Source of the DNA: an uncultured Dehalococcoidia bacterium
Lineage (GTDB): Bacteria > Chloroflexota > Dehalococcoidia > Bin125
NCBI GenBank assembly: GCA_958295515.1
Contig: CATQGW010000001.1
Coordinates: 1,187,468-1,251,467 of the forward strand
Direction: 5' to 3'
Length of the DNA: 64,000 nt
The notes beneath the pieces were generated by a model. It saw nothing but the letters and a program-made list of their open reading frames with translations. It searched no databases and was not told where the DNA came from. The first letter of the stretch is position 1. Each line of letters starts with the position of its first letter. This document shows, one piece after another, positions 1 to 64,000 of this stretch. The translations under genes and the position numbers were made by a program.

Positions 1-2
1 CC

Positions 3-239
3 GAGCCGCAGTGCTACCGGCGCGCCGCCGAACTGCTCGGCTGCGAGCCGCCGCAGGTGATGATGGTCGCCGCCCACCAGGGCGACCTGCTCGCCGCCGC
101 CCAAACCGGCATGCGCACCGCCTTCGTCCCCCGCCCCAAAGAGGCCGGACCCAATCACCCGGTCGATCTCACCCCCGACCCATCCTTCGACATCGTCGCC
201 GCCGATTTCCACGACCTCGCCCGCCAACTCGACCTCTAA
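3..239 (+). CDS. Haloacid dehalogenase type II (HAD superfamily), 3' part only
   Basis: Frame open from the window edge; VMMVAAHQGDLLAAAQTGMRTAFVPRPKE and FDIVAADFHDLA match the C-terminal motifs of HAD type II enzymes. Confidence 0.8.
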   Translation, partial: EPQCYRRAAELLGCEPPQVMMVAAHQGDLLAAAQTGMRTAFVPRPKEAGPNHPVDLTPDPSFDIVAADFHDLARQLDL

Positions 240-297
240 CAACCTCCCCTCGCAGGAAACATGGACGAGAGCCCCTCAGAGATAGAGAGGTCCCGCC

Positions 298-349
298 AAG
301 AGATCCCGTCAAGAGATCCCGTCAAGAGATCCCGTCAAGAGATCCCGTC
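298..349 (+). repeat. Tandem repeat, 4 x 13 bp AAGAGATCCCGTC
   Basis: Four perfect copies at 298, 311, 324 and 337; the last CGTC is the tag of the following palindrome. Confidence 0.95.
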
Positions 350-377
350 ATACCCGCGCTTGCCGCGGGTATCTCGC
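346..377 (+). repeat. CGTC-tagged REP-like palindrome (ATACCCGCG stem type)
   Basis: CGTCATACCCGCG-CTTGC-CGCGGGTATCTCGC; identical copies at 2920 and 48194, reverse copy near 56578-56609. Confidence 0.9.
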
Positions 378-489
378 CGTGACCAGCACCGCCGCCTCTT
401 CTCCGTCACTCCCGCTCGGGGGCAGCAATGACGCAATGGCAAGATCGCTATCTTCCCCCCAAGCGACACCTGCCGACCAGGAGGCCGAA

Positions 490-1284
490 ATGCTGGACCC
501 CAACGCCTACACCACGATCGACATCGAGAAGCGCGGCGACGGCATCGCCCTCGCCACGCTCAACCGCCCGGAAAAGCTCAACGCCGTCAACGCCGCGATG
601 CACCGCGAACTCGCCGCGCTGCCGCTCGACGCCAACCGCGACCCCGAGGTGCGCGTCCTCGTGCTGACCGGCGCCGGGCGCGCCTTCTGCGCCGGCGGCG
701 ACTTCAGCGCCGACCGTGATGCGCCGATGGGCGGGAGTTACCTCAACTCGCTCAACGAGGCGCGCCTGATCGTCGATAACTGGCTCGACATCGAGAAACC
801 CACGATCTGCGCTGTCAACGGCTATGCGCTCGGCCTCGGCGCGACCGTCGCGCTGCTCGCCGATGTCGTCTACGCCGGCAGAAGCGGCGTGCTCGGCGAT
901 ACCCATGTCAACATGGGGATCGGCGCGGGCGACGGCGGCGGCGTGCTCTGGCCGATGCTGGTCGGCCCCTCGCGCGCCAAGTACTACCTGATGACCGGCG
1001 AGCACATCAAGGCCGAAGCCGCCGCCGCGATGGGACTGGTGCATGCCGTGGTCGAAGACGACGAGCTGCTGCCCACCGCGCTCGCTCTCGCCGAGCGCCT
1101 GACTAACGGCCCGATCCGCGCCATCTCCGCCTCCAAGGTGCCGGTCAACAAGTGGATCAAGTTCGTCTCCAACCTCGTCCTGCCCGTCTCACTGGCGATG
1201 GAAGGCATGACGATGGCCGGCGGCGAGGCTGCCGAGGCGCAAGCCGCCTTCCGCGAAAAGCGCCAGCCGAACTTCCAGCGCTAA
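490..1284 (+). CDS. Enoyl-CoA hydratase/isomerase (crotonase) family protein
   Basis: TLNRPEKLNAVN, LTGAGRAFCAGGD, KPTICAVNGYALGLG motifs; ATG 490 follows AGGAGG (the ORF track starts at 379). Confidence 0.9.
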   Translation: MLDPNAYTTIDIEKRGDGIALATLNRPEKLNAVNAAMHRELAALPLDANRDPEVRVLVLTGAGRAFCAGGDFSADRDAPMGGSYLNSLNEARLIVDNWLDIEKPTICAVNGYALGLGATVALLADVVYAGRSGVLGDTHVNMGIGAGDGGGVLWPMLVGPSRAKYYLMTGEHIKAEAAAAMGLVHAVVEDDELLPTALALAERLTNGPIRAISASKVPVNKWIKFVSNLVLPVSLAMEGMTMAGGEAAEAQAAFREKRQPNFQR

Positions 1285-1352
1285 ATCGCGCAGCACGCGG
1301 AGCATGTTCGTGTAACCTGCCCCCTAGCGGGCGCGGGGGATAGGCTCGCGCG

Positions 1353-2873
1353 ATGGGGCGGCGTGGCTGGCTCTCGATACTGGTGTGCATTGCGGCGGGC
1401 GCAGCGCTGGCCTGCTCCGACGATGCGGATCCGCAGCAGGAAACTCCCGCACAGCCGACTCAAGCAGCCGTGCAACAGGCACAGCAGCAGGAGACAGGCG
1501 ATCGCTCCGACGACGCGTCCACGCAGCAGGCCGAGTCCGACGCGGCGCAGAGCGAAGACGGGCAACAGCAGGCGAGCCGCCCGGCGATGCGCTCCGAGCA
1601 GCAGGACGCCCCCCAGCAGAACGACCCCTATGCGACTGACGCGGCCGCTCCGCCGCCGTCCATCGCCGAGCCGCGCGAGGCGATCACGGCCGGCTTCCCC
1701 CTGATCCCCAGCGCGCCCGCCGAGGGCGACGAATACGGCTGGTCCGCCGTGGTGGACGACGACATCATCGCCGTAGGCGCGCCTTATCACGACGATGTGG
1801 CCGACGACGCCGGCGCAGTTTTCATCTTCGAGCGAAACGGCGACGAGTGGGTTGAAGCCGCCAAGCTGCTGCCGCCCTTCGGCGAGGCCGACGGCTGGTT
1901 CGGGCGCTGGTTGGCGCTCGACGATGGGCGGCTGCTGATCGGCGCGCCCTACGAGGACGTGACGCCGGCCACGGGCGGCGATCCGATCATCGACACCGGC
2001 GCGGCCTACATCTACGAGCGGCTTGGCGGCGAATGGCACCACACCGCCACGCTGCTGCCGGAACCGCTGGTCCCCGGCGCATCGTTCGGCTGGTCGGTGG
2101 CGATCGACGGCGACCGTTTGGCCGTCTCGGCCTGGGCCGACATCGTCGATGAGGAGCAGGCGGGCGCGGTCTACGTCTACCGCGAAGAGAAAGGGCAATG
2201 GCGTCTCGAGGCGCGCGTCGTCCCGCCCGAGCCGCAGCCCGCCCACCAGTTCGGGCGCGACATCGAGCTGGAGGAAAACGTGCTGATTGTCGGCGCACCC
2301 GGCGACGACGGCGAAGATCCCGACCAGGGCGCGGTCTTCGTCTACCACCAGTACGACTTCGATTGGAACTACACGGGCAAGTTCATCGCACCCGACGGCG
2401 GCGAAGGCGACGGGCTGGGCACGCAGGTCGCAATGGCGCTGCCCTGGTTCGCGGCCGGCGCGCACGGCCACGACGAGGACGGCTGGGACGCCGGCGTCGT
2501 CTACCTCTGGCGGCTCGACGAGTACTGGTCGCTGCACACCCGCCTGATTCCCTCCGACCTGGCGGTGGGCGACTGGTTCGGCTACTCCCCCGCGCTCGAA
2601 GGCGAACGGCTGGTGGTCGGCTCGCCGCATCGCCCCGATCCCGAGACGGGCGTCTACCGCACCGGCGCGGCCTACCTCTTCGAGCTGGTTGACGACGAAT
2701 GGATCGAGCGCGGCGTGCTGGGCCCCGTCGATCCCGCGCTGGCCGGCGAAAAGGCCGAGTTCGGCTGGGCCGCCGACATCCACGGCGACACCATCGTGAT
2801 CGGCTCCTGGCTCGCCGATGCCCAAGCCGGCGAAGACGCCGGCGCAGCAGCCGCGTTCCTCATCGCCCCCTAG
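1353..2873 (+). CDS. Lipoprotein with FG-GAP (integrin alpha-like beta-propeller) repeats
   Basis: Signal peptide with ALA-C lipobox, Q/A-rich linker, about seven FGxxVAxDGDxxxVGAP...GAVYxF repeats. Confidence 0.85.
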   Translation: MGRRGWLSILVCIAAGAALACSDDADPQQETPAQPTQAAVQQAQQQETGDRSDDASTQQAESDAAQSEDGQQQASRPAMRSEQQDAPQQNDPYATDAAAPPPSIAEPREAITAGFPLIPSAPAEGDEYGWSAVVDDDIIAVGAPYHDDVADDAGAVFIFERNGDEWVEAAKLLPPFGEADGWFGRWLALDDGRLLIGAPYEDVTPATGGDPIIDTGAAYIYERLGGEWHHTATLLPEPLVPGASFGWSVAIDGDRLAVSAWADIVDEEQAGAVYVYREEKGQWRLEARVVPPEPQPAHQFGRDIELEENVLIVGAPGDDGEDPDQGAVFVYHQYDFDWNYTGKFIAPDGGEGDGLGTQVAMALPWFAAGAHGHDEDGWDAGVVYLWRLDEYWSLHTRLIPSDLAVGDWFGYSPALEGERLVVGSPHRPDPETGVYRTGAAYLFELVDDEWIERGVLGPVDPALAGEKAEFGWAADIHGDTIVIGSWLADAQAGEDAGAAAAFLIAP

Positions 2874-2898
2874 CCGCAATCCCCCTCTCCCCCACCCC

Positions 2899-2951
2899 CG
2901 TCATTCCCGCCACCTCATCCGTCATACCCGCGCTTGCCGCGGGTATCTCGC
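2899..2951 (+). repeat. REP half-unit plus full CGTC-tagged REP
   Basis: CGTCATTCCCGC at 2899 and CGTCATACCCGCGCTTGCCGCGGGTATCTCGC at 2920, 21 bp apart. Confidence 0.9.
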
Positions 2952-2956
2952 TGTGA

Positions 2957-4169
2957 GAGACTGTTGCAAAAGTCGTTGCGGGACATGGGCGTGGGTGGCG
3001 CGGCGGCGCGGATCGGGACGCCGGGGCGGCGGAGCGGGCCGTCGGGGATGCGGAGCAGGGCGTGTGTATGAGTGCGCGGCGGGCGCAGGCAGGCGGCGGC
3101 GCGGCCGCGCACGCGGAGCAGCGCGAAGCGGCGCTCAGCCCGCCTCGCGCAGGGTCAGCGCGCGGCGCAGGTTGTAGGCGAAACACTTGAGCCGCAGCTC
3201 GAGCGCGTTGCGCGCCAGCCCGCGGTGGCCGACCCGGCGGTAGCGGTAGTGCTGCTTGAGGATGCCGAAGATGCACTCCACCTGCCGCCGCACCTGCCCG
3301 ATCAGCCGGTTGTGCACCTGCTGCCAGTGCGGCAGCTGCGGCTGGTGCTTGTGCGCGCGGTGCATGATCCGCGGCTTGATCCCGCGCCGCCGCAGCGCCG
3401 CGCGGCGCGCCTTCGACTCATACGCTTTGTCCGCGTAGACCGCGCCCGCATCGGCGCAGATCAAGCGCTCGGCGAGCTCGCTCTCATAGACCTTGGCCGA
3501 ACTCAACTCGGCGCGGCGGATCAGCAGCGAACCCAGGTCCAGGCCGAGATGCGCCTTGTAGCCGAAGTGCGACCGCCGCCCGCGTCCGCTGAAGCTCCAG
3601 TCCGCATCGGGGTCCAGGGGATGCTTCGCGGCGCGCCCGGCGCTGTACGGCGGCGGCGCAGCTGGGCCTCCAGCAGCGTCGCGTCGAGCAGCGCGGCGCG
3701 CTTGCGGAACAGTCCCAGCGCATCGAGTTGACGCTCCAGTTCGGCGAACAGCGCGGCGTCCAGACCGCGCGCGGCCAAGGCGCTGTGAAAGCGGCTGAAG
3801 CTGGAGTGGTCCGGGGTCGGATCGGCGGCGGCGAAGCCGGCGAAGCGGCGCAAGACCGGCGACTGGCGCAGCGCCCGCTCCAGGCTGCGCGTCGAGTGGT
3901 TGCCCCACTGACCGGCCAGCAGCGCCTTGAACAGCGCCAACGGCGGATAGCCCGGACGCCCCCGCCGCGCATCGCGCAGCGGCGCCAGCAGGCGCTCGAA
4001 GGGCGTCCAGTCGAGCAGCGCATCGAGCCGCTCCCACTCCCGATCACGGCCCAGCGCCGGCGGGCGCCAGACCTCCCACCAACTCAACTGCCCCAGCGCC
4101 ATCAACATCCCCCGCCTCCCTCCGCTCCGCACCACAGAATCCCCCAACTGCGACTTTTGCAACAGTCTC
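2957..4169 (-). mobile_element. IS5-family insertion sequence, 1213 bp
   Basis: Perfect 19-bp terminal inverted repeats GAGACTGTTGCAAAAGTCG (2957-2975 and 4151-4169); 6-bp target duplication CTGTGA (2951-2956 and 4170-4175); DDE transposase inside. Confidence 0.95.
3135..4108 (-). pseudogene. IS5-family transposase split by a frameshift near 3650-3660
   Basis: N-half (LDWTPFE, GRPGYPPLALFKALL, PDHSSFSRF, LLDAT) in one frame; C-half (DPDADW, HFGYKAH, YADKAY, RRQVECIFG) in another; ATG 4108 follows GGAGG. Confidence 0.85.
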
Positions 4170-4226
4170 CTGTGACGGGAACAGGCGGCGGGAGTGACGG
4201 AGCGGCGGGAAATCGGACCGCCCCAC

Positions 4227-5006
4227 TCAGCGCGCAGGCCCGCGAATCGTCACCCCGCCATCAACCGGGAGGATCACCCCGGTGATGTAGCGGGCCTCAT
4301 CGGAGGCCAGGAAAACTGCGGCCCAGCCAATATCCCAACCTTCACCCTCGAGCTTGAGCAGCGAAGCCTCGCGGCGGCGCTCGCGCAACTCATCGCTCAT
4401 ACCGGCGGCGTAGACCATCGGCGTGTAGACCGGGCCGGGCATGATGCAGTTGGCGCGGATCCCGTCCGCGCCGTGGTCCACGGCCAGCGCCTGGGTCAGC
4501 GTCGCCACCGCGCCCTTGCTCACGCTGTAGGCGGTCAGCCCGCGCGGGCGCAGCGCGGCGATCGAAGAGACATTGATGATCGCCCCGCCGCCCGAAGCGC
4601 GCATCGCCGGCACGGCATGTTTGGCCGTCAGCATCATGCTGGTCACATTGACGCGCTGCACGAGCTCCCAATCCTCCTCGCTGATCTCCTCGACCGTGCC
4701 GCGCCCGCCGATGCCGACGTTGTTGTGCAGGATGTCCAGCCGCCCCCAGCGTTCCACGGCGGCGTTGACCATCGCGCGGCAGTCTTCGCTGCTCGTCACG
4801 TCGGCGCGATGGATCACCGCGTCGTTTCCCTCCGCGCGGATCAGCTCCAGCGTGGCCTGGGCGGCCTGCTCGTCGCGGTCGGCGAGCAGCAGCTTCGCGC
4901 CCTCGCGGGCGAACAGAATCGCCGCGGCGCGTCCATTGCCGATTCCCTCCGCGCGCGAGCCCGCGCCGGTGATGATCGCCACCTTGTCTTTCAGTCGGTC
5001 GGGCAT
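4227..5006 (-). CDS. SDR family NAD(P)-dependent oxidoreductase
   Basis: KVAIITGAGS..GIGNG, LHNNVG, NVSS, YSVSK, IRANCIMPG, ITGVILPVDGG. Confidence 0.92.
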   Translation of the reverse strand: MPDRLKDKVAIITGAGSRAEGIGNGRAAAILFAREGAKLLLADRDEQAAQATLELIRAEGNDAVIHRADVTSSEDCRAMVNAAVERWGRLDILHNNVGIGGRGTVEEISEEDWELVQRVNVTSMMLTAKHAVPAMRASGGGAIINVSSIAALRPRGLTAYSVSKGAVATLTQALAVDHGADGIRANCIMPGPVYTPMVYAAGMSDELRERRREASLLKLEGEGWDIGWAAVFLASDEARYITGVILPVDGGVTIRGPAR

Positions 5007-5021
5007 GAGAACGCTCCCTGC

Positions 5022-6374
5022 TCAGTCGAACTTCCCCGGTTGCTGCTGATGCTGCGGTTTCCAGGCGTGCTCGGCGCGCCAGGCGAATTGGTCGAGCAGG
5101 GCGTAGAAGTGCGGGCGCTGCTCCGCCCGCTCGCGGCGGTCGGCGCGGATCCAGAGCAGCGTCGCGATCGCCATCAGCACGCCGAAGATCAGCGCCAGCC
5201 CGGCGAACACGTTGGACAGCGAGGTGGCGTCGATCGCCCGGCCCATCGTCGGCAGGAAGACGAGCATGCACAGCGCCCAGCCCATGTGATTGAGCGAGAG
5301 CATTGTGGCGCGCAGGTGCGAGGGCGTGCGGCGGTTGATGTAGCCCTCCATCAGCGGCATCAGCGCGCCGCGCGCGAAGCCGATCACGAGGAACAGCGCC
5401 AACGCCGCGAGGTGGTCGAGCAGCGCGATGCTGGCGTAGGCGACCACGACGAAAATCGGCATCGCCGCCAGTGAACGCAGCACGCCGAAGCGCGAGGCCA
5501 ACCAGAAGGCGGCGATCGCCGCTATGACCGTGGCAACCCGCGCCGGCGCCTGCAAGGCCGAGAACAGCCAGCCCACCTCGATCCCCTGCTCCCGCAGGAA
5601 GGGCTGTAGTAGGTAGAACTCGGGCACCATCGAAGCCAGCAGGATCGCAGCGAAGATCAGCGCGTAGCGCACCGAGGGCGTGCGCGCGCAAAGCCGCAGC
5701 GTCTGCTGCATCAGCGCCAGGTAGCTGAGCCGCGGCAGCGCCGCTTGCTCGGTCCCGTTGACCGACTGGGCGTGCTGCATCGGACGCGGCGGCTCGCGGA
5801 AGCGCAGCGCGATCAGCAGCGCGATCACTGTGCCGATCGCGCCGCTCAGCACCGTCGCCTGCGAGCCAATCTCGCCCGCGATCACGCCGCCGCCGAGCGT
5901 GGCCAGCACCATCGCCAGCGAACGCACCGCGAAGGCCCGTCCCGCCTGGCGCTCGAACTCCCGCGAGCGCCCCAGCGCCTGCAGCGAGTCGTGCAGAAAC
6001 GCGCTGTCGGCTCCCGTGATCAGCACGATCGACGAGCCCCAGAGCAGCCAGGCGATCGCCGCCTGCCAGACCCCGCCGGCGAAGGCGAACCAAATCACGA
6101 AGCCGAGGAAGATAATCAGTGAGAACCGAATGGTCCGCACCCGCCCGAAGCGGTCCGCCAGCGCCCCCGCCGGCGCCTGCCCGAAGGAGGTGATGATGTA
6201 GAACGCCGGCGCGATGAATCCGATCTCCGAGAAACTCAGCCCCACGTCCTCCGTGGCGAAGATGATCCAGATGGCGAGCCAGAATTGCAGATCATGAAAA
6301 AAGTAGAAGAACGGATAGAGGCGCAAATTGCGCCGCCAAAACCGGTCGGTGTCCTGAGCAGTTTGAGCAGCCAT
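5022..6374 (-). CDS. MFS transporter
   Basis: About 12 hydrophobic segments; motif A GALADRFGRV; SHLRATMLS in the second half. Confidence 0.88.
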   Translation of the reverse strand: MAAQTAQDTDRFWRRNLRLYPFFYFFHDLQFWLAIWIIFATEDVGLSFSEIGFIAPAFYIITSFGQAPAGALADRFGRVRTIRFSLIIFLGFVIWFAFAGGVWQAAIAWLLWGSSIVLITGADSAFLHDSLQALGRSREFERQAGRAFAVRSLAMVLATLGGGVIAGEIGSQATVLSGAIGTVIALLIALRFREPPRPMQHAQSVNGTEQAALPRLSYLALMQQTLRLCARTPSVRYALIFAAILLASMVPEFYLLQPFLREQGIEVGWLFSALQAPARVATVIAAIAAFWLASRFGVLRSLAAMPIFVVVAYASIALLDHLAALALFLVIGFARGALMPLMEGYINRRTPSHLRATMLSLNHMGWALCMLVFLPTMGRAIDATSLSNVFAGLALIFGVLMAIATLLWIRADRRERAEQRPHFYALLDQFAWRAEHAWKPQHQQQPGKFD

Positions 6375-6441
6375 ACCCCCGCATCATCCCCGATCACAAG
6401 CCGTCGCGCTTGAAGGGCCTCAAACGCTCCCGCAGCCACCT

Positions 6442-6473
6442 CCATTGTTCCCGCCCTCGAGCGGGAATAATGG
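6442..6473. repeat. Degenerate collapsed REP doublet (hairpin) between divergent genes
   Basis: CCATTGTTCCCGC-CCTCGA-GCGGGAATAATGG resembles CCGTCATTCCCGC...GCGGGAATGACGG; another TCCCGC lies 21 bp upstream (6428 vs 6449). Confidence 0.65.
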
Positions 6474-6533
6474 GGGGCGAGGAGGCAGGCCACGTTGCGC
6501 GTACCCTGCGAGGTGTGGAGTGGGAGATGGGCG

Positions 6534-7787
6534 ATGGTGTACGCGGTTGCTGCTCGATTTCTTGCGGTTTGTGCGCTGCTTGCTGTGGCGCTTAGCGCTT
6601 GCGGTGAGGAGTTTGAGCCTGGGCCGCTTGGCGCGGTTGAGGTTCGGGACGGTGAGCCGATCCGGGTTGCGGCCATGCTTGCGCTTTCCGGCGCGTCGCT
6701 CTCGGGCGAGTCCGTTGCTGCGGGCGTTGAGCTGGCGATCGGCGACTACGGAGAAATCCATGGACACGCTGTCGCGCTCGGGGAGCCGCTGGACAGCGGC
6801 TGCTCGCCTGAGGGTGGGGCCGAGGCTGCGCGCGAGGTGGTCGCCGATCCTCAAATCGTGGGCGCGATCGGCACCACCTGTTCGAGCGCAGCGACCGCCG
6901 CCGCGCCGGTCATCAGCGAGGCCGGGCTGGTGATGATCTCGGCCTCGAACACCGCGCCCTCGCTGACTTCCGACCTCGCCGGCAACGCTGCGGAGCACTT
7001 TCAGCGCGGCTACCTCCGTGTCGCGGACAACGGCCTGGGGCAGGCGGATGCCATTGCGCACTTCGTGTACGACGAGCTCGGCCTGCGCCGCGCGGTCTCG
7101 GTGCATGACGGCGACGCGTTCACCAGCGGCCTCGCCGCCGCCTTCGGCGACGCCTTTGAGGCGCTTGGCGGCGAAGTCATCGTTGTCGAGCAGATCGACA
7201 AGGGTGCGAGTGACATGGCCGCCGTGCTCAGCGGCTTCGCCGCGGCCGAGCCGGAGCTCGTGTTCTTCCCGCTGTTCACCGACGACGCGGCGCAGCTGAT
7301 GCGCCAGGCGCGGGAGCTGAATCTGCTCGGCGACGCGGTCTGGATCACCTCGGACGCCGCCTTCACCGAGCGATTCCTGGCAGTTCCCGAGACTGAGGGC
7401 GTCTACGCGGCCGGCCCCACGCTCGATTTCGGCGCAAACGTGAACGAGGCGACCGGCAAGAGCGTCGGCGCGGCGCTGAGCGAGTACCGCGCGCAATACG
7501 GCGAGCCGGCCTCGGTCTACTGGCCGCACGGCTACGACGCGGCCACGCTGCTGCTCACGGCGATCGAGTCCGTTGCGGTGGTCAAAGGCGACACGCTCTA
7601 CATCGACCGCGCCGCGCTACGCGAGGCGCTCTACGCCACGGCCAGCTTCAACGGCCTGACCGGTGCGCTGGGCTGCGACCAGTTCGGCGACTGCGGCCAC
7701 GGGCAAGTCTGGATTTACCACCACCCCGACGCCCAGGTCAGCGACCGCGCCCAGCTGCGGGTGGTCTATCGCTACACACCCGAGTAG
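6534..7787 (+). CDS. Branched-chain amino acid ABC transporter substrate-binding lipoprotein (LivJ/K-like)
   Basis: LSA-C lipobox; DSGCSPEGG, IGTTCSSA, MISASNTAPSLT, HGYDAATLL, FNGLTG; ATG 6534 follows GGAGA. Confidence 0.88.
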   Translation: MVYAVAARFLAVCALLAVALSACGEEFEPGPLGAVEVRDGEPIRVAAMLALSGASLSGESVAAGVELAIGDYGEIHGHAVALGEPLDSGCSPEGGAEAAREVVADPQIVGAIGTTCSSAATAAAPVISEAGLVMISASNTAPSLTSDLAGNAAEHFQRGYLRVADNGLGQADAIAHFVYDELGLRRAVSVHDGDAFTSGLAAAFGDAFEALGGEVIVVEQIDKGASDMAAVLSGFAAAEPELVFFPLFTDDAAQLMRQARELNLLGDAVWITSDAAFTERFLAVPETEGVYAAGPTLDFGANVNEATGKSVGAALSEYRAQYGEPASVYWPHGYDAATLLLTAIESVAVVKGDTLYIDRAALREALYATASFNGLTGALGCDQFGDCGHGQVWIYHHPDAQVSDRAQLRVVYRYTPE

Positions 7788-7851
7788 CCGCCGTGCCCAA
7801 CACGCTCCTCCTCAGGGAGGGAGCGGCGCGGCTGCGGTTACGCTCATCGGT

Positions 7852-8526
7852 ATGGAACACGATGAAACCACGCAGGCCGCGCGGCTGCGCATTCGCTTTG
7901 GCTGCGATGGGGCGCTGCGCTATGTGTCGCACCTCGACTTGATGCGCGTCTGGGAGCGCGCCTGCAAGCGGGCGGGGCTGCCGCTGACGCATTCGCAGGG
8001 TTTCACGCCGCGCCCCAAAATCGCGCTGGCCGCGCCGCTCGCGGTGGGGATGACCTCCGAAGCCGAACTCCTGGACCTCGTGCTCTCGCGCCGCGTCGAT
8101 TTCGCGGCGACTCGTGATGCGCTCGACGAACAGGTACCCGACGGCGTGCAGATCCTGGCGATCCACTCCGTCCCTCTGCGCCAACCCTCGCTGCAGTCGC
8201 AGGTCTGCGCCGCCGCGTACGAAGTGGAGCTGGAAGATGCGCGCGGCTGCGATGCGTGGCGGGAGGTCATCGCCGAGCTGCTCGCCCGCGAGGCGATTCC
8301 CTGGGAGCAGGAGCGCGGCGGCAAGCTGCGCCGCTACGACCTGCGCCCGCTGATTTTAGGGCTGGAGCTCGTCTCTTGCGGCGGCGGCGTTGCGGCGCTG
8401 CGGATGCGTCTGCGCCACGACGAGCGGGGCGCGGGACGCCCCGAGCAGGTCGCGCTGGCGCTGGGCGTTGAGCGCGCGCCGCGCCGCATGCACCGCGTTG
8501 AGCTTGAACTCGTGGGCGCGGAGTAG
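7852..8526 (+). CDS. Radical SAM-linked protein (TIGR03936/DUF2344 family)
   Basis: LRYVSHLDLMRVWERACKRAGLPLTHSQGFTPRPKIALAAPLAVG signature; DLRPLI and GRPE motifs. Confidence 0.88.
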   Translation: MEHDETTQAARLRIRFGCDGALRYVSHLDLMRVWERACKRAGLPLTHSQGFTPRPKIALAAPLAVGMTSEAELLDLVLSRRVDFAATRDALDEQVPDGVQILAIHSVPLRQPSLQSQVCAAAYEVELEDARGCDAWREVIAELLAREAIPWEQERGGKLRRYDLRPLILGLELVSCGGGVAALRMRLRHDERGAGRPEQVALALGVERAPRRMHRVELELVGAE

Positions 8527-8531
8527 CCGTC

Positions 8532-9167
8532 GTGGGGCGCGTGCTGCTGCTTCGCCATGTCGAATCGGAGGCCAACCGCGCCGGCGTGGGGCTGGGACGC
8601 ACCGACTCCCCGCCCACTCCGCTCGGTCTGCGTCAGCTGGAGGCGACCACGGGGGCGCTGGCCGACGAGCAGATCGCGCGCGTGCTGACCAGTCCGCTGC
8701 AACGCGCCGGGCGTCTGGCCGAGGCGATCGCCGCCGCGCACGGCGTGCAGGTGGAGCGCGTCGAGGCGCTGATCGAGATGGATGTGGGACAACTGGAAGG
8801 CCTCGACTGGTCCGTGGCGCGTGAGCGCTACGGCGACTTCCTACGCGGCTGGCGCGGCGCAAACTCCGCCCAGCTGCGCATGCCCGGCGGCGAGTCGTTG
8901 GCCGATGTGCTGGAGCGCGCCCGCCCCGTGCTCGACGACCTGCTGGCCGCCGACACCGACGGCGTGAGCGTGATCGTTTCACATAACTTCGTCGTCAAAG
9001 CGCTGCTCACCGACGCTCTCGGTCTGCCTATCGAGGAGTGGCGGCGGATCGATATCGGCCTGGCCTCAATCTCCGCAGTCCGCAGCGGCGATGGCCACCC
9101 CGTCGTCGAGCGCCTCAACGAGCGCGCGCACTTGGCGGCTATTCAGCACGATCAGACCATCGGCTAA
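8532..9167 (+). CDS. Histidine phosphatase (phosphoglycerate mutase-like) family protein
   Basis: LLRHVES (RHG-like), TSPLQRA, LIEMDVGQLEG, PGGES, IVSH, LNERAHL. Confidence 0.88.
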   Translation: MGRVLLLRHVESEANRAGVGLGRTDSPPTPLGLRQLEATTGALADEQIARVLTSPLQRAGRLAEAIAAAHGVQVERVEALIEMDVGQLEGLDWSVARERYGDFLRGWRGANSAQLRMPGGESLADVLERARPVLDDLLAADTDGVSVIVSHNFVVKALLTDALGLPIEEWRRIDIGLASISAVRSGDGHPVVERLNERAHLAAIQHDQTIG

Positions 9168-9242
9168 AGTAGTGATCTGCCAGAACAGCGGCGTAAGCGC
9201 GCACGGTACGCCGGGAATGCAAACACGCTAGGATGGTCCGCG

Positions 9243-10136
9243 GTGCCCTACTTCCATGTCCGCATTACTCCTAAAGCAAATCCCAGCCGGGAGGAATGGG
9301 AGGTCGATCTTTCCCGAGACACAGTCGATAGGCGGTTCCTGAGCCCATACAACACTGGGGACCAGATAGGGATTAGTGGCAAGTGGATCAACCCCGCGGA
9401 CATCGATCGCATCCTGATCTACGAAAGCGAGGAGAATGCGAGCTCTCTTAGTCGACGATACTCTGATCGTATAAGAGGTGGTGGCTACATCCCCAGCCGC
9501 CCTCCGCGTATCGGCGGAATTGAGTCCTATGCTCGAGATGTCACGTCTGAGTTGATCGTCCAGCCGCCGGGAATGGCGCGAAGTGCCGAGCGTGGTCGCG
9601 ATTCAGGTCAGGTTGCGACTGACATGACGAATGTCTTCGTCGTCCACGGGCGAAACTCCGACTTACGCGACGCGATGTTCACATTCCTCCGGGCTATCGG
9701 TCTCAAGCCCGTGGAGTGGAACCAAGCCGTGCTCGCAACGGGCCGCCCAAACCCATACGTTGGCGACATTCTAGACACTGCATTTTCGCAAGCCCAGGCA
9801 ATCTTGGTGCTGCTCAGTCCTGATGACGAGGCGCGCCTACGTGCGCAGTTCATTAGAGGTGGTGAGCCACCGCACGAAGTGGAACTTTCGGGTCAAGCGA
9901 GACCCAACGTGCTGTTCGAGGCTGGAATGGCGATGGGCCGCAACCCGGAACGGACCGTCTTGGTTGAGATCGGCGTGCTCAGGCCGTTCAGCGACATTGC
10001 CGGGCTGCACATCTTGCGCTTCGATGGCAGTACGCAGCGCCGTCAAGAGTTGGCCGAGCGCCTGAAAACGGCCGGTTGCGAGGTCAACATCAGTGGCACA
10101 GATTGGCACACCGCAGGTGACTTCGTCATTGAGTAG
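9243..10136 (+). CDS. Predicted nucleotide-binding protein with C-terminal TIR-like domain (CAP12/Pycsar-effector TIR type)
   Basis: VFVVHGRN, LLSPDD, QARPNVLFEAGMAMG, PFSDIAG motifs; visibly lower GC and atypical codons versus flanks. Confidence 0.85.
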   Translation: MPYFHVRITPKANPSREEWEVDLSRDTVDRRFLSPYNTGDQIGISGKWINPADIDRILIYESEENASSLSRRYSDRIRGGGYIPSRPPRIGGIESYARDVTSELIVQPPGMARSAERGRDSGQVATDMTNVFVVHGRNSDLRDAMFTFLRAIGLKPVEWNQAVLATGRPNPYVGDILDTAFSQAQAILVLLSPDDEARLRAQFIRGGEPPHEVELSGQARPNVLFEAGMAMGRNPERTVLVEIGVLRPFSDIAGLHILRFDGSTQRRQELAERLKTAGCEVNISGTDWHTAGDFVIE

Positions 10137-10237
10137 GCATCGAAGAGCGTCCGTTGCTCGGGAGTAGATGTGGGTTGCGCGAGTGTGCGCAGACACCGCT
10201 AGAGTGCGACTAGGCGGACCGGGGCGCGCGAGCGCGG

Positions 10238-10714
10238 ATGGCTGACCAGAGCGAATCGGAGTCCCCGTTCGGAGCCTCGCTCGGCGAGCCAGCCGACGCG
10301 CCGAACGAGCCTCTCGAACATGCCGACGGCGATTCGAAGGGCGGTGCGCCGCGTTCGGGGCGTGCGCTGCTGCGGCGCCTCGCGCCGATGCTGGCCTTTG
10401 TCGTTGCCGTCGCGCTGGTCGGCTGGGTCGTCTACTCCGGCGTTGAGGGGCTGCTGCGCTCCAACTCGCTCGAAGCGCGCATCACCGCCACCCAGCTGGA
10501 GATCGACGCGCTGCAATGCGAGGCCGACCAGCTCGCCGCGATGGTCGCCTGGCTGGAGTCCGATGAATACGTCGAGCGCACCGCCCGCGAAGACCTGGGC
10601 CTCGTTCGCCCCGCGGAAGAAGCCTTCGCCGTCCACGCGCCGCCGCGCCCCGGCCTGTCGATCATCCGCTCGCCGTGGTGGGCCAATCTGCTCCACGAGT
10701 CGGCCTGCGGCTAG
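10238..10714 (+). CDS. Septum formation initiator (FtsB/DivIC family)
   Basis: One TM helix, coiled coil, LESDEYVERTAREDLGLVRPAE signature. Confidence 0.85.
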   Translation: MADQSESESPFGASLGEPADAPNEPLEHADGDSKGGAPRSGRALLRRLAPMLAFVVAVALVGWVVYSGVEGLLRSNSLEARITATQLEIDALQCEADQLAAMVAWLESDEYVERTAREDLGLVRPAEEAFAVHAPPRPGLSIIRSPWWANLLHESACG

Positions 10715-10726
10715 CGGCGCGCGCCG

Positions 10727-11755
10727 ATGAGCCGCCCGCCGACCGACCGCGCGACGCGCCGACTGCTGCGCCGCGTCGCCGACAACCTGCGCAACGCGGT
10801 CGGAGACGGCAGCGGGCGCGAGCTGATCGTCGCCCTCTCCGGCGGCCCCGATTCCTCGGCGCTGCTCCTGGCGCTGGCCGAGAGCCGCGAGCGCAGCGGC
10901 TGGCGTCTTCGCGCCGTCCATGTTGACCACCTGATCAGCAGCGCCGAACAGCGCCGCGAGTTCCGCGAGGCCGCCGCGCGAGTCGCCGAGATCGCCGATG
11001 TCCCGCTCGATATCCGCAGCGTTGACGCGCCATCGCGCAGCCGCGAGCGGGGCATCGGCATTGAGCAGGCGGCGCGCGAGGTGCGCTACGCAGCGCTGGC
11101 GGCACGGGCGCGCGAACTCGGCGCGGACACCGTCGCCGCTGCGCACACGCGCAACGACCAGGCCGAGACCGTGCTGCTGCACATCCTGCGCGGCGCGCAG
11201 TTGGACGGGCTGGCCGGCATCCGCCCGCTCGCGCCGCTGCCGTACGCCGACGGCGAGCTGCGGCTCGTTCGCCCGATGCTCGACCTCACCCGCGACGACG
11301 CGCTCGCGCTCTGCGCCGCCTGGGGCTTCGCGCCGGTTGAAGACCCTGCCAACCGCGATCTCGGGCTGTTGCGCAACCGCATTCGCCATCAGCTGCTGCC
11401 CCAGCTGCGCGAGATCAATCCGCAGCTCGATGCGGCGTTGTCCCGTCTGGCGGAGGGCGCGAGCCTCGACCGAGCGTTCCTCGATCAGGCCGCCGCGGCT
11501 GCGCTCGACGCGCTGCCGACCGACGATGCGGGAAGCTGGCCGCGCCGCGAACTGGCCGCGCTGCACCCCGCGCTGCGCCGCCGAGTGCTGCGGCTGATCG
11601 CCGCACCGGTCGGTCTGGAGCTCAGCGCCGAGCGCACCGACGCCGCAGAGCGGCTGCTCCACGGCGACTCCGGGGAGGTCGAACTCGGCGGCGGCTGGCG
11701 GCTGCGGCTGCGCCGCGGCAGGCTCGCGCTCCAGCGCTCTGCGCCCCCCTGTTGA
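10727..11755 (+). CDS. tilS: tRNA(Ile)-lysidine synthetase
   Basis: VALSGGPDS PP-loop, EQAAREVRY, AHTRNDQAETVLLHILRG, LVRPML, EDPAN, RNRIRH. Confidence 0.95.
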   Translation: MSRPPTDRATRRLLRRVADNLRNAVGDGSGRELIVALSGGPDSSALLLALAESRERSGWRLRAVHVDHLISSAEQRREFREAAARVAEIADVPLDIRSVDAPSRSRERGIGIEQAAREVRYAALAARARELGADTVAAAHTRNDQAETVLLHILRGAQLDGLAGIRPLAPLPYADGELRLVRPMLDLTRDDALALCAAWGFAPVEDPANRDLGLLRNRIRHQLLPQLREINPQLDAALSRLAEGASLDRAFLDQAAAAALDALPTDDAGSWPRRELAALHPALRRRVLRLIAAPVGLELSAERTDAAERLLHGDSGEVELGGGWRLRLRRGRLALQRSAPPC

Positions 11756-11780
11756 CAGCGAGCGCATCGCCCCCCTAAGC
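11752..11780 (+). promoter_or_regulatory. Sigma70-type promoter of the 16S rRNA gene
   Basis: TTGACA (11752-11757, overlapping the tilS stop) -17 nt- TAAGCT (11775-11780). Confidence 0.85.
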
Positions 11781-11844
11781 TCGTGGATACGCCTGTTGCA
11801 GGCGCGGCCCGCGGCCCATCTCAGGCCGCCGGCTCGCGGTTGAT

Positions 11845-11878
11845 GCGGGTCGTCCTTCACAACTGGAGAGCGGAAGTC
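11845..11878 (+). other. 5' arm of the 16S processing stem
   Basis: CTGGAGAGCGGAAGTC (11863-11878) is the exact reverse complement of 13597-13612; GCGGGTCGTCCTT (11845-11857) pairs with 13618-13630. Confidence 0.85.
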
Positions 11879-11999
11879 CAGTGTACTTGGGTTGACCCCC
11901 AAGACCGGGCGCGGCGTCGGTGCGGCCTTTCGGGGCCGGGGCGGCGGACAGCGCTCGGCGAACTCCGAACCAATCGGCCGGCTTGTCCGGTCGGATCCA

Positions 12000-13493
<1,494 letters not shown>

Positions 13494-13596
13494 AGGGAGC
13501 TTCCATCAGGCCGAACGCCGCAAGGCGGACGGCCGGAAATCCCAGGTCGATCGCCGCCTGCTCCGGCAGGTGGACGACGGGCCAGCTCAATGCGCT

Positions 13597-13630
13597 GACT
13601 TCCGCTCTCCAGAGGCTAAGGACGGCCCGC
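13597..13630 (+). other. 3' arm of the 16S processing stem
   Basis: GACTTCCGCTCTCCAG-AGGCT-AAGGACGGCCCGC is complementary to 11845-11878. Confidence 0.85.
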
Positions 13631-13674
13631 CCCCGCACCCGCGGGGGCAGCCCGCCCCCCACGGCCAACCCCTC

Positions 13675-13751
13675 GGGCCATTAGCTCAGCAGGTTAGAGC
13701 GCAGTCCTGATAAGACTGAGGTCCCTGGTTCGAGTCCAGGATGGCCCACCA
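13675..13751 (+). tRNA. tRNA-Ile(GAT)
   Basis: GGGCCAT/ATGGCCC acceptor stem, anticodon arm CAGTC-CTGATAA-GACTG, GGTTCGAGTCC T-arm, encoded CCA. Confidence 0.98.
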
Positions 13752-13869
13752 CCAACTCTCATAAACATCTCTCCACCCGCCAAGCGGCCGCCTGTCGATC
13801 CTGATCGAGCCGCGCCGCAGCGTCGTGGCAGTACAATGCCGCCGCGGGGGTGCGAGGTACGGTTCGGTC

Positions 13870-15555
13870 ATGCAAATCAGACCCGGTCGCGCTGCGGCGC
13901 TGGCCGCCGCCGCGTTCTTGTTGCTCGTGGCAGTGTCCGCGACCGCAGCCGCCGCACATCCGCTCTCCTCCGCCGTGTCTGCAACGGCGGCCCGCAGCCC
14001 GGCTACCGCTGACGTGAATCTGTCGTCGACGCCCAGGCAGTGCATCTGGATGTACGACAGCCTCGCCGCCTCACCTGAATTCTCCGTCGCCGGCGCCGCC
14101 GTCATTGGCAAACGAACCAGCTCCGACGCGCCCCTCCCCTGCTCGCGCCTCGTCGTGCTCGCCCGCTGGGCGGCAATCACCGACCAGCGCCGCGACGTGC
14201 TCGACCTGGCGCGCAGCGATGTGGAGCGCATCCTGCGCGGCGACCTGACCGACTGGTCCGAGCTCGGCGGCAGCGCGCAGCCGATTCGCGTCTGGCTGCC
14301 CGCCTCGCAGACCGCTGCGATCGCCGCCGCGTTCAACCTGCCCCGCTCCGCGCTGGCCGCAGAAACGCTGCCCGACGACGAAATCGCCGATCGCGTCGCG
14401 TCCACGCCCGGCGGCTTCGCGCTGATCGAGCCCGAACGCCTGCGCCTCGGGGTGCTGGCGCTCACCGTCGACGGCCACGATCCCTACCGCGACCCCGCCC
14501 GCCTCTCCCCGCTGCGCATCGTGCGCTGGGTGCGCGCGCCCGTCTCCGCAGGCGCAGACCTTCCCCTCGATGCCGCGCCCGCGTTCGACCCCGCCGGCAT
14601 GCTCGTCACCGGTGAGCTGATCCCCGTTCGCTGCACCAACCACGTGCTGAACGCGCTCGACGACTACCACGCGATGTTCGACGGCGTGCGCCGCGCGGTC
14701 CGCGCCGCCGACATCGCCGTCGCCGCGCTCGAATCCCCGCTCACCGAGCGCGGCGGCCCCACCCCCTGCGTGGAAACCGTCATTCTCCAGGGCAGCCCCC
14801 GCGTCGTGCCGGCCCTCGCCGCCGCCGGGCTCGATGTCATACTCACCATCGGCAACCACATGCTCGACTGTTGGGGGGCCTGCGGCGGCGTCGAAGCGCT
14901 CTACGAAACACTCGAACGGCTGCGCAGCGCCGGCATCGCCGCCGCCGGCGCGGGCGAAAACCTCTCCGCCGCCCGCGCCCCCGCCGTACTGAGCATCCCC
15001 ACTGCGCACGGCCCCGTCCGCTTCGCCTTCCTCGGCTACGACTACATCGCACCCTGGTACCACGCAACCGACGAGAAACCCGGTATCGCCCCGCTCGACG
15101 CCGAAAACGTGCGGGAGGATATCGCGGCGGCTCTCAGTATCGCCGATCACGTCATCGTCGGCGCAAATTGGGGCGTCGAGTACACCAGCAACCCCATCGC
15201 ATTCCAGCGCGACATCGCCGCTGTCGCCGTCGAGGCCGGCGCGACCTTCCTTTTCGGCAACCATCCCCACTGGGTACAGGCCGTCGAACACTTCGACGAC
15301 GCGCTCGTCGCCTATTCCTTCGGTAACTTCATCTTCGACCAGGACTGGTCCGTCCAAACCACCCAGGGCATGCTGATGGAACTCGGCTTCACCGCCGACC
15401 GCCTGATCGGTTACCGCATCCGCCCCGTAGCGATCCGCGCCCATAGCAGCCAACTCCCCTGGCGCTACCGCCCCGACTTCGTCCACCCCGCCGCCGAAGG
15501 CCGCCCCATCCTCACCCGCATCTGGAACGCCCAAGACCGCCTGCCGGCGCGCTGA
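13870..15555 (+). CDS. Secreted CapA/PGA_cap family metallophosphatase with N-terminal binding-protein-like region
   Basis: Signal peptide; ALESP, TIGNHMLD, AGAGEN, NWGVEY, GNHPHWVQ, YSFGNFIFDQ motifs; start moved to ATG 13870. Confidence 0.85.
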   Translation: MQIRPGRAAALAAAAFLLLVAVSATAAAAHPLSSAVSATAARSPATADVNLSSTPRQCIWMYDSLAASPEFSVAGAAVIGKRTSSDAPLPCSRLVVLARWAAITDQRRDVLDLARSDVERILRGDLTDWSELGGSAQPIRVWLPASQTAAIAAAFNLPRSALAAETLPDDEIADRVASTPGGFALIEPERLRLGVLALTVDGHDPYRDPARLSPLRIVRWVRAPVSAGADLPLDAAPAFDPAGMLVTGELIPVRCTNHVLNALDDYHAMFDGVRRAVRAADIAVAALESPLTERGGPTPCVETVILQGSPRVVPALAAAGLDVILTIGNHMLDCWGACGGVEALYETLERLRSAGIAAAGAGENLSAARAPAVLSIPTAHGPVRFAFLGYDYIAPWYHATDEKPGIAPLDAENVREDIAAALSIADHVIVGANWGVEYTSNPIAFQRDIAAVAVEAGATFLFGNHPHWVQAVEHFDDALVAYSFGNFIFDQDWSVQTTQGMLMELGFTADRLIGYRIRPVAIRAHSSQLPWRYRPDFVHPAAEGRPILTRIWNAQDRLPAR

Positions 15556-15576
15556 GGCGGCCTCGCCGAATAAGTC

Positions 15577-15605
15577 TTGCGCATAGCGGCGTTCGACCGT
15601 ATAAT
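15577..15605 (+). promoter_or_regulatory. Sigma70-type promoter giving a probably leaderless helicase mRNA
   Basis: TTGCGC -17 nt- TATAAT, then 6 nt to ATG 15612. Confidence 0.75.
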
Positions 15606-15611
15606 AGGTAG

Positions 15612-18600
15612 ATGAGCAAGTGGGCAGGCGTTGATGGTGAGATCGGACAATACGTCCGCGATGAGTCGCAGCGGACGCTGGATGCCTATCGCGCCCAGCC
15701 GAATCTGGTCGAGGAGCAAGCGAACCAGGAGCAGGACACCGCTCGTGGGGGCTACGCAGACCGCCAGATAGTCGAACTCGTCCAAAACAGCGCGGATCAG
15801 CTGGCCAAAGCTAGCGGCGGACGCGTCTACATCCAGCTCACTGAGTCATATCTCTACTGTGCCGACGACGGTGCGCCGCTCGGCAAGGAAGGAGCGAAGG
15901 CGCTGCTCTTCTCGCATCTCTCGCCCAAGCGAGCGACGGCGGAGATCGGGCGTTTTGGCGTGGGCTTCAAGTCGGTTTTGCGCGTCACCGATAAGCCGGC
16001 GGTGTTCAGCCGCAGCGGCTCGATTCAGTTCGACAGGCAGAGAGCCAAACAGCGCATCGCCAAGGTCGCGTCGGAGGTCAGTGCCTATCCGGTGCTGCGC
16101 ATTGCAGAACCGATCGATCCGGAGGCTGCGGCGAAAGCCGATCCCGAACTCGCGAGGCTGATGGGCTGGGCGCGAAATGTTGTCCGCCTCTCGCTCAAGC
16201 GGGAGGCGCGCGAGCACCTCGCTGACCAGCTCCGCGCGTTCGCGCCTGAGTTTTTGCTCTTTGTGCCGCATGTCCGTCAGCTGGACATGGTGGGTGACGC
16301 TGACGACGAATCACGCCGTATTCGGTTGACCGATGCGGGTGGACAATTCGAGCTCAACGACGGCAACCAGCGGTCGTGGTGGATGATCTTCGGTCGCTCG
16401 CACGAGCTGACCGACCGCGCGAAAGGCGACAGTCAAGTATTTGATGATGCGGAGCGTGTCAATATGGCGTGGGCGGCGCCGCTGGACGCACGCAATCCGC
16501 TTCAGCAATTTTGGGCGTTCTTCCCGACCCAAACCAGCAGCTTGGTGGCGGGCATCCTCAACGCGCCGTGGAAGACGAACGAGGATCGGCAGAGCTTGCT
16601 TCCGGGCGTCTACAACGACGAGTTGATCGGTGCGGCGGCGCAGCTGGTCGCCGACTCGTTGCCGAGCCTGCCGACGCCGGAGGACCCGGCGCGGCACTTG
16701 GACGCGCTGCCGCGTCGCGCGGAAGCTGGCGACAACGACCAAGCAGACCTGCTGCGCCGGCGTCTGTATGGGCGACTCGAAGATGCGCCGATCATCCCTG
16801 ACCAGGAGGGCGTGTTGCGACGCATCCGGGACTTGCAGATTCCGCCTGCCGAGTTGACGCCGGGACAACGCGTCGAGTCTGCACCCTTGGATCGATGGCG
16901 CGCCTATGAACACCACCCGATCGATTGGGTGCACCACAACGCGCTGACCAGCGATCGCCTTGCGGTGATCGGCAGAATCAACGTGGGAGGGAGGCTCGAT
17001 CGTGGTTACCCGCATCGTGCTGAGATCGCGACATGGCTCACCGCGCTGGTCCACGAAGGACAGAATCGGGACGATGCGATTCGAGCCTCAATGGCGGCGA
17101 TTCAGGCAGCGACGCTGATTCCGGGATCTGTCCGTAAGGGCAAAGACTTGGGGCGTATCGTGTTCACGGCTGGCAACGCGTGGGCACCGCTCGATCCGGA
17201 CTCGATTCACCTCGGTGGCGATGATCCCTCCGCGTCCGTTCATTCGGAACTGGAAGCGGACCCAGAAACGCTGAAGGCATTGCAATCTCTGGGCATCAAA
17301 CCGCTGTCCCCCGAAAGCGCGTTTCGGCGAGTTGCCGCAACGCTCCTTGGCAGTGGTGAGGGCAACGCTGTCGTTCAGGGTGCGGACGATCTGTTGGAGG
17401 TGTTCTGGAGCCTCAGCCGCAACCTTGACTCACGTTCAGCGGCGGCGGAGATCACGTCGCATGACGATTGGATGAACCGGCTCAGAGTAAAGACAATCTC
17501 CGGAAGCTGGCAGCCCGTCTCGCGGACGCTGTTGCCTGGTGACATCGTACCGGCAGACGGCAGTCGAGACACCGCAGTAGCGATCGATATTCAATTCCAC
17601 AGCAACGATCATTCACTTCTCATCGATCTCGGGATGGATGACATGCCGCGTGCGTGTGAGGTAAGCAGTCACGTTCCCGAGTTCCTCGACGACTACGTTT
17701 CGGCATGTATTGATCGGTTTGTTCAGGAAGCTCATCCGAAACGACCTCGACGGGAACTGGTGTACCTGTACGCCAGGCACGATGTTGAACCACTCGACAC
17801 CCTTCCCATACTGACGGATGCTGGTCGCTTAGCGTTCACAGACGCATTATTGCAGCTGGACCCATCGTATGACGAATGGACTGTGCGGCACAGCACTCAA
17901 GGCAATTATCCGACTGTCAAGGTTAACTCCTTTGCGGTCGAGGCTCTCCGCCAATTCGGTCGTGTCGAGACCTCTGTCGGCATTCAGCCGCTTGCCGATG
18001 GCCTGGGCGATACGCCGAAGAATCGCGAAGTGCAGCGGTGGCTTCTCGAACATCCGAAGACGCGACAGATTCGCGAAGTCTTTCCCGATTTGCAGGTCGC
18101 CCATGACGGCGAGGTTGAGGTTGTAGGCGACGACGAACCGATCCCGTTGCTTGATGTCTGGCCCGGCTTGGCGATGCACATAAGGCCCGAAGATCAACAT
18201 CTCCAGCTCACTCGCTGTGATCGAATCTTGGATGCCGCGACAGGGGATGTGGTGCTGTTCGATTGCGTGCAGCGCGGCAACGCATTGTTCGTGGTGTGGA
18301 AGGACGACGAGCGTGCGGAGCTTGCCGCTGTCGTGACGCACCTGAAGCTGGAGATCGATGAGCAGGTACTCGACGCGATCCTACGGCGCGACACACCAGC
18401 CGACATTGAGGCGGCAAGGGCGCGAGTGCGGGAGCAGACGACCGACGCAGCGCGGCTTCTTACGGCTGTCGGAGAGAAGAACCTTCTGGCCGGACTGCCC
18501 GCCGCACTCGTTGGGCTTCTTGCTGGAGATACCCCGGCGTTCACGGAACTGGAGGTTGCGAAGGCAGCGATTGCAACATTCCATAGCGGAGCGCTGCGAG

Positions 18601-20039
18601 AGTACCGACACAGGATTGGACATTTGGGGCCGCCGAGGATGTGGGCAGGCGGCCGACAGGCATTGGAGTTCGTTGCGTCGCTTGGCTTCGGTCCCGAGTG
18701 GGCGGGCAGGCCTAGTCCCAAGCGGTCGCCGTTCGTTGATGTGCCCGGCCCGCGGTCGCTCCCCGACCTACACGATTACCAGGAAACCATCGTCGGGAAC
18801 GTCAGAGCGATGCTCCGCCGCGAGCATCCGTCCGGCGAGAACCGCGGGCTACTGAGCATGCCTACGGGTTCAGGCAAGACTCGTGTCGCGGTGCAAGCCC
18901 TCATCGAGGTGATCCGCGACGACGACTTCGGCGGCACTGTGCTTTGGGTCGCTGATCGCGACGAGCTCTGCGAGCAGGCGGTGGAGGTCTGGCAACAGGC
19001 GTGGGCGAGCATCGGACCCGAAGCGGCGCCGCTGCGCGTCTCGCGGTGGTGGGCGGGTCAACGTACGCCGCAAGCGCCGGGCGGCCATCACGTCATCGTG
19101 GCCACGATCCAAACGTTGCGGGCGCGCATTGAGCGCGGCTCCTCAGCTGCCGATGTACTCGGTGATGTGACCGCCCTCGTCGTTGACGAAGCGCACGGCT
19201 CGATTGCACCGTCTTACACGCAACTCATGTCGGAGCTGAGACTGACGTTCCGTCGGACGGACGACGAGATTGCCCTGCTGGGGCTGACGGCGACGCCGTA
19301 TCGGGGGCTTGACGCGACCGAAACTGAGCGGCTCGTCAGGCGCTACGGATCGAATCGGTTGGACTTTGGCGCGTTTGGCAGCGACGACCCTGAGAAGGTG
19401 ATCCGGCAGCTGCAGGAGATGACTGTGCTGACGGAAGTCGACCACACAGTGATCGGCGGTATCACCGTTCAGCTCACCGACGCGGAGAAGATACAAGCGG
19501 AGGACAGGCCGTGGCTGCCGGACTCTGTTGAGGAACGCCTGGCGGCGGACGCGAACCGCACCAAGGCGATCATTCGCGCATACAAGACGCAGGTTCGGTC
19601 CATCGGCGCCAACGTGCCCACGTTGATCTTCGCCACATCCGTCGCTCACGCTGAGACGATTGCGGCGGTGCTCTCGCTGGACGGCGTCGCCGCGCGTGCC
19701 GTGAGTGGAAATACCGAGACATCGGTCCGCCGCAGCATCGTTGAGCAGTTCCGCGCCGGCGAGATCGATGTGCTGGTCAACTACGGCGTCTTCCGCGAAG
19801 GGTTCGACGCGCCCAAAACTCGCGCAATCATCGTCGCACGGCCGGTCTACAGCCCCAACCTCTACTTCCAGATGATCGGGCGCGGCCTGCGCGGCGAGCT
19901 CAACGGTGGCAGCGACCGCTGCCTGATTCTCGATGTCGAGGACAACATCCAGAACTTTGACCGCGCCCTCGCCTTCTCCGAGCTCGATTGGCTCTGGGCT
20001 GAGTCGCGCGACGCCCAAATTGCCCGCACTCGGCTGTAG
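15612..20039 (+). CDS. Sacsin-type GHKL ATPase fused to a C-terminal SF2 (DEAH, ResIII-like) helicase, 1475 aa
   Basis: N-term ELVQNSAD, ADDGAP, IGRFGVGFKSV; C-term LHDYQ, MPTGSGKT, VVDEAH, GLTATP, REGFDAP, QMIGRGLRG; lower GC than flanks. Confidence 0.88.
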   Translation: MSKWAGVDGEIGQYVRDESQRTLDAYRAQPNLVEEQANQEQDTARGGYADRQIVELVQNSADQLAKASGGRVYIQLTESYLYCADDGAPLGKEGAKALLFSHLSPKRATAEIGRFGVGFKSVLRVTDKPAVFSRSGSIQFDRQRAKQRIAKVASEVSAYPVLRIAEPIDPEAAAKADPELARLMGWARNVVRLSLKREAREHLADQLRAFAPEFLLFVPHVRQLDMVGDADDESRRIRLTDAGGQFELNDGNQRSWWMIFGRSHELTDRAKGDSQVFDDAERVNMAWAAPLDARNPLQQFWAFFPTQTSSLVAGILNAPWKTNEDRQSLLPGVYNDELIGAAAQLVADSLPSLPTPEDPARHLDALPRRAEAGDNDQADLLRRRLYGRLEDAPIIPDQEGVLRRIRDLQIPPAELTPGQRVESAPLDRWRAYEHHPIDWVHHNALTSDRLAVIGRINVGGRLDRGYPHRAEIATWLTALVHEGQNRDDAIRASMAAIQAATLIPGSVRKGKDLGRIVFTAGNAWAPLDPDSIHLGGDDPSASVHSELEADPETLKALQSLGIKPLSPESAFRRVAATLLGSGEGNAVVQGADDLLEVFWSLSRNLDSRSAAAEITSHDDWMNRLRVKTISGSWQPVSRTLLPGDIVPADGSRDTAVAIDIQFHSNDHSLLIDLGMDDMPRACEVSSHVPEFLDDYVSACIDRFVQEAHPKRPRRELVYLYARHDVEPLDTLPILTDAGRLAFTDALLQLDPSYDEWTVRHSTQGNYPTVKVNSFAVEALRQFGRVETSVGIQPLADGLGDTPKNREVQRWLLEHPKTRQIREVFPDLQVAHDGEVEVVGDDEPIPLLDVWPGLAMHIRPEDQHLQLTRCDRILDAATGDVVLFDCVQRGNALFVVWKDDERAELAAVVTHLKLEIDEQVLDAILRRDTPADIEAARARVREQTTDAARLLTAVGEKNLLAGLPAALVGLLAGDTPAFTELEVAKAAIATFHSGALREYRHRIGHLGPPRMWAGGRQALEFVASLGFGPEWAGRPSPKRSPFVDVPGPRSLPDLHDYQETIVGNVRAMLRREHPSGENRGLLSMPTGSGKTRVAVQALIEVIRDDDFGGTVLWVADRDELCEQAVEVWQQAWASIGPEAAPLRVSRWWAGQRTPQAPGGHHVIVATIQTLRARIERGSSAADVLGDVTALVVDEAHGSIAPSYTQLMSELRLTFRRTDDEIALLGLTATPYRGLDATETERLVRRYGSNRLDFGAFGSDDPEKVIRQLQEMTVLTEVDHTVIGGITVQLTDAEKIQAEDRPWLPDSVEERLAADANRTKAIIRAYKTQVRSIGANVPTLIFATSVAHAETIAAVLSLDGVAARAVSGNTETSVRRSIVEQFRAGEIDVLVNYGVFREGFDAPKTRAIIVARPVYSPNLYFQMIGRGLRGELNGGSDRCLILDVEDNIQNFDRALAFSELDWLWAESRDAQIARTRL

Positions 20040-20059
20040 CCGATACCCTCTCACCAAGC

Positions 20060-20135
20060 GGGGCCGTAGCTCAGCTGGGAGAGCGCCGCCCTTGCACGGC
20101 GGAGGTCAGGGGTTCGAGCCCCCTCGGCTCCACCA
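20060..20135 (+). tRNA. tRNA-Ala(TGC)
   Basis: GGGGCCG/CGGCTCC acceptor stem with G3-U70, anticodon arm CCGCC-CTTGCAC-GGCGG, GGTTCGAGCC, encoded CCA. Confidence 0.98.
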
Positions 20136-20145
20136 TTCGCCCCGT

Positions 20146-20173
20146 TTGCCCCTTTGGCCTGGCGTGCTATCCT
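20146..20173 (+). promoter_or_regulatory. Putative dedicated promoter of the 5S rRNA gene
   Basis: TTGCCC (20146-20151) -16 nt- extended -10 TG-C-TATCCT (20165-20173); 5S begins 7 nt later. Confidence 0.6.
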
Positions 20174-20179
20174 GCCTGT

Positions 20180-20300
20180 GGGCTGGTGATTAGAGCGCGG
20201 TGGTCCCACCCGTTCCCATCCCGAACACGGCAGTGAAACGCCGCAGCGCCGACGATACTGGGGGGGCAACTCCCTGCGGAAAATAGGCCATTGCCAGCCC
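20180..20300 (+). rRNA. rrf: 5S ribosomal RNA
   Basis: GGGCTGG/CCAGCCC helix I; CCACCCGTTCCCATCCCGAACACGGCAGTGAAAC; GCGCCGACGATACT; GGAAAATAGG. Confidence 0.97.
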
Positions 20301-20315
20301 CTCTCACGCCTCACC

Positions 20316-20346
20316 GAGCCGCCCCTCTTCGGGCGGCTTTGTGCTT
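20316..20346 (+). terminator. Probable intrinsic terminator after 5S
   Basis: AGCCGCCC-CTCTTC-GGGCGGCT hairpin followed by TTGTGCTT. Confidence 0.65.
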
Positions 20347-20444
20347 GCCGGCGCATCTCGGCGGCGCGCACCGCGCGCTGTGCTAGCCTGCGCGAACCTA
20401 CGGAAAGGGGGCGGGCGCGACTTCGGTTGCGCCCCACTGCAAGT

Positions 20445-21863
20445 TTGACGACAGAAATCACCGAAACGACCACCATCGAGGCGGCTCCGCCGCCGACCGC
20501 TCCCATCGCCACCGAAGCGCCGCCCGCTCCGCCGCCCGCCGCCGACTCCATGGAGGCGCTGCTGGCCGAGGAAGGCCGCGAGCCGCTCAATCCCCAGCGC
20601 GGCGATGTCATTGAGGGCGTCGTCGTCCACTGGAGCGGCGCCGCGCTGATCGTCGACGTCGGCGCCAAATCCGAGGGTGTGGTTCACCCCGAGGAGATGC
20701 GCTCGCTCGACATCCCCGACCGCGAAATGCTCAAAACCGGCGACATGATCCATGTCTACGTGACCGATTCCGAAGCCGAGGGCGGCGCGCTGGAGCTGTC
20801 GATCGACCGCGCCCGCGGCGAGCAGGGCTGGCACGAACTCCAGCGCCGCCACGACGCCGGCGAGGTCTTCGACGGCCGCGTGACCGGCAGCAACAAGGGC
20901 GGTCTGTTGGTCAACGTCGAGGGCGTCAACGCCTTCGTCCCGCTCAGCCAGATTGTCGGCATCACCGGCGACCGCGAGCAGGCCATCGCCCAGCTGAGCG
21001 AATACGAAGGCCGCTCGCTGCGCTTCAAGGTGATCGAAATCAATCGCCGCCGCAACCGCGTGATCCTCTCCGAGCGCGCCGCCGTGCAGGAATGGCGCGC
21101 CGAGCAGAAAGATCGCCTGCTCGACGAGCTGCACGAGAACGAAATCCGCACCGGGCGGATCACCAGCATCCGACCGTTCGGCGTCTTCGTCGACCTCGGC
21201 GGGGCGGACGGCCTCGCGCACCTCTCCGAGCTCTCTTGGGAGCGCGATGTGGACCCCGAGGCGATGTTCACCATCGGCCAGAGCGTCAACGTCTACATCA
21301 CCAAGATCGACAAAGATTCGAAGAAGATCGGCCTCTCGATTCGCCGCGCTTCGCCCGAGCAGTGGGACGAAGTGGTGGCCCGCTTCGAGGTCGGCCAGAT
21401 GGTGCCCAGCACGGTCACCAAGCTGGTCACCTTCGGCGCGTTCGCGCGGCTCGAAGGCCCCGTCGAGGGGCTGGTGCATGTCTCCGAGCTGGCCGACCGC
21501 CGCATCACCCACCCGCGCGAGGTGGTCGTTGAGGGCGACATCATCCCGGCCAAGATCGTGCGGATCGAGCGCGATCGCCATCGTCTCGGCCTGAGCCTGC
21601 GCCAGGCCCGCACCGACGCGGAGCGCGCCGGCTGGATGTTCAACTCCGAAGGCGGCATTGCCCGCCTGCCCGACGATGTGGCCGAGCAGTTCGGTATCGA
21701 GCAGGGCGAAGCCCCGCCGCCGCCGCCGCCCAGCGAAGAGGCCGCCCCCGCCGGCGCGCCCCAGCCCGCCGCGGAGCCGGCGCTCCCCGCCCCGACCACG
21801 GCGATGGAGGAAGCCCTGCAGCGCGCCGGTGTCACGGATCGCGACTTCGGCTCGAACGGGTAG
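20445..21863 (+). CDS. rpsA: 30S ribosomal protein S1 (four S1 domains)
   Basis: VDVGAKSEG, NKGGLLV..AFVPLSQ, PFGVFVDLGGADGLAHLSELSW, TFGAFARLEGPVEGLVHVSEL; start uncertain (TTG 20445 or 20427). Confidence 0.92.
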   Translation: MTTEITETTTIEAAPPPTAPIATEAPPAPPPAADSMEALLAEEGREPLNPQRGDVIEGVVVHWSGAALIVDVGAKSEGVVHPEEMRSLDIPDREMLKTGDMIHVYVTDSEAEGGALELSIDRARGEQGWHELQRRHDAGEVFDGRVTGSNKGGLLVNVEGVNAFVPLSQIVGITGDREQAIAQLSEYEGRSLRFKVIEINRRRNRVILSERAAVQEWRAEQKDRLLDELHENEIRTGRITSIRPFGVFVDLGGADGLAHLSELSWERDVDPEAMFTIGQSVNVYITKIDKDSKKIGLSIRRASPEQWDEVVARFEVGQMVPSTVTKLVTFGAFARLEGPVEGLVHVSELADRRITHPREVVVEGDIIPAKIVRIERDRHRLGLSLRQARTDAERAGWMFNSEGGIARLPDDVAEQFGIEQGEAPPPPPPSEEAAPAGAPQPAAEPALPAPTTAMEEALQRAGVTDRDFGSNG

Positions 21864-21878
21864 CCCCGCCCCCACTTC

Positions 21879-22047
21879 CGTCATTCCCGCCCCCGAGCGG
21901 GAATCTCCCCGTCCGAATCTCCGAAGCCCCGCCATGGGATTCCCGCTTTCGCGGGAATGACGGAGGACGGGACGGGAATGACGGAGGATGGGGTGGGAAT
22001 GACGGAGGACGGGGCGGGAATGACGGAGGATGCGGCGGGAATGACCG
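21879..22047. repeat. Inverted REP doublet followed by 5 x 21-bp tandem half-units
   Basis: CGTCATTCCCGC..GCGGGAATCTC forward at 21879, reverse copy 21936-21963; GGGAATGAC(GGAGGA) recurs at 21953, 21974, 21995, 22016, 22037. Confidence 0.92.
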
Positions 22048-22133
22048 CATTGGGGCGATCAAACTGCATGGACGCTGTTCGCGGCTAGCTGGTAGGCTGA
22101 TTTCACACGAGCGAGCGTGTACGGGAGGGTGTC

Positions 22134-24680
<2,547 letters not shown>

Positions 24681-24719
24681 CCCCCTCCTGCACCACCGCC
24701 GCTGTTCCGCGCCTCACTC

Positions 24720-24747
24720 CGTCATTCCCGCGTTCGCGGGAATGACG
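24720..24747. repeat. Collapsed REP doublet, perfect hairpin between convergent clpC and rodA
   Basis: CGTCATTCCCGCG-TT-CGCGGGAATGACG. Confidence 0.9.
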
Positions 24748-24761
24748 AGACGCAACAACCC

Positions 24762-25880
24762 TCACGCCCCGCGCGGACGATGATCCTCCCGCCAGGCCAA
24801 CACGCTTTGCAGCAATCCCAACCCCACGAACAGCATCAGCAGCGACGAATTGCCGATGCTGATGAACGGCAGCGGAATGCCGGTGACCGGCAGCAGGCGA
24901 ATGTTGATCGCCACGTTGATGAACGCCTGCACCGCGATCATCGTCAGCATTCCCACCGCCAGCAGCTGGCCGAGCGGCTCGGGCGAGCGCGAGGCCACCC
25001 GCAGAATGCGGAACAACAGCAAGATCATCAGCCCGAACAACACCATCGCCCCGACAAAGCCCAGCTCCTCGCCGATCACCGTGAAGATGAAGTCCGTCGT
25101 CTGAATGCGCACGAAATCGAGCTGCGTCTGCGTGCCCTGCGTCAGCCCCTGCCCCCACAGCCCGCCCGAACCGACCGAGGTCTCCGCCTGAATCACGTTG
25201 AAGCCCGCTCCCTGCGGATCCGATGTGGGGTCGATGAACGCGCGGATGCGATCGCGCTGGTAGTCCTGCACGTTGGCCGCCAGCCCGACCGGGATCAGGC
25301 AAAGCCCAATCGCCAGCAGAATCAGATAGTGGCGCAGCCGCGCGCCGGCGAAGGCGGTCATCACCAGCCAGAGCGCCACGAACACGATCGCGCTGCCCGC
25401 GTCCGGCTCCAGGAAGACCAGCGCCGCCGGCAGCGCCGTGATCAGCAGCGAGGCCCCGAACACCCGAAACTCCTGCAGACGGTCGCGGTAGTCGGTCAAG
25501 AATTTGGCGAGCCCGATGATCGTCATCAGCTTGCCGATCTCCGAAGCCTGCACCACCGTGAAGCCGAGATCGAACCAGCGCCGCGAGCCGAACTCCTCGC
25601 TGCCCAGGAACAACACCGCGATCAGCACCACGATGCCGAAGCCGTAGGCCAGCCAGCCCAGCGCGTCGATCAGCCGGTAATCCACCCGCGTCATCGCGAT
25701 CATCAGCAGCGCGCCGACCGCGGCGAACCCGATGTGCCGCTGCACCTCGCTGGACAGCACGAACCCCTCCGCGCCGCGCGGCAGCGAGGCGCTGTAGATG
25801 ACCAGCGCGCCGTAGGCGGTCAGCGCCAGCGCGGCGACCAGCAACAGCGGATCGAAGTGTCGCCAGGAATACCCGGTCAT
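24762..25880 (-). CDS. rodA: Rod shape-determining protein RodA (SEDS family)
   Basis: GSRRWF, QASEIGK, EPDAGS, TDFIFTVIGEELGFVG, PVTGIPLPFIS; follows PBP2 in the mre operon. Confidence 0.93.
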   Translation of the reverse strand: MTGYSWRHFDPLLLVAALALTAYGALVIYSASLPRGAEGFVLSSEVQRHIGFAAVGALLMIAMTRVDYRLIDALGWLAYGFGIVVLIAVLFLGSEEFGSRRWFDLGFTVVQASEIGKLMTIIGLAKFLTDYRDRLQEFRVFGASLLITALPAALVFLEPDAGSAIVFVALWLVMTAFAGARLRHYLILLAIGLCLIPVGLAANVQDYQRDRIRAFIDPTSDPQGAGFNVIQAETSVGSGGLWGQGLTQGTQTQLDFVRIQTTDFIFTVIGEELGFVGAMVLFGLMILLLFRILRVASRSPEPLGQLLAVGMLTMIAVQAFINVAINIRLLPVTGIPLPFISIGNSSLLMLFVGLGLLQSVLAWREDHRPRGA

Positions 25881-27937
25881 TGCGGCGACCTCGCACGAAT
25901 CTCGCGGAACAACCGCTCGTTTTCCTCATCCGTAATCGCGATGCGCGCGTAGGGCGGCGCGACCGCGTCCTCGATCGCGCCCGAGGTCTCCGCCCAGGCG
26001 CGCAAAATCTCACCGCCCGCGCCGGCCGACAGATAGCCAGCCCCGAACTCGAAGAAGACCGCAAGCGCGATCTGCGGATCGTCGAACGGCGCAAACGCGA
26101 TAAACCAGCCGTGCGTCGGCCCCTCCGCGCCGTCTGCGCCCTCCGCCGGGCCCGTCTGGGCGAACTCGGCGGTGCCCGTCTTGCCGCCGATCATCATCTC
26201 CGGCAGCGCCACCAGCGCGTCGTGCGAGGTGCCCGCCAGCGTCGACAGCGCCATCCCCTCCCGAATCACCCGCAGCGCCTCCGGGTCGATCTCCAGCTGA
26301 CGGCGCACGATCGGCTGGAACGGCTGCACCAGATTGCCGTCGGAATCGCGAACCTCGTAGACGATCCGCGGCTCATAGACCGTCCCGCCGTTGGCAATCG
26401 CCGCCATCGCCACCGCCATCTGCAGCGGAGTCACCGCCACGAAACCCTGCCCGATCGCGAAGTTGTAGGTGTCGCCGTCCACCCACGGCTCGCCGAAGGT
26501 CTCCTGCTTCAGCTCGGGGTCGGGGATTAACCCCCCCACCTCGCCGGCGATATCAATGCCCGTGGGGCTGTCGAAGCCGAACGCGCGCGCCCACTGCGCC
26601 AGCTTGCGCGCGCCGACCCCGTCAAACTCCACATCGCCCGCCACGATCCCCTCCGCCGCCAGCGCATCAAGCCGCTCCTGCTCGGACGGATGCCGCTCCG
26701 CCGCCTCGGGATGCCGATAGGGCGAGCCGCCCGCCAGATAGAAGAAATACACATTGCTCGACTCCGCCAGCGCCTGCCGAAAGTCGTACGTGCCCTGCAC
26801 CGTGTCGCCGAAGGTGTACTGGATGCCCGGATTCAGCTCGTTGTCCACGACCAGCCGCCCCGGCGAGTAAATCCGCGTCTCCGGCTCAACCGCGCCTTCC
26901 GCCAGCGCCGCCGCCGCGGTGATCACCTTGAACGTGGAGCCGGGCGGATGCGCGTCGGCGATCGCGTGGTTGCGCAGCGGCTGGCGATCCGCGTCGTTCA
27001 GCGCCGCCCACTGCTCCGGCGTCAGCCCGTCCTGAAAGCCGTTCAGATCGTAGGTCGGGATCGAGACCATCGAGAGCACTTCGCCGGTATGCACATTGAG
27101 CACCACCGCCGCCGCGTAGTGCGACGCGCCGGCGTGCGCCTGCAAAATCTCCTGCACGCGCGTCTGTAGCTCGAGATCGATGGTGACCACCAGGCTCTGC
27201 CCCGGCCCGGGCGTCTCGGTGCTCAGCTCGCGCAGCTCGCGGCCCACCGCGTCCACCTCGATCTGTCGCCGACCGGGCTCGCCGCGCAACAGCGCCTCGT
27301 ACGCCGCCTCCAGGCCCGTCTGCCCGATCTTGTCGCTGTAGAGGTACCGCTCGTCGGCCAGCGCCGCGTATTCCTCTTCAGTGATCCAGTGGACATAGCC
27401 CAAAATGTGCGCCAGCTGCTCGCTGTGGCGATAGCGCCGCTCTGTGACCGTCTCCACCTGCACGCCCGGCAGCCGCGCCTGCCGCGTCGAAATGTCGAAC
27501 ACCGCCGAGTCGGTCGGGTCGTCGGAGATCACCAGCGTCCGCAGCGGATCGTTGCTCGCCTTGCGTTCCAGAATGCGCTGCTCAATCTCCCACGCCGGCG
27601 TGCCGAACAGCTCCGCCAACGCCTCCGCCACCACCGCCTCCTCACCGTCGGGCACATCGCCGGGGATCAGCGTCACGCGCCAGGCCGGCTCGTTCTCCAC
27701 CAACGGCGTGCCGTCGCGCGTCAGAATCAGCCCCCGCGCCGGCGCGAGGTCAATCGTGCGCACCCGGTTGATGTCCGCCCGCGCCGCGTATTCCTCATGC
27801 TTGAGCAGCTGCAAGCGCACCAGCTGCGCGGTCAGAATCCCGAACAGCAGCAGCACCAGGCCGCCCAGAATCCAGACTTTGAGCCGGACCGGCAGCCCCT
27901 CCGCGGGCGGCTCGAGCGCCGACGGCAGCCGCGCCAT
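25877..27937 (-). CDS. mrdA: Penicillin-binding protein 2
   Basis: TM anchor, PARGLILTRDG, PPGSTFK (SxxK), SSN (SxN), GGKTGTAE (KTG). Confidence 0.94.
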   Translation of the reverse strand: MARLPSALEPPAEGLPVRLKVWILGGLVLLLFGILTAQLVRLQLLKHEEYAARADINRVRTIDLAPARGLILTRDGTPLVENEPAWRVTLIPGDVPDGEEAVVAEALAELFGTPAWEIEQRILERKASNDPLRTLVISDDPTDSAVFDISTRQARLPGVQVETVTERRYRHSEQLAHILGYVHWITEEEYAALADERYLYSDKIGQTGLEAAYEALLRGEPGRRQIEVDAVGRELRELSTETPGPGQSLVVTIDLELQTRVQEILQAHAGASHYAAAVVLNVHTGEVLSMVSIPTYDLNGFQDGLTPEQWAALNDADRQPLRNHAIADAHPPGSTFKVITAAAALAEGAVEPETRIYSPGRLVVDNELNPGIQYTFGDTVQGTYDFRQALAESSNVYFFYLAGGSPYRHPEAAERHPSEQERLDALAAEGIVAGDVEFDGVGARKLAQWARAFGFDSPTGIDIAGEVGGLIPDPELKQETFGEPWVDGDTYNFAIGQGFVAVTPLQMAVAMAAIANGGTVYEPRIVYEVRDSDGNLVQPFQPIVRRQLEIDPEALRVIREGMALSTLAGTSHDALVALPEMMIGGKTGTAEFAQTGPAEGADGAEGPTHGWFIAFAPFDDPQIALAVFFEFGAGYLSAGAGGEILRAWAETSGAIEDAVAPPYARIAITDEENERLFREIRARSPQ

Positions 27938-28434
27938 CAGAGCGGAATCCGCTCGGCGCGCGGCGCGGCCAGCGTGCGCGCCACGGCGTAGACCGGCAGC
28001 GTCAGCAGCAGGTTCACCGCCACCCCCGGCAGCATCACGTCGCGCACCGCCTCAATCCAGTTCACTCCCGTCGTGCCGAGCTCCACCGCCACCGCCAGCA
28101 CCGCGAAATGCAGCGCCGAGGCCGCTGCGGTCAGCAGCAGCGCGGCCAGCCAGTGCGGTCGGTCGGGATCGCCGCGCCAGAGCAGCGCCGCAAAGCCGAT
28201 CGGCGCGAGCGCCGCGACGCTCTCCGCGATCCCCTGAAACGCCAGCAGCCCCATACCCAGCCCCGCCAGCGGCGCGGCGATCATCGTCTCCTGCGGGTCC
28301 CGCAGGATCGCCAGGCAGCACAGCGAGACCAGCAGCAGGTTCGGTCCCACCCCGAAAATCTCGAACAGCGGCGCGATCGACGTCTGAAACAACACCAGCG
28401 CCAGCACCACAGCGACCAGAATCGGCCACCTCAT
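27937..28434 (-). CDS. mreD: Rod shape-determining protein MreD
   Basis: 165-aa polytopic membrane protein with GVGPNLLLV, between mreC and mrdA. Confidence 0.8.
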   Translation of the reverse strand: MRWPILVAVVLALVLFQTSIAPLFEIFGVGPNLLLVSLCCLAILRDPQETMIAAPLAGLGMGLLAFQGIAESVAALAPIGFAALLWRGDPDRPHWLAALLLTAAASALHFAVLAVAVELGTTGVNWIEAVRDVMLPGVAVNLLLTLPVYAVARTLAAPRAERIPL

Positions 28435-29285
28435 GGCGCACCCTGAGCCGCCGCCGGCTCTGCGCCGCCCCGCAGGTCGGGTGGCGCGAAGGTCAGCTGC
28501 ACCAGCACCTGCTCCAGCTGCGCGAGCGGCGCGAGCGGCTGGAGCCGCACCTGGCGAAACGCTTCTTGCACGCTGCCGGTCGCCGACGAGACCCGCGCGA
28601 TCGGCAAGCCCTGCGGCAGCAGCCCGTCCAGCCCCGACGTGACGAAGATGTGCCCCAGCTCCACCTCGGCGCTCCAGGGCAGCTGCGCGTTGAGGTTGCC
28701 CAGCGTGTCGCCGGTCGCCACGCTCTCCGTTCGGCTGGGCTGGTGCAGCACCCGGATCGCACTGTCCGGATCGGTGATCAGCCGCACATAACAGGAGCCG
28801 GGGCGCACCTCGGTCACGATCCCCACCAGCGTGCCGCCCGTCGCCAGCACCGGCATGCCCACCGCCACCCCGTCCGCACTGCCCCGATCCAGCCCCACAA
28901 TCGTGCGCAGCCCGGTCAGGTCGCGGATGATCACCCGCGCCGGCAGCAGCAGGTCCTCCGATTCCGCCTGCACCTCCAGCAGCTCGGCGCGTCCGCTCAC
29001 TTGCAGCTGCAGCTCGCGCAGTCGCGCATTCTGCGCCTCCAGCTGCTCGATCCGCTGCCGCAGCGCGCGGTTCTCTTCCTCCAGACGGTCGAAATCATCC
29101 AGCTCCGAGACCAGGTTGGCCAGCGGCTCCGCCGCCTGCCGCAGCCCGCGTTGCACGGGCGCGAAAAACGACGCCGTCTCATCCTCCACCGGCGCGTCCC
29201 AGCCCTGCCAAACGACCAGCGCCAGCAGCGCGATCAGCACCACCAGACCGATGGCCCATTGCAGACGCGGCCGCCCGAAACGCAC
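28431..29285 (-). CDS. mreC: Rod shape-determining protein MreC
   Basis: TM helix, coiled coil (LEEENRALR), LDRGSADGVAVGMPV, FVTSGLDGLLPQGLPI. Confidence 0.92.
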   Translation of the reverse strand: MRFGRPRLQWAIGLVVLIALLALVVWQGWDAPVEDETASFFAPVQRGLRQAAEPLANLVSELDDFDRLEEENRALRQRIEQLEAQNARLRELQLQVSGRAELLEVQAESEDLLLPARVIIRDLTGLRTIVGLDRGSADGVAVGMPVLATGGTLVGIVTEVRPGSCYVRLITDPDSAIRVLHQPSRTESVATGDTLGNLNAQLPWSAEVELGHIFVTSGLDGLLPQGLPIARVSSATGSVQEAFRQVRLQPLAPLAQLEQVLVQLTFAPPDLRGGAEPAAAQGAP

Positions 29286-29294
29286 GGTCGGCTC

Positions 29295-30356
29295 CTATCG
29301 GCGACGCGCCGGCGCCGTTTGCGACCCCACCCGCCCCAGCGCTTCCAGCGCCGTCAGCGCTTCCGTGCAGCCGCGCACCACGCAGGTCAGCGGCGACTCT
29401 GCGACATAGGCCGGAAAGCGTGTCTCCTGCGAGATGCGGCGGTCCAGACCCGGCAGCAGCGCGCCGCCGCCGGCCAGCGCCACGCCCTGCGTCATCATGT
29501 CCGAGACCAGCTCCGCCGGCGTAATCTCCAGCGTCTTGCGCACCGCATCAACCACCGCCGCCACCGCCGGCGCGATCGCGTCGCGCAGCTCCACCGTGCT
29601 CACCTCAATCGTCTTGGGCAGCGAGGAGGTCAGGTCGCGCCCGCGGAAGTTGACCGTGCGCTCCCGTTCCAGCGGAAACGCCGACGCCCCCTCCAGCTTG
29701 ATCTGTTCCGCCGTCGCTTCGCCGATCTGCATGTTGTGTACCTGCCGCGCGTAGGTCATGATCGCCTGGTCAATCTCGTCGCCGGCCACGCGAATCGACG
29801 TGCTGACCACGATCCCGCCCATCGCGCAGACCGCGACTTCCGTCGTTCCCCCGCCCACATCCACAATGATGCTACCGCGCGCGTCAAATGTTGGCAGCCC
29901 TGCCCCAATCGCCGCCGCCATCGGCTCCTCGATCAGGTGCACCTCGCGCGCGCCGGCGTTGCGCGTCGCGTCGAACACCGCGCGCTTCTCCACCTCCGTC
30001 GCCCCGCTCGGCAGCCCGACCATCACGCGCGGACCGCGCAGACCCAGCCCGCTGCGGGTGTGCGCCGCGTGGATGAAATAGTGCAGCATCCGCTCGGTCA
30101 CCTCGAAGTCCGAGATCACCCCGTCGCGCAGCGGGCGCACCGCCACAATGTGCGCCGGCGTGCGCCCCACCATCGTCTTCGCCTCCGCCCCAATCGCGAG
30201 CACCGAGCGGTTGGTGCGGTCAATCGCCACCACCGACGGCTCGTCGATCACGATCCCCCGCCCGCGCACCGCCACCAGCGTGTTGGCCGTCCCCAGGTCG
30301 ATCCCGATGTCGTGCGAGAAGCGGCTAGTGAGCCAGCCAAAAGGTCGCCAGGCCAT
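29295..30356 (-). CDS. mreB: Rod shape-determining protein MreB
   Basis: DIGIDLGTANT, RPLRDGVISDF, IEEPMAAAIGAG, DVGGGTTE, LAGGGALL; start uncertain. Confidence 0.96.
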   Translation of the reverse strand: MAWRPFGWLTSRFSHDIGIDLGTANTLVAVRGRGIVIDEPSVVAIDRTNRSVLAIGAEAKTMVGRTPAHIVAVRPLRDGVISDFEVTERMLHYFIHAAHTRSGLGLRGPRVMVGLPSGATEVEKRAVFDATRNAGAREVHLIEEPMAAAIGAGLPTFDARGSIIVDVGGGTTEVAVCAMGGIVVSTSIRVAGDEIDQAIMTYARQVHNMQIGEATAEQIKLEGASAFPLERERTVNFRGRDLTSSLPKTIEVSTVELRDAIAPAVAAVVDAVRKTLEITPAELVSDMMTQGVALAGGGALLPGLDRRISQETRFPAYVAESPLTCVVRGCTEALTALEALGRVGSQTAPARRR

Positions 30357-30514
30357 CGCAAACACTTCCGCTCGATGCCGCCGCAACCGCGAGTCCGGCG
30401 TCAGCGCCCGCTGACCGTCCTAATTCAACTCACGATACCGCGTACCCCACCCTCAAGCCCGCCCCGCATTACGCAACCGCAACGCCTCCCTCGCCGTCCG
30501 CGCCCGCAATCCCC

Positions 30515-30850
30515 CTACTCGCCCAACTCGCGGTAAAAGCAGGAAGCATGCCCGGTGTGGCAAGTCGGCCCGGCCGGCTCCGCGCGGACCAGCAGCGCGT
30601 CCACATCGCAGTCCTTGCGGATGCCCCGCAGCCTGAGCACGTTCCCGCTTGTCTCGCCCTTGGTCCAATACTCCTCGCGGCTGCGGCTCCAGAACGTCAC
30701 CAGACGCTTCTCCAGCGTCCGCCGCAGCGCCTCCGCGTCCATGTAGCCCAGCATCAGCACCGCCCCGCTCGCGTCGTCCTGCACAATCGCCGCGATCAGA
30801 CCGTTGGCGTCGTACTTCAGCTCGGGGAGCTCTTCAGAGAACGTCGTCAT
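30515..30850 (-). CDS. hisI: Phosphoribosyl-AMP cyclohydrolase
   Basis: [32 protein letters not shown]. Confidence 0.95.
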
Positions 30851-31619
30851 AATCGGCGCGCTCCATTCTGACCGGGATACCGGCCTGCTGCATCTGGCGT
30901 TTCACGTCGGCGATCCGATGGGTTCCAAAGTGGAAGATGCTGGCCGCCAGCACCGCGTCGGCGCGGCCCTCGCGCACCGCCTCGATCATGTGCTGCGAGT
31001 CGCCCGCGCCGCCGCTGGCGATCACGGGAACCTCCACGGCGTCGGAGACGGCGCGCGTGAGCGGGATGTCGTAGCCGTCCTGGTGGCCGTCGGTGTTCAT
31101 CGAGGTCAGCATAATTTCGCCCGCGCCGCGCTCCACCACCTCGCGCGCCCAATCCACCGCGTCAAGCTCGGTCGGGCGGCGCCCGCCGTGGGTGTAGACG
31201 CGCATCCGCCCATCGGCCTCGGTGTGGGCGTCGATGGCGACGACAATGCACTGGCTGCCGAAACGCTGCGCACCCTCCGAAATCAGCGCCGGCCGCTGCA
31301 CGGCGGCGGTGTTGATCGTGATCTTGTCCGCGCCCGATTCGAGCATCAGACGCATATCGTCAGTCGTGCGCAGCCCGCCGCCGACCGTGAAGGGGATGAA
31401 GACCCGGTCCGCGGTGCTGCGCACCATCTCGACCACCGTGTTGCGGTGCTCGTGCGAGGCGGTGATGTCGAGGAAGACCAGCTCGTCGATCCCCTCGCGG
31501 TCATAGACCGCAGCCATCTCGACCGGATCGCCGGCGTCGCGCAACTCCACGAAGGAGATGCCCTTGACCACGCGCCCGGCATCCACATCGAAGCAGGCGA
31601 TCACGCGCTTGGTCAGCAT
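30834..31619 (-). CDS. hisF: Imidazole glycerol phosphate synthase subunit HisF
   Basis: [47 protein letters not shown]. Confidence 0.97.
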
Positions 31620-32341
31620 TGTGCCTCCCCCGCCGCGGCAGTGATCGCCTCAGCCAGGCTGAGCCGCCCGTCGTAGAGCGCGCGTCCCAGCACCACCCCG
31701 GCCGCGCCGACCGTTCGCAGCTGCCGAATCTGCTCGACCGCGGCGATTCCGCCGGCGGCGATCACCGGGATCGAAACGGCCGCGGCGAGCCGCGCGAAGC
31801 TCGCCGCGTCGTGCCCGCCCAGCATCCCGTCGCTGGCGATATCGGTGTAGATCAGCCGCCGCACGCCGAGCGCTTCCAGCCGCTGCGCGACCTGCACGGC
31901 GTCCTGCCCGCTCGATTCGGTCCAGCCTTGCAGCGCGACTTTGCCGTCGCGCGCGTCCACGGAGACGACCAGATCGTCGCCGCCTTCAGCTAGCGCGCCG
32001 CGCAGAAACGCTTCGTCCACGATCGCGGCGGTGCCGACGATGATGCGGCCAACGCCGAGCGCGCGGTAGCGCGCAACCGTCGCCGCGTCGCGCACGCCGC
32101 CGCCCACCTGCACCGGCGCGCCCAGCGCGGCGATCCGTTCAACCGCCTCCGCGTTCACCGCCCGCCCTTCGCGCGCGCCGTCCAGATCGACGATGTGCAG
32201 GCGCGCCGCGCCCTGATCGATCCAGCGCTGCGCTGCGGCGGCGGGGTCCTGGTCGAACACGGTTTCGCGGTCGTAGTCGCCCTGCACGAGCCGCACGCAG
32301 CGCCCGCCGCGAATGTCGATCGCCGGCAGGATCTCGATCAT
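31613..32341 (-). CDS. hisA: ProFAR isomerase HisA
   Basis: [44 protein letters not shown]. Confidence 0.96.
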
Positions 32342-33000
32342 GCCGCTGCGCTGCCCAGGCCGGCGAGGAAATTGCGATAGATGCGCAGCCCGTAGGCGCC
32401 GCTTTTCTCCGGATGAAACTGGGTGGCGGCGAGGTTGGAGCGCTGCACCACGGCGGTCAGCTCGACGCCGTACTCGGTGACGGCCAGCACATCGTCGGCC
32501 TCGCTGAGATCGCAGTAGTAGGAGTGGACGAAGTAGAAATACGCGCCGTCGGGGATGCCGTCGAACAGCGCGCTCGCGCGTCGCGGCCAGACCCGATTCC
32601 AGCCCATGTGCGGCACCTTGCGGCTGTCGTGTTGCCCGTCGTGCTGGCTGCCGGGCAGTCGCACGACGCGGCCGGGCAGCACATCGAGGCAGGGGTGGTC
32701 GCCGCCCTCGTCGGACGCGGTCATCAGCGCCTGGAGCCCCATGCAGACGCCGAGGAACGGTCGGTCGGCGGCGATGTATTCGCGGATCGGCTCGACCAGC
32801 CCGCGCTCGCGCAGGTTGCGCATCGTGTCCGCCGCCGCCCCCACGCCGGGCAGGATCACCGCGTCGGCCTCATCCAGCGCCGCTCCGACCGAGGCGACCT
32901 CGGGCCGCGCCCCGACCCGCTCCACGGCGCGCACCACCGAGCGCAGGTTGCCGGCGTCGTAGTCGAGGATGATCACGTCGAGCGCTGCGAGGTCGGTCAC
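32338..33000 (-). CDS. hisH: Imidazole glycerol phosphate synthase subunit HisH
   Basis: DYDAGNLRSV, LPGVG, GVCMGLQ, VPHMGWN, YFVHSY, QFHPEKS. Confidence 0.96.
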   Translation of the reverse strand: MTDLAALDVIILDYDAGNLRSVVRAVERVGARPEVASVGAALDEADAVILPGVGAAADTMRNLRERGLVEPIREYIAADRPFLGVCMGLQALMTASDEGGDHPCLDVLPGRVVRLPGSQHDGQHDSRKVPHMGWNRVWPRRASALFDGIPDGAYFYFVHSYYCDLSEADDVLAVTEYGVELTAVVQRSNLAATQFHPEKSGAYGLRIYRNFLAGLGSAAA

Positions 33001-33072
33001 ACCTGCGAGCGTATCAGGGGAGTGTTACGCGACGGGAATGGGACGGCTGCGCAACGCGCGGCGCGCTTATAG

Positions 33073-35325
<2,253 letters not shown>

Positions 35326-35339
35326 GCGCCGCAGCTTGG

Positions 35340-36287
35340 CTACGCGGCTTCAGCCGACTCCGCCTCCAGCTGCAGCGCCGCCTCCATCGCCGCAATCGCC
35401 ACCGTCACCTGCTCCGCCTCCGGCTCCCGAGTCGTCAGCGCCTGCAGCCACAAATTCGGCGCGAACAGCGTCGCCACGATTCGATGATGCCGATACAGCC
35501 CGCCGAAGCGAATCACTTCATACGCGGCCACCGCGATCACAGGCGCGAGCACAACGCGGCTGGTCAGATGCCACCAGAGCGGCGGATTGCCCAGCGCGGT
35601 GAAGATCACGACCGCCAGGACCGCGGCGACCAGCAGGAACGATGTGCCGCAGCGCGGATGCGCGCGGCTGTAGCGCGCCACCCGCTCCGGCGTCAGCGCG
35701 TCCCCCGCTTCCCAGGCCGCAATCGTCTTGTGCTCCGCGCCGTGAAACTGAAACACCCGCCGCACATCGGGCAGCCTGCCGATCAGCCACATATAGCCGA
35801 GCAGCATCAGCACCCGCAGCAGGCCCTCGATAATCACCGCCAGAATCGGCGGCGCGGATGTGTTCTCGATCCAGCGAGTAGCGAAGACCGGACTGAGCAG
35901 GAAGACGCCGACGCCGAAGCTCAACGCGATCAGCATCGTCACGATGTCCAGCGCGCGAATTCCGTCCAGATCGTCCTGCTCATCCTGTTCATCGCGCCCG
36001 TCTGCTTGCAGCGCCACCCGCTGCGCGAAGGTCAGCGCCCAGAAGCCCAGATACAGCGTTTCGGCCAGCGTCAGCGCGCCGCGCAGCAGCGGGATGCGCC
36101 GGAACCTGCCCGCGTAGGTCGCGCCCAAACGCCGCGAGCGCTGCGTCAGCGAACCATCCGAGCGGCGGCAGACCACGACCACGTGCCGCGGTCCGCGAAT
36201 CATCACACCTTCGGTGACGGCTTGCCCGCCGTAGCCCACCGCGCCGGAACGAATCGGCTGCTGGCGTCTCAGCGGAGGTTCGGACAT
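35340..36287 (-). CDS. DUF1385 (YqhQ-like) membrane protein
   Basis: YGGQAVTEGVMIRG, VFQFHGAEHK, HPRCGTSF, LQALTTREP; usual position after rpmE. Confidence 0.92.
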   Translation of the reverse strand: MSEPPLRRQQPIRSGAVGYGGQAVTEGVMIRGPRHVVVVCRRSDGSLTQRSRRLGATYAGRFRRIPLLRGALTLAETLYLGFWALTFAQRVALQADGRDEQDEQDDLDGIRALDIVTMLIALSFGVGVFLLSPVFATRWIENTSAPPILAVIIEGLLRVLMLLGYMWLIGRLPDVRRVFQFHGAEHKTIAAWEAGDALTPERVARYSRAHPRCGTSFLLVAAVLAVVIFTALGNPPLWWHLTSRVVLAPVIAVAAYEVIRFGGLYRHHRIVATLFAPNLWLQALTTREPEAEQVTVAIAAMEAALQLEAESAEAA

Positions 36288-36318
36288 GCGCGGCGTAAAG
36301 CGTCAGTCGGCGGCGCGG

Positions 36319-36531
36319 CTACTCAATCTCGGCGCTGATCCCGTAGCGCCGGCGGAAGCGTTCGACCCGCCCCGCGGTGTCCACGATCCGCTGCTCGCCG
36401 GTGTAGAACGGGTGGCAGGTGCTGCATACCTCAATGCGGATTTCCGCCTTGGTCGAGCGCGTCTCCCAGCTCTCGCCGCAGCCGCAGCGCACCGTCGCCA
36501 TCTGGTACTCGGGGTGAATTTCGGACCTCAT
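36319..36531 (-). CDS. rpmE: 50S ribosomal protein L31
   Basis: [28 protein letters not shown]. Confidence 0.97.
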
Positions 36532-36809
36532 GAGCCATCCTCACCGGCAGCCTCGACCGGAATCACGCTGACCTGCTTGCGCCGTCCGCGCGCGTAGGGC
36601 GAAAACTTGATCGTGCCTTCGGCCAGCGCGAACAGCGTGTGATCGCGCCCCACGCCGACATGCTGGCCGGGGTGAATGCGCGTGCCGCGCTGCCGCACGA
36701 TGATCCCGCCGGTGCGCACGAACTGTCCGTCGAACAGCTTTACGCCCAAGCGCTTCGCGTTGCTGTCGCGCCCGTTGCGCGAGGAGCCTACGCCCTTCTT
36801 GTGCGCCAT
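36528..36809 (-). CDS. rpmA: 50S ribosomal protein L27
   Basis: [32 protein letters not shown]. Confidence 0.98.
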
Positions 36810-36812
36810 TGC

Positions 36813-37250
36813 TTACTCCTCCTCGTCCGCCGCGCTCTCGCCCGCGTCTTCAACGACTTCGGGCTCCGGCTCGGGCTCGGACACCGCAGCGGGGGCAGGA
36901 CGCTCATACGTCCATGACTGGTCGCCCAGCGCGATCTCCGAGATGCGCAGGTGCGTCTGATGCTGGCGATGCCCGCGCAGGCGGCGGTAGCGCGTCTTGC
37001 TCTTGTACTTGAAGACGGAAATTTTGCGCCCGCGCCGCTGGTCGGCGATTTCGGCCTTGACCGAAGCCCCGTCCAGCGTCGGCGCGCCCACCGCCACCGC
37101 CCCGTCGTCGCCGCGCACCAGCAGCACATCCTCGAACGCCACCTCGTCGCCGCGCTCGCCGTCCAGCCGCTCCACCACCAGCCGCTGGCCGGGCGTCACT
37201 CGATACTGCTTGCCGCCGGTGCGAATCACGGCGTAGACATCGCTGCTCAT
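36813..37250 (-). CDS. rplU: 50S ribosomal protein L21
   Basis: YAVIRTGGKQYRV, GHRQ; acidic C-terminal extension. Confidence 0.97.
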   Translation of the reverse strand: MSSDVYAVIRTGGKQYRVTPGQRLVVERLDGERGDEVAFEDVLLVRGDDGAVAVGAPTLDGASVKAEIADQRRGRKISVFKYKSKTRYRRLRGHRQHQTHLRISEIALGDQSWTYERPAPAAVSEPEPEPEVVEDAGESAADEEE

Positions 37251-37347
37251 CGTTGCGTTCCCTGTGGCCTGTGCGGACTCTGTCTGCGTCTCTCTCAGCG
37301 TAGACCGCGCAGATGCAAGGTCAAGCCGCCGAGCGTGCAGCCCCTCG

Positions 37348-39375
<2,028 letters not shown>

Positions 39376-39554
39376 ATCCAGCGCCTCCCGCCGCCGCACA
39401 CGCCTCCCCGGCGCGCCGGCCAAGTCACTGCGAGCATACCGCAGCCGCCCCGCCCCTGCCGCCCCGCCTCACATCCCCTTCACGAACCCCATACCCCCGC
39501 GTTACTCCCCTCTCCCCGCGCGACAGCGGCGCCACACCTTTCTACCCTGCTCCG

Positions 39555-40211
39555 ATGATCACCAAACCCACCCGCCGCCGCGAACTCCGCCACTGGCGCG
39601 AGGGCGCAGCCGTCGTCGCCGGCGCCGACGAAGTCGGGCGCGGTCCCTGGGCCGGACCGCTCGTCGTCGGGGCCGTCGTCCTCCCGCCCAACCAGCGCCC
39701 AGCCTGGCTGCCGCTGCTGCGCGACAGCAAAGCGCTCAGCCCCCGCGCCCGCCGCGAGCTCGCGCCGCAAATCCACGCAGGCGCGCAGGACTCCGCGCTC
39801 GGCTGGGTAAATGCCGCCGAGCTCGACGAACTCGGACTCGCCGCCGCCCTGCGCCTCGCCTACCGGCGCGCCCTGCACGGACTCAGCAGCCCGCCCGATA
39901 TCGTGCTGGCCGACGGTACGGACCGGCTCGGCCTGCCCTGGCCGACCGAGATGGTCGTGCGCGGCGATGCGCGGGTCGCCTCGATCGCCGCCGCCTCAAT
40001 CATTGCGAAGGTCGCCCGTGACGACTACATGGCGGCGCTGGACGCGCGCTTTCCTCAGTTCGGCTTCGCGCGCCATCGCGGCTACGGCACGCCCGAACAC
40101 CGCGCCGCCCTCGCCGCCCACCCGCCCTGCCCCGAACACCGCCGCTGCTTCCGACCCGTCGCGCAGTCCGTCTGGTTCGCGCCGCAAGCAGGCGCTGGGC
40201 AGAGCCGCTGA
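39555..40211 (+). CDS. rnhB: Ribonuclease HII
   Basis: GADEVGRGPWAGP, LRDSKAL, SIAAASIIAKVARD, GYGT, HRRCF. Confidence 0.95.
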   Translation: MITKPTRRRELRHWREGAAVVAGADEVGRGPWAGPLVVGAVVLPPNQRPAWLPLLRDSKALSPRARRELAPQIHAGAQDSALGWVNAAELDELGLAAALRLAYRRALHGLSSPPDIVLADGTDRLGLPWPTEMVVRGDARVASIAAASIIAKVARDDYMAALDARFPQFGFARHRGYGTPEHRAALAAHPPCPEHRRCFRPVAQSVWFAPQAGAGQSR

Positions 40212-40548
40212 AGCGCTCGCCGCCCAATGGCTGCGCGCCCGCGGCTACCAGATCCTCGAACGTAACTACCGCCGACCCTGGGGCGAAGCCGACATCATCG
40301 CCCGCGACCCGCACGGCGTCACCGTGATCGTCGAGGTGCGCAGCCGCCGCGACCCGCACTACCCGCTCGAACTGCTCGAATCGGTCGGACCGCGCAAACA
40401 GCATCAGCTGCGCCGCCTCGCCCACGGCCTGCTCGCCGAGCGCGAGCGGCAGATTGAGATCCGCATCGACGTGATCGCCGTCTCGACCGGCCCCGACGGA
40501 CGCCTGCGCGTCGTCTCCCACATCCCCAACGCCGTCGCGGACCGCTGA
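40168..40548 (+). CDS. YraN family (UPF0102) endonuclease-like protein; no canonical start codon found
   Basis: RRKQALGRAAEALAAQWL..GYQILERNYR..GEADIIA..IVEVRSR..RIDVIAV; start coordinate approximate. Confidence 0.8.
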   Translation, partial: PSGSRRKQALGRAAEALAAQWLRARGYQILERNYRRPWGEADIIARDPHGVTVIVEVRSRRDPHYPLELLESVGPRKQHQLRRLAHGLLAERERQIEIRIDVIAVSTGPDGRLRVVSHIPNAVADR

Positions 40549-40580
40549 TCCGAGCACCCCGCGCCTATCCTGTCGCCACC

Positions 40581-40850
40581 ATGCCGATCTACGAATACCA
40601 CTGTCCGGCCTGCCGCCGCGCCGTCGAAGTCTTCCAGCGCCGCGCCCGCTCCGAGGGCGATGCGCCGCCGCCCTGTCCCGAGTGCGGCGGCGGCGATCTC
40701 CAGCCCCGCTTTTCGCGCTTTTCCGCTCGCTCCGAGCTCTCGTTCCCCGGCTTCGACACGATGGACGATGTCGACGAGAACGACCCCGAGTCGGTCGCCG
40801 CCTGGCGCAAATCCGCCGGCGCGCCCGAAGAGCTGCCCGCCGACCTGTAG
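40581..40850 (+). CDS. FmdB family zinc-ribbon protein
   Basis: MPIYEYHCPAC ... CPECGG. Confidence 0.88.
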   Translation: MPIYEYHCPACRRAVEVFQRRARSEGDAPPPCPECGGGDLQPRFSRFSARSELSFPGFDTMDDVDENDPESVAAWRKSAGAPEELPADL

Positions 40851-40868
40851 GCTGAGCGCGAGGTCCCG

Positions 40869-41213
40869 ATGCCGATCTACGAGTACCGCTGCCCCAGCTG
40901 CCGCGCCATCAACGAGGCCTTTCACCGCTCGCTGGAGCACGCCAAAGCGCCCGCCTGCGAGCAATGCGGCTCCGACGGCCTGCGTCGCGTCGTCTCCCGC
41001 TTCGCCACCCCCAAGACCGAGTCTCAGGTGCTCGAGCAATACGGCTCGCCCGGCCCCGGCGCAGGCCCCGACGCCTACCGCGACCCGCGCCAGATCGGCC
41101 GCTGGGCGGAGCAGCGCTTCGAAGAGATGGGCGTCGAAATGCCCGCCGAAGCCAAGCAAATGATCGACGCCGCCCGCGACGGCGACCTCCCCGCCCCCGT
41201 CAAAGACCTCTAG
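40869..41213 (+). CDS. FmdB family zinc-ribbon protein (second, tandem)
   Basis: MPIYEYRCPSC ... CEQCGS..LRRVVSRF. Confidence 0.88.
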   Translation: MPIYEYRCPSCRAINEAFHRSLEHAKAPACEQCGSDGLRRVVSRFATPKTESQVLEQYGSPGPGAGPDAYRDPRQIGRWAEQRFEEMGVEMPAEAKQMIDAARDGDLPAPVKDL

Positions 41214-41299
41214 CGCTGGCTACACTCGGCGCTAGAGGAGCCCCACCATGGCCACGCCCACACGCAAACCCCGCGGCCTGCCGCTCGACGCCTTCTTGC
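41109..41299 (+). repeat. 191-bp direct repeat, copy 1
   Basis: Matches 42064-42254 (offset 955) with 6 substitutions; covers the FmdB 3' end, a hairpin, RBS and first 17 codons of the next gene. Confidence 0.97.
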
Positions 41300-41556
41300 A
41301 CGACGGCCCGGTCGATCACGCGGACCGCGAGTGGCTCTTCCGCCAGGGCGCGCGCAACCGCGAATATTTCTGGGAGCGGCGCGACGAACTCATCCGCGAC
41401 CACCGGGGCAAGTGGGTAACGGTCTACGGCGATTGCCAGCTTGTCATCGGAGCTGACCGCGCCGAAATGCGCCGCAACATCCCGCTGGACGACCTCCGCG
41501 TCGCCTACACCGAACTGCTCGACGACCTGGTTGAGTGCCCAAGCATCTTCAGCTGA
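41248..41556 (+). CDS. Small DUF5678-like protein
   Basis: GAGGAG RBS; NREYFWERRDELIRDHRGKWVTVYGD resembles the DUF5678 pattern; TGATG overlap with the downstream protease. Confidence 0.65.
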   Translation: MATPTRKPRGLPLDAFLHDGPVDHADREWLFRQGARNREYFWERRDELIRDHRGKWVTVYGDCQLVIGADRAEMRRNIPLDDLRVAYTELLDDLVECPSIFS

Positions 41557-42065
41557 TGCCCGACGTCCGCGTTCCCGTCTGGGTTGAGCCGCCGCGCCGC
41601 CGATATCAGCCGCTACAGATGGAATCGTTCGGCCGCGTATTCGCCGATGCACTCGTCGCCGTTGGCTCGCGTGAGTGGTTCACACGCTTCCTAATCGACA
41701 CTGGCGCGGACTTCACAATCCTCAGCGCGGGCGACGCCGAAGACCTCCTTGTCGACGACTACCTGGCAATTGATTTCGAGCACGATCCGTTTCGCGTCGT
41801 CGTGGGCGGGATCGGCGGCCTCATGCGCTGCGTCGCGCGAGAAGCCGACCTTGCATTCCGCACGGAAGGCGGCGACGCGATCGATATTCGCACGCCCATT
41901 CTCGTCGCGGAGCGCGTCTACCTGCCCGATGGCAGACGACAAGCGGCGCCCCCCAGCCTGCTCGGACGCGACATCCTCGGGCGCGGCGCCCTCACGCTGG
42001 CGTGGCGATTGCCTGCTGAGCTCGAGCTGAGCAACCTCCCGCCCACCCCCTCGGCGCTGCGCTGA
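41556..42065 (+). CDS. Retropepsin-like (clan AA) aspartyl protease
   Basis: FLIDTGADFT catalytic motif, VGGIGG flap, LLGRDIL; ATG overlaps the upstream TGA. Confidence 0.85.
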   Translation: MPDVRVPVWVEPPRRRYQPLQMESFGRVFADALVAVGSREWFTRFLIDTGADFTILSAGDAEDLLVDDYLAIDFEHDPFRVVVGGIGGLMRCVAREADLAFRTEGGDAIDIRTPILVAERVYLPDGRRQAAPPSLLGRDILGRGALTLAWRLPAELELSNLPPTPSALR

Positions 42066-42254
42066 GCAGCGCTTCGAAGAGATGGGCGTAGAAATGCCCG
42101 CCGAAGCCAAGCAAATGATCGACGCCGCCCGCGACGGCGACCTCCCCGCCCCCGTCAAGGACCTCTAGCGCTGGCTACACTCAGCGCTAGAGGAGCCCCA
42201 CCATAGCCACGCCCACGCGCAAACCCCGCGGCCTGCCGCTCGATGCCTTCTTGC
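42064..42254 (+). repeat. 191-bp direct repeat, copy 2 (contains an orphan FmdB 3' fragment, 42064-42168)
   Basis: See copy 1; the start codon is ATA here instead of ATG. Confidence 0.97.
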
Positions 42255-42514
42255 CGACCGAGTCGTTCGACGAGGCCGATGCCAACGAGATCCACGAGCG
42301 GCGCTCCCGCAATCGGGAGTACCTCTTCAGCCGCTGGGACGAGCTGCTGCGCCTGCATCCCGGGCAGTGGGCGGCTGTCTACTGCGGCGACCAGCTTCTG
42401 ATTGGCGACGACGCAATGGAGCTGCGCCGCCGCATACCATCCGACGATGAGCGGCGCGAAGCCTTTATCTGGCAACTCGGCGATCCGCCCGGTGTCGTGA
42501 GCATCCCCGGGTGA
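42203..42514 (+). pseudogene. Second DUF5678-like gene with ATG>ATA start change
   Basis: Open frame from ATA 42203; same ATPTRKPRGLPLDAFL start, then divergent but alignable RNREYLFSRWDELLRLHPGQWAAVYCGD. Confidence 0.65.
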
Positions 42515-42565
42515 CGCCAAGCGCAGTTCGCATTGCGGCGTGGGTCGCGCCGCCGCGCCTTACTC

Positions 42566-42691
42566 CGTCATTTCTGCTTCCTCTTCCGTCATTCCCGCGA
42601 AAGCGGGAATCTCCCCGCTCGACCTCCCAAACCCCGCGATGAGATTCCCGCTCGGGGGCGGGAATGACGGAAGTGGCGGCGGGAATGATGG
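42566..42691. repeat. Inverted REP doublet with a 21-bp half-unit on each side
   Basis: CGTCAT at 42566 and 42587; CGTCATTCCCGCGAAAGCGGGAATCTC; reverse GAGATTCCCGCTCGGGGGCGGGAATGACGG; GGGAATGA at 42660 and 42681. Confidence 0.92.
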
Positions 42692-42905
42692 AAACGGGAG
42701 CCAAGCGGGTTACGCCAAGGTCTCTACATATGCAGGCGGCTGGAAGCCGCCGAGGGGGTTGGGCGAACGCCCCCGATTGCCCGACTGATCATCGCTCGAT
42801 ACATTGCCTGCGGCTTGCGTAGCGGCTCAGGCCGCCGCGCCTGGAACCGTGTTCGGCGCAGAGCTGGGACGCTCTGCGGCTCGCCGCCCGATTGGGAGGA
42901 TGCAG

Positions 42906-44975
<2,070 letters not shown>

Positions 44976-45015
44976 CCGCGCGAAGCCGCGCCGCGCCCTG
45001 AGCTGCGCCCACTTC

Positions 45016-45133
45016 CGTCATACCCGCGCCCACTTCCGTCATACCCGTGCTTGCCACGGGTATCCCGCCGTTCCCAGCACCAACATCGCTGCCCGCACCG
45101 CGAGATTGCCGCGGCGGGGCGCGGCAATGACGG
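45016..45133. repeat. Mixed REP doublet (ATACCCGTG stem plus reverse ATTGCCGCG stem) with 21-bp half-unit
   Basis: CGTCATACCCG at 45016 and 45037; ATACCCGTG-CTTGC-CACGGGTAT; GAGATTGCCGCG..CGCGGCAATGACGG at 45102-45133. Confidence 0.9.
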
Positions 45134-45224
45134 AGGGACTAGCGACAAATGCGCTCCCCGCACTTCGCCCACTACCCTCCTCCCATCGTTACAGAACGAT
45201 CAAGCCCCGAAAGGCCTGGCACTC

Positions 45225-46475
45225 ATGCGGAAGCACACGATGTTTGGGTTCATCGCCGGCGTTGGGGTCACCCTCGCCGCCGTCCTTGCCGTGATCGGCG
45301 CTGTCGCTTTGGCCGAATCCCGGTCGGACGAAGTCCGCGTGCAGGCGCGGCAGCTCGCCGATGGGCGGGTCGAGGTCGCTGTACAGCACCGCGCCGCGCC
45401 CGACGCCGACTGGAGCGAGCGCAGCGCGCCCGAACAGCGCTTCCTGCCCGCGAACGCGCCCGTTGGGCGCTGGCACTCCAGCAGCTCCGTCGCCGCCGAC
45501 CCGATGGCCGACGCCGTGGTCGCCGAGCCTCAGTTCTTCTGCCTCGTCACCCACGCCCACCCCGATGACCCCTTCTGGCGCACCGCCGAACTCGCCGCCT
45601 CCGAGAGGCGCTGGCCGCGCGACCTGCCCGGCATCAATGTCCGCATGAAGGGCAGCCCGGATGTCGTCGAACAGTCGCAACTCATCCGCGAATGCGTCGC
45701 CGACGGCGCGATCGCCATCGGCGTCACCCTCGCCGACCCCGACGGCGTCGCCGAAGCGATCCGCGAAGCCGCCGACGCAGGCGTCTGGGTGGTCACCTTC
45801 AACTCCGGCGACGAAGACTACATCCGCGTCGGCGCGAGTCGGCATGTCGGCGTCGACGAGGTACACGCCGGCGTGATCACCGCCGAACGAATCACCGCCG
45901 CCGGCGCCGAGGGCCCGGCTCTCTGCGTCATCCACGAGCGCCACAACGTCGGCCTCGAAGAGCGTTGCCGCGGCTTCGAGGACGCCTGGCCTGGCCGCGT
46001 CGAGCTGCTCCATGTTGAGGACACCGGCTTCACCGACCCGGCCGGCACCGCCGCGACCATCGCCGAACGGCTGCGCAGCGCCGACGAGCCCTTCGCCGCC
46101 GTGCTCACCCTCAACCACGCCATCGCCGCCGCCGCCATCGACGCCATTGACGCCGCCGAATCAGATGCCGTGCTCGCGACATTCGACTCCACGGCCGCAA
46201 CCCTCCGCGCGATCATCGACGGCGAAATTCTCTTCGCGGTCGAAACGTCGCCATTCAGCCAGACCTGGCTCGCCCTCTCCGCAATGCGCCACCTCGTCGT
46301 CAGCGGCGCCGGCATCCTCGCCGACTGGGGCGGGGAGGACGCCGTCGCAGCCCTGGGCCACCACGCGATCCTGATCCAGCCCCGCCTCTACACGATCGAC
46401 AACGCGCAATCGATCTACGAGCTGCTCACACGCATCTACGCCGCCCGCGCCACCCAAACCGCGTCCGAGGAGTAG
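45225..46475 (+). CDS. Sugar ABC-type substrate-binding protein (type I periplasmic-binding fold) with an extra N-terminal module
   Basis: Signal/TM segment; VTHAHPDDPFW, VVTFNSG, HVGVDE..AG, LCVIHE..NVGLEERCRG, LATFD. Confidence 0.8.
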   Translation: MRKHTMFGFIAGVGVTLAAVLAVIGAVALAESRSDEVRVQARQLADGRVEVAVQHRAAPDADWSERSAPEQRFLPANAPVGRWHSSSSVAADPMADAVVAEPQFFCLVTHAHPDDPFWRTAELAASERRWPRDLPGINVRMKGSPDVVEQSQLIRECVADGAIAIGVTLADPDGVAEAIREAADAGVWVVTFNSGDEDYIRVGASRHVGVDEVHAGVITAERITAAGAEGPALCVIHERHNVGLEERCRGFEDAWPGRVELLHVEDTGFTDPAGTAATIAERLRSADEPFAAVLTLNHAIAAAAIDAIDAAESDAVLATFDSTAATLRAIIDGEILFAVETSPFSQTWLALSAMRHLVVSGAGILADWGGEDAVAALGHHAILIQPRLYTIDNAQSIYELLTRIYAARATQTASEE

Positions 46476-46491
46476 CCGCAGCAGCAGCACC

Positions 46492-46527
46492 TCCGTCATA
46501 CCCGCGGCGGGGCGCGGGTATGACGGA
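46492..46527. repeat. Collapsed REP doublet hairpin between convergent genes
   Basis: TCCGTCATACCCGCG-GCGGGG-CGCGGGTATGACGGA. Confidence 0.9.
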
Positions 46528-46558
46528 AAAGGGCGCGCGCCGTCCCCGCACGCCCCAG

Positions 46559-46699
46559 TCAGCCTCGGTCCCGCTCTTCCTCACGCCCTGCCCGCTCGCG
46601 CAGCTGCGCGCTGACCGCGCGGCCTGCGTTGCCGGTGGCCAACACGGTGAGCAGCGCGCCGACCGTCAGCCCGATTGCCAAGCCCAGCAGAAACCGCAT
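46559..46699 (-). CDS. Small single-pass membrane protein (YtxH-like N-terminus), 46 aa
   Basis: MRFLLGLAIGLTVGALLTVLA..G...QLRER; GGGAGG RBS. Confidence 0.6.
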   Translation of the reverse strand: MRFLLGLAIGLTVGALLTVLATGNAGRAVSAQLRERAGREEERDRG

Positions 46700-46779
46700 C
46701 GCGCCCTCCCGCGTTTGTCGCCAGCCCAGCCTCACAATAGCGTGAGAGGCATCGCACCCCGCGCATCTGGAGCCGCCCC

Positions 46780-48111
46780 ATGACAACCACCGAACCCGCC
46801 CAATCCACCGTCTCGATGGATACCCTCGTCTCGCTCTGCAAGCGGCGCGGCTTCGTCTTCCCCGCCAGCGAAATCTACGGCGGCTTCGGCTCCACCTACG
46901 ACTACGGCCCGCTCGGCGTCGAACTCAAGCGCAACATTAAGGACGCCTGGTGGCGCGCGATGGTGCGCGAGCGCAGCGATGTGGTCGGCATCGACACCGC
47001 GATCATCCAGTCTCCCCGCGTCTGGGAAGCCAGCGGCCACGTGCAGAACTTCCACGACCCGATGGTCGACTGCCTCCAGTGCAAAGGCCGCTTCCGCGCC
47101 GACCACCTCGAAGGTCCTGCCTGCCCCACCTGCGGCGCTGCCGACTCCTTCACCGACGCCCGCGAGTTCAACCTGATGTTCCGCACCCACGTCGGCCCCG
47201 TTGAGGACGCCGCGGCCTCCGCCTATCTGCGCCCGGAAACCGCGCAGGGCATCTTCGTCAACTTCGAGAACGTGCTCAACGCCACGCGCCGCCGCCTGCC
47301 CTTCGGCATCGCCCAGCAGGGCAAGTCCTTCCGCAACGAGATCACGCTCGGCAACTTCATCTTCCGCACCCGCGAATTCGAGCAGATGGAGATGGAATAC
47401 TTCGTCGCGCCCGAGCAGTCCGACGAGTGGTACGCGCGCTGGATCGACCTCCGCGAGGCCTGGTACCACGAGCTCGGCATCCAGCCCGAGAACCTGCGCC
47501 GCGATGTCCACCCGCAGGAATCGCTCTCCCACTACTCCGCCGGCACCACCGACCTCCAGTACCGCTTCCCCTGGGGCTGGGACGAGCTGGAGGGCATCGC
47601 CAACCGCACGGACTTCGACCTCACCCAGCACGGCGAATCGTCGGGCAAGCGGCTCGAATACTTCGACCAGGCCGAGCAGCGCCACATCGTGCCCCACGTG
47701 ATCGAGCCCGCCGCCGGCGTGGATCGGATCATGCTCGCCCTGCTCTGCGACGCCTACCGCGTGCTGCCCGACGAGAAGGGCGACGACCGCGTGGTGCTCG
47801 CCTTCGCCCCGCGCATCGCCCCCGTCACCGTCGCCGTCCTGCCGCTCAGCCGCAAAGAGCCCGTCGCCGACCTCGCCCGCCAGGTCTGGGACCAGCTCCG
47901 CCCCCACTGGACCACGCAATACGACGATACCCAAAGCATCGGCCGCCGCTACCGCCGCCAGGACGAGATCGGCACGCCGCTCTGCGTCACCATCGACTTC
48001 GACTCGCTCGAAGACCACGCCGTCACGATCCGCGACCGCGACACCCAACAGCAGGAGCGGCTGCCCATCGCCGAGCTGGTCAACGCGCTGCGCACCCGCC
48101 TCAGCTTCTAG
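46780..48111 (+). CDS. glyQS: Glycine--tRNA ligase, alpha2 type
   Basis: CKRRGF..SEIYGG, FNLMF, YLRPETAQGIF, FRNEIT, FRTREFEQME, SIGRRYRRQDEIGTP. Confidence 0.97.
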   Translation: MTTTEPAQSTVSMDTLVSLCKRRGFVFPASEIYGGFGSTYDYGPLGVELKRNIKDAWWRAMVRERSDVVGIDTAIIQSPRVWEASGHVQNFHDPMVDCLQCKGRFRADHLEGPACPTCGAADSFTDAREFNLMFRTHVGPVEDAAASAYLRPETAQGIFVNFENVLNATRRRLPFGIAQQGKSFRNEITLGNFIFRTREFEQMEMEYFVAPEQSDEWYARWIDLREAWYHELGIQPENLRRDVHPQESLSHYSAGTTDLQYRFPWGWDELEGIANRTDFDLTQHGESSGKRLEYFDQAEQRHIVPHVIEPAAGVDRIMLALLCDAYRVLPDEKGDDRVVLAFAPRIAPVTVAVLPLSRKEPVADLARQVWDQLRPHWTTQYDDTQSIGRRYRRQDEIGTPLCVTIDFDSLEDHAVTIRDRDTQQQERLPIAELVNALRTRLSF

Positions 48112-48143
48112 CGCCGAGAACCCGCCACACCCGCCCAAGTGAC

Positions 48144-48225
48144 CCCGCCACACCCGCGCTTGCGGATCCCGTCATACCCACGCTTGCGGATCCCGTCATA
48201 CCCGCGCTTGCCGCGGGTATCTCGC
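48144..48225 (+). repeat. 24-bp tandem half-units ending in a full REP
   Basis: CCCG(C/T)CA(C/T)ACCC(G/A)CGCTTGC at 48144, 48168, 48192; full palindrome 48194-48225. Confidence 0.9.
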
Positions 48226-48299
48226 CGTGAGCGGCGCCCAAGCCGCGTTCGCCACCGCCGTGGGCGGCTCCGAACGGAATCCCAGAAGCCGGGCTGGAG

Positions 48300-48581
48300 C
48301 TATGGCGCCAGCTCGGCCACCTTCGCCCGCGCGCTGTCCTTGTCCTCGAACCACTCCTCGTTCACCTCGGTGAACGCCTGCCACTCGTCGGGCACGTCGT
48401 CCTCGGCGAAGATCGCCGTGACCGGGCAGGCCGGCTCGCAGGCGCCGCAGTCGATGCACTCGTCCGGGCTGATGTACAGCATCCGGTCTTCCTCGTCCGC
48501 GTGGATGCAGTCCACGGGGCAGACTTCGACGCAGGACTGATCCTTGACGTCAATGCAGGGTTCGGTGATCACGTACGTCAT
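48300..48581 (-). CDS. Ferredoxin (FdxA-type, 7Fe dicluster)
   Basis: [26 protein letters not shown] ... [14 protein letters not shown]. Confidence 0.95.
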
Positions 48582-48689
48582 CTTCTGGGCCGTCCTCTCG
48601 TCAAGGGCTGTAGGCAGCCGGTCTGGCGCGCTCCTACCTACCGTTATAGGGCTGATAGCGCGCGCGGGCAACACCCCCGCGCAAATCTC

Positions 48690-51600
48690 TTAACCTCGCG
48701 CCGCCGCCGGACCGCCCGTTCGCTTCGCGGCGCGCTTCGTTGAGCGCCCGTTCGCGCCGTTCGAGGACGCCGCCGCGCGGCTCCGTTTCGCCGTTTTGCC
48801 GCCGCCCTTGCCGTTCCCGCTCTTGCCGTTGCGCCCGTTCGTCGAGGGCAACGCATCGCGCAGGAACCGGCCGGTGTGGCTCTCCGCAACCTCGGTCAGC
48901 GCCTCGGGCGTTCCCGCCGCCACCAGCTCGCCGCCGCGCTCGCCGCCCAGCGGTCCCAGGTCGATGATCCAGTCCGCGTTCTTGATCACGTCCAGGTGGT
49001 GCTCGATCACCACCACCGTGTTGCCCTGGTCCACCAGCGTTTGCAGCACCCCCAGCAGCGCCTCAACATCCTGGAACGACAGCCCGGTGGTCGGCTCGTC
49101 GAGCAGATACAGCGTGCGCCCGGTCGAGCGCTTTGAGAGCTCCGTGCTCAGTTTCACCCGCTGCGCTTCCCCGCCCGAGAGCGTGGTGGCCGGCTGGCCC
49201 AGCTTGATGTAGCCCAGCCCCACCGCCCGCAGCGTCTCCAGCTTGCGCCGAATCGACGGGTGCGCGTCGAAGATTTCCACCGCCTCATCCACCGTCTTGG
49301 CCAGCACATCCGCGATCGTGAAGCCCTTGTAGTGGATCTCCAGCGCCTCGCGGTTGTAGCGCGCGCCGCCGCAGACCTCACAGGGCACCGTCACATCGGG
49401 CAGAAACTGCATCTCAATCGTGTTGTAGCCGTCGCCGCGGCAGGCCTCGCAGCGCCCACCCTTGACGTTGAAGGAAAACCGCCCCGGCTTGTAGCCCCGC
49501 ATCCGCGCCTCCGGCACCGAGGCGAACAGGTCGCGCACCGGCGTGAACAGCCCGGTGTAGGTCGCCGGATTCGAGCGCGGCGTGCGCCCAATCGGCGACT
49601 GATCGATGTCGATCACTTTGTCGATCGCCTCGATCCCCTCGATGCGCTTCATCTTGCCCGGTCGCCGCCGCGCCCCGTGCAGCCGCTGCGCGGTACCTGC
49701 GTGCAGCAGATCGTTGACCAGCGTGCTCTTGCCCGAACCGCTCACGCCGGTCACGCAGATGAACGTTCCCAGCGGAAACTCGACATCAATCTCCCGCAGA
49801 TTGTGCTCGGCCGCGCCCACCACCCGCAGCGTCTCGCCGCTGCCCGGCCGCCGCCCCTGCGGCATCGGAATGGTGCGCCGGCCGCTCAGATACGCGCCCG
49901 TCATCGAGTCGCGCCGCTTCATGATCTGCTCCGGCGAACCGGCCGCCACGATGTGCCCGCCCGCTTCGCCCGCGCCCGGACCCATATCCACGATCCAGTC
50001 CGCCGCCCGCATCGTCGCCTCGTCGTGCTCCACGATCAGCACCGTGTTGCCCAGGTCCCGCAGCCGCTTCAGCGTGCGGATGAGGCGCTCGTCGTCCAGC
50101 GGATGCAGCCCAATCGAGGGCTCGTCGCAGACATACAGCACGCCCATCAGCGAGGAGCCGATTTGCGTCGCCAGCCGAATCCGCTGCGCCTCCCCGCCGC
50201 TCAGCGAGGCCGCGGCGCGATCCAGCGTCAGGTAATCCAAGCCCACATCCACCAGGAAGGTCAGCCGCTCGCGGATTTCCTTGAGAATTTGCGCCGCAAT
50301 GGTCCGCTCCCGCGCCGACAGCGGAGACTTCTTGCCGGCCAGACCCTTCGCCCACTCGGACGCCGGCGCGACCGCCATCCGCGTCACCTCCACGATGCTC
50401 CGCCCGTCCACCAGCACCGCCAGCGACTCCGGCTTGAGCCGCGCGCCCGCGCAGGTCTTGCACGGCACCGCCGTCATGTAGCGCTCGATCTCGCTCCGCG
50501 ACCAGTCCGAATCGGTCTCCTTGTAGCGCCGCGCGAGATTGTTCACCACGCCCTCGAACTGCGTCTCGTAAGTGCGCTGCCGACCGCGGTGGTTCTCCCA
50601 CTTCATCACGATCGGTTCGTCCATCCCGTGCAGCACCGCATCGATCAGATCGTCGGAAAGCTCCTCGAACGGCGCGTCGGTGTCCTCGCCGAAGCGCGCG
50701 AACACCGTCTCCAGCACGCGGCTGTTCCAGCCCGAATGCGACGAGGAGCGCGACCACGGCGCGATCGCCCCCTGTTTGAGCGACTTGCTGCGATCGGGAA
50801 GCACCAGCGTGGGATCGACTTCCATCGTGATCCCCAGCCCGGTGCAGTCGGGGCAGGCCCCGTGCGGGCTGTTGAACGAGAAGCTGCGCGGCTCAATTTC
50901 GCCCAGCGCGAACATGTCGCGCGGGCAGGCCAGCTGCTCCGAGTAGATGCGATCCTCGTCCTCATCCAGCGCCCGGATGCGCACAATCCCGTCGCCCAGC
51001 TGCAGCGCCTGCTCGATGCTCTCCGCCAGCCGCCCCGCCAGCGATTGCCGCTCCTCCTCGTCGTCATCCCCCGTCGGCAGCGCGATTCGGTCCACCACCA
51101 CATCGATCGAGTGGCGCTTGTTCTTCTCCAGCTCGATCTCCTCGTCCAGCGAGCGCACCTCTCCGTCGATTCGGGCCCGCACGAAGCCGCGCGCGCGCGC
51201 ATCGTCCAGCACCTGCTGGTGCTCCCCCTTGCGATCCCGCACGACCGGCGCGAGCACCAGCAGCCGCGCTTCGGCTGGCAGCGCCAGCACGCTGTCCACC
51301 ATCTGCTGCACCGTCTGCTGCGCAATCGGATCCCCGCAGATCGGGCAGTGCGGGCGGCCTGCGCGCGCGAACAGCAGCCGCAGGTAGTCGTAAATCTCCG
51401 TCACCGTCCCCACCGTCGAGCGCGGATTGCGCGAACCCGTCTTCTGGTCAATCGAGATCGCCGGCGAGAGGCCCTCGATGTAGTCCACATCGGGCTTCTC
51501 CATCCGCCCCAAAAACTGCCGCGCGTAGGCGGAGAGCGACTCGACGTAACGCCGCTGCCCCTCCGCGTAGATCGTGTCGAACGCCAGCGACGACTTGCCC

Positions 51601-51710
51601 GATCCGGACAGCCCGGTGATCACCACCAGGCGGTCGCGCGGGATCGTGACGTCGATGTCCTTGAGGTTGTGCTCCCGCGCCCCCTTGACCACGATCTTGT
51701 CAGTCGGCAC
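48690..51710 (-). CDS. uvrA: Excinuclease ABC subunit UvrA
   Basis: [53 protein letters not shown]; GTG 51710 chosen for its GGAG RBS. Confidence 0.98.
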
Positions 51711-51814
51711 AACCAGCTCTCCAGATACGGGCGCTCGCCTGAACGTCAATCTTGCGGCGCATTCACCCTACCAGCGCGGCCAACCGCCGGACTGCACATT
51801 CCTATACTCGGTGG

Positions 51815-54595
51815 ATGACCGCCACCACCCAGCCGGGCGACCCCGACCCAGCGCGGCTCGTCGTCCTCGACGGCCACGCCATCATCTTCCGCGCCTACTA
51901 CGCGATGCGTGAGCCGCTCACCGTGAAGTCCACTGGCGAGGTGGTCAGCGCCGTCTACGGCTTCACCAACACGCTCCTGACCGTGCTCGACGACCTTCAG
52001 CCCACCCACATCGCGCTCGCGCTCGATGTGGACGACGGCGCCACCTTCCGCCGCGAACTCGATCCCAACTACAAAGCCCACCGCGACGCGATGCCCGAAG
52101 ACCTGCCGCCGCAGATCGAGCGTTGCCGGCAGGTCGCCGAGGCCTTTGCGATCCCGATCTTCGAAGCGCCCGGCTACGAGGCCGACGATGTGCTCGCCAC
52201 GCTCGCCGACCAGGCCGCCGCGCAGGGCGTCGAAACTTGGATCGCCACGCTCGACAGCGACCTCGTCCAGCTGGTCCGCGACGGCGTGGCCGTCTACATG
52301 TTCCGCCCCTTCCAGCGTGATGTCGTGCGCTACGACTCCGCTCAGCGCGTGCGCGACCGCTACGGCGTGGACCCGAACCAGATCATCGACTACAAGGCGA
52401 TCGTCGGCGACAAGTCGGACAACATCCCCGGCGTCAAGGGGCTGGGCGACAAGGGCGCGGTCAAGCTGCTCAACGAGTGGGGCAGCCTCGACGCGATTTA
52501 CGCGCACCTCGACGAGATCAAGCCTCCCGCAGCCCAGAAGAAGCTCCGCGAGCAGCGCGAGGTCGCCTTCCTCTCCCAGAAGCTCGCCACCATCGTCCAC
52601 AACGCCCCCGTCCTACTCAATCTGCAATACGCCGAGGTTGGCAGATACGACCGCGAGGACGTGATCGCCATCTTCCGCGAGCTCGAATTCCGCTCGATCC
52701 TCGAGCGCGTCTCCGCTCCCGAATGGGGCGCCGCCGAGACCGCCCCCGCTGCGGCAGCCGAGCAGAATGTCGAATACGATCTCGTGCGCGATGAGGCCGC
52801 GCTCGCCGCCTGGGTCGAGCGCGCAGCCGCCGCGCCGCTGCTGTCCGTCGACCTCGAAACCTCGGCGCTCGACCCGATCGACTGCGAAATCGCCGGCTAC
52901 GCGCTCGCCGACGCCGAAGGCCGCGCCGCCTACATCCCGGTCGCCCACCAGCCCTCGCTCGAAGACACGGGTGAGCAGCTCAGCCCCGACCTGGTGCGCG
53001 ACGCGCTGCGCCCCGTGCTCGAAGACCCCGCCGTGCCCAAGGTGCTGCACAACGCCAAGTTCGACATCAAGGTGCTCGCGCGCCACGGCATCCGCCTGCG
53101 CGGCCTGGCTCACGACACGATGCTCGTCGCTTACCTGCTCAACGAGCCGCAAATCGGACTCAAAGCGCTCGCCGCCTCCCGGCTCGGCGTCGAAATGACC
53201 CCGATCGAGGCGCTGATCGGCAAGGGGCGCAAGCAGAAGACGATGCTCGAAGTGCCCGCCGCCGAAGCCGGCCCCTACGCCGCCGCCGACGCCGATATGA
53301 CCCTGCGCCTCGCCGGCATTCTGATCCCCGAGCTCGATCAGGACGACGCCCTCGCCGCGCTCTACCGCGACCTCGAACTCCCGCTGATCGATGTGCTGGT
53401 CGAGATGGAGCTCGCCGGCGTCTCGCTCGACACCGCGCAGCTGGTCGAACTCGACACCCGACTCGACCACGAAATCGAAGCAGCCACCGCCCAGGTGTAC
53501 GAAGACGCCGGCCATGAATTCAGCATCGCCTCGCCCAAGCAGCTCAGCATCGTGCTCTTCGAGGAGCTCGGCCTGCCCAAGACGCGCAAGACATCGCAGG
53601 GCTTCTCGACCGACGCCCAACAGCTCGAACGGCTCGCCGAAAGCCACCCGATCGTCAATCACATTCTGCAATGGCGCGAGCTGACCAAGCTGCGCTCGAC
53701 CTACGTCGAGTCGCTGCCGCCGCTGGTCAGCAAGACCACCCGGCGCATCCACACCGACTACAACCAGACCGTCGCCGCCACGGGGCGGCTCTCCTCCGAG
53801 CGCCCCAACCTGCAGAACATCCCGGTGCGCACCGAGCTCGGTTCGCAGGTTCGCGCCGCCTTCGTCCCCCGCGCCTGGGACGGCGCAAACGAGGAGGTTC
53901 GCTTCCTCAGCGCGGATTACTCCCAAATCGAGCTGCGCGTGCTCGCCCATCTCGCTCTGGATCCCGGCCTGATCGAAGCCTTCCAGCGCGGCGAAGACAT
54001 CCACGCCGCCACCGCCGCCGGCGCCTACGGCGTCGAAATCGCCGATGTCCAGCCGGCGATGCGCGACACCGCCAAGATGATGAACTTCGGCGTGATCTAC
54101 GGGATCAGCGCCCACGGACTCGCCCAGCGCACCGGCATGGAGCGCCGCGACGCCCAAGCCTTCATCGACGCCTACTTCGGACGCTTCGCCCGCGTCGCCG
54201 AGTGGGGCGAGGAGATCAAAGAGCAGACCCGCCAGCGCGGCTACGCGGAAACCCTGCTCGGCCGCCGCCGCTATCTACCGGCAATCAACTCGTCCAACTT
54301 CCAGGCCCGCAGCGCGGCCGAGCGCATGGCGCTCAATATGCCCGTGCAAGGCACCGCCGCCGACGTAATGAAGCGCGCGATGCTGCGCATCGCCGACGGC
54401 CTCACCGAGCGCGAACTGCGCGCCCGCATGCTGCTCCAGGTCCACGACGAGCTGATCTTCGAGCTCCCCAACGCCGAGGCCGACGACCTGATCGCCCTAC
54501 TCGAGCAAGTCATGCCCACCGCCATCAACATGGTCGTCCCCCTCTCCATCGACATCAAACAAGGCCCCAACTGGCGCGACCTCACGCCCCAGTAA
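51815..54595 (+). CDS. polA: DNA polymerase I
   Basis: 5' nuclease ([19 protein letters not shown]), DLET exonuclease motif, [29 protein letters not shown]. Confidence 0.98.
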
Positions 54596-54598
54596 TTC

Positions 54599-54702
54599 CG
54601 TCACACCCGCCCCCCAATCCCGTCATTCCCGCGAAAGCGGGAATCTCCCCCGCGCAACCCCCCAAGCCCGCCATGAGATTCCCGCTCAAAGCGGGAATGA
54701 CG
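54599..54702. repeat. Inverted REP doublet with upstream half-unit
   Basis: CGTCAC at 54599; CGTCATTCCCGCGAAAGCGGGAATCTC at 54621; reverse GAGATTCCCGCTCAAAGCGGGAATGACG at 54675-54702. Confidence 0.92.
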
Positions 54703-54766
54703 ACAACCCACGCGCGCCAACCCGACGCCGCCCACTACCCTTGCCCCAACAGAAAGGCGCGACTTT

Positions 54767-55621
54767 ATGGGCGGCATCTTCCGAACGATCGGCAACACCT
54801 GGCAGATCATCAAACTCTCCTGGCGCGTGCTGCAACTTGACCGCGAACTGATCGTCTTCCCGATTCTTGGCGCGCTTGGGGCTGCCGTCGTGGCCGGCAT
54901 TCTCGCCGGCGTCTTTGGCGCGCTGGACCGCTTCGGCGATGCGGCGCAGGGGCAATTCAACGTCGTGGACGTGATCATCACGCTTGGCGCTTACTTTGCG
55001 GCGCTCTACCTGATCATCTTCTGCAACGCGGCGCTGGTTGCGGCTGCGCGTGAGCGGCTGGAAGGCGGCGACCCCAATGTCGCCTCCGGCTTCCGCGCGG
55101 TTCGCCCGATGTGGCTGGCGATCCTCGGCTGGACGCTGATCACCGGCACCGTCGGCCTCATCCTGCAGGCGCTCCAGGCGGCGGCGCAGAGCCAGGAAAA
55201 CGGCGTCGCGCGGATCATCGGCCAGATCCTGGTCGCCATCGTCGGCGCAATCTGGGCATACATCACCTTCTTCGTGATCCCCGTGCTCGTGGTCGAGCGG
55301 ATTGGGCCCATCGAGGCGATCCGCCGCTCCTCGCGCCTGCTCAAGTCCAGCTGGGGCGAGCAGCTCACCGCCAACTTCTCCTTCGGCCTGCTGTACCTCG
55401 TCGCCGCCCTGGTTGCTGCGATCCCGGCGATTGTGCTGGCGCTGATCACGCCCGCCGCCGCGGTGATTGTCGGCGTGGTCCTGGTTGGCCTGGCGATCGC
55501 CGCCGTGGCCGCGATGGAGGGCATCTTCAAGGCCGCGCTGTACGAATGGGTTTCCGAGGGCAAGGGCAGCGAGTGGTTCGACGCCAGGCTGCTGCGCGAG
55601 GCCTGGAGCCAGAAGGTCTGA
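54767..55621 (+). CDS. Conserved membrane protein (DUF6159-like)
   Basis: SWRVLQLDRELIVFP, FFVIPVLVVE..GPIEAIRRS..LLKSSWGE, IFKAALY; several TM helices. Confidence 0.7.
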   Translation: MGGIFRTIGNTWQIIKLSWRVLQLDRELIVFPILGALGAAVVAGILAGVFGALDRFGDAAQGQFNVVDVIITLGAYFAALYLIIFCNAALVAAARERLEGGDPNVASGFRAVRPMWLAILGWTLITGTVGLILQALQAAAQSQENGVARIIGQILVAIVGAIWAYITFFVIPVLVVERIGPIEAIRRSSRLLKSSWGEQLTANFSFGLLYLVAALVAAIPAIVLALITPAAAVIVGVVLVGLAIAAVAAMEGIFKAALYEWVSEGKGSEWFDARLLREAWSQKV

Positions 55622-56490
55622 TGCCCGAGCTGCCCGAGGTCGAAACCGTCCGCCGCCAGCTCGAGCCGCTGATCCGCGGGCGGCGGATTAGCGGCTTCGA
55701 GCTCGCCCCCGGCGCGGAACGCCTGCTGCGCGGCGCATCCGCCGCCGAGCTCCGCGACCAGCTGCGCGACCGCCGCTTTGAGCGGGTTGACCGACGCGGC
55801 AAGTATCTCGGCCTGCAACTCGACGACGGGCGCTGCTGCGTGGTCCACCTGCGGATGACCGGCGCGCTGCACTTCCGCCGCTCCGACCACCCCGAGGAGC
55901 GCTTCACCCGCGCCGTCTTCCAGCTCGCCGACGATCACCAACTGCGCTTCGTCGACATTCGCAAGTTCGGCACCATCGACGTGGTGGATCAGATGGCGGA
56001 CGCGCTGCCCAAGCTCGGCCCCGAACCGCTCAGCGACGAGTTCGATGTCGCCGCGCTCTGGGACGCCCTGCGCGGGCGCACAATCGCGCTCAAAGCGGCG
56101 CTGCTCGACCAGCGCAGCGTCGCCGGGATCGGCAACATCTACGCCGATGAAGCGCTCTTCCTCGCCCGTCTGCACCCCGAAGTCCCCGCGGGCGCGCTGC
56201 GCGCCAGGGAACGGATCGCGCTCCACGCGGCAATCCAAACCGTCCTCGAAGAAGGCGTCGCGCACGGCGGCGCGTCCTTCCGCGACTACACCGACACGGC
56301 GGGCAAAGCAGGCGAGCAGCAGTACTACGTGCGCGTCTTCCGCCGCACCGAGCAGCCCTGCGACGAGTGCAACACCCCAATCCGCCGCACCATCGTCGGC
56401 GGCCGCGCCACCCACTGGTGCCCACGCTGCCAGCACCCCCGCCAAAAAACACGCAACCTCCCCCACCAATCCCGCCCCCGCTCCCCCTGA
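55621..56490 (+). CDS. mutM: Formamidopyrimidine-DNA glycosylase
   Basis: MPELPEVETV, RRGKYL, HLRMTG, LLDQ..VAGIGNIYADEALF, C-terminal C4 zinc finger. Confidence 0.97.
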   Translation: MPELPEVETVRRQLEPLIRGRRISGFELAPGAERLLRGASAAELRDQLRDRRFERVDRRGKYLGLQLDDGRCCVVHLRMTGALHFRRSDHPEERFTRAVFQLADDHQLRFVDIRKFGTIDVVDQMADALPKLGPEPLSDEFDVAALWDALRGRTIALKAALLDQRSVAGIGNIYADEALFLARLHPEVPAGALRARERIALHAAIQTVLEEGVAHGGASFRDYTDTAGKAGEQQYYVRVFRRTEQPCDECNTPIRRTIVGGRATHWCPRCQHPRQKTRNLPHQSRPRSP

Positions 56491-56510
56491 TCGCCGCCCC
56501 GCCCCAGCTT

Positions 56511-56610
56511 CCGTCATTGCCGCGCCCGGGCGCGGCAATCTCGCTGAGGTGTGCGCCGACCTTAGCGCTGGGCACGGCGAGATACCCGCGGCAAGCGCGG
56601 GTATGACGGA
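56511..56610. repeat. Mixed REP doublet (ATTGCCGCG stem forward, ATACCCGCG stem reverse)
   Basis: CCGTCATTGCCGCG-CCCGGG-CGCGGCAATCTCGC and GCGAGATACCCGCG-GCAAG-CGCGGGTATGACGGA. Confidence 0.92.
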
Positions 56611-56725
56611 TCTACGGGGGCGGGGTTGACCCAAGCTTGGGGTGGCTCTTAGCGTTGCGCGGAATGTTTGCGGGTTGGTGCGCTGCGTGGCGTGTCGCCT
56701 CTTGAACCGGAGAACGGACACCGCC

Positions 56726-59700
56726 ATGCGCCTGCTCAAGGATCTGGGGGGGGGGGGTACAACACTCGCGTTCTGCTCCTGACCGTGCTTGTGGCCCTGT
56801 TTGCGGTTGCGGTTTTCACGCTTGCGCCGGCCCGCGCGGAGACGCCTGACGACCTACGACTCGAGCTCAGCTTTTTCCGCGACTCCGACGGCGTCGTGCA
56901 GCCGGGTTCGACCATTCAGGTTCGAGCGGAGCTGAAGTTCAGCGGCGCAGAGGGCGGCGCATCGTTGGCGGTCTCCGATTTGGCGCTGCGCATTGCGGGC
57001 GAAGTCGAATGGGACGCATCGGGCCGCCGTGCAATGCCGGGTTCGTCCAGGGGCTATGTGACGCGCGAGCACGGTGGCTCCATCGGTGGCTCCACCGGCG
57101 AGGCAGTCGCGGTGCAGTCGGGTGGGGCGCTTCTCACTTCCGGTATACAGGTGGTTGGAGCGCCGGACGCCACGGTGAACGGCATCGCCGGCGGCGGCGC
57201 AGTGCATGTCTGGGAGGGCGGTTCGTTTGCCCAGCGCCTGATCGGCGAGCCGACGGACAACGACTTCGGTTCGCCATTTTATTGGGATCGACATAATGGC
57301 GGCTTCGGCTTGAGCGTGGATGTCGGCGGCAGTGTAATCGTGGTCGGCGCGCCCTATGAGGACGGCGCACCGTTGGCTGGCGGGTTCCGCAGCAACTACA
57401 ACTCGGTCCACGGCTTCGGGGCGGCGTACGTGTTCGAACGAAACAGCGACGGGGAGTGGGAGCGGACCGCGAAGCTGACCATCGGCGAGAACTCGGCGTT
57501 CACCGATCCGTTGAGCCAGTGGGCACCTACCCTGTTCGGTGAGCATGTCGCAATCAGCGACGGCGGCGGGACGATCGTTGTGTCCCAGTTTCCGGCTCCG
57601 TTGACCGGCGAGAATCACAATTGGGGCGCGTCGGCGCATGTGTTCGTCAAGCCGGCGAGCGGTTGGACCGACATGGACACGAATCACGCCAACGTCACCT
57701 CGCTGCGCTACGACTCGAACGGAGCGACGGCGGACGATGCGGCTGCGGTCTCCGACCGCTGGGATGCTCACGGCGATGTGGACATCGCCGGCGACGGTTC
57801 GGTGGTCGTGGTTGGCGCATCAGAGTTGCCGCGCACATTGAACTTTCTGGATGCGACCGGCGCCGTGCTCGTGTTCAATCGTCCCGGTGCTGCCTGGACC
57901 GCTGGGAGCGATCGCCTGCTTGAACAGAACGCGACGCTGACGGCGACGGGTCACGAGAGCAACAACGTGCGGGTTGGCTCGGATGTCGCGATCAGCCAGT
58001 CCGGCGGCGTGATCGTCTCGAATGGCGCAAGTCATATCAATTACGTGAATGACGACGCACGCGATCCGGTCAGCGGCTGGCCGGGCTCGGCGTTCGTCTG
58101 GGTGCGCAGTACCAGCTGGGCCGACGCCACCGCGGCGACCGCCACGCTCAGCGATTCCACTGCGTCTAACGGCGATCAGTTCGGCCGCAGTGTTGCGATC
58201 AGCGATTCGGGTGACCGCGTCGTGGTTGGCCAGCATCCTCGGGGTGGGCCTAACGGGTACGGTGCGATCAGTGTGTTTGATAAACCGGGAAGCGGCTGGG
58301 CCAACGACTCGGCCGCGGACACAGTCCTCGGTTCTTGGCCGTGGGCGCGTGCGGCGAGCCTGGCCATTGACGGCGAATCGACACTCCTTGCAGGTGTAAC
58401 AGGTGTCGGCGGCTACGTGCTGGACCTCAGTCTGTCAGATCCGGAAAGCGGGGTCCTAGACATAGGCTACCTCACCGCGGATTGCAATGCATCAAGCAGC
58501 GAGGGAATCGTCACCCAGACTTGTACGCTGTGGTTCGAGCCGGGCGATGGAACTTTGACGACCATCCCTGCGCTCACGATTCCGGCTGGCACGCCTGACG
58601 GCTCGTTCACGCTCTCCGCTTCCGCGATGGTGAACGGCGTCAGATACACCGATGCGATCGAGGTTAGCGTGCGGGACGTAGACGAAGTGGCGGAAGTGAC
58701 GCTTGATTTCGCCACTGACCCGGTGATCAATTACGTGGACACGAGCGACGACAAGCCGTACCCGTCGTCGATCGCAGCGGGCGAAACTACGCGACTGCGG
58801 CTGAGTGTGCTCAACGAAAACGGCGAGGCTGCGGGGATCGACGCGGAGGACGGCATCGCCTCGATCCTGTTCACGACGACCGCCGGGAACTTCGCATTCG
58901 GCAATTTCGCTCCGGTGTGGCTGATCCACTCGTTTAGTCCTCTGAGCTACTGGCCTGAGAGTTGTGCGGGCGGCAATGGGCAGCAGACCTGCGCAGTCCC
59001 TCTGACCAGTTTGAACGCGGAGAACGCCGACCGGATTGTGATCTTCCTCGCGCATCCGGGCGCGGACAAATCGGGGACGGCTGAGGTGCGCGCGATGGTG
59101 ATTACCAATGACGGCGAAGTCTTCAATCCGCCGCCGGTGACGGTGACCTTTACCGGGGCTGCAGAGTCGCTGGTGGTGAGCGAGCCGACGGCGAGCGTGC
59201 TGAACGTTGATGCGCCGCCGGATGTGGGGGCCGGTGCGGACGACCGCGATGTGCTGACGCTGTCGATTACGGCGGTGGACGAGAACGGCGGGCAGGTGGA
59301 TGTGCCGCTTGGTCTGCCGGCGAACCCGACGCAGGCGCAGCGCAATAGCGCGATTCGAGTGACGGTGAGAGATCCAGACGGCGTGGTTGTGCCGGTCTCG
59401 CGCTATGGCGGCTGGGCTTGGACGTATGACCGGCAGCAGGAGCAGACTTCGCTGGAGTTCAAACTGCAGATCAACGCGAGCGAGGAGGATGCGCTGGCGA
59501 CGGGGGAGTACACGCTGGAGCTGCGGATTGGGACGCTCGAGGCGGAGCGCACGTTCCGGGTCGGCGGGGCGCCGGCCTCGCTGGCGCTGGGCGAGCCGGA
59601 GGGCGCGTTGGCGCGCGACGAGCGGATCACGATCGCTGCGACGGTCGCGGACGCGGACGGCAACGCTGTGCCCGACGGCACGGCGGTTGCGTGGGAAGAG

Positions 59701-60129
59701 CAGAGTGTGCGCGGCACTGATGTGGTGCTGGTGCAGGTCTCGGCGGACCGAGAGACGAAGGCGGGCAGGGCGTCGGCGACGTATCTGGTGATTGGGCCGG
59801 GCGCGGCGGCGGTGACTGCGCGGTCGGGCGGCGTGGGCGATGTTGCGTTGCTGACGATTGCGGAGGCGTCGGTGGGCGTGGGTGAGGCTGAGGGGCCGCC
59901 GGCGCCGCTTAGTGAGAGTCTGAGCAGCACGCGGCCGGGCTTTTCGATCTGGCTGGGGGAGCAGCCGGTCATGGCGTCGGAGTTGTTGGAGAGCCTGAGT
60001 GGGATTGAGTCGATTCTGCTGTGGGAGAACGGGAGCTGGGTGCGGTATGGGCTTGCTGAGGGGCGGGTGATTCCGGGCTCGTTTGACTTCACTGTGGCGC
60101 GGGGAGGTGTGCTGGTGCTGGGGAGGTGA
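56726..60129 (+). CDS. Large secreted surface protein with FG-GAP repeats and beta-rich Ig-like regions; likely start is out of frame at a G12 tract
   Basis: ATG 56726 follows GGAGA; signal peptide VLLLTVLVALFAVAVFTLAPARA lies in the long ORF frame; FGLSVDVGGSVIVVGAP, FGEHVAISDGG, FGRSVAISDSG repeats. Confidence 0.78.
56746..56757 (+). repeat. Homopolymeric G12 tract
   Basis: GATCT-G12-TACAAC read directly; the longest homopolymer I noticed in the window. Confidence 0.92.
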
Positions 60130-60168
60130 GTGCCGCCAAGGGGGCGGCAAGGGCTTGGGAGGGGTGCA

Positions 60169-60203
60169 GCGAGATACCCGCGGCGGGGCGCGGGTATGAC
60201 GGA
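60169..60203 (-). repeat. CGTC-tagged REP in reverse orientation
   Basis: GCGAGATACCCGCG-GCGGGG-CGCGGGTATGACGGA; a degenerate TGCCGCC/GGCGGCA hairpin lies just upstream (60131-60149). Confidence 0.9.
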
Positions 60204-60255
60204 TCTCAGGGGCGGCGGAGCGCAAGCTGTTAGCCTCCCGTTCGGAGGCGGCGCG

Positions 60256-61143
60256 ATGTCGGCTCGGCGACCTACTGATGCGCATCCGCGGACGCCGTTT
60301 GCGCCGAACCGGGCGGACCGCGAGCGTCGGCTGGCGATCGCTACCTGCGAGGACTGCGGCGGCGAATTCGACCTGGCCGCGGCGGACCCGCGCGCGCGGG
60401 TTTGCGCGCCGTGCTTCGACCGCTCGCTGCACGCGGTGGAAGTCGCCTTTCTGGAAAACTATGCGCGCTTCGGGGCGAAGGCGCACCGCACCGTCGCCGA
60501 AGCGCTGTTCCGCTCGCAGGCGTTGGCGGATCCGGACGACCGCAAAGTGATCGGGATGCGGATTGTCGAGGAGTACCTCAACGCGGCGCAGGAGCTGATG
60601 GCGCTCTATCTGGCGATGCGCCGCCGCCACGAGCAGCCGCTGTTGACCACGTTTATGAACTTCGAGCTGGCCGCGCCGTCGGTGGCGGCCTTCCGCGCGC
60701 TCACGCTGGGGCGCAATTCGAGCGAACTGCTGCGGGACTTGCAGCTGCCCACGCTCGCCGATGTGGAGGCCGCGCGGGGCGAAATTCCGAAGAAAGACTT
60801 CCGTGCGTTCGCCGCCGCGACCGCCGCGGTCGCACACGGGATCGAGCGGGTGCAGCGGGTCGATCAGGGCGTGCTGCTCGAGTTGGCGGACGGGCTGCGC
60901 TCGTCGGCGACGCTGACGCACAAGCTGGACTGGCTGCCGGAGCGGGCGATGAACCCGGATCAGGTGGCGCTGGTCGTGCTCGAACAGCGCCGCCGCGTGG
61001 TGCTCACGCACGCGCTCGCGATCCACGAGCCGCAGCTCGAAGTGTTCATCGACGCGATCGACAAGATCACCGCGGCTGCGCGTGATCTGATCTGGCTCTA
61101 CCTTCACGTGCGGGACACGATGGCGCTGGAGGGACAGGCATGA
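60256..61143 (+). CDS. Hypothetical protein with N-terminal CxxC..CxxC zinc finger
   Basis: GGAGG RBS before ATG 60256; CEDC..CAPC; helical remainder; ATGA overlap with the next gene. Confidence 0.7.
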   Translation: MSARRPTDAHPRTPFAPNRADRERRLAIATCEDCGGEFDLAAADPRARVCAPCFDRSLHAVEVAFLENYARFGAKAHRTVAEALFRSQALADPDDRKVIGMRIVEEYLNAAQELMALYLAMRRRHEQPLLTTFMNFELAAPSVAAFRALTLGRNSSELLRDLQLPTLADVEAARGEIPKKDFRAFAAATAAVAHGIERVQRVDQGVLLELADGLRSSATLTHKLDWLPERAMNPDQVALVVLEQRRRVVLTHALAIHEPQLEVFIDAIDKITAAARDLIWLYLHVRDTMALEGQA

Positions 61144-61934
61144 CCGCATCACCGTTTTCGCTGGATGGTCATGTGGTGCTGGTCTCCGGCGCGGGGCGCG
61201 GGATTGGCAAGGCTGCTGCGCAGCTGATCGCGCAGATGGGCGCGAGCGTCGCGCTCACGGCGCGCACCGTGGCGCAGATCGAAGAGGTTGCGGAGGGCAT
61301 CCGCGAGGAGGGCGGGGAGGCGCACGCCTTCCGCGCGGACCTGGCAGAGATCGACGATCACGCGAGCCTGCTGGACGATGTGGAGCAGACCTGCGGGCCG
61401 CTGAGCGGGCTGGTCAATGTCGCGGGGATCAGCCCGATTCTGCAGCGGGGCGAGCGGGTGACGGCGGAGGAGTACGACCAGATTATGCAGATCAACCAGC
61501 GCGGCACCTTCTTTCTGACGCGCAATGTGGCGGCGCGCTGGATTGAGGCGGGGCGCGGGGGAAGCGTGGTCACGATTTCCTCGGTGGGCGCGCAGTACGG
61601 CCTGCCGCGCCAGGCGCCGTACGCGATGACGCGGGCCGCAGTCGAGGCGATGACCCGCACCTTCGCAGCGGAGTGGGCGCACGCGCTGGCCGAGCCGATT
61701 CGGGTCAACTGCGTCGCGCCGGCGTTCATCGATACGCCGCTGACGGAGCCGATGCCGAGCTGGTACCGGGAGCGGGTGACGGAGCACACGGCGATGCGTC
61801 GGCTGGGCGCGGACGACGAAGTGGCGGGGGCGGTCGCTTTTCTGCTCTCCGACGCGGCGAGCTACATCACCGGAGCGGTGCTGCCGGTCGCGGGCGGCTA
61901 CGGGCTCTGGTCGCTCGACCCGCCGCCGAGCTAG
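61140..61934 (+). CDS. SDR family oxidoreductase
   Basis: VLVSGAGRGIG, LVNVAG, TISS, YAMTR, IRVNCVAP, ITGAVLPVAGG. Confidence 0.9.
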   Translation: MTASPFSLDGHVVLVSGAGRGIGKAAAQLIAQMGASVALTARTVAQIEEVAEGIREEGGEAHAFRADLAEIDDHASLLDDVEQTCGPLSGLVNVAGISPILQRGERVTAEEYDQIMQINQRGTFFLTRNVAARWIEAGRGGSVVTISSVGAQYGLPRQAPYAMTRAAVEAMTRTFAAEWAHALAEPIRVNCVAPAFIDTPLTEPMPSWYRERVTEHTAMRRLGADDEVAGAVAFLLSDAASYITGAVLPVAGGYGLWSLDPPPS

Positions 61935-61938
61935 CCCG

Positions 61939-62895
61939 ATGTCCGCTCCCTACGTCGCCGCCGCCGTGCAGTGGGCGCCGGGTCTCACGCTGGAGGCCGG
62001 GGTTGAGCGGGCGGAAGCGGCGATTGCGGAGGCGGCGCGGAGCGGCGCGTCGCTGATTGTCTTTCCCGAGACGTGGATCCCGATGTATCCGTACTTCCAC
62101 TCGCGATCGGCGGACCGCGTCTCCTTCGCGCGCCTCTACGAGCAGCTGTTCCAGCAGAGCGTGATCATCGGCGGTGCAGCGTGGAATCGGATCGCCGCCG
62201 CGGCACGCGACGCCGGAGCGGCGGTGGTGATTGGCGTCAACGAGCGCGAGCCGCGCGGCGGGACGCTGTACAACACGCTGGCCTACATCGGGGCGGACGG
62301 CGCGCTGCTGGGCCGGCACCGCAAGCTGGTGCCGACGCTTTCCGAGCGGTTGATCTGGGGCTACGGCGACGGCGCGGATCTGGATGTCTACGAGACGCCG
62401 CAGGGACGGCTCGGCGGGCTGATCTGCTACGAGCACCACATGGCTCCCGCGCGCTACGCGCTGGCCGGGCTGGGGGTGCAAATTCACGCTTCGGTCTGGC
62501 CGGGCTGGGAGACGTTGCATCCCGTCGTTGACGCCGCCACGCGGCAGCTGGCGTATGAGAACGCCTGCTTTGTGATCGTCGCCCGCGAGGTGATGTCGGC
62601 GGAGCGGCTGCCGGCCGGCACGCCGTTCGCGGAGGAGCCGTTCTGGGAGGCCGACGGGGGCAGCGCGATCATCGCGCCGGGCGGCAAGTATCTGGCCGGC
62701 CCGGCGACCGGTGAGGAGACGATCCTCTACGCGGAGCTGGATCCGCGGGCCACGATTGAGTCGAAGCGCTGGGTCGACAGCGTGGGGCACTACAGCCGCC
62801 CGGATGTGTTCCAGCTGCGCTGGAATCGCACGCCGCGCCGGCCGCTGGTGATCCACTCCGAAGCAACGCCGCCGGAGTTGGCCGATGCCGAATAG
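61939..62895 (+). CDS. Nitrilase (carbon-nitrogen hydrolase, nitrilase branch)
   Basis: E-K-C triad in FPETWIPMYP, HRKLVPT..ER..WGYGDG, GGLICYEH; DSVGHYSRPDVF. Confidence 0.92.
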   Translation: MSAPYVAAAVQWAPGLTLEAGVERAEAAIAEAARSGASLIVFPETWIPMYPYFHSRSADRVSFARLYEQLFQQSVIIGGAAWNRIAAAARDAGAAVVIGVNEREPRGGTLYNTLAYIGADGALLGRHRKLVPTLSERLIWGYGDGADLDVYETPQGRLGGLICYEHHMAPARYALAGLGVQIHASVWPGWETLHPVVDAATRQLAYENACFVIVAREVMSAERLPAGTPFAEEPFWEADGGSAIIAPGGKYLAGPATGEETILYAELDPRATIESKRWVDSVGHYSRPDVFQLRWNRTPRRPLVIHSEATPPELADAE

Positions 62896-63910
62896 CGCCG
62901 CGCCCCGCGAAGACGCGATTACCGCGGTGCCGGGGATCAAGCTCGGCCACTGGACCAATCGGCGCTGGGCGACGGGCTGCACGGCGATCATCTGCGAGCA
63001 GGGCGCGACGCCCGGCTATTTCGGTCCCGGCGGCGCGCCGGGCACGCTCGACACCGACTTGATGCGGGCGGAGAACGCGGTGGCCAGGGTGCATGCGATC
63101 CTGCTCACCGGCGGCAGTCTGTTCGGTCTGGAAGCCGCAGCCGGCATAAAGCGACTGCTGGTGGAGCAGGGCGTGGGCGACCGCCTGGCTCCGGGGTTGC
63201 CGCCGATCCCGATTGTCGCTGGGGCGGTCGTCTTTGATCTGCCGATCGGGCAATCGAGGCATCCCGATCGGGACGCCGGCTACCGCGCGGCGCGCGCGGC
63301 GCGCGCCGGCGCGGTGGAGCAGGGTTCGGTGGGGGTGGGGACCGGCTGCACCGTCGGCAAGGCCGGGGCGCGCCAGCTTGCTGTGAAAGGTGGGCTCGGC
63401 AGCGCGGCGGCGCGGCATGAATCGGGGTTGGTCGTGGGGGCGGTTGTGGCGACCAACTCCGTCGGGGACATCATCGATCCGGCGACGGGGCGGCTGGTCG
63501 CCGGCGTTCGCGCCGGTCCGAACGGGGAGATGGCGCGCAGCGCCGAGCTGATGCGCGCCAAGTCCTATGCGGATTACGTGGCTGAGGCGGGGCAGACCGC
63601 GGACGCGCTCCAGGCCGGCGCGAACACCACGCTTGCGGTCGTCGCGACCAACGCGCGGCTGCACAAAGGGCAGTCCAAGCGTCTGGCGATCATGGCCAGC
63701 GCGGGACTGGCCCGCGCGATTGATCCCGTGTTTACGCCCGGGGATGGGGACTCGATCTTCACGCTTGCGACCGGCGAGGTGGATATTTCGCCCGCGCCCG
63801 CGCTGCTCACATTGCTGGGCATTCTCGCGGCGGAAGCAGTGGGTCAGGCGACGCTTCGGAGTGTCCGCCAGGCGACGGGGCTGGCGGGGGTTCCCGCGAT
63901 CGGGGACTGA
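62885..63910 (+). CDS. P1/S58 (DmpA-like) peptidase family protein
   Basis: AITAVPGIKLGH, TGCT, GGAPGT, LLTGGSLFGL, GSVGVGTG, NTTLAVVATNA, GDGDSIF. Confidence 0.9.
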   Translation: MPNSAAPREDAITAVPGIKLGHWTNRRWATGCTAIICEQGATPGYFGPGGAPGTLDTDLMRAENAVARVHAILLTGGSLFGLEAAAGIKRLLVEQGVGDRLAPGLPPIPIVAGAVVFDLPIGQSRHPDRDAGYRAARAARAGAVEQGSVGVGTGCTVGKAGARQLAVKGGLGSAAARHESGLVVGAVVATNSVGDIIDPATGRLVAGVRAGPNGEMARSAELMRAKSYADYVAEAGQTADALQAGANTTLAVVATNARLHKGQSKRLAIMASAGLARAIDPVFTPGDGDSIFTLATGEVDISPAPALLTLLGILAAEAVGQATLRSVRQATGLAGVPAIGD

Positions 63911-63926
63911 ACACGCGCGTCATCTC

Positions 63927-63955
63927 TTGCATCGCCTTTCGACTCTCTATAAAAT
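63927..63955 (+). promoter_or_regulatory. Sigma70-type promoter for a gene at or beyond the window edge
   Basis: TTGCAT -17 nt- TAAAAT. Confidence 0.65.
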
Positions 63956-64000
63956 CCTTACAGTGTGAGAGAGTGCAGCTGTGCCGCTTTCGTTTGAGCA

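Follow-up and report, generated by a model that had tools for sequence, protein, structure and literature searches.

The window analysed here is a stretch of 64,000 nucleotides from an uncultured Dehalococcoidia bacterium, and all genes of the locus lie on its forward strand. Two FmdB-family zinc-ribbon genes in tandem, at 40581..40850 (Pfam Zn_ribbon_8, E 2.3e-12) and 40869..41213 (Zn_ribbon_8, E 8.2e-13; TIGR02605, E 3.3e-13), are followed by a gene for a small protein of 102 aa, A (41248..41556), and by a gene for a retropepsin-like aspartic protease of 169 aa, P (41556..42065), whose start overlaps the stop of A in TGATG, confirming the predicted coupling. Farther on lies a second small-protein gene, B, of 103 codons (42203..42514). 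B has the ATA start that was originally claimed; its frame opens only at 42191, and after the ATA the first canonical start is the TTG of codon 17. Besides the FmdB pair, the immediate neighbours are an RNase HII-like ORF and a proton-pyrophosphatase-like ORF, both named by eye. No recombinase gene was found among these neighbours, and a scan of 40300-43000 found neither a sigma-70 promoter nor an intrinsic terminator.

A direct repeat of 191 nt precedes and enters both small-protein genes. Copy 1 (41109..41299) and copy 2 (42064..42254) are 97% identical, with six mismatches (41135, 41204, 41228, 41250, 41262 and 41289 in copy 1 coordinates), and they are the only two copies in the 2.62-Mb genome, where the next best match covers only 26 nt. 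Each copy holds, in order, 105 nt from the 3' end of an FmdB gene with its stop, a 34-nt leader with a hairpin and Shine-Dalgarno sequence, and codons 1-17 of A or B. In copy 1 the FmdB portion is the end of the second FmdB gene, which encodes 114 aa and is 89-94% identical in relatives. In copy 2 it is an orphan tail (42064-42168) that begins within the protease stop codon, with microhomology at its left edge (CGCTG-GC-GAGCAG). The mismatches fall into the classes that the original prediction had named: four are synonymous third-position changes, one turns ATG into ATA, and one perfects the hairpin by replacing a G.U with an A-U pair. The probability of finding at least four of six mismatches at third positions is 0.05, which is borderline.

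The hairpin, an inverted repeat (CCTCTAGCGC..GCGCTAGAGG) at 41207..41238, has the FmdB stop TAG inside its 5' arm and an AGAGGAG Shine-Dalgarno sequence at its 3' arm; the 79-nt leader window has an MFE of -33.6 kcal/mol. A hairpin that sequesters the Shine-Dalgarno sequence was considered as a feature of the whole family and dropped, because no structure is conserved across 12 leaders (RNAalifold returned four trivial pairs and no compensatory change). In this genome it is strong.

Downstream of B, the window holds more than had been described. The GTG start of a further reading frame overlaps the B stop in GTGA, and this frame (42511..42560) encodes VTPSAVRIAAWVAPPR, the beginning of a protease whose intact form is seen in P0034 (MTPSAVRIAAWVAPPRR...). 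Unit 2 was originally said to have no protease, which is wrong: it retains 16 codons of its own, recognised by repeat family, translation and this intact counterpart. The remnant ends at a cluster of REP/MITE-like inverted repeats, a doublet at 42560..42700. This element, which had been noted in unit 2, is real; it has about 190 BLAST matches in the genome and reaches a depth of about 10^4 in metagenome contigs. The predicted stack of two units is borne out as two diverged copies of one two-gene module, here called S (the small protein) and P.

A and B are 16/17 identical at the start and then switch abruptly to 35/85 (41%), as had been seen for codons 2-17 and the bodies behind them; the nucleotide identity of the bodies is 58.6%. 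The shared N-terminus is not a signature of this locus, since each of the 12 small genes that six relatives carry here also begins MA(T/A)P(T/A).... We considered a B-derived N-terminus for A, which is 16/17 identical to that of P0009, a protein in public data with a 98%-identical B body and an ATG start. We withdrew this idea because the P0009 strain may share the rearrangement and because both unit types of relatives are 11-14/17 identical to either type, making the first 17 residues uninformative on lineage. A resembles later or sole units of relatives.

Several lines of comparison support the assignment of A and B as putative divergent members of the DUF5678 family (PF18929). Scanned directly against Pfam, A and B gave no family at E<=1, including no DNA-binding domain, and PF18929 had no match in the genome itself. 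The "DUF5678-like" label therefore fails by direct scan and holds by profile comparison: 24 of the 63 scanned S profile hits pass the PF18929 cut-off, and hhalign of the S profile against 14 PF18929-positive proteins gave a probability of 99.3% (E 7.4e-21, 79 columns), a comparison that is partly circular because those 14 proteins were gathered with the same profile. Searches of solved structures with the A model assigned no fold (best Foldseek E 2.2; best hit in VIA wide at Z 3.5, rmsd 3.5 Å over 57 residues, far below a meaningful level) and gave no match to a known DNA-binding or antitoxin fold. A remote S relative, P0078, has a sub-threshold match to Phd/YefM. In the ESM Atlas the best scores were 0.87-0.88 (lead level 0.9), and one cluster had 26% DUF5678 members.

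The protease carries the motifs D48-T49-G50 and L136-G137-R138-D139, the first of which all 25 aligned relatives keep unchanged. Its match to Pfam Asp_protease_2 (E 8.9e-4, 20.4 bits) falls under the gathering cut-off of 24.3, and NCBIfam gave no match; four of eight scanned partner proteases from the phylum (L055, L062, L076 and L077) pass at least one Pfam aspartic-protease model. The predicted structure of P (pLDDT 80.4) matches FIV, HIV and RSV proteases and Rickettsia APRc with a Foldseek probability of 1.00, and 130 chains in all at E<=0.001. Its DTG motif and its modelled fold place P among the retropepsin-like aspartic proteases of clan AA. Since each chain has a single DTG, P would need to dimerise. 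No signal peptide is visible by eye.

The S-P pair is conserved in Chloroflexota. In nine genomes of the genus we counted 66 S loci, 43 of them with an intact-looking P directly downstream, and a P match lies -60 to 250 nt downstream in 55 of the 66. A coordinate comparison in a class sample placed a P match directly downstream of 27 of 36 S matches. In a phylum sample, an aspartic-protease gene follows 17 of 18 stand-alone Pfam-positive DUF5678 genes (11 recognised by HMM and six by an ORF with D(T/S)GA, five of these six having been scanned with Pfam), or 18 of 19 when L051 of the unpublished genome G380 is included. Fusions of S and P occur among the profile hits (P0064 and P0107), and an alignment search found no longer, fused S relatives at E<=0.001, which is weak evidence. 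A single-protein scan for related loci returned two only, both labelled as Dehalococcoidia MAGs.

Decay strikes the protease far more often than its partner. P is split, stopped or partial at 12 of the 66 S loci in the genus and missing at 11, and only one intact-looking P lacks an S; this asymmetry is partly biased, in that P is a 1.7-fold larger target, S was counted without a check of its start codon, and B itself was counted as an S. At a second site, marked by CofC and an acyl-CoA dehydrogenase, relatives have four to five units and this genome only an orphan S. We searched metagenome contigs with P0009 for a strain with an intact B, and the 460 pattern matches included no relative.

The original prediction suggested co-folding A with the protease, and the result predicts binding. 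Two P chains and one A chain gave an ipSAE of 0.78 (0.83, 0.77 and 0.78 in separate runs) versus 0.16 for the best control, with at least 42% of contacts in common between runs and a partner pLDDT of at least 76. Of 157 solved complexes 116 attain this ipSAE mark, as do 2 of 215 mismatched pairs, counts that hold only roughly here because we used our own alignments and three chains. On the basis of these models, we consider it likely that S binds P. In the predicted complex the Asp48 residues of both P copies lie at one cleft, and the interface joins A residues 15-24 and 93-102 to residues 46, 48 and 50-51 of both protease copies. The largest and best-defined predicted contacts are made by the folded helix and sheet of A, not its tail, with the N-terminal beta hairpin of the protease, whose N-terminal extension of about 45 residues is the main docking surface in the model.

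We tentatively propose that S may be an inhibitor or antitoxin-like partner of P. In such a mechanism, the folded domain of S would dock on the P dimer, its flexible tail would lie in the catalytic cleft, and S would act as a cognate, antitoxin-like inhibitor of a protease that is costly when free. Such a role would account for the coupling, multiple copies, patchy distribution, arrays and fast divergence of the pair, and for decay in which P is lost and S left. The preferential decay of P is an indirect hint, and the only one, that free P could arrest growth. A tail predicted to lie in the cleft would suit a substrate no less than an inhibitor. With the same array history, S could instead be a substrate or precursor of the protease, or a pro-domain that aids P folding or dimerisation in trans. 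The modelled contacts of A residues 15-24 and 93-102 near the active site are those expected of a substrate, the S tails are disordered and unlike between the two unit types, and S-P fusions exist, as for a pro-segment. We nonetheless find a substrate or pro-domain role rather unlikely: S genes persist at the 11 loci without P and the 12 with a degraded P, which is unexpected if S serves only as substrate or foldase of P, and the main predicted contacts avoid the tail.

Comparison with relatives of the genus bears on how the repeat arose. S-P units form tandem arrays of one to five units in the genus, and at this locus six relatives keep the FmdB pair upstream of one to three units, several of them decayed. 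The units after FmdB have different bodies in different relatives, as the original prediction had expected. The B C-terminus and the protease remnant match the first-position unit of four of these six relatives (G001, G002, G006 and G007), to which B is orthologous, and intact P0009 and P0034. Adjacent units in the arrays of G007 share patches of 73-266 nt at 92-96% identity, which run from the 3' end of the protease gene through the leader into the 5' end of S; other copies of these segments reach only 62-70%.

From these comparisons, the locus is very probably a contracted remnant of a tandem S-P array that carries a recombination scar. The layout in relatives shows that the older unit, B with its protease, sat directly after FmdB, as it does in four of the six; A-P now lies between them. 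Because B and its remnant match the first unit of those relatives, we infer that a duplicative rearrangement placed A-P between FmdB and the B unit. The 191-nt repeat would be the stretch duplicated in that event, namely the FmdB tail with the leader and the first 17 codons. Its left join would be an illegitimate, microhomology-mediated join of the protease stop codon to the middle of fmdB, and its right end would lie where the homology between A and B ends, at codon 17/18. When written out, each rearrangement scenario needs two or three events. Unit 2 has decayed since: its protease is cut to 16 codons at the REP cluster and its start is ATA in the assembly, which agrees with the earlier idea of a silenced second unit.

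Gene conversion in an existing array (FmdB, A with P, then B with its protease) could also have produced the repeat, with a tract running from the shared N-terminal codons leftwards into fmdB and without any insertion or change of order. The G007 junction patches are of a size that would fit conversion, and the leader and N-terminal codons are homologous between units (73-79% identity). No protease/S junction, however, carries a homologue of the FmdB tail, which leaves an illegitimate join necessary at the left end, and in four of the six relatives it is a B-type unit, not an A-type unit, that comes first after FmdB. We therefore judge conversion unlikely, and prefer the duplicative rearrangement.

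We interpret the repeat as a scar left by recombination in an array whose units come and go, and not as a programmed expression site; the preferred reading is a single event of the junction recombination common in these arrays. The original prediction had envisaged a fixed expression site behind FmdB, with silent bodies downstream and a crossover that switches the expressed body. The repeats are direct, so that a crossover would delete A-P, and with a crossover in the final 49 nt B would acquire an ATG. All four metagenome runs show, at about a third to a half of depth, a G at 42205 that would restore the ATG, B with an ATG start exists in public data, and the arrays of relatives have homogenised junction patches. 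Against this, the G lies inside the repeat, and contigs from copy 1 may align there. Swapping B back would restore only half a module, because B has lost its protease. The notion of a displaced silent allele finds no support in relatives, where no unit lacks a leader, Shine-Dalgarno sequence or ATG of its own, and the FmdB tail occurs once per locus in all six, being duplicated only in this genome among the seven. No recombinase was found in the immediate neighbourhood, and no joint of the 955-bp deletion or circle was among those listed for the contigs of the four runs, a weak point since contigs cannot show rare forms. Programmed switching is thus highly improbable, and the repeat is probably an ordinary, if neat, recombination scar.

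A stitching of two strain haplotypes in tandem by the assembler is scarcely credible: at least two strains that differ by about 3% over A-P are present in the metagenome, and repeats invite misassembly, but positions 42059 and 42066 both fall within short-read contigs, no closer than 31 nt to a contig end and in both reference and variant form, an 862-nt contig in X2 spans 41232 to 42093 across the junction of protease stop and FmdB tail, and the genome is in six contigs, with this locus on one of 1.29 Mb. These contigs make the chimera raised in the original prediction unlikely, with the qualification that the four runs represent one sample and may be the source of the assembly itself.

Taken as a whole, an array remnant with later decay and an inhibitor function is the explanation towards which we lean. 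A broader proposal remains doubtful: that DUF5678 and retropepsin pairs form an undescribed toxin-antitoxin-like, possibly defence, class, in which a cognate partner would keep a dimeric aspartic protease inactive by plugging its cleft with a pseudosubstrate tail and arrays would diversify by junction recombination, with A as an example of a chimeric partner and B of an orphan inhibitor. If S is indeed a dedicated blocker of a cytoplasmic enzyme of the HIV-protease type, the pair would be the first example of an aspartic protease at the core of a toxin-antitoxin-like or self-restrained protease system, and DUF5678, which occurs across bacteria and archaea, would gain its first functional lead. 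The genus offers 66 natural S variants for work on specificity, many in arrays, including chimeras, orphans and broken copies.

PADLOC returned nothing significant (only PDC-M08B, E 0.028), and PHROGs returned nothing for A, B or P and one weak match (E 0.033) on the small protein of a paralogue. In the parts of the literature that our search covered, we found no description of a DUF5678 and retropepsin pair and no retropepsin-like protease as a toxin-antitoxin component in bacteria. The CRISPR-associated retropepsin-like proteins of Sulfolobales, as the consulted part of their description presents them, are not this pair. Bacterial retropepsin-like enzymes include APRc of Rickettsia conorii (PMC4140852), RloA of Pseudomonas aeruginosa (PMC11957051) and the protease of Pseudomonas fluorescens RimABK (PMC11957791); these are membrane-bound, secreted or part of ribosome-modification systems, and the openings of the abstracts do not mention DUF5678. 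P resembles APRc in structure (chain 5c9f_A, E 3.6e-4, TMq 0.50) at 17% identity.

In CDI and Rhs orphan toxin/immunity arrays, a large secreted main gene has an exchangeable tip, and displaced modules lie downstream without a good start. B resembles such a module in its ATA start and in the 191 nt that are 97% identical to the site before A. The locus differs in that the gene upstream encodes a 114-aa FmdB zinc ribbon that is unfused to A or B, in that the displaced unit is broken, and in that the units of relatives are complete, self-sufficient genes with their own starts.

Two protease systems offer parallels. Staphopain and staphostatin are an operon-encoded pair of protease and inhibitor, with the inhibitor occupying the active-site cleft. 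S would likewise be a specific cytoplasmic partner encoded beside its protease and predicted to lie in the cleft; the staphylococcal enzyme is, by contrast, a secreted cysteine protease, with a different gene order and one copy per operon. In retroviruses, the upstream p6*/transframe segment may restrain the protease. P shares the retroviral protease fold (Foldseek probability 1.00, target-normalised TM 0.59-0.71) and its single DTG per chain, which calls for a dimer, and an upstream element may restrain the enzyme here too, with fused forms known; S, however, is a separate folded protein of 100 aa and not a linear peptide, and no polyprotein is involved.

Type II toxin-antitoxin modules typically consist of a small upstream gene that overlaps a larger downstream enzyme gene, and they occur many per genome and patchily. 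To our knowledge, no toxin-antitoxin family has an aspartic protease as its toxin. S has no recognisable DNA-binding fold, and up to five diverged units in tandem would be unusual for such modules. In other respects S-P is alike: the two genes are co-oriented and overlap (TGATG in A-P, GTGA in B and its remnant), the pairs are numerous within a genome, patchy among close relatives and set between housekeeping genes, the partners are predicted to bind, and it is the enzyme that is lost to decay where the small partner stays.

The 191-nt direct repeat of the original prediction lies in the window at 41109-41299 and 42064-42254, with six mismatches between the copies. These are its only two occurrences in the 2.62-Mb genome, and since the next best match is just 26 nt, the repeat is neither a chance match nor a dispersed element. 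Copy 1 comprises the last 105 nt of an FmdB-type zinc-ribbon gene with its stop codon (40869-41213; Pfam Zn_ribbon_8, E 8e-13; TIGR02605, E 3e-13), a 34-nt leader bearing a GC-rich hairpin, and the first 17 codons of the gene for a 102-aa small protein, A (41248-41556). The stop codon of A overlaps, as TGATG, the ATG of a gene for a 169-aa protease, P (41556-42065). Copy 2 starts inside the P stop codon and leads into the body of a second small protein, B, of 103 codons. A and B agree at 16/17 first residues and then at 35/85, and the DNA of their bodies is 58.6% identical. Third codon positions hold five of the six repeat mismatches, four of them synonymous as predicted and one turning the ATG of B into ATA; the probability of at least four such mismatches by chance is 0.05, which is at most suggestive. 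The FmdB-type genes form a tandem pair (40581-41213) whose similarity is confined to the first 47-49 residues (43-48% identity). After B comes the predicted REP/MITE-like doublet (42560-42700), for which BLAST finds ~190 matches across the 2.6 Mb of the genome. The core of the element is GTCATTCCCGCGAAAGCGGGAAT, and its depth in metagenome contigs is about 10^4; GCGGGAATGAC is found 308 times genome-wide.

Neither A nor B has a direct Pfam or NCBIfam match. A profile built from 20 relatives of this small-protein family (S) retrieved 117 cluster representatives out of 1.84 billion proteins. The PF18929 (DUF5678) cut-off is passed by 24 of 63 scanned profile matches, and profile-profile comparison with 14 passing proteins gave 99.3% probability, a partly circular test because those 14 came from the same profile. 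By these comparisons the predicted DUF5678-like assignment holds, with A and B forming a divergent branch of that family. Modelled at pLDDT 80, A opens with two helices and then forms a small three-stranded sheet accompanied by two short helices, with low confidence at residues 1-20 (block means 47 and 57) and 97-102 (<50), and we found no solved fold matching it. Among the public proteins, P0085 (254 aa) carries three DUF5678 repeats, and P0078 has a sub-threshold Phd/YefM-like N-terminus followed by two DUF5678 stretches. P belongs to the retropepsin-like aspartic proteases. Its score falls just short of the Pfam Asp_protease_2 cut-off (20.4 versus 24.3 bits), Asp48-Thr49-Gly50 and Leu136-Gly137-Arg138-Asp139 are invariant in 25/25 aligned relatives, and its model (pLDDT 80) matches the FIV, HIV and RSV proteases and Rickettsia APRc with a Foldseek probability of 1.00.

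The second unit had been thought to lack a protease. However, a GTG start overlapping the B stop codon as GTGA opens a remnant at 42511-42560 that encodes VTPSAVRIAAWVAPPR. The public protein P0034 begins MTPSAVRIAAWVAPPRR, and what follows is a retropepsin-like protease bearing DTG and LLGRD motifs; its C-terminal end differs from those of the other aligned proteases. B was evidently once paired with a protease gene of its own, which now ends at the start of the REP cluster. As predicted, B starts with ATA. In all four metagenome runs, G, the base that yields ATG, accounts for roughly a third to a half of the depth at 42205, a share that may include copy 1 contigs because the site lies inside the repeat, and the ATG-start protein P0009 is 98% identical to the B body. 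Together these mark ATA as a recent change, probably still polymorphic, in an orphaned gene.

The same four runs, from one sample of one study and possibly the assembly's own source, bear on the integrity of the locus. In their Logan contigs the B body (42206-42492) is present without difference, and A-P is covered in a form ~3% different; an 862-nt contig of one run, X2, spans 41232-42093 with 28 differences. Positions 42059 and 42066 are covered at least 31 nt from contig ends in variant and reference forms. Because contigs cross them in two forms, the junction of protease stop and FmdB tail is real in the reads and occurs in two strains, which argues against a chimeric assembly.

In six relatives, the FmdB pair is likewise kept upstream and is followed by one (G003, G005), two (G001, G007) or three (G002, G006) units of a small-protein gene and its coupled protease gene (S-P units); no functional link between FmdB genes and S-P units is evident. 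The locus decays in several ways: G006 has a 24-residue P remnant, G002 and G006 have S without P, and in G007 a P is split across two frames. All 12 S genes at the locus start MA(T/A)P(T/A)..., and several go on ..GLP.D.FL. The predicted constant N-terminus is thus a subfamily motif. The FmdB tail is single in 6/6 relatives, so the second copy is peculiar to the window's genome. Across the species compared, this tail is 85-96% identical; the leader with its 17 codons is 73-79% identical across species versus 95% between the window's two copies, which points to recent homogenisation or recent common ancestry of that part.

Both the C-terminus of B (AFIWQLGDPPGVVSIPG) and the protease remnant find their match in the unit at first position in G002, G006 and G007, and a looser one in that of G001; the C-terminus of A resembles later or sole units. 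B is therefore the old FmdB neighbour, with A-P now in front. The left edge of copy 2 coincides with the native C-terminus of P (several orthologues also end ...SALR or ...SALP) and shares only microhomology with fmdB (CGCTG-GC-GAGCAG), and the right edge of the repeat is the end of A/B homology. A-P was probably placed there by a duplicative rearrangement whose join was illegitimate at one end and homologous at the other. Three routes would each account for it in two or three steps: two haplotypes crossing over unequally, an excised circle re-inserting, or a duplication and a later deletion. The 17 codons may have moved in either direction. The stacking of two diverged alleles by recombination, with the displaced one silenced, is borne out; the fixed or programmed expression site also proposed is probably wrong.

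Across the genus, most S-P copies are arranged in tandem and repeat every ~850-870 bp, and these arrays are located between housekeeping genes. G007 carries two arrays of four units each, and the order in the G006 array is S P, S P, S P, S, S P. The CofD-CofC/acyl-CoA dehydrogenase interval holds 4 units in G007 and 5 in G006; at this CofC/acyl-CoA dehydrogenase site the window's genome has a lone intact-looking S and no P (C2:97866-98108; locus L047, 2789-3127). This genome is 2.6 Mb and 94% complete, 7/8 genus relatives are 3.0-3.4 Mb, and its arrays seem to have contracted. Between adjacent units of G007, patches of 73-266 nt covering the protease 3' end, leader and S 5' end are 92-96% identical, versus 62-70% for the same segments in other copies; junction recombination appears commonplace in such arrays. 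The repeat itself is ordinary. Most units have a box, GCGCTACCCTGA(C/T), ~20-25 nt before the ATG (leaders of loci L036, L037, L038 and L040). It resembles a -10 element (TAnnnT) and in downstream units forms the final codons of the previous protease (ALP, then stop). Ahead of the unit that directly follows FmdB the box is retained too, though non-coding there; the ancestral repeat would therefore have spanned box to box.

The window's genome encodes six copies of S and four of P, besides the remnant. Across nine genomes of the genus, S loci number 66 and P loci 58, with 0 to 15 S copies per genome among close relatives. An intact-looking P lies directly downstream at 43/66 S loci, a split, stopped or partial P at 12 and none at 11; an intact-looking P without S occurs once. 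In a class sample of 151 genomes (P in 30, S in 15), coordinate comparison places a P match directly downstream of 27/36 S matches. PF18929 is present in 50 of 301 genomes of a phylum sample, and 11 of 30 fetched loci are domains within ~520-590-aa proteins. Among stand-alone small PF18929 genes, 17/18 have a same-strand aspartic-protease gene next (18/19 if locus L051, omitted here and belonging to an unpublished genome, is counted), 11 recognised by HMM and 6 as a D(T/S)GA ORF; five of these six were scanned, and all five match Pfam aspartic-protease models (E<0.01). S-P fusions also occur, in P0064 (DPA replacing DTG) and P0107. In one Chloroflexota family, f73, PF18929 is found in 16/19 genomes inside a 549-594-aa open frame and not as a small protein; loci of this type are L057-L059, L063, L067, L069, L073, L074, L078 and L080. 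By gene order, the S-P pair is a conserved, array-forming module, represented here by arrays, chimeras and orphans. The literature covered, mainly at abstract level and including PMC3973734, yielded no published description of a DUF5678-retropepsin pair. The gene pair behind the repeat is unstudied and testable.

When A was co-folded with two copies of P, the score was 0.78 (runs 0.83, 0.77 and 0.78; best control 0.16), with at least 42% of contacts common to the runs and partner pLDDT at least 76. In the calibration of the tool, 116/157 solved complexes and 2/215 mismatched pairs attained its mark, figures only roughly valid here because own alignments and three chains were used. The prediction supports binding of A to a P dimer. 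In the best-defined contacts, the first helix (27-38) and strand 83-87 of A meet P residues 31-44, 63 and 100-108, the docking surface on one P chain being chiefly its N-terminal beta hairpin. The interface also includes A 15-24 and 93-102 and, on the protease side, the catalytic cleft: P residues 46, 48 and 50-51 from each chain plus 81-86 from the second chain.

An inhibitor and a substrate of P would both be consistent with the tail modelled in the cleft. The decay pattern favours the inhibitor: P is lost or broken with S open at 23/66 loci (S counted by open frame, start codons aside) and the reverse occurs once, though P offers more sequence to hit and the genomes, being related, do not count as independent cases. 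One of the four protease paralogues of the window's genome (G000:C1:116265-116744; L048) has an internal TAG with its upstream S open, a further case of the protease decaying first. Toxin-first decay is expected of toxin-antidote pairs from toxin-antitoxin decay in general. The pattern thus tips the balance towards S as inhibitor rather than substrate, and S may act as antidote to a toxin-like protease. Translational coupling, many copies, patchy spread and fast divergence of neighbouring units fit this inhibitor/antidote picture. Two results count against a toxin-antitoxin reading: S has no recognisable DNA-binding fold, and defence and phage libraries gave no significant match.

The predicted kinship with orphan-cassette polymorphic-toxin arrays does not stand, since there is no large gene with an exchanged tip here and the S-P units of relatives are complete. 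Judged from genes and predictions, the S-P module is most like, in its working, a type II toxin-antitoxin pair or an operon-encoded protease and inhibitor pair; we liken it to both classes and file it as a member of neither.
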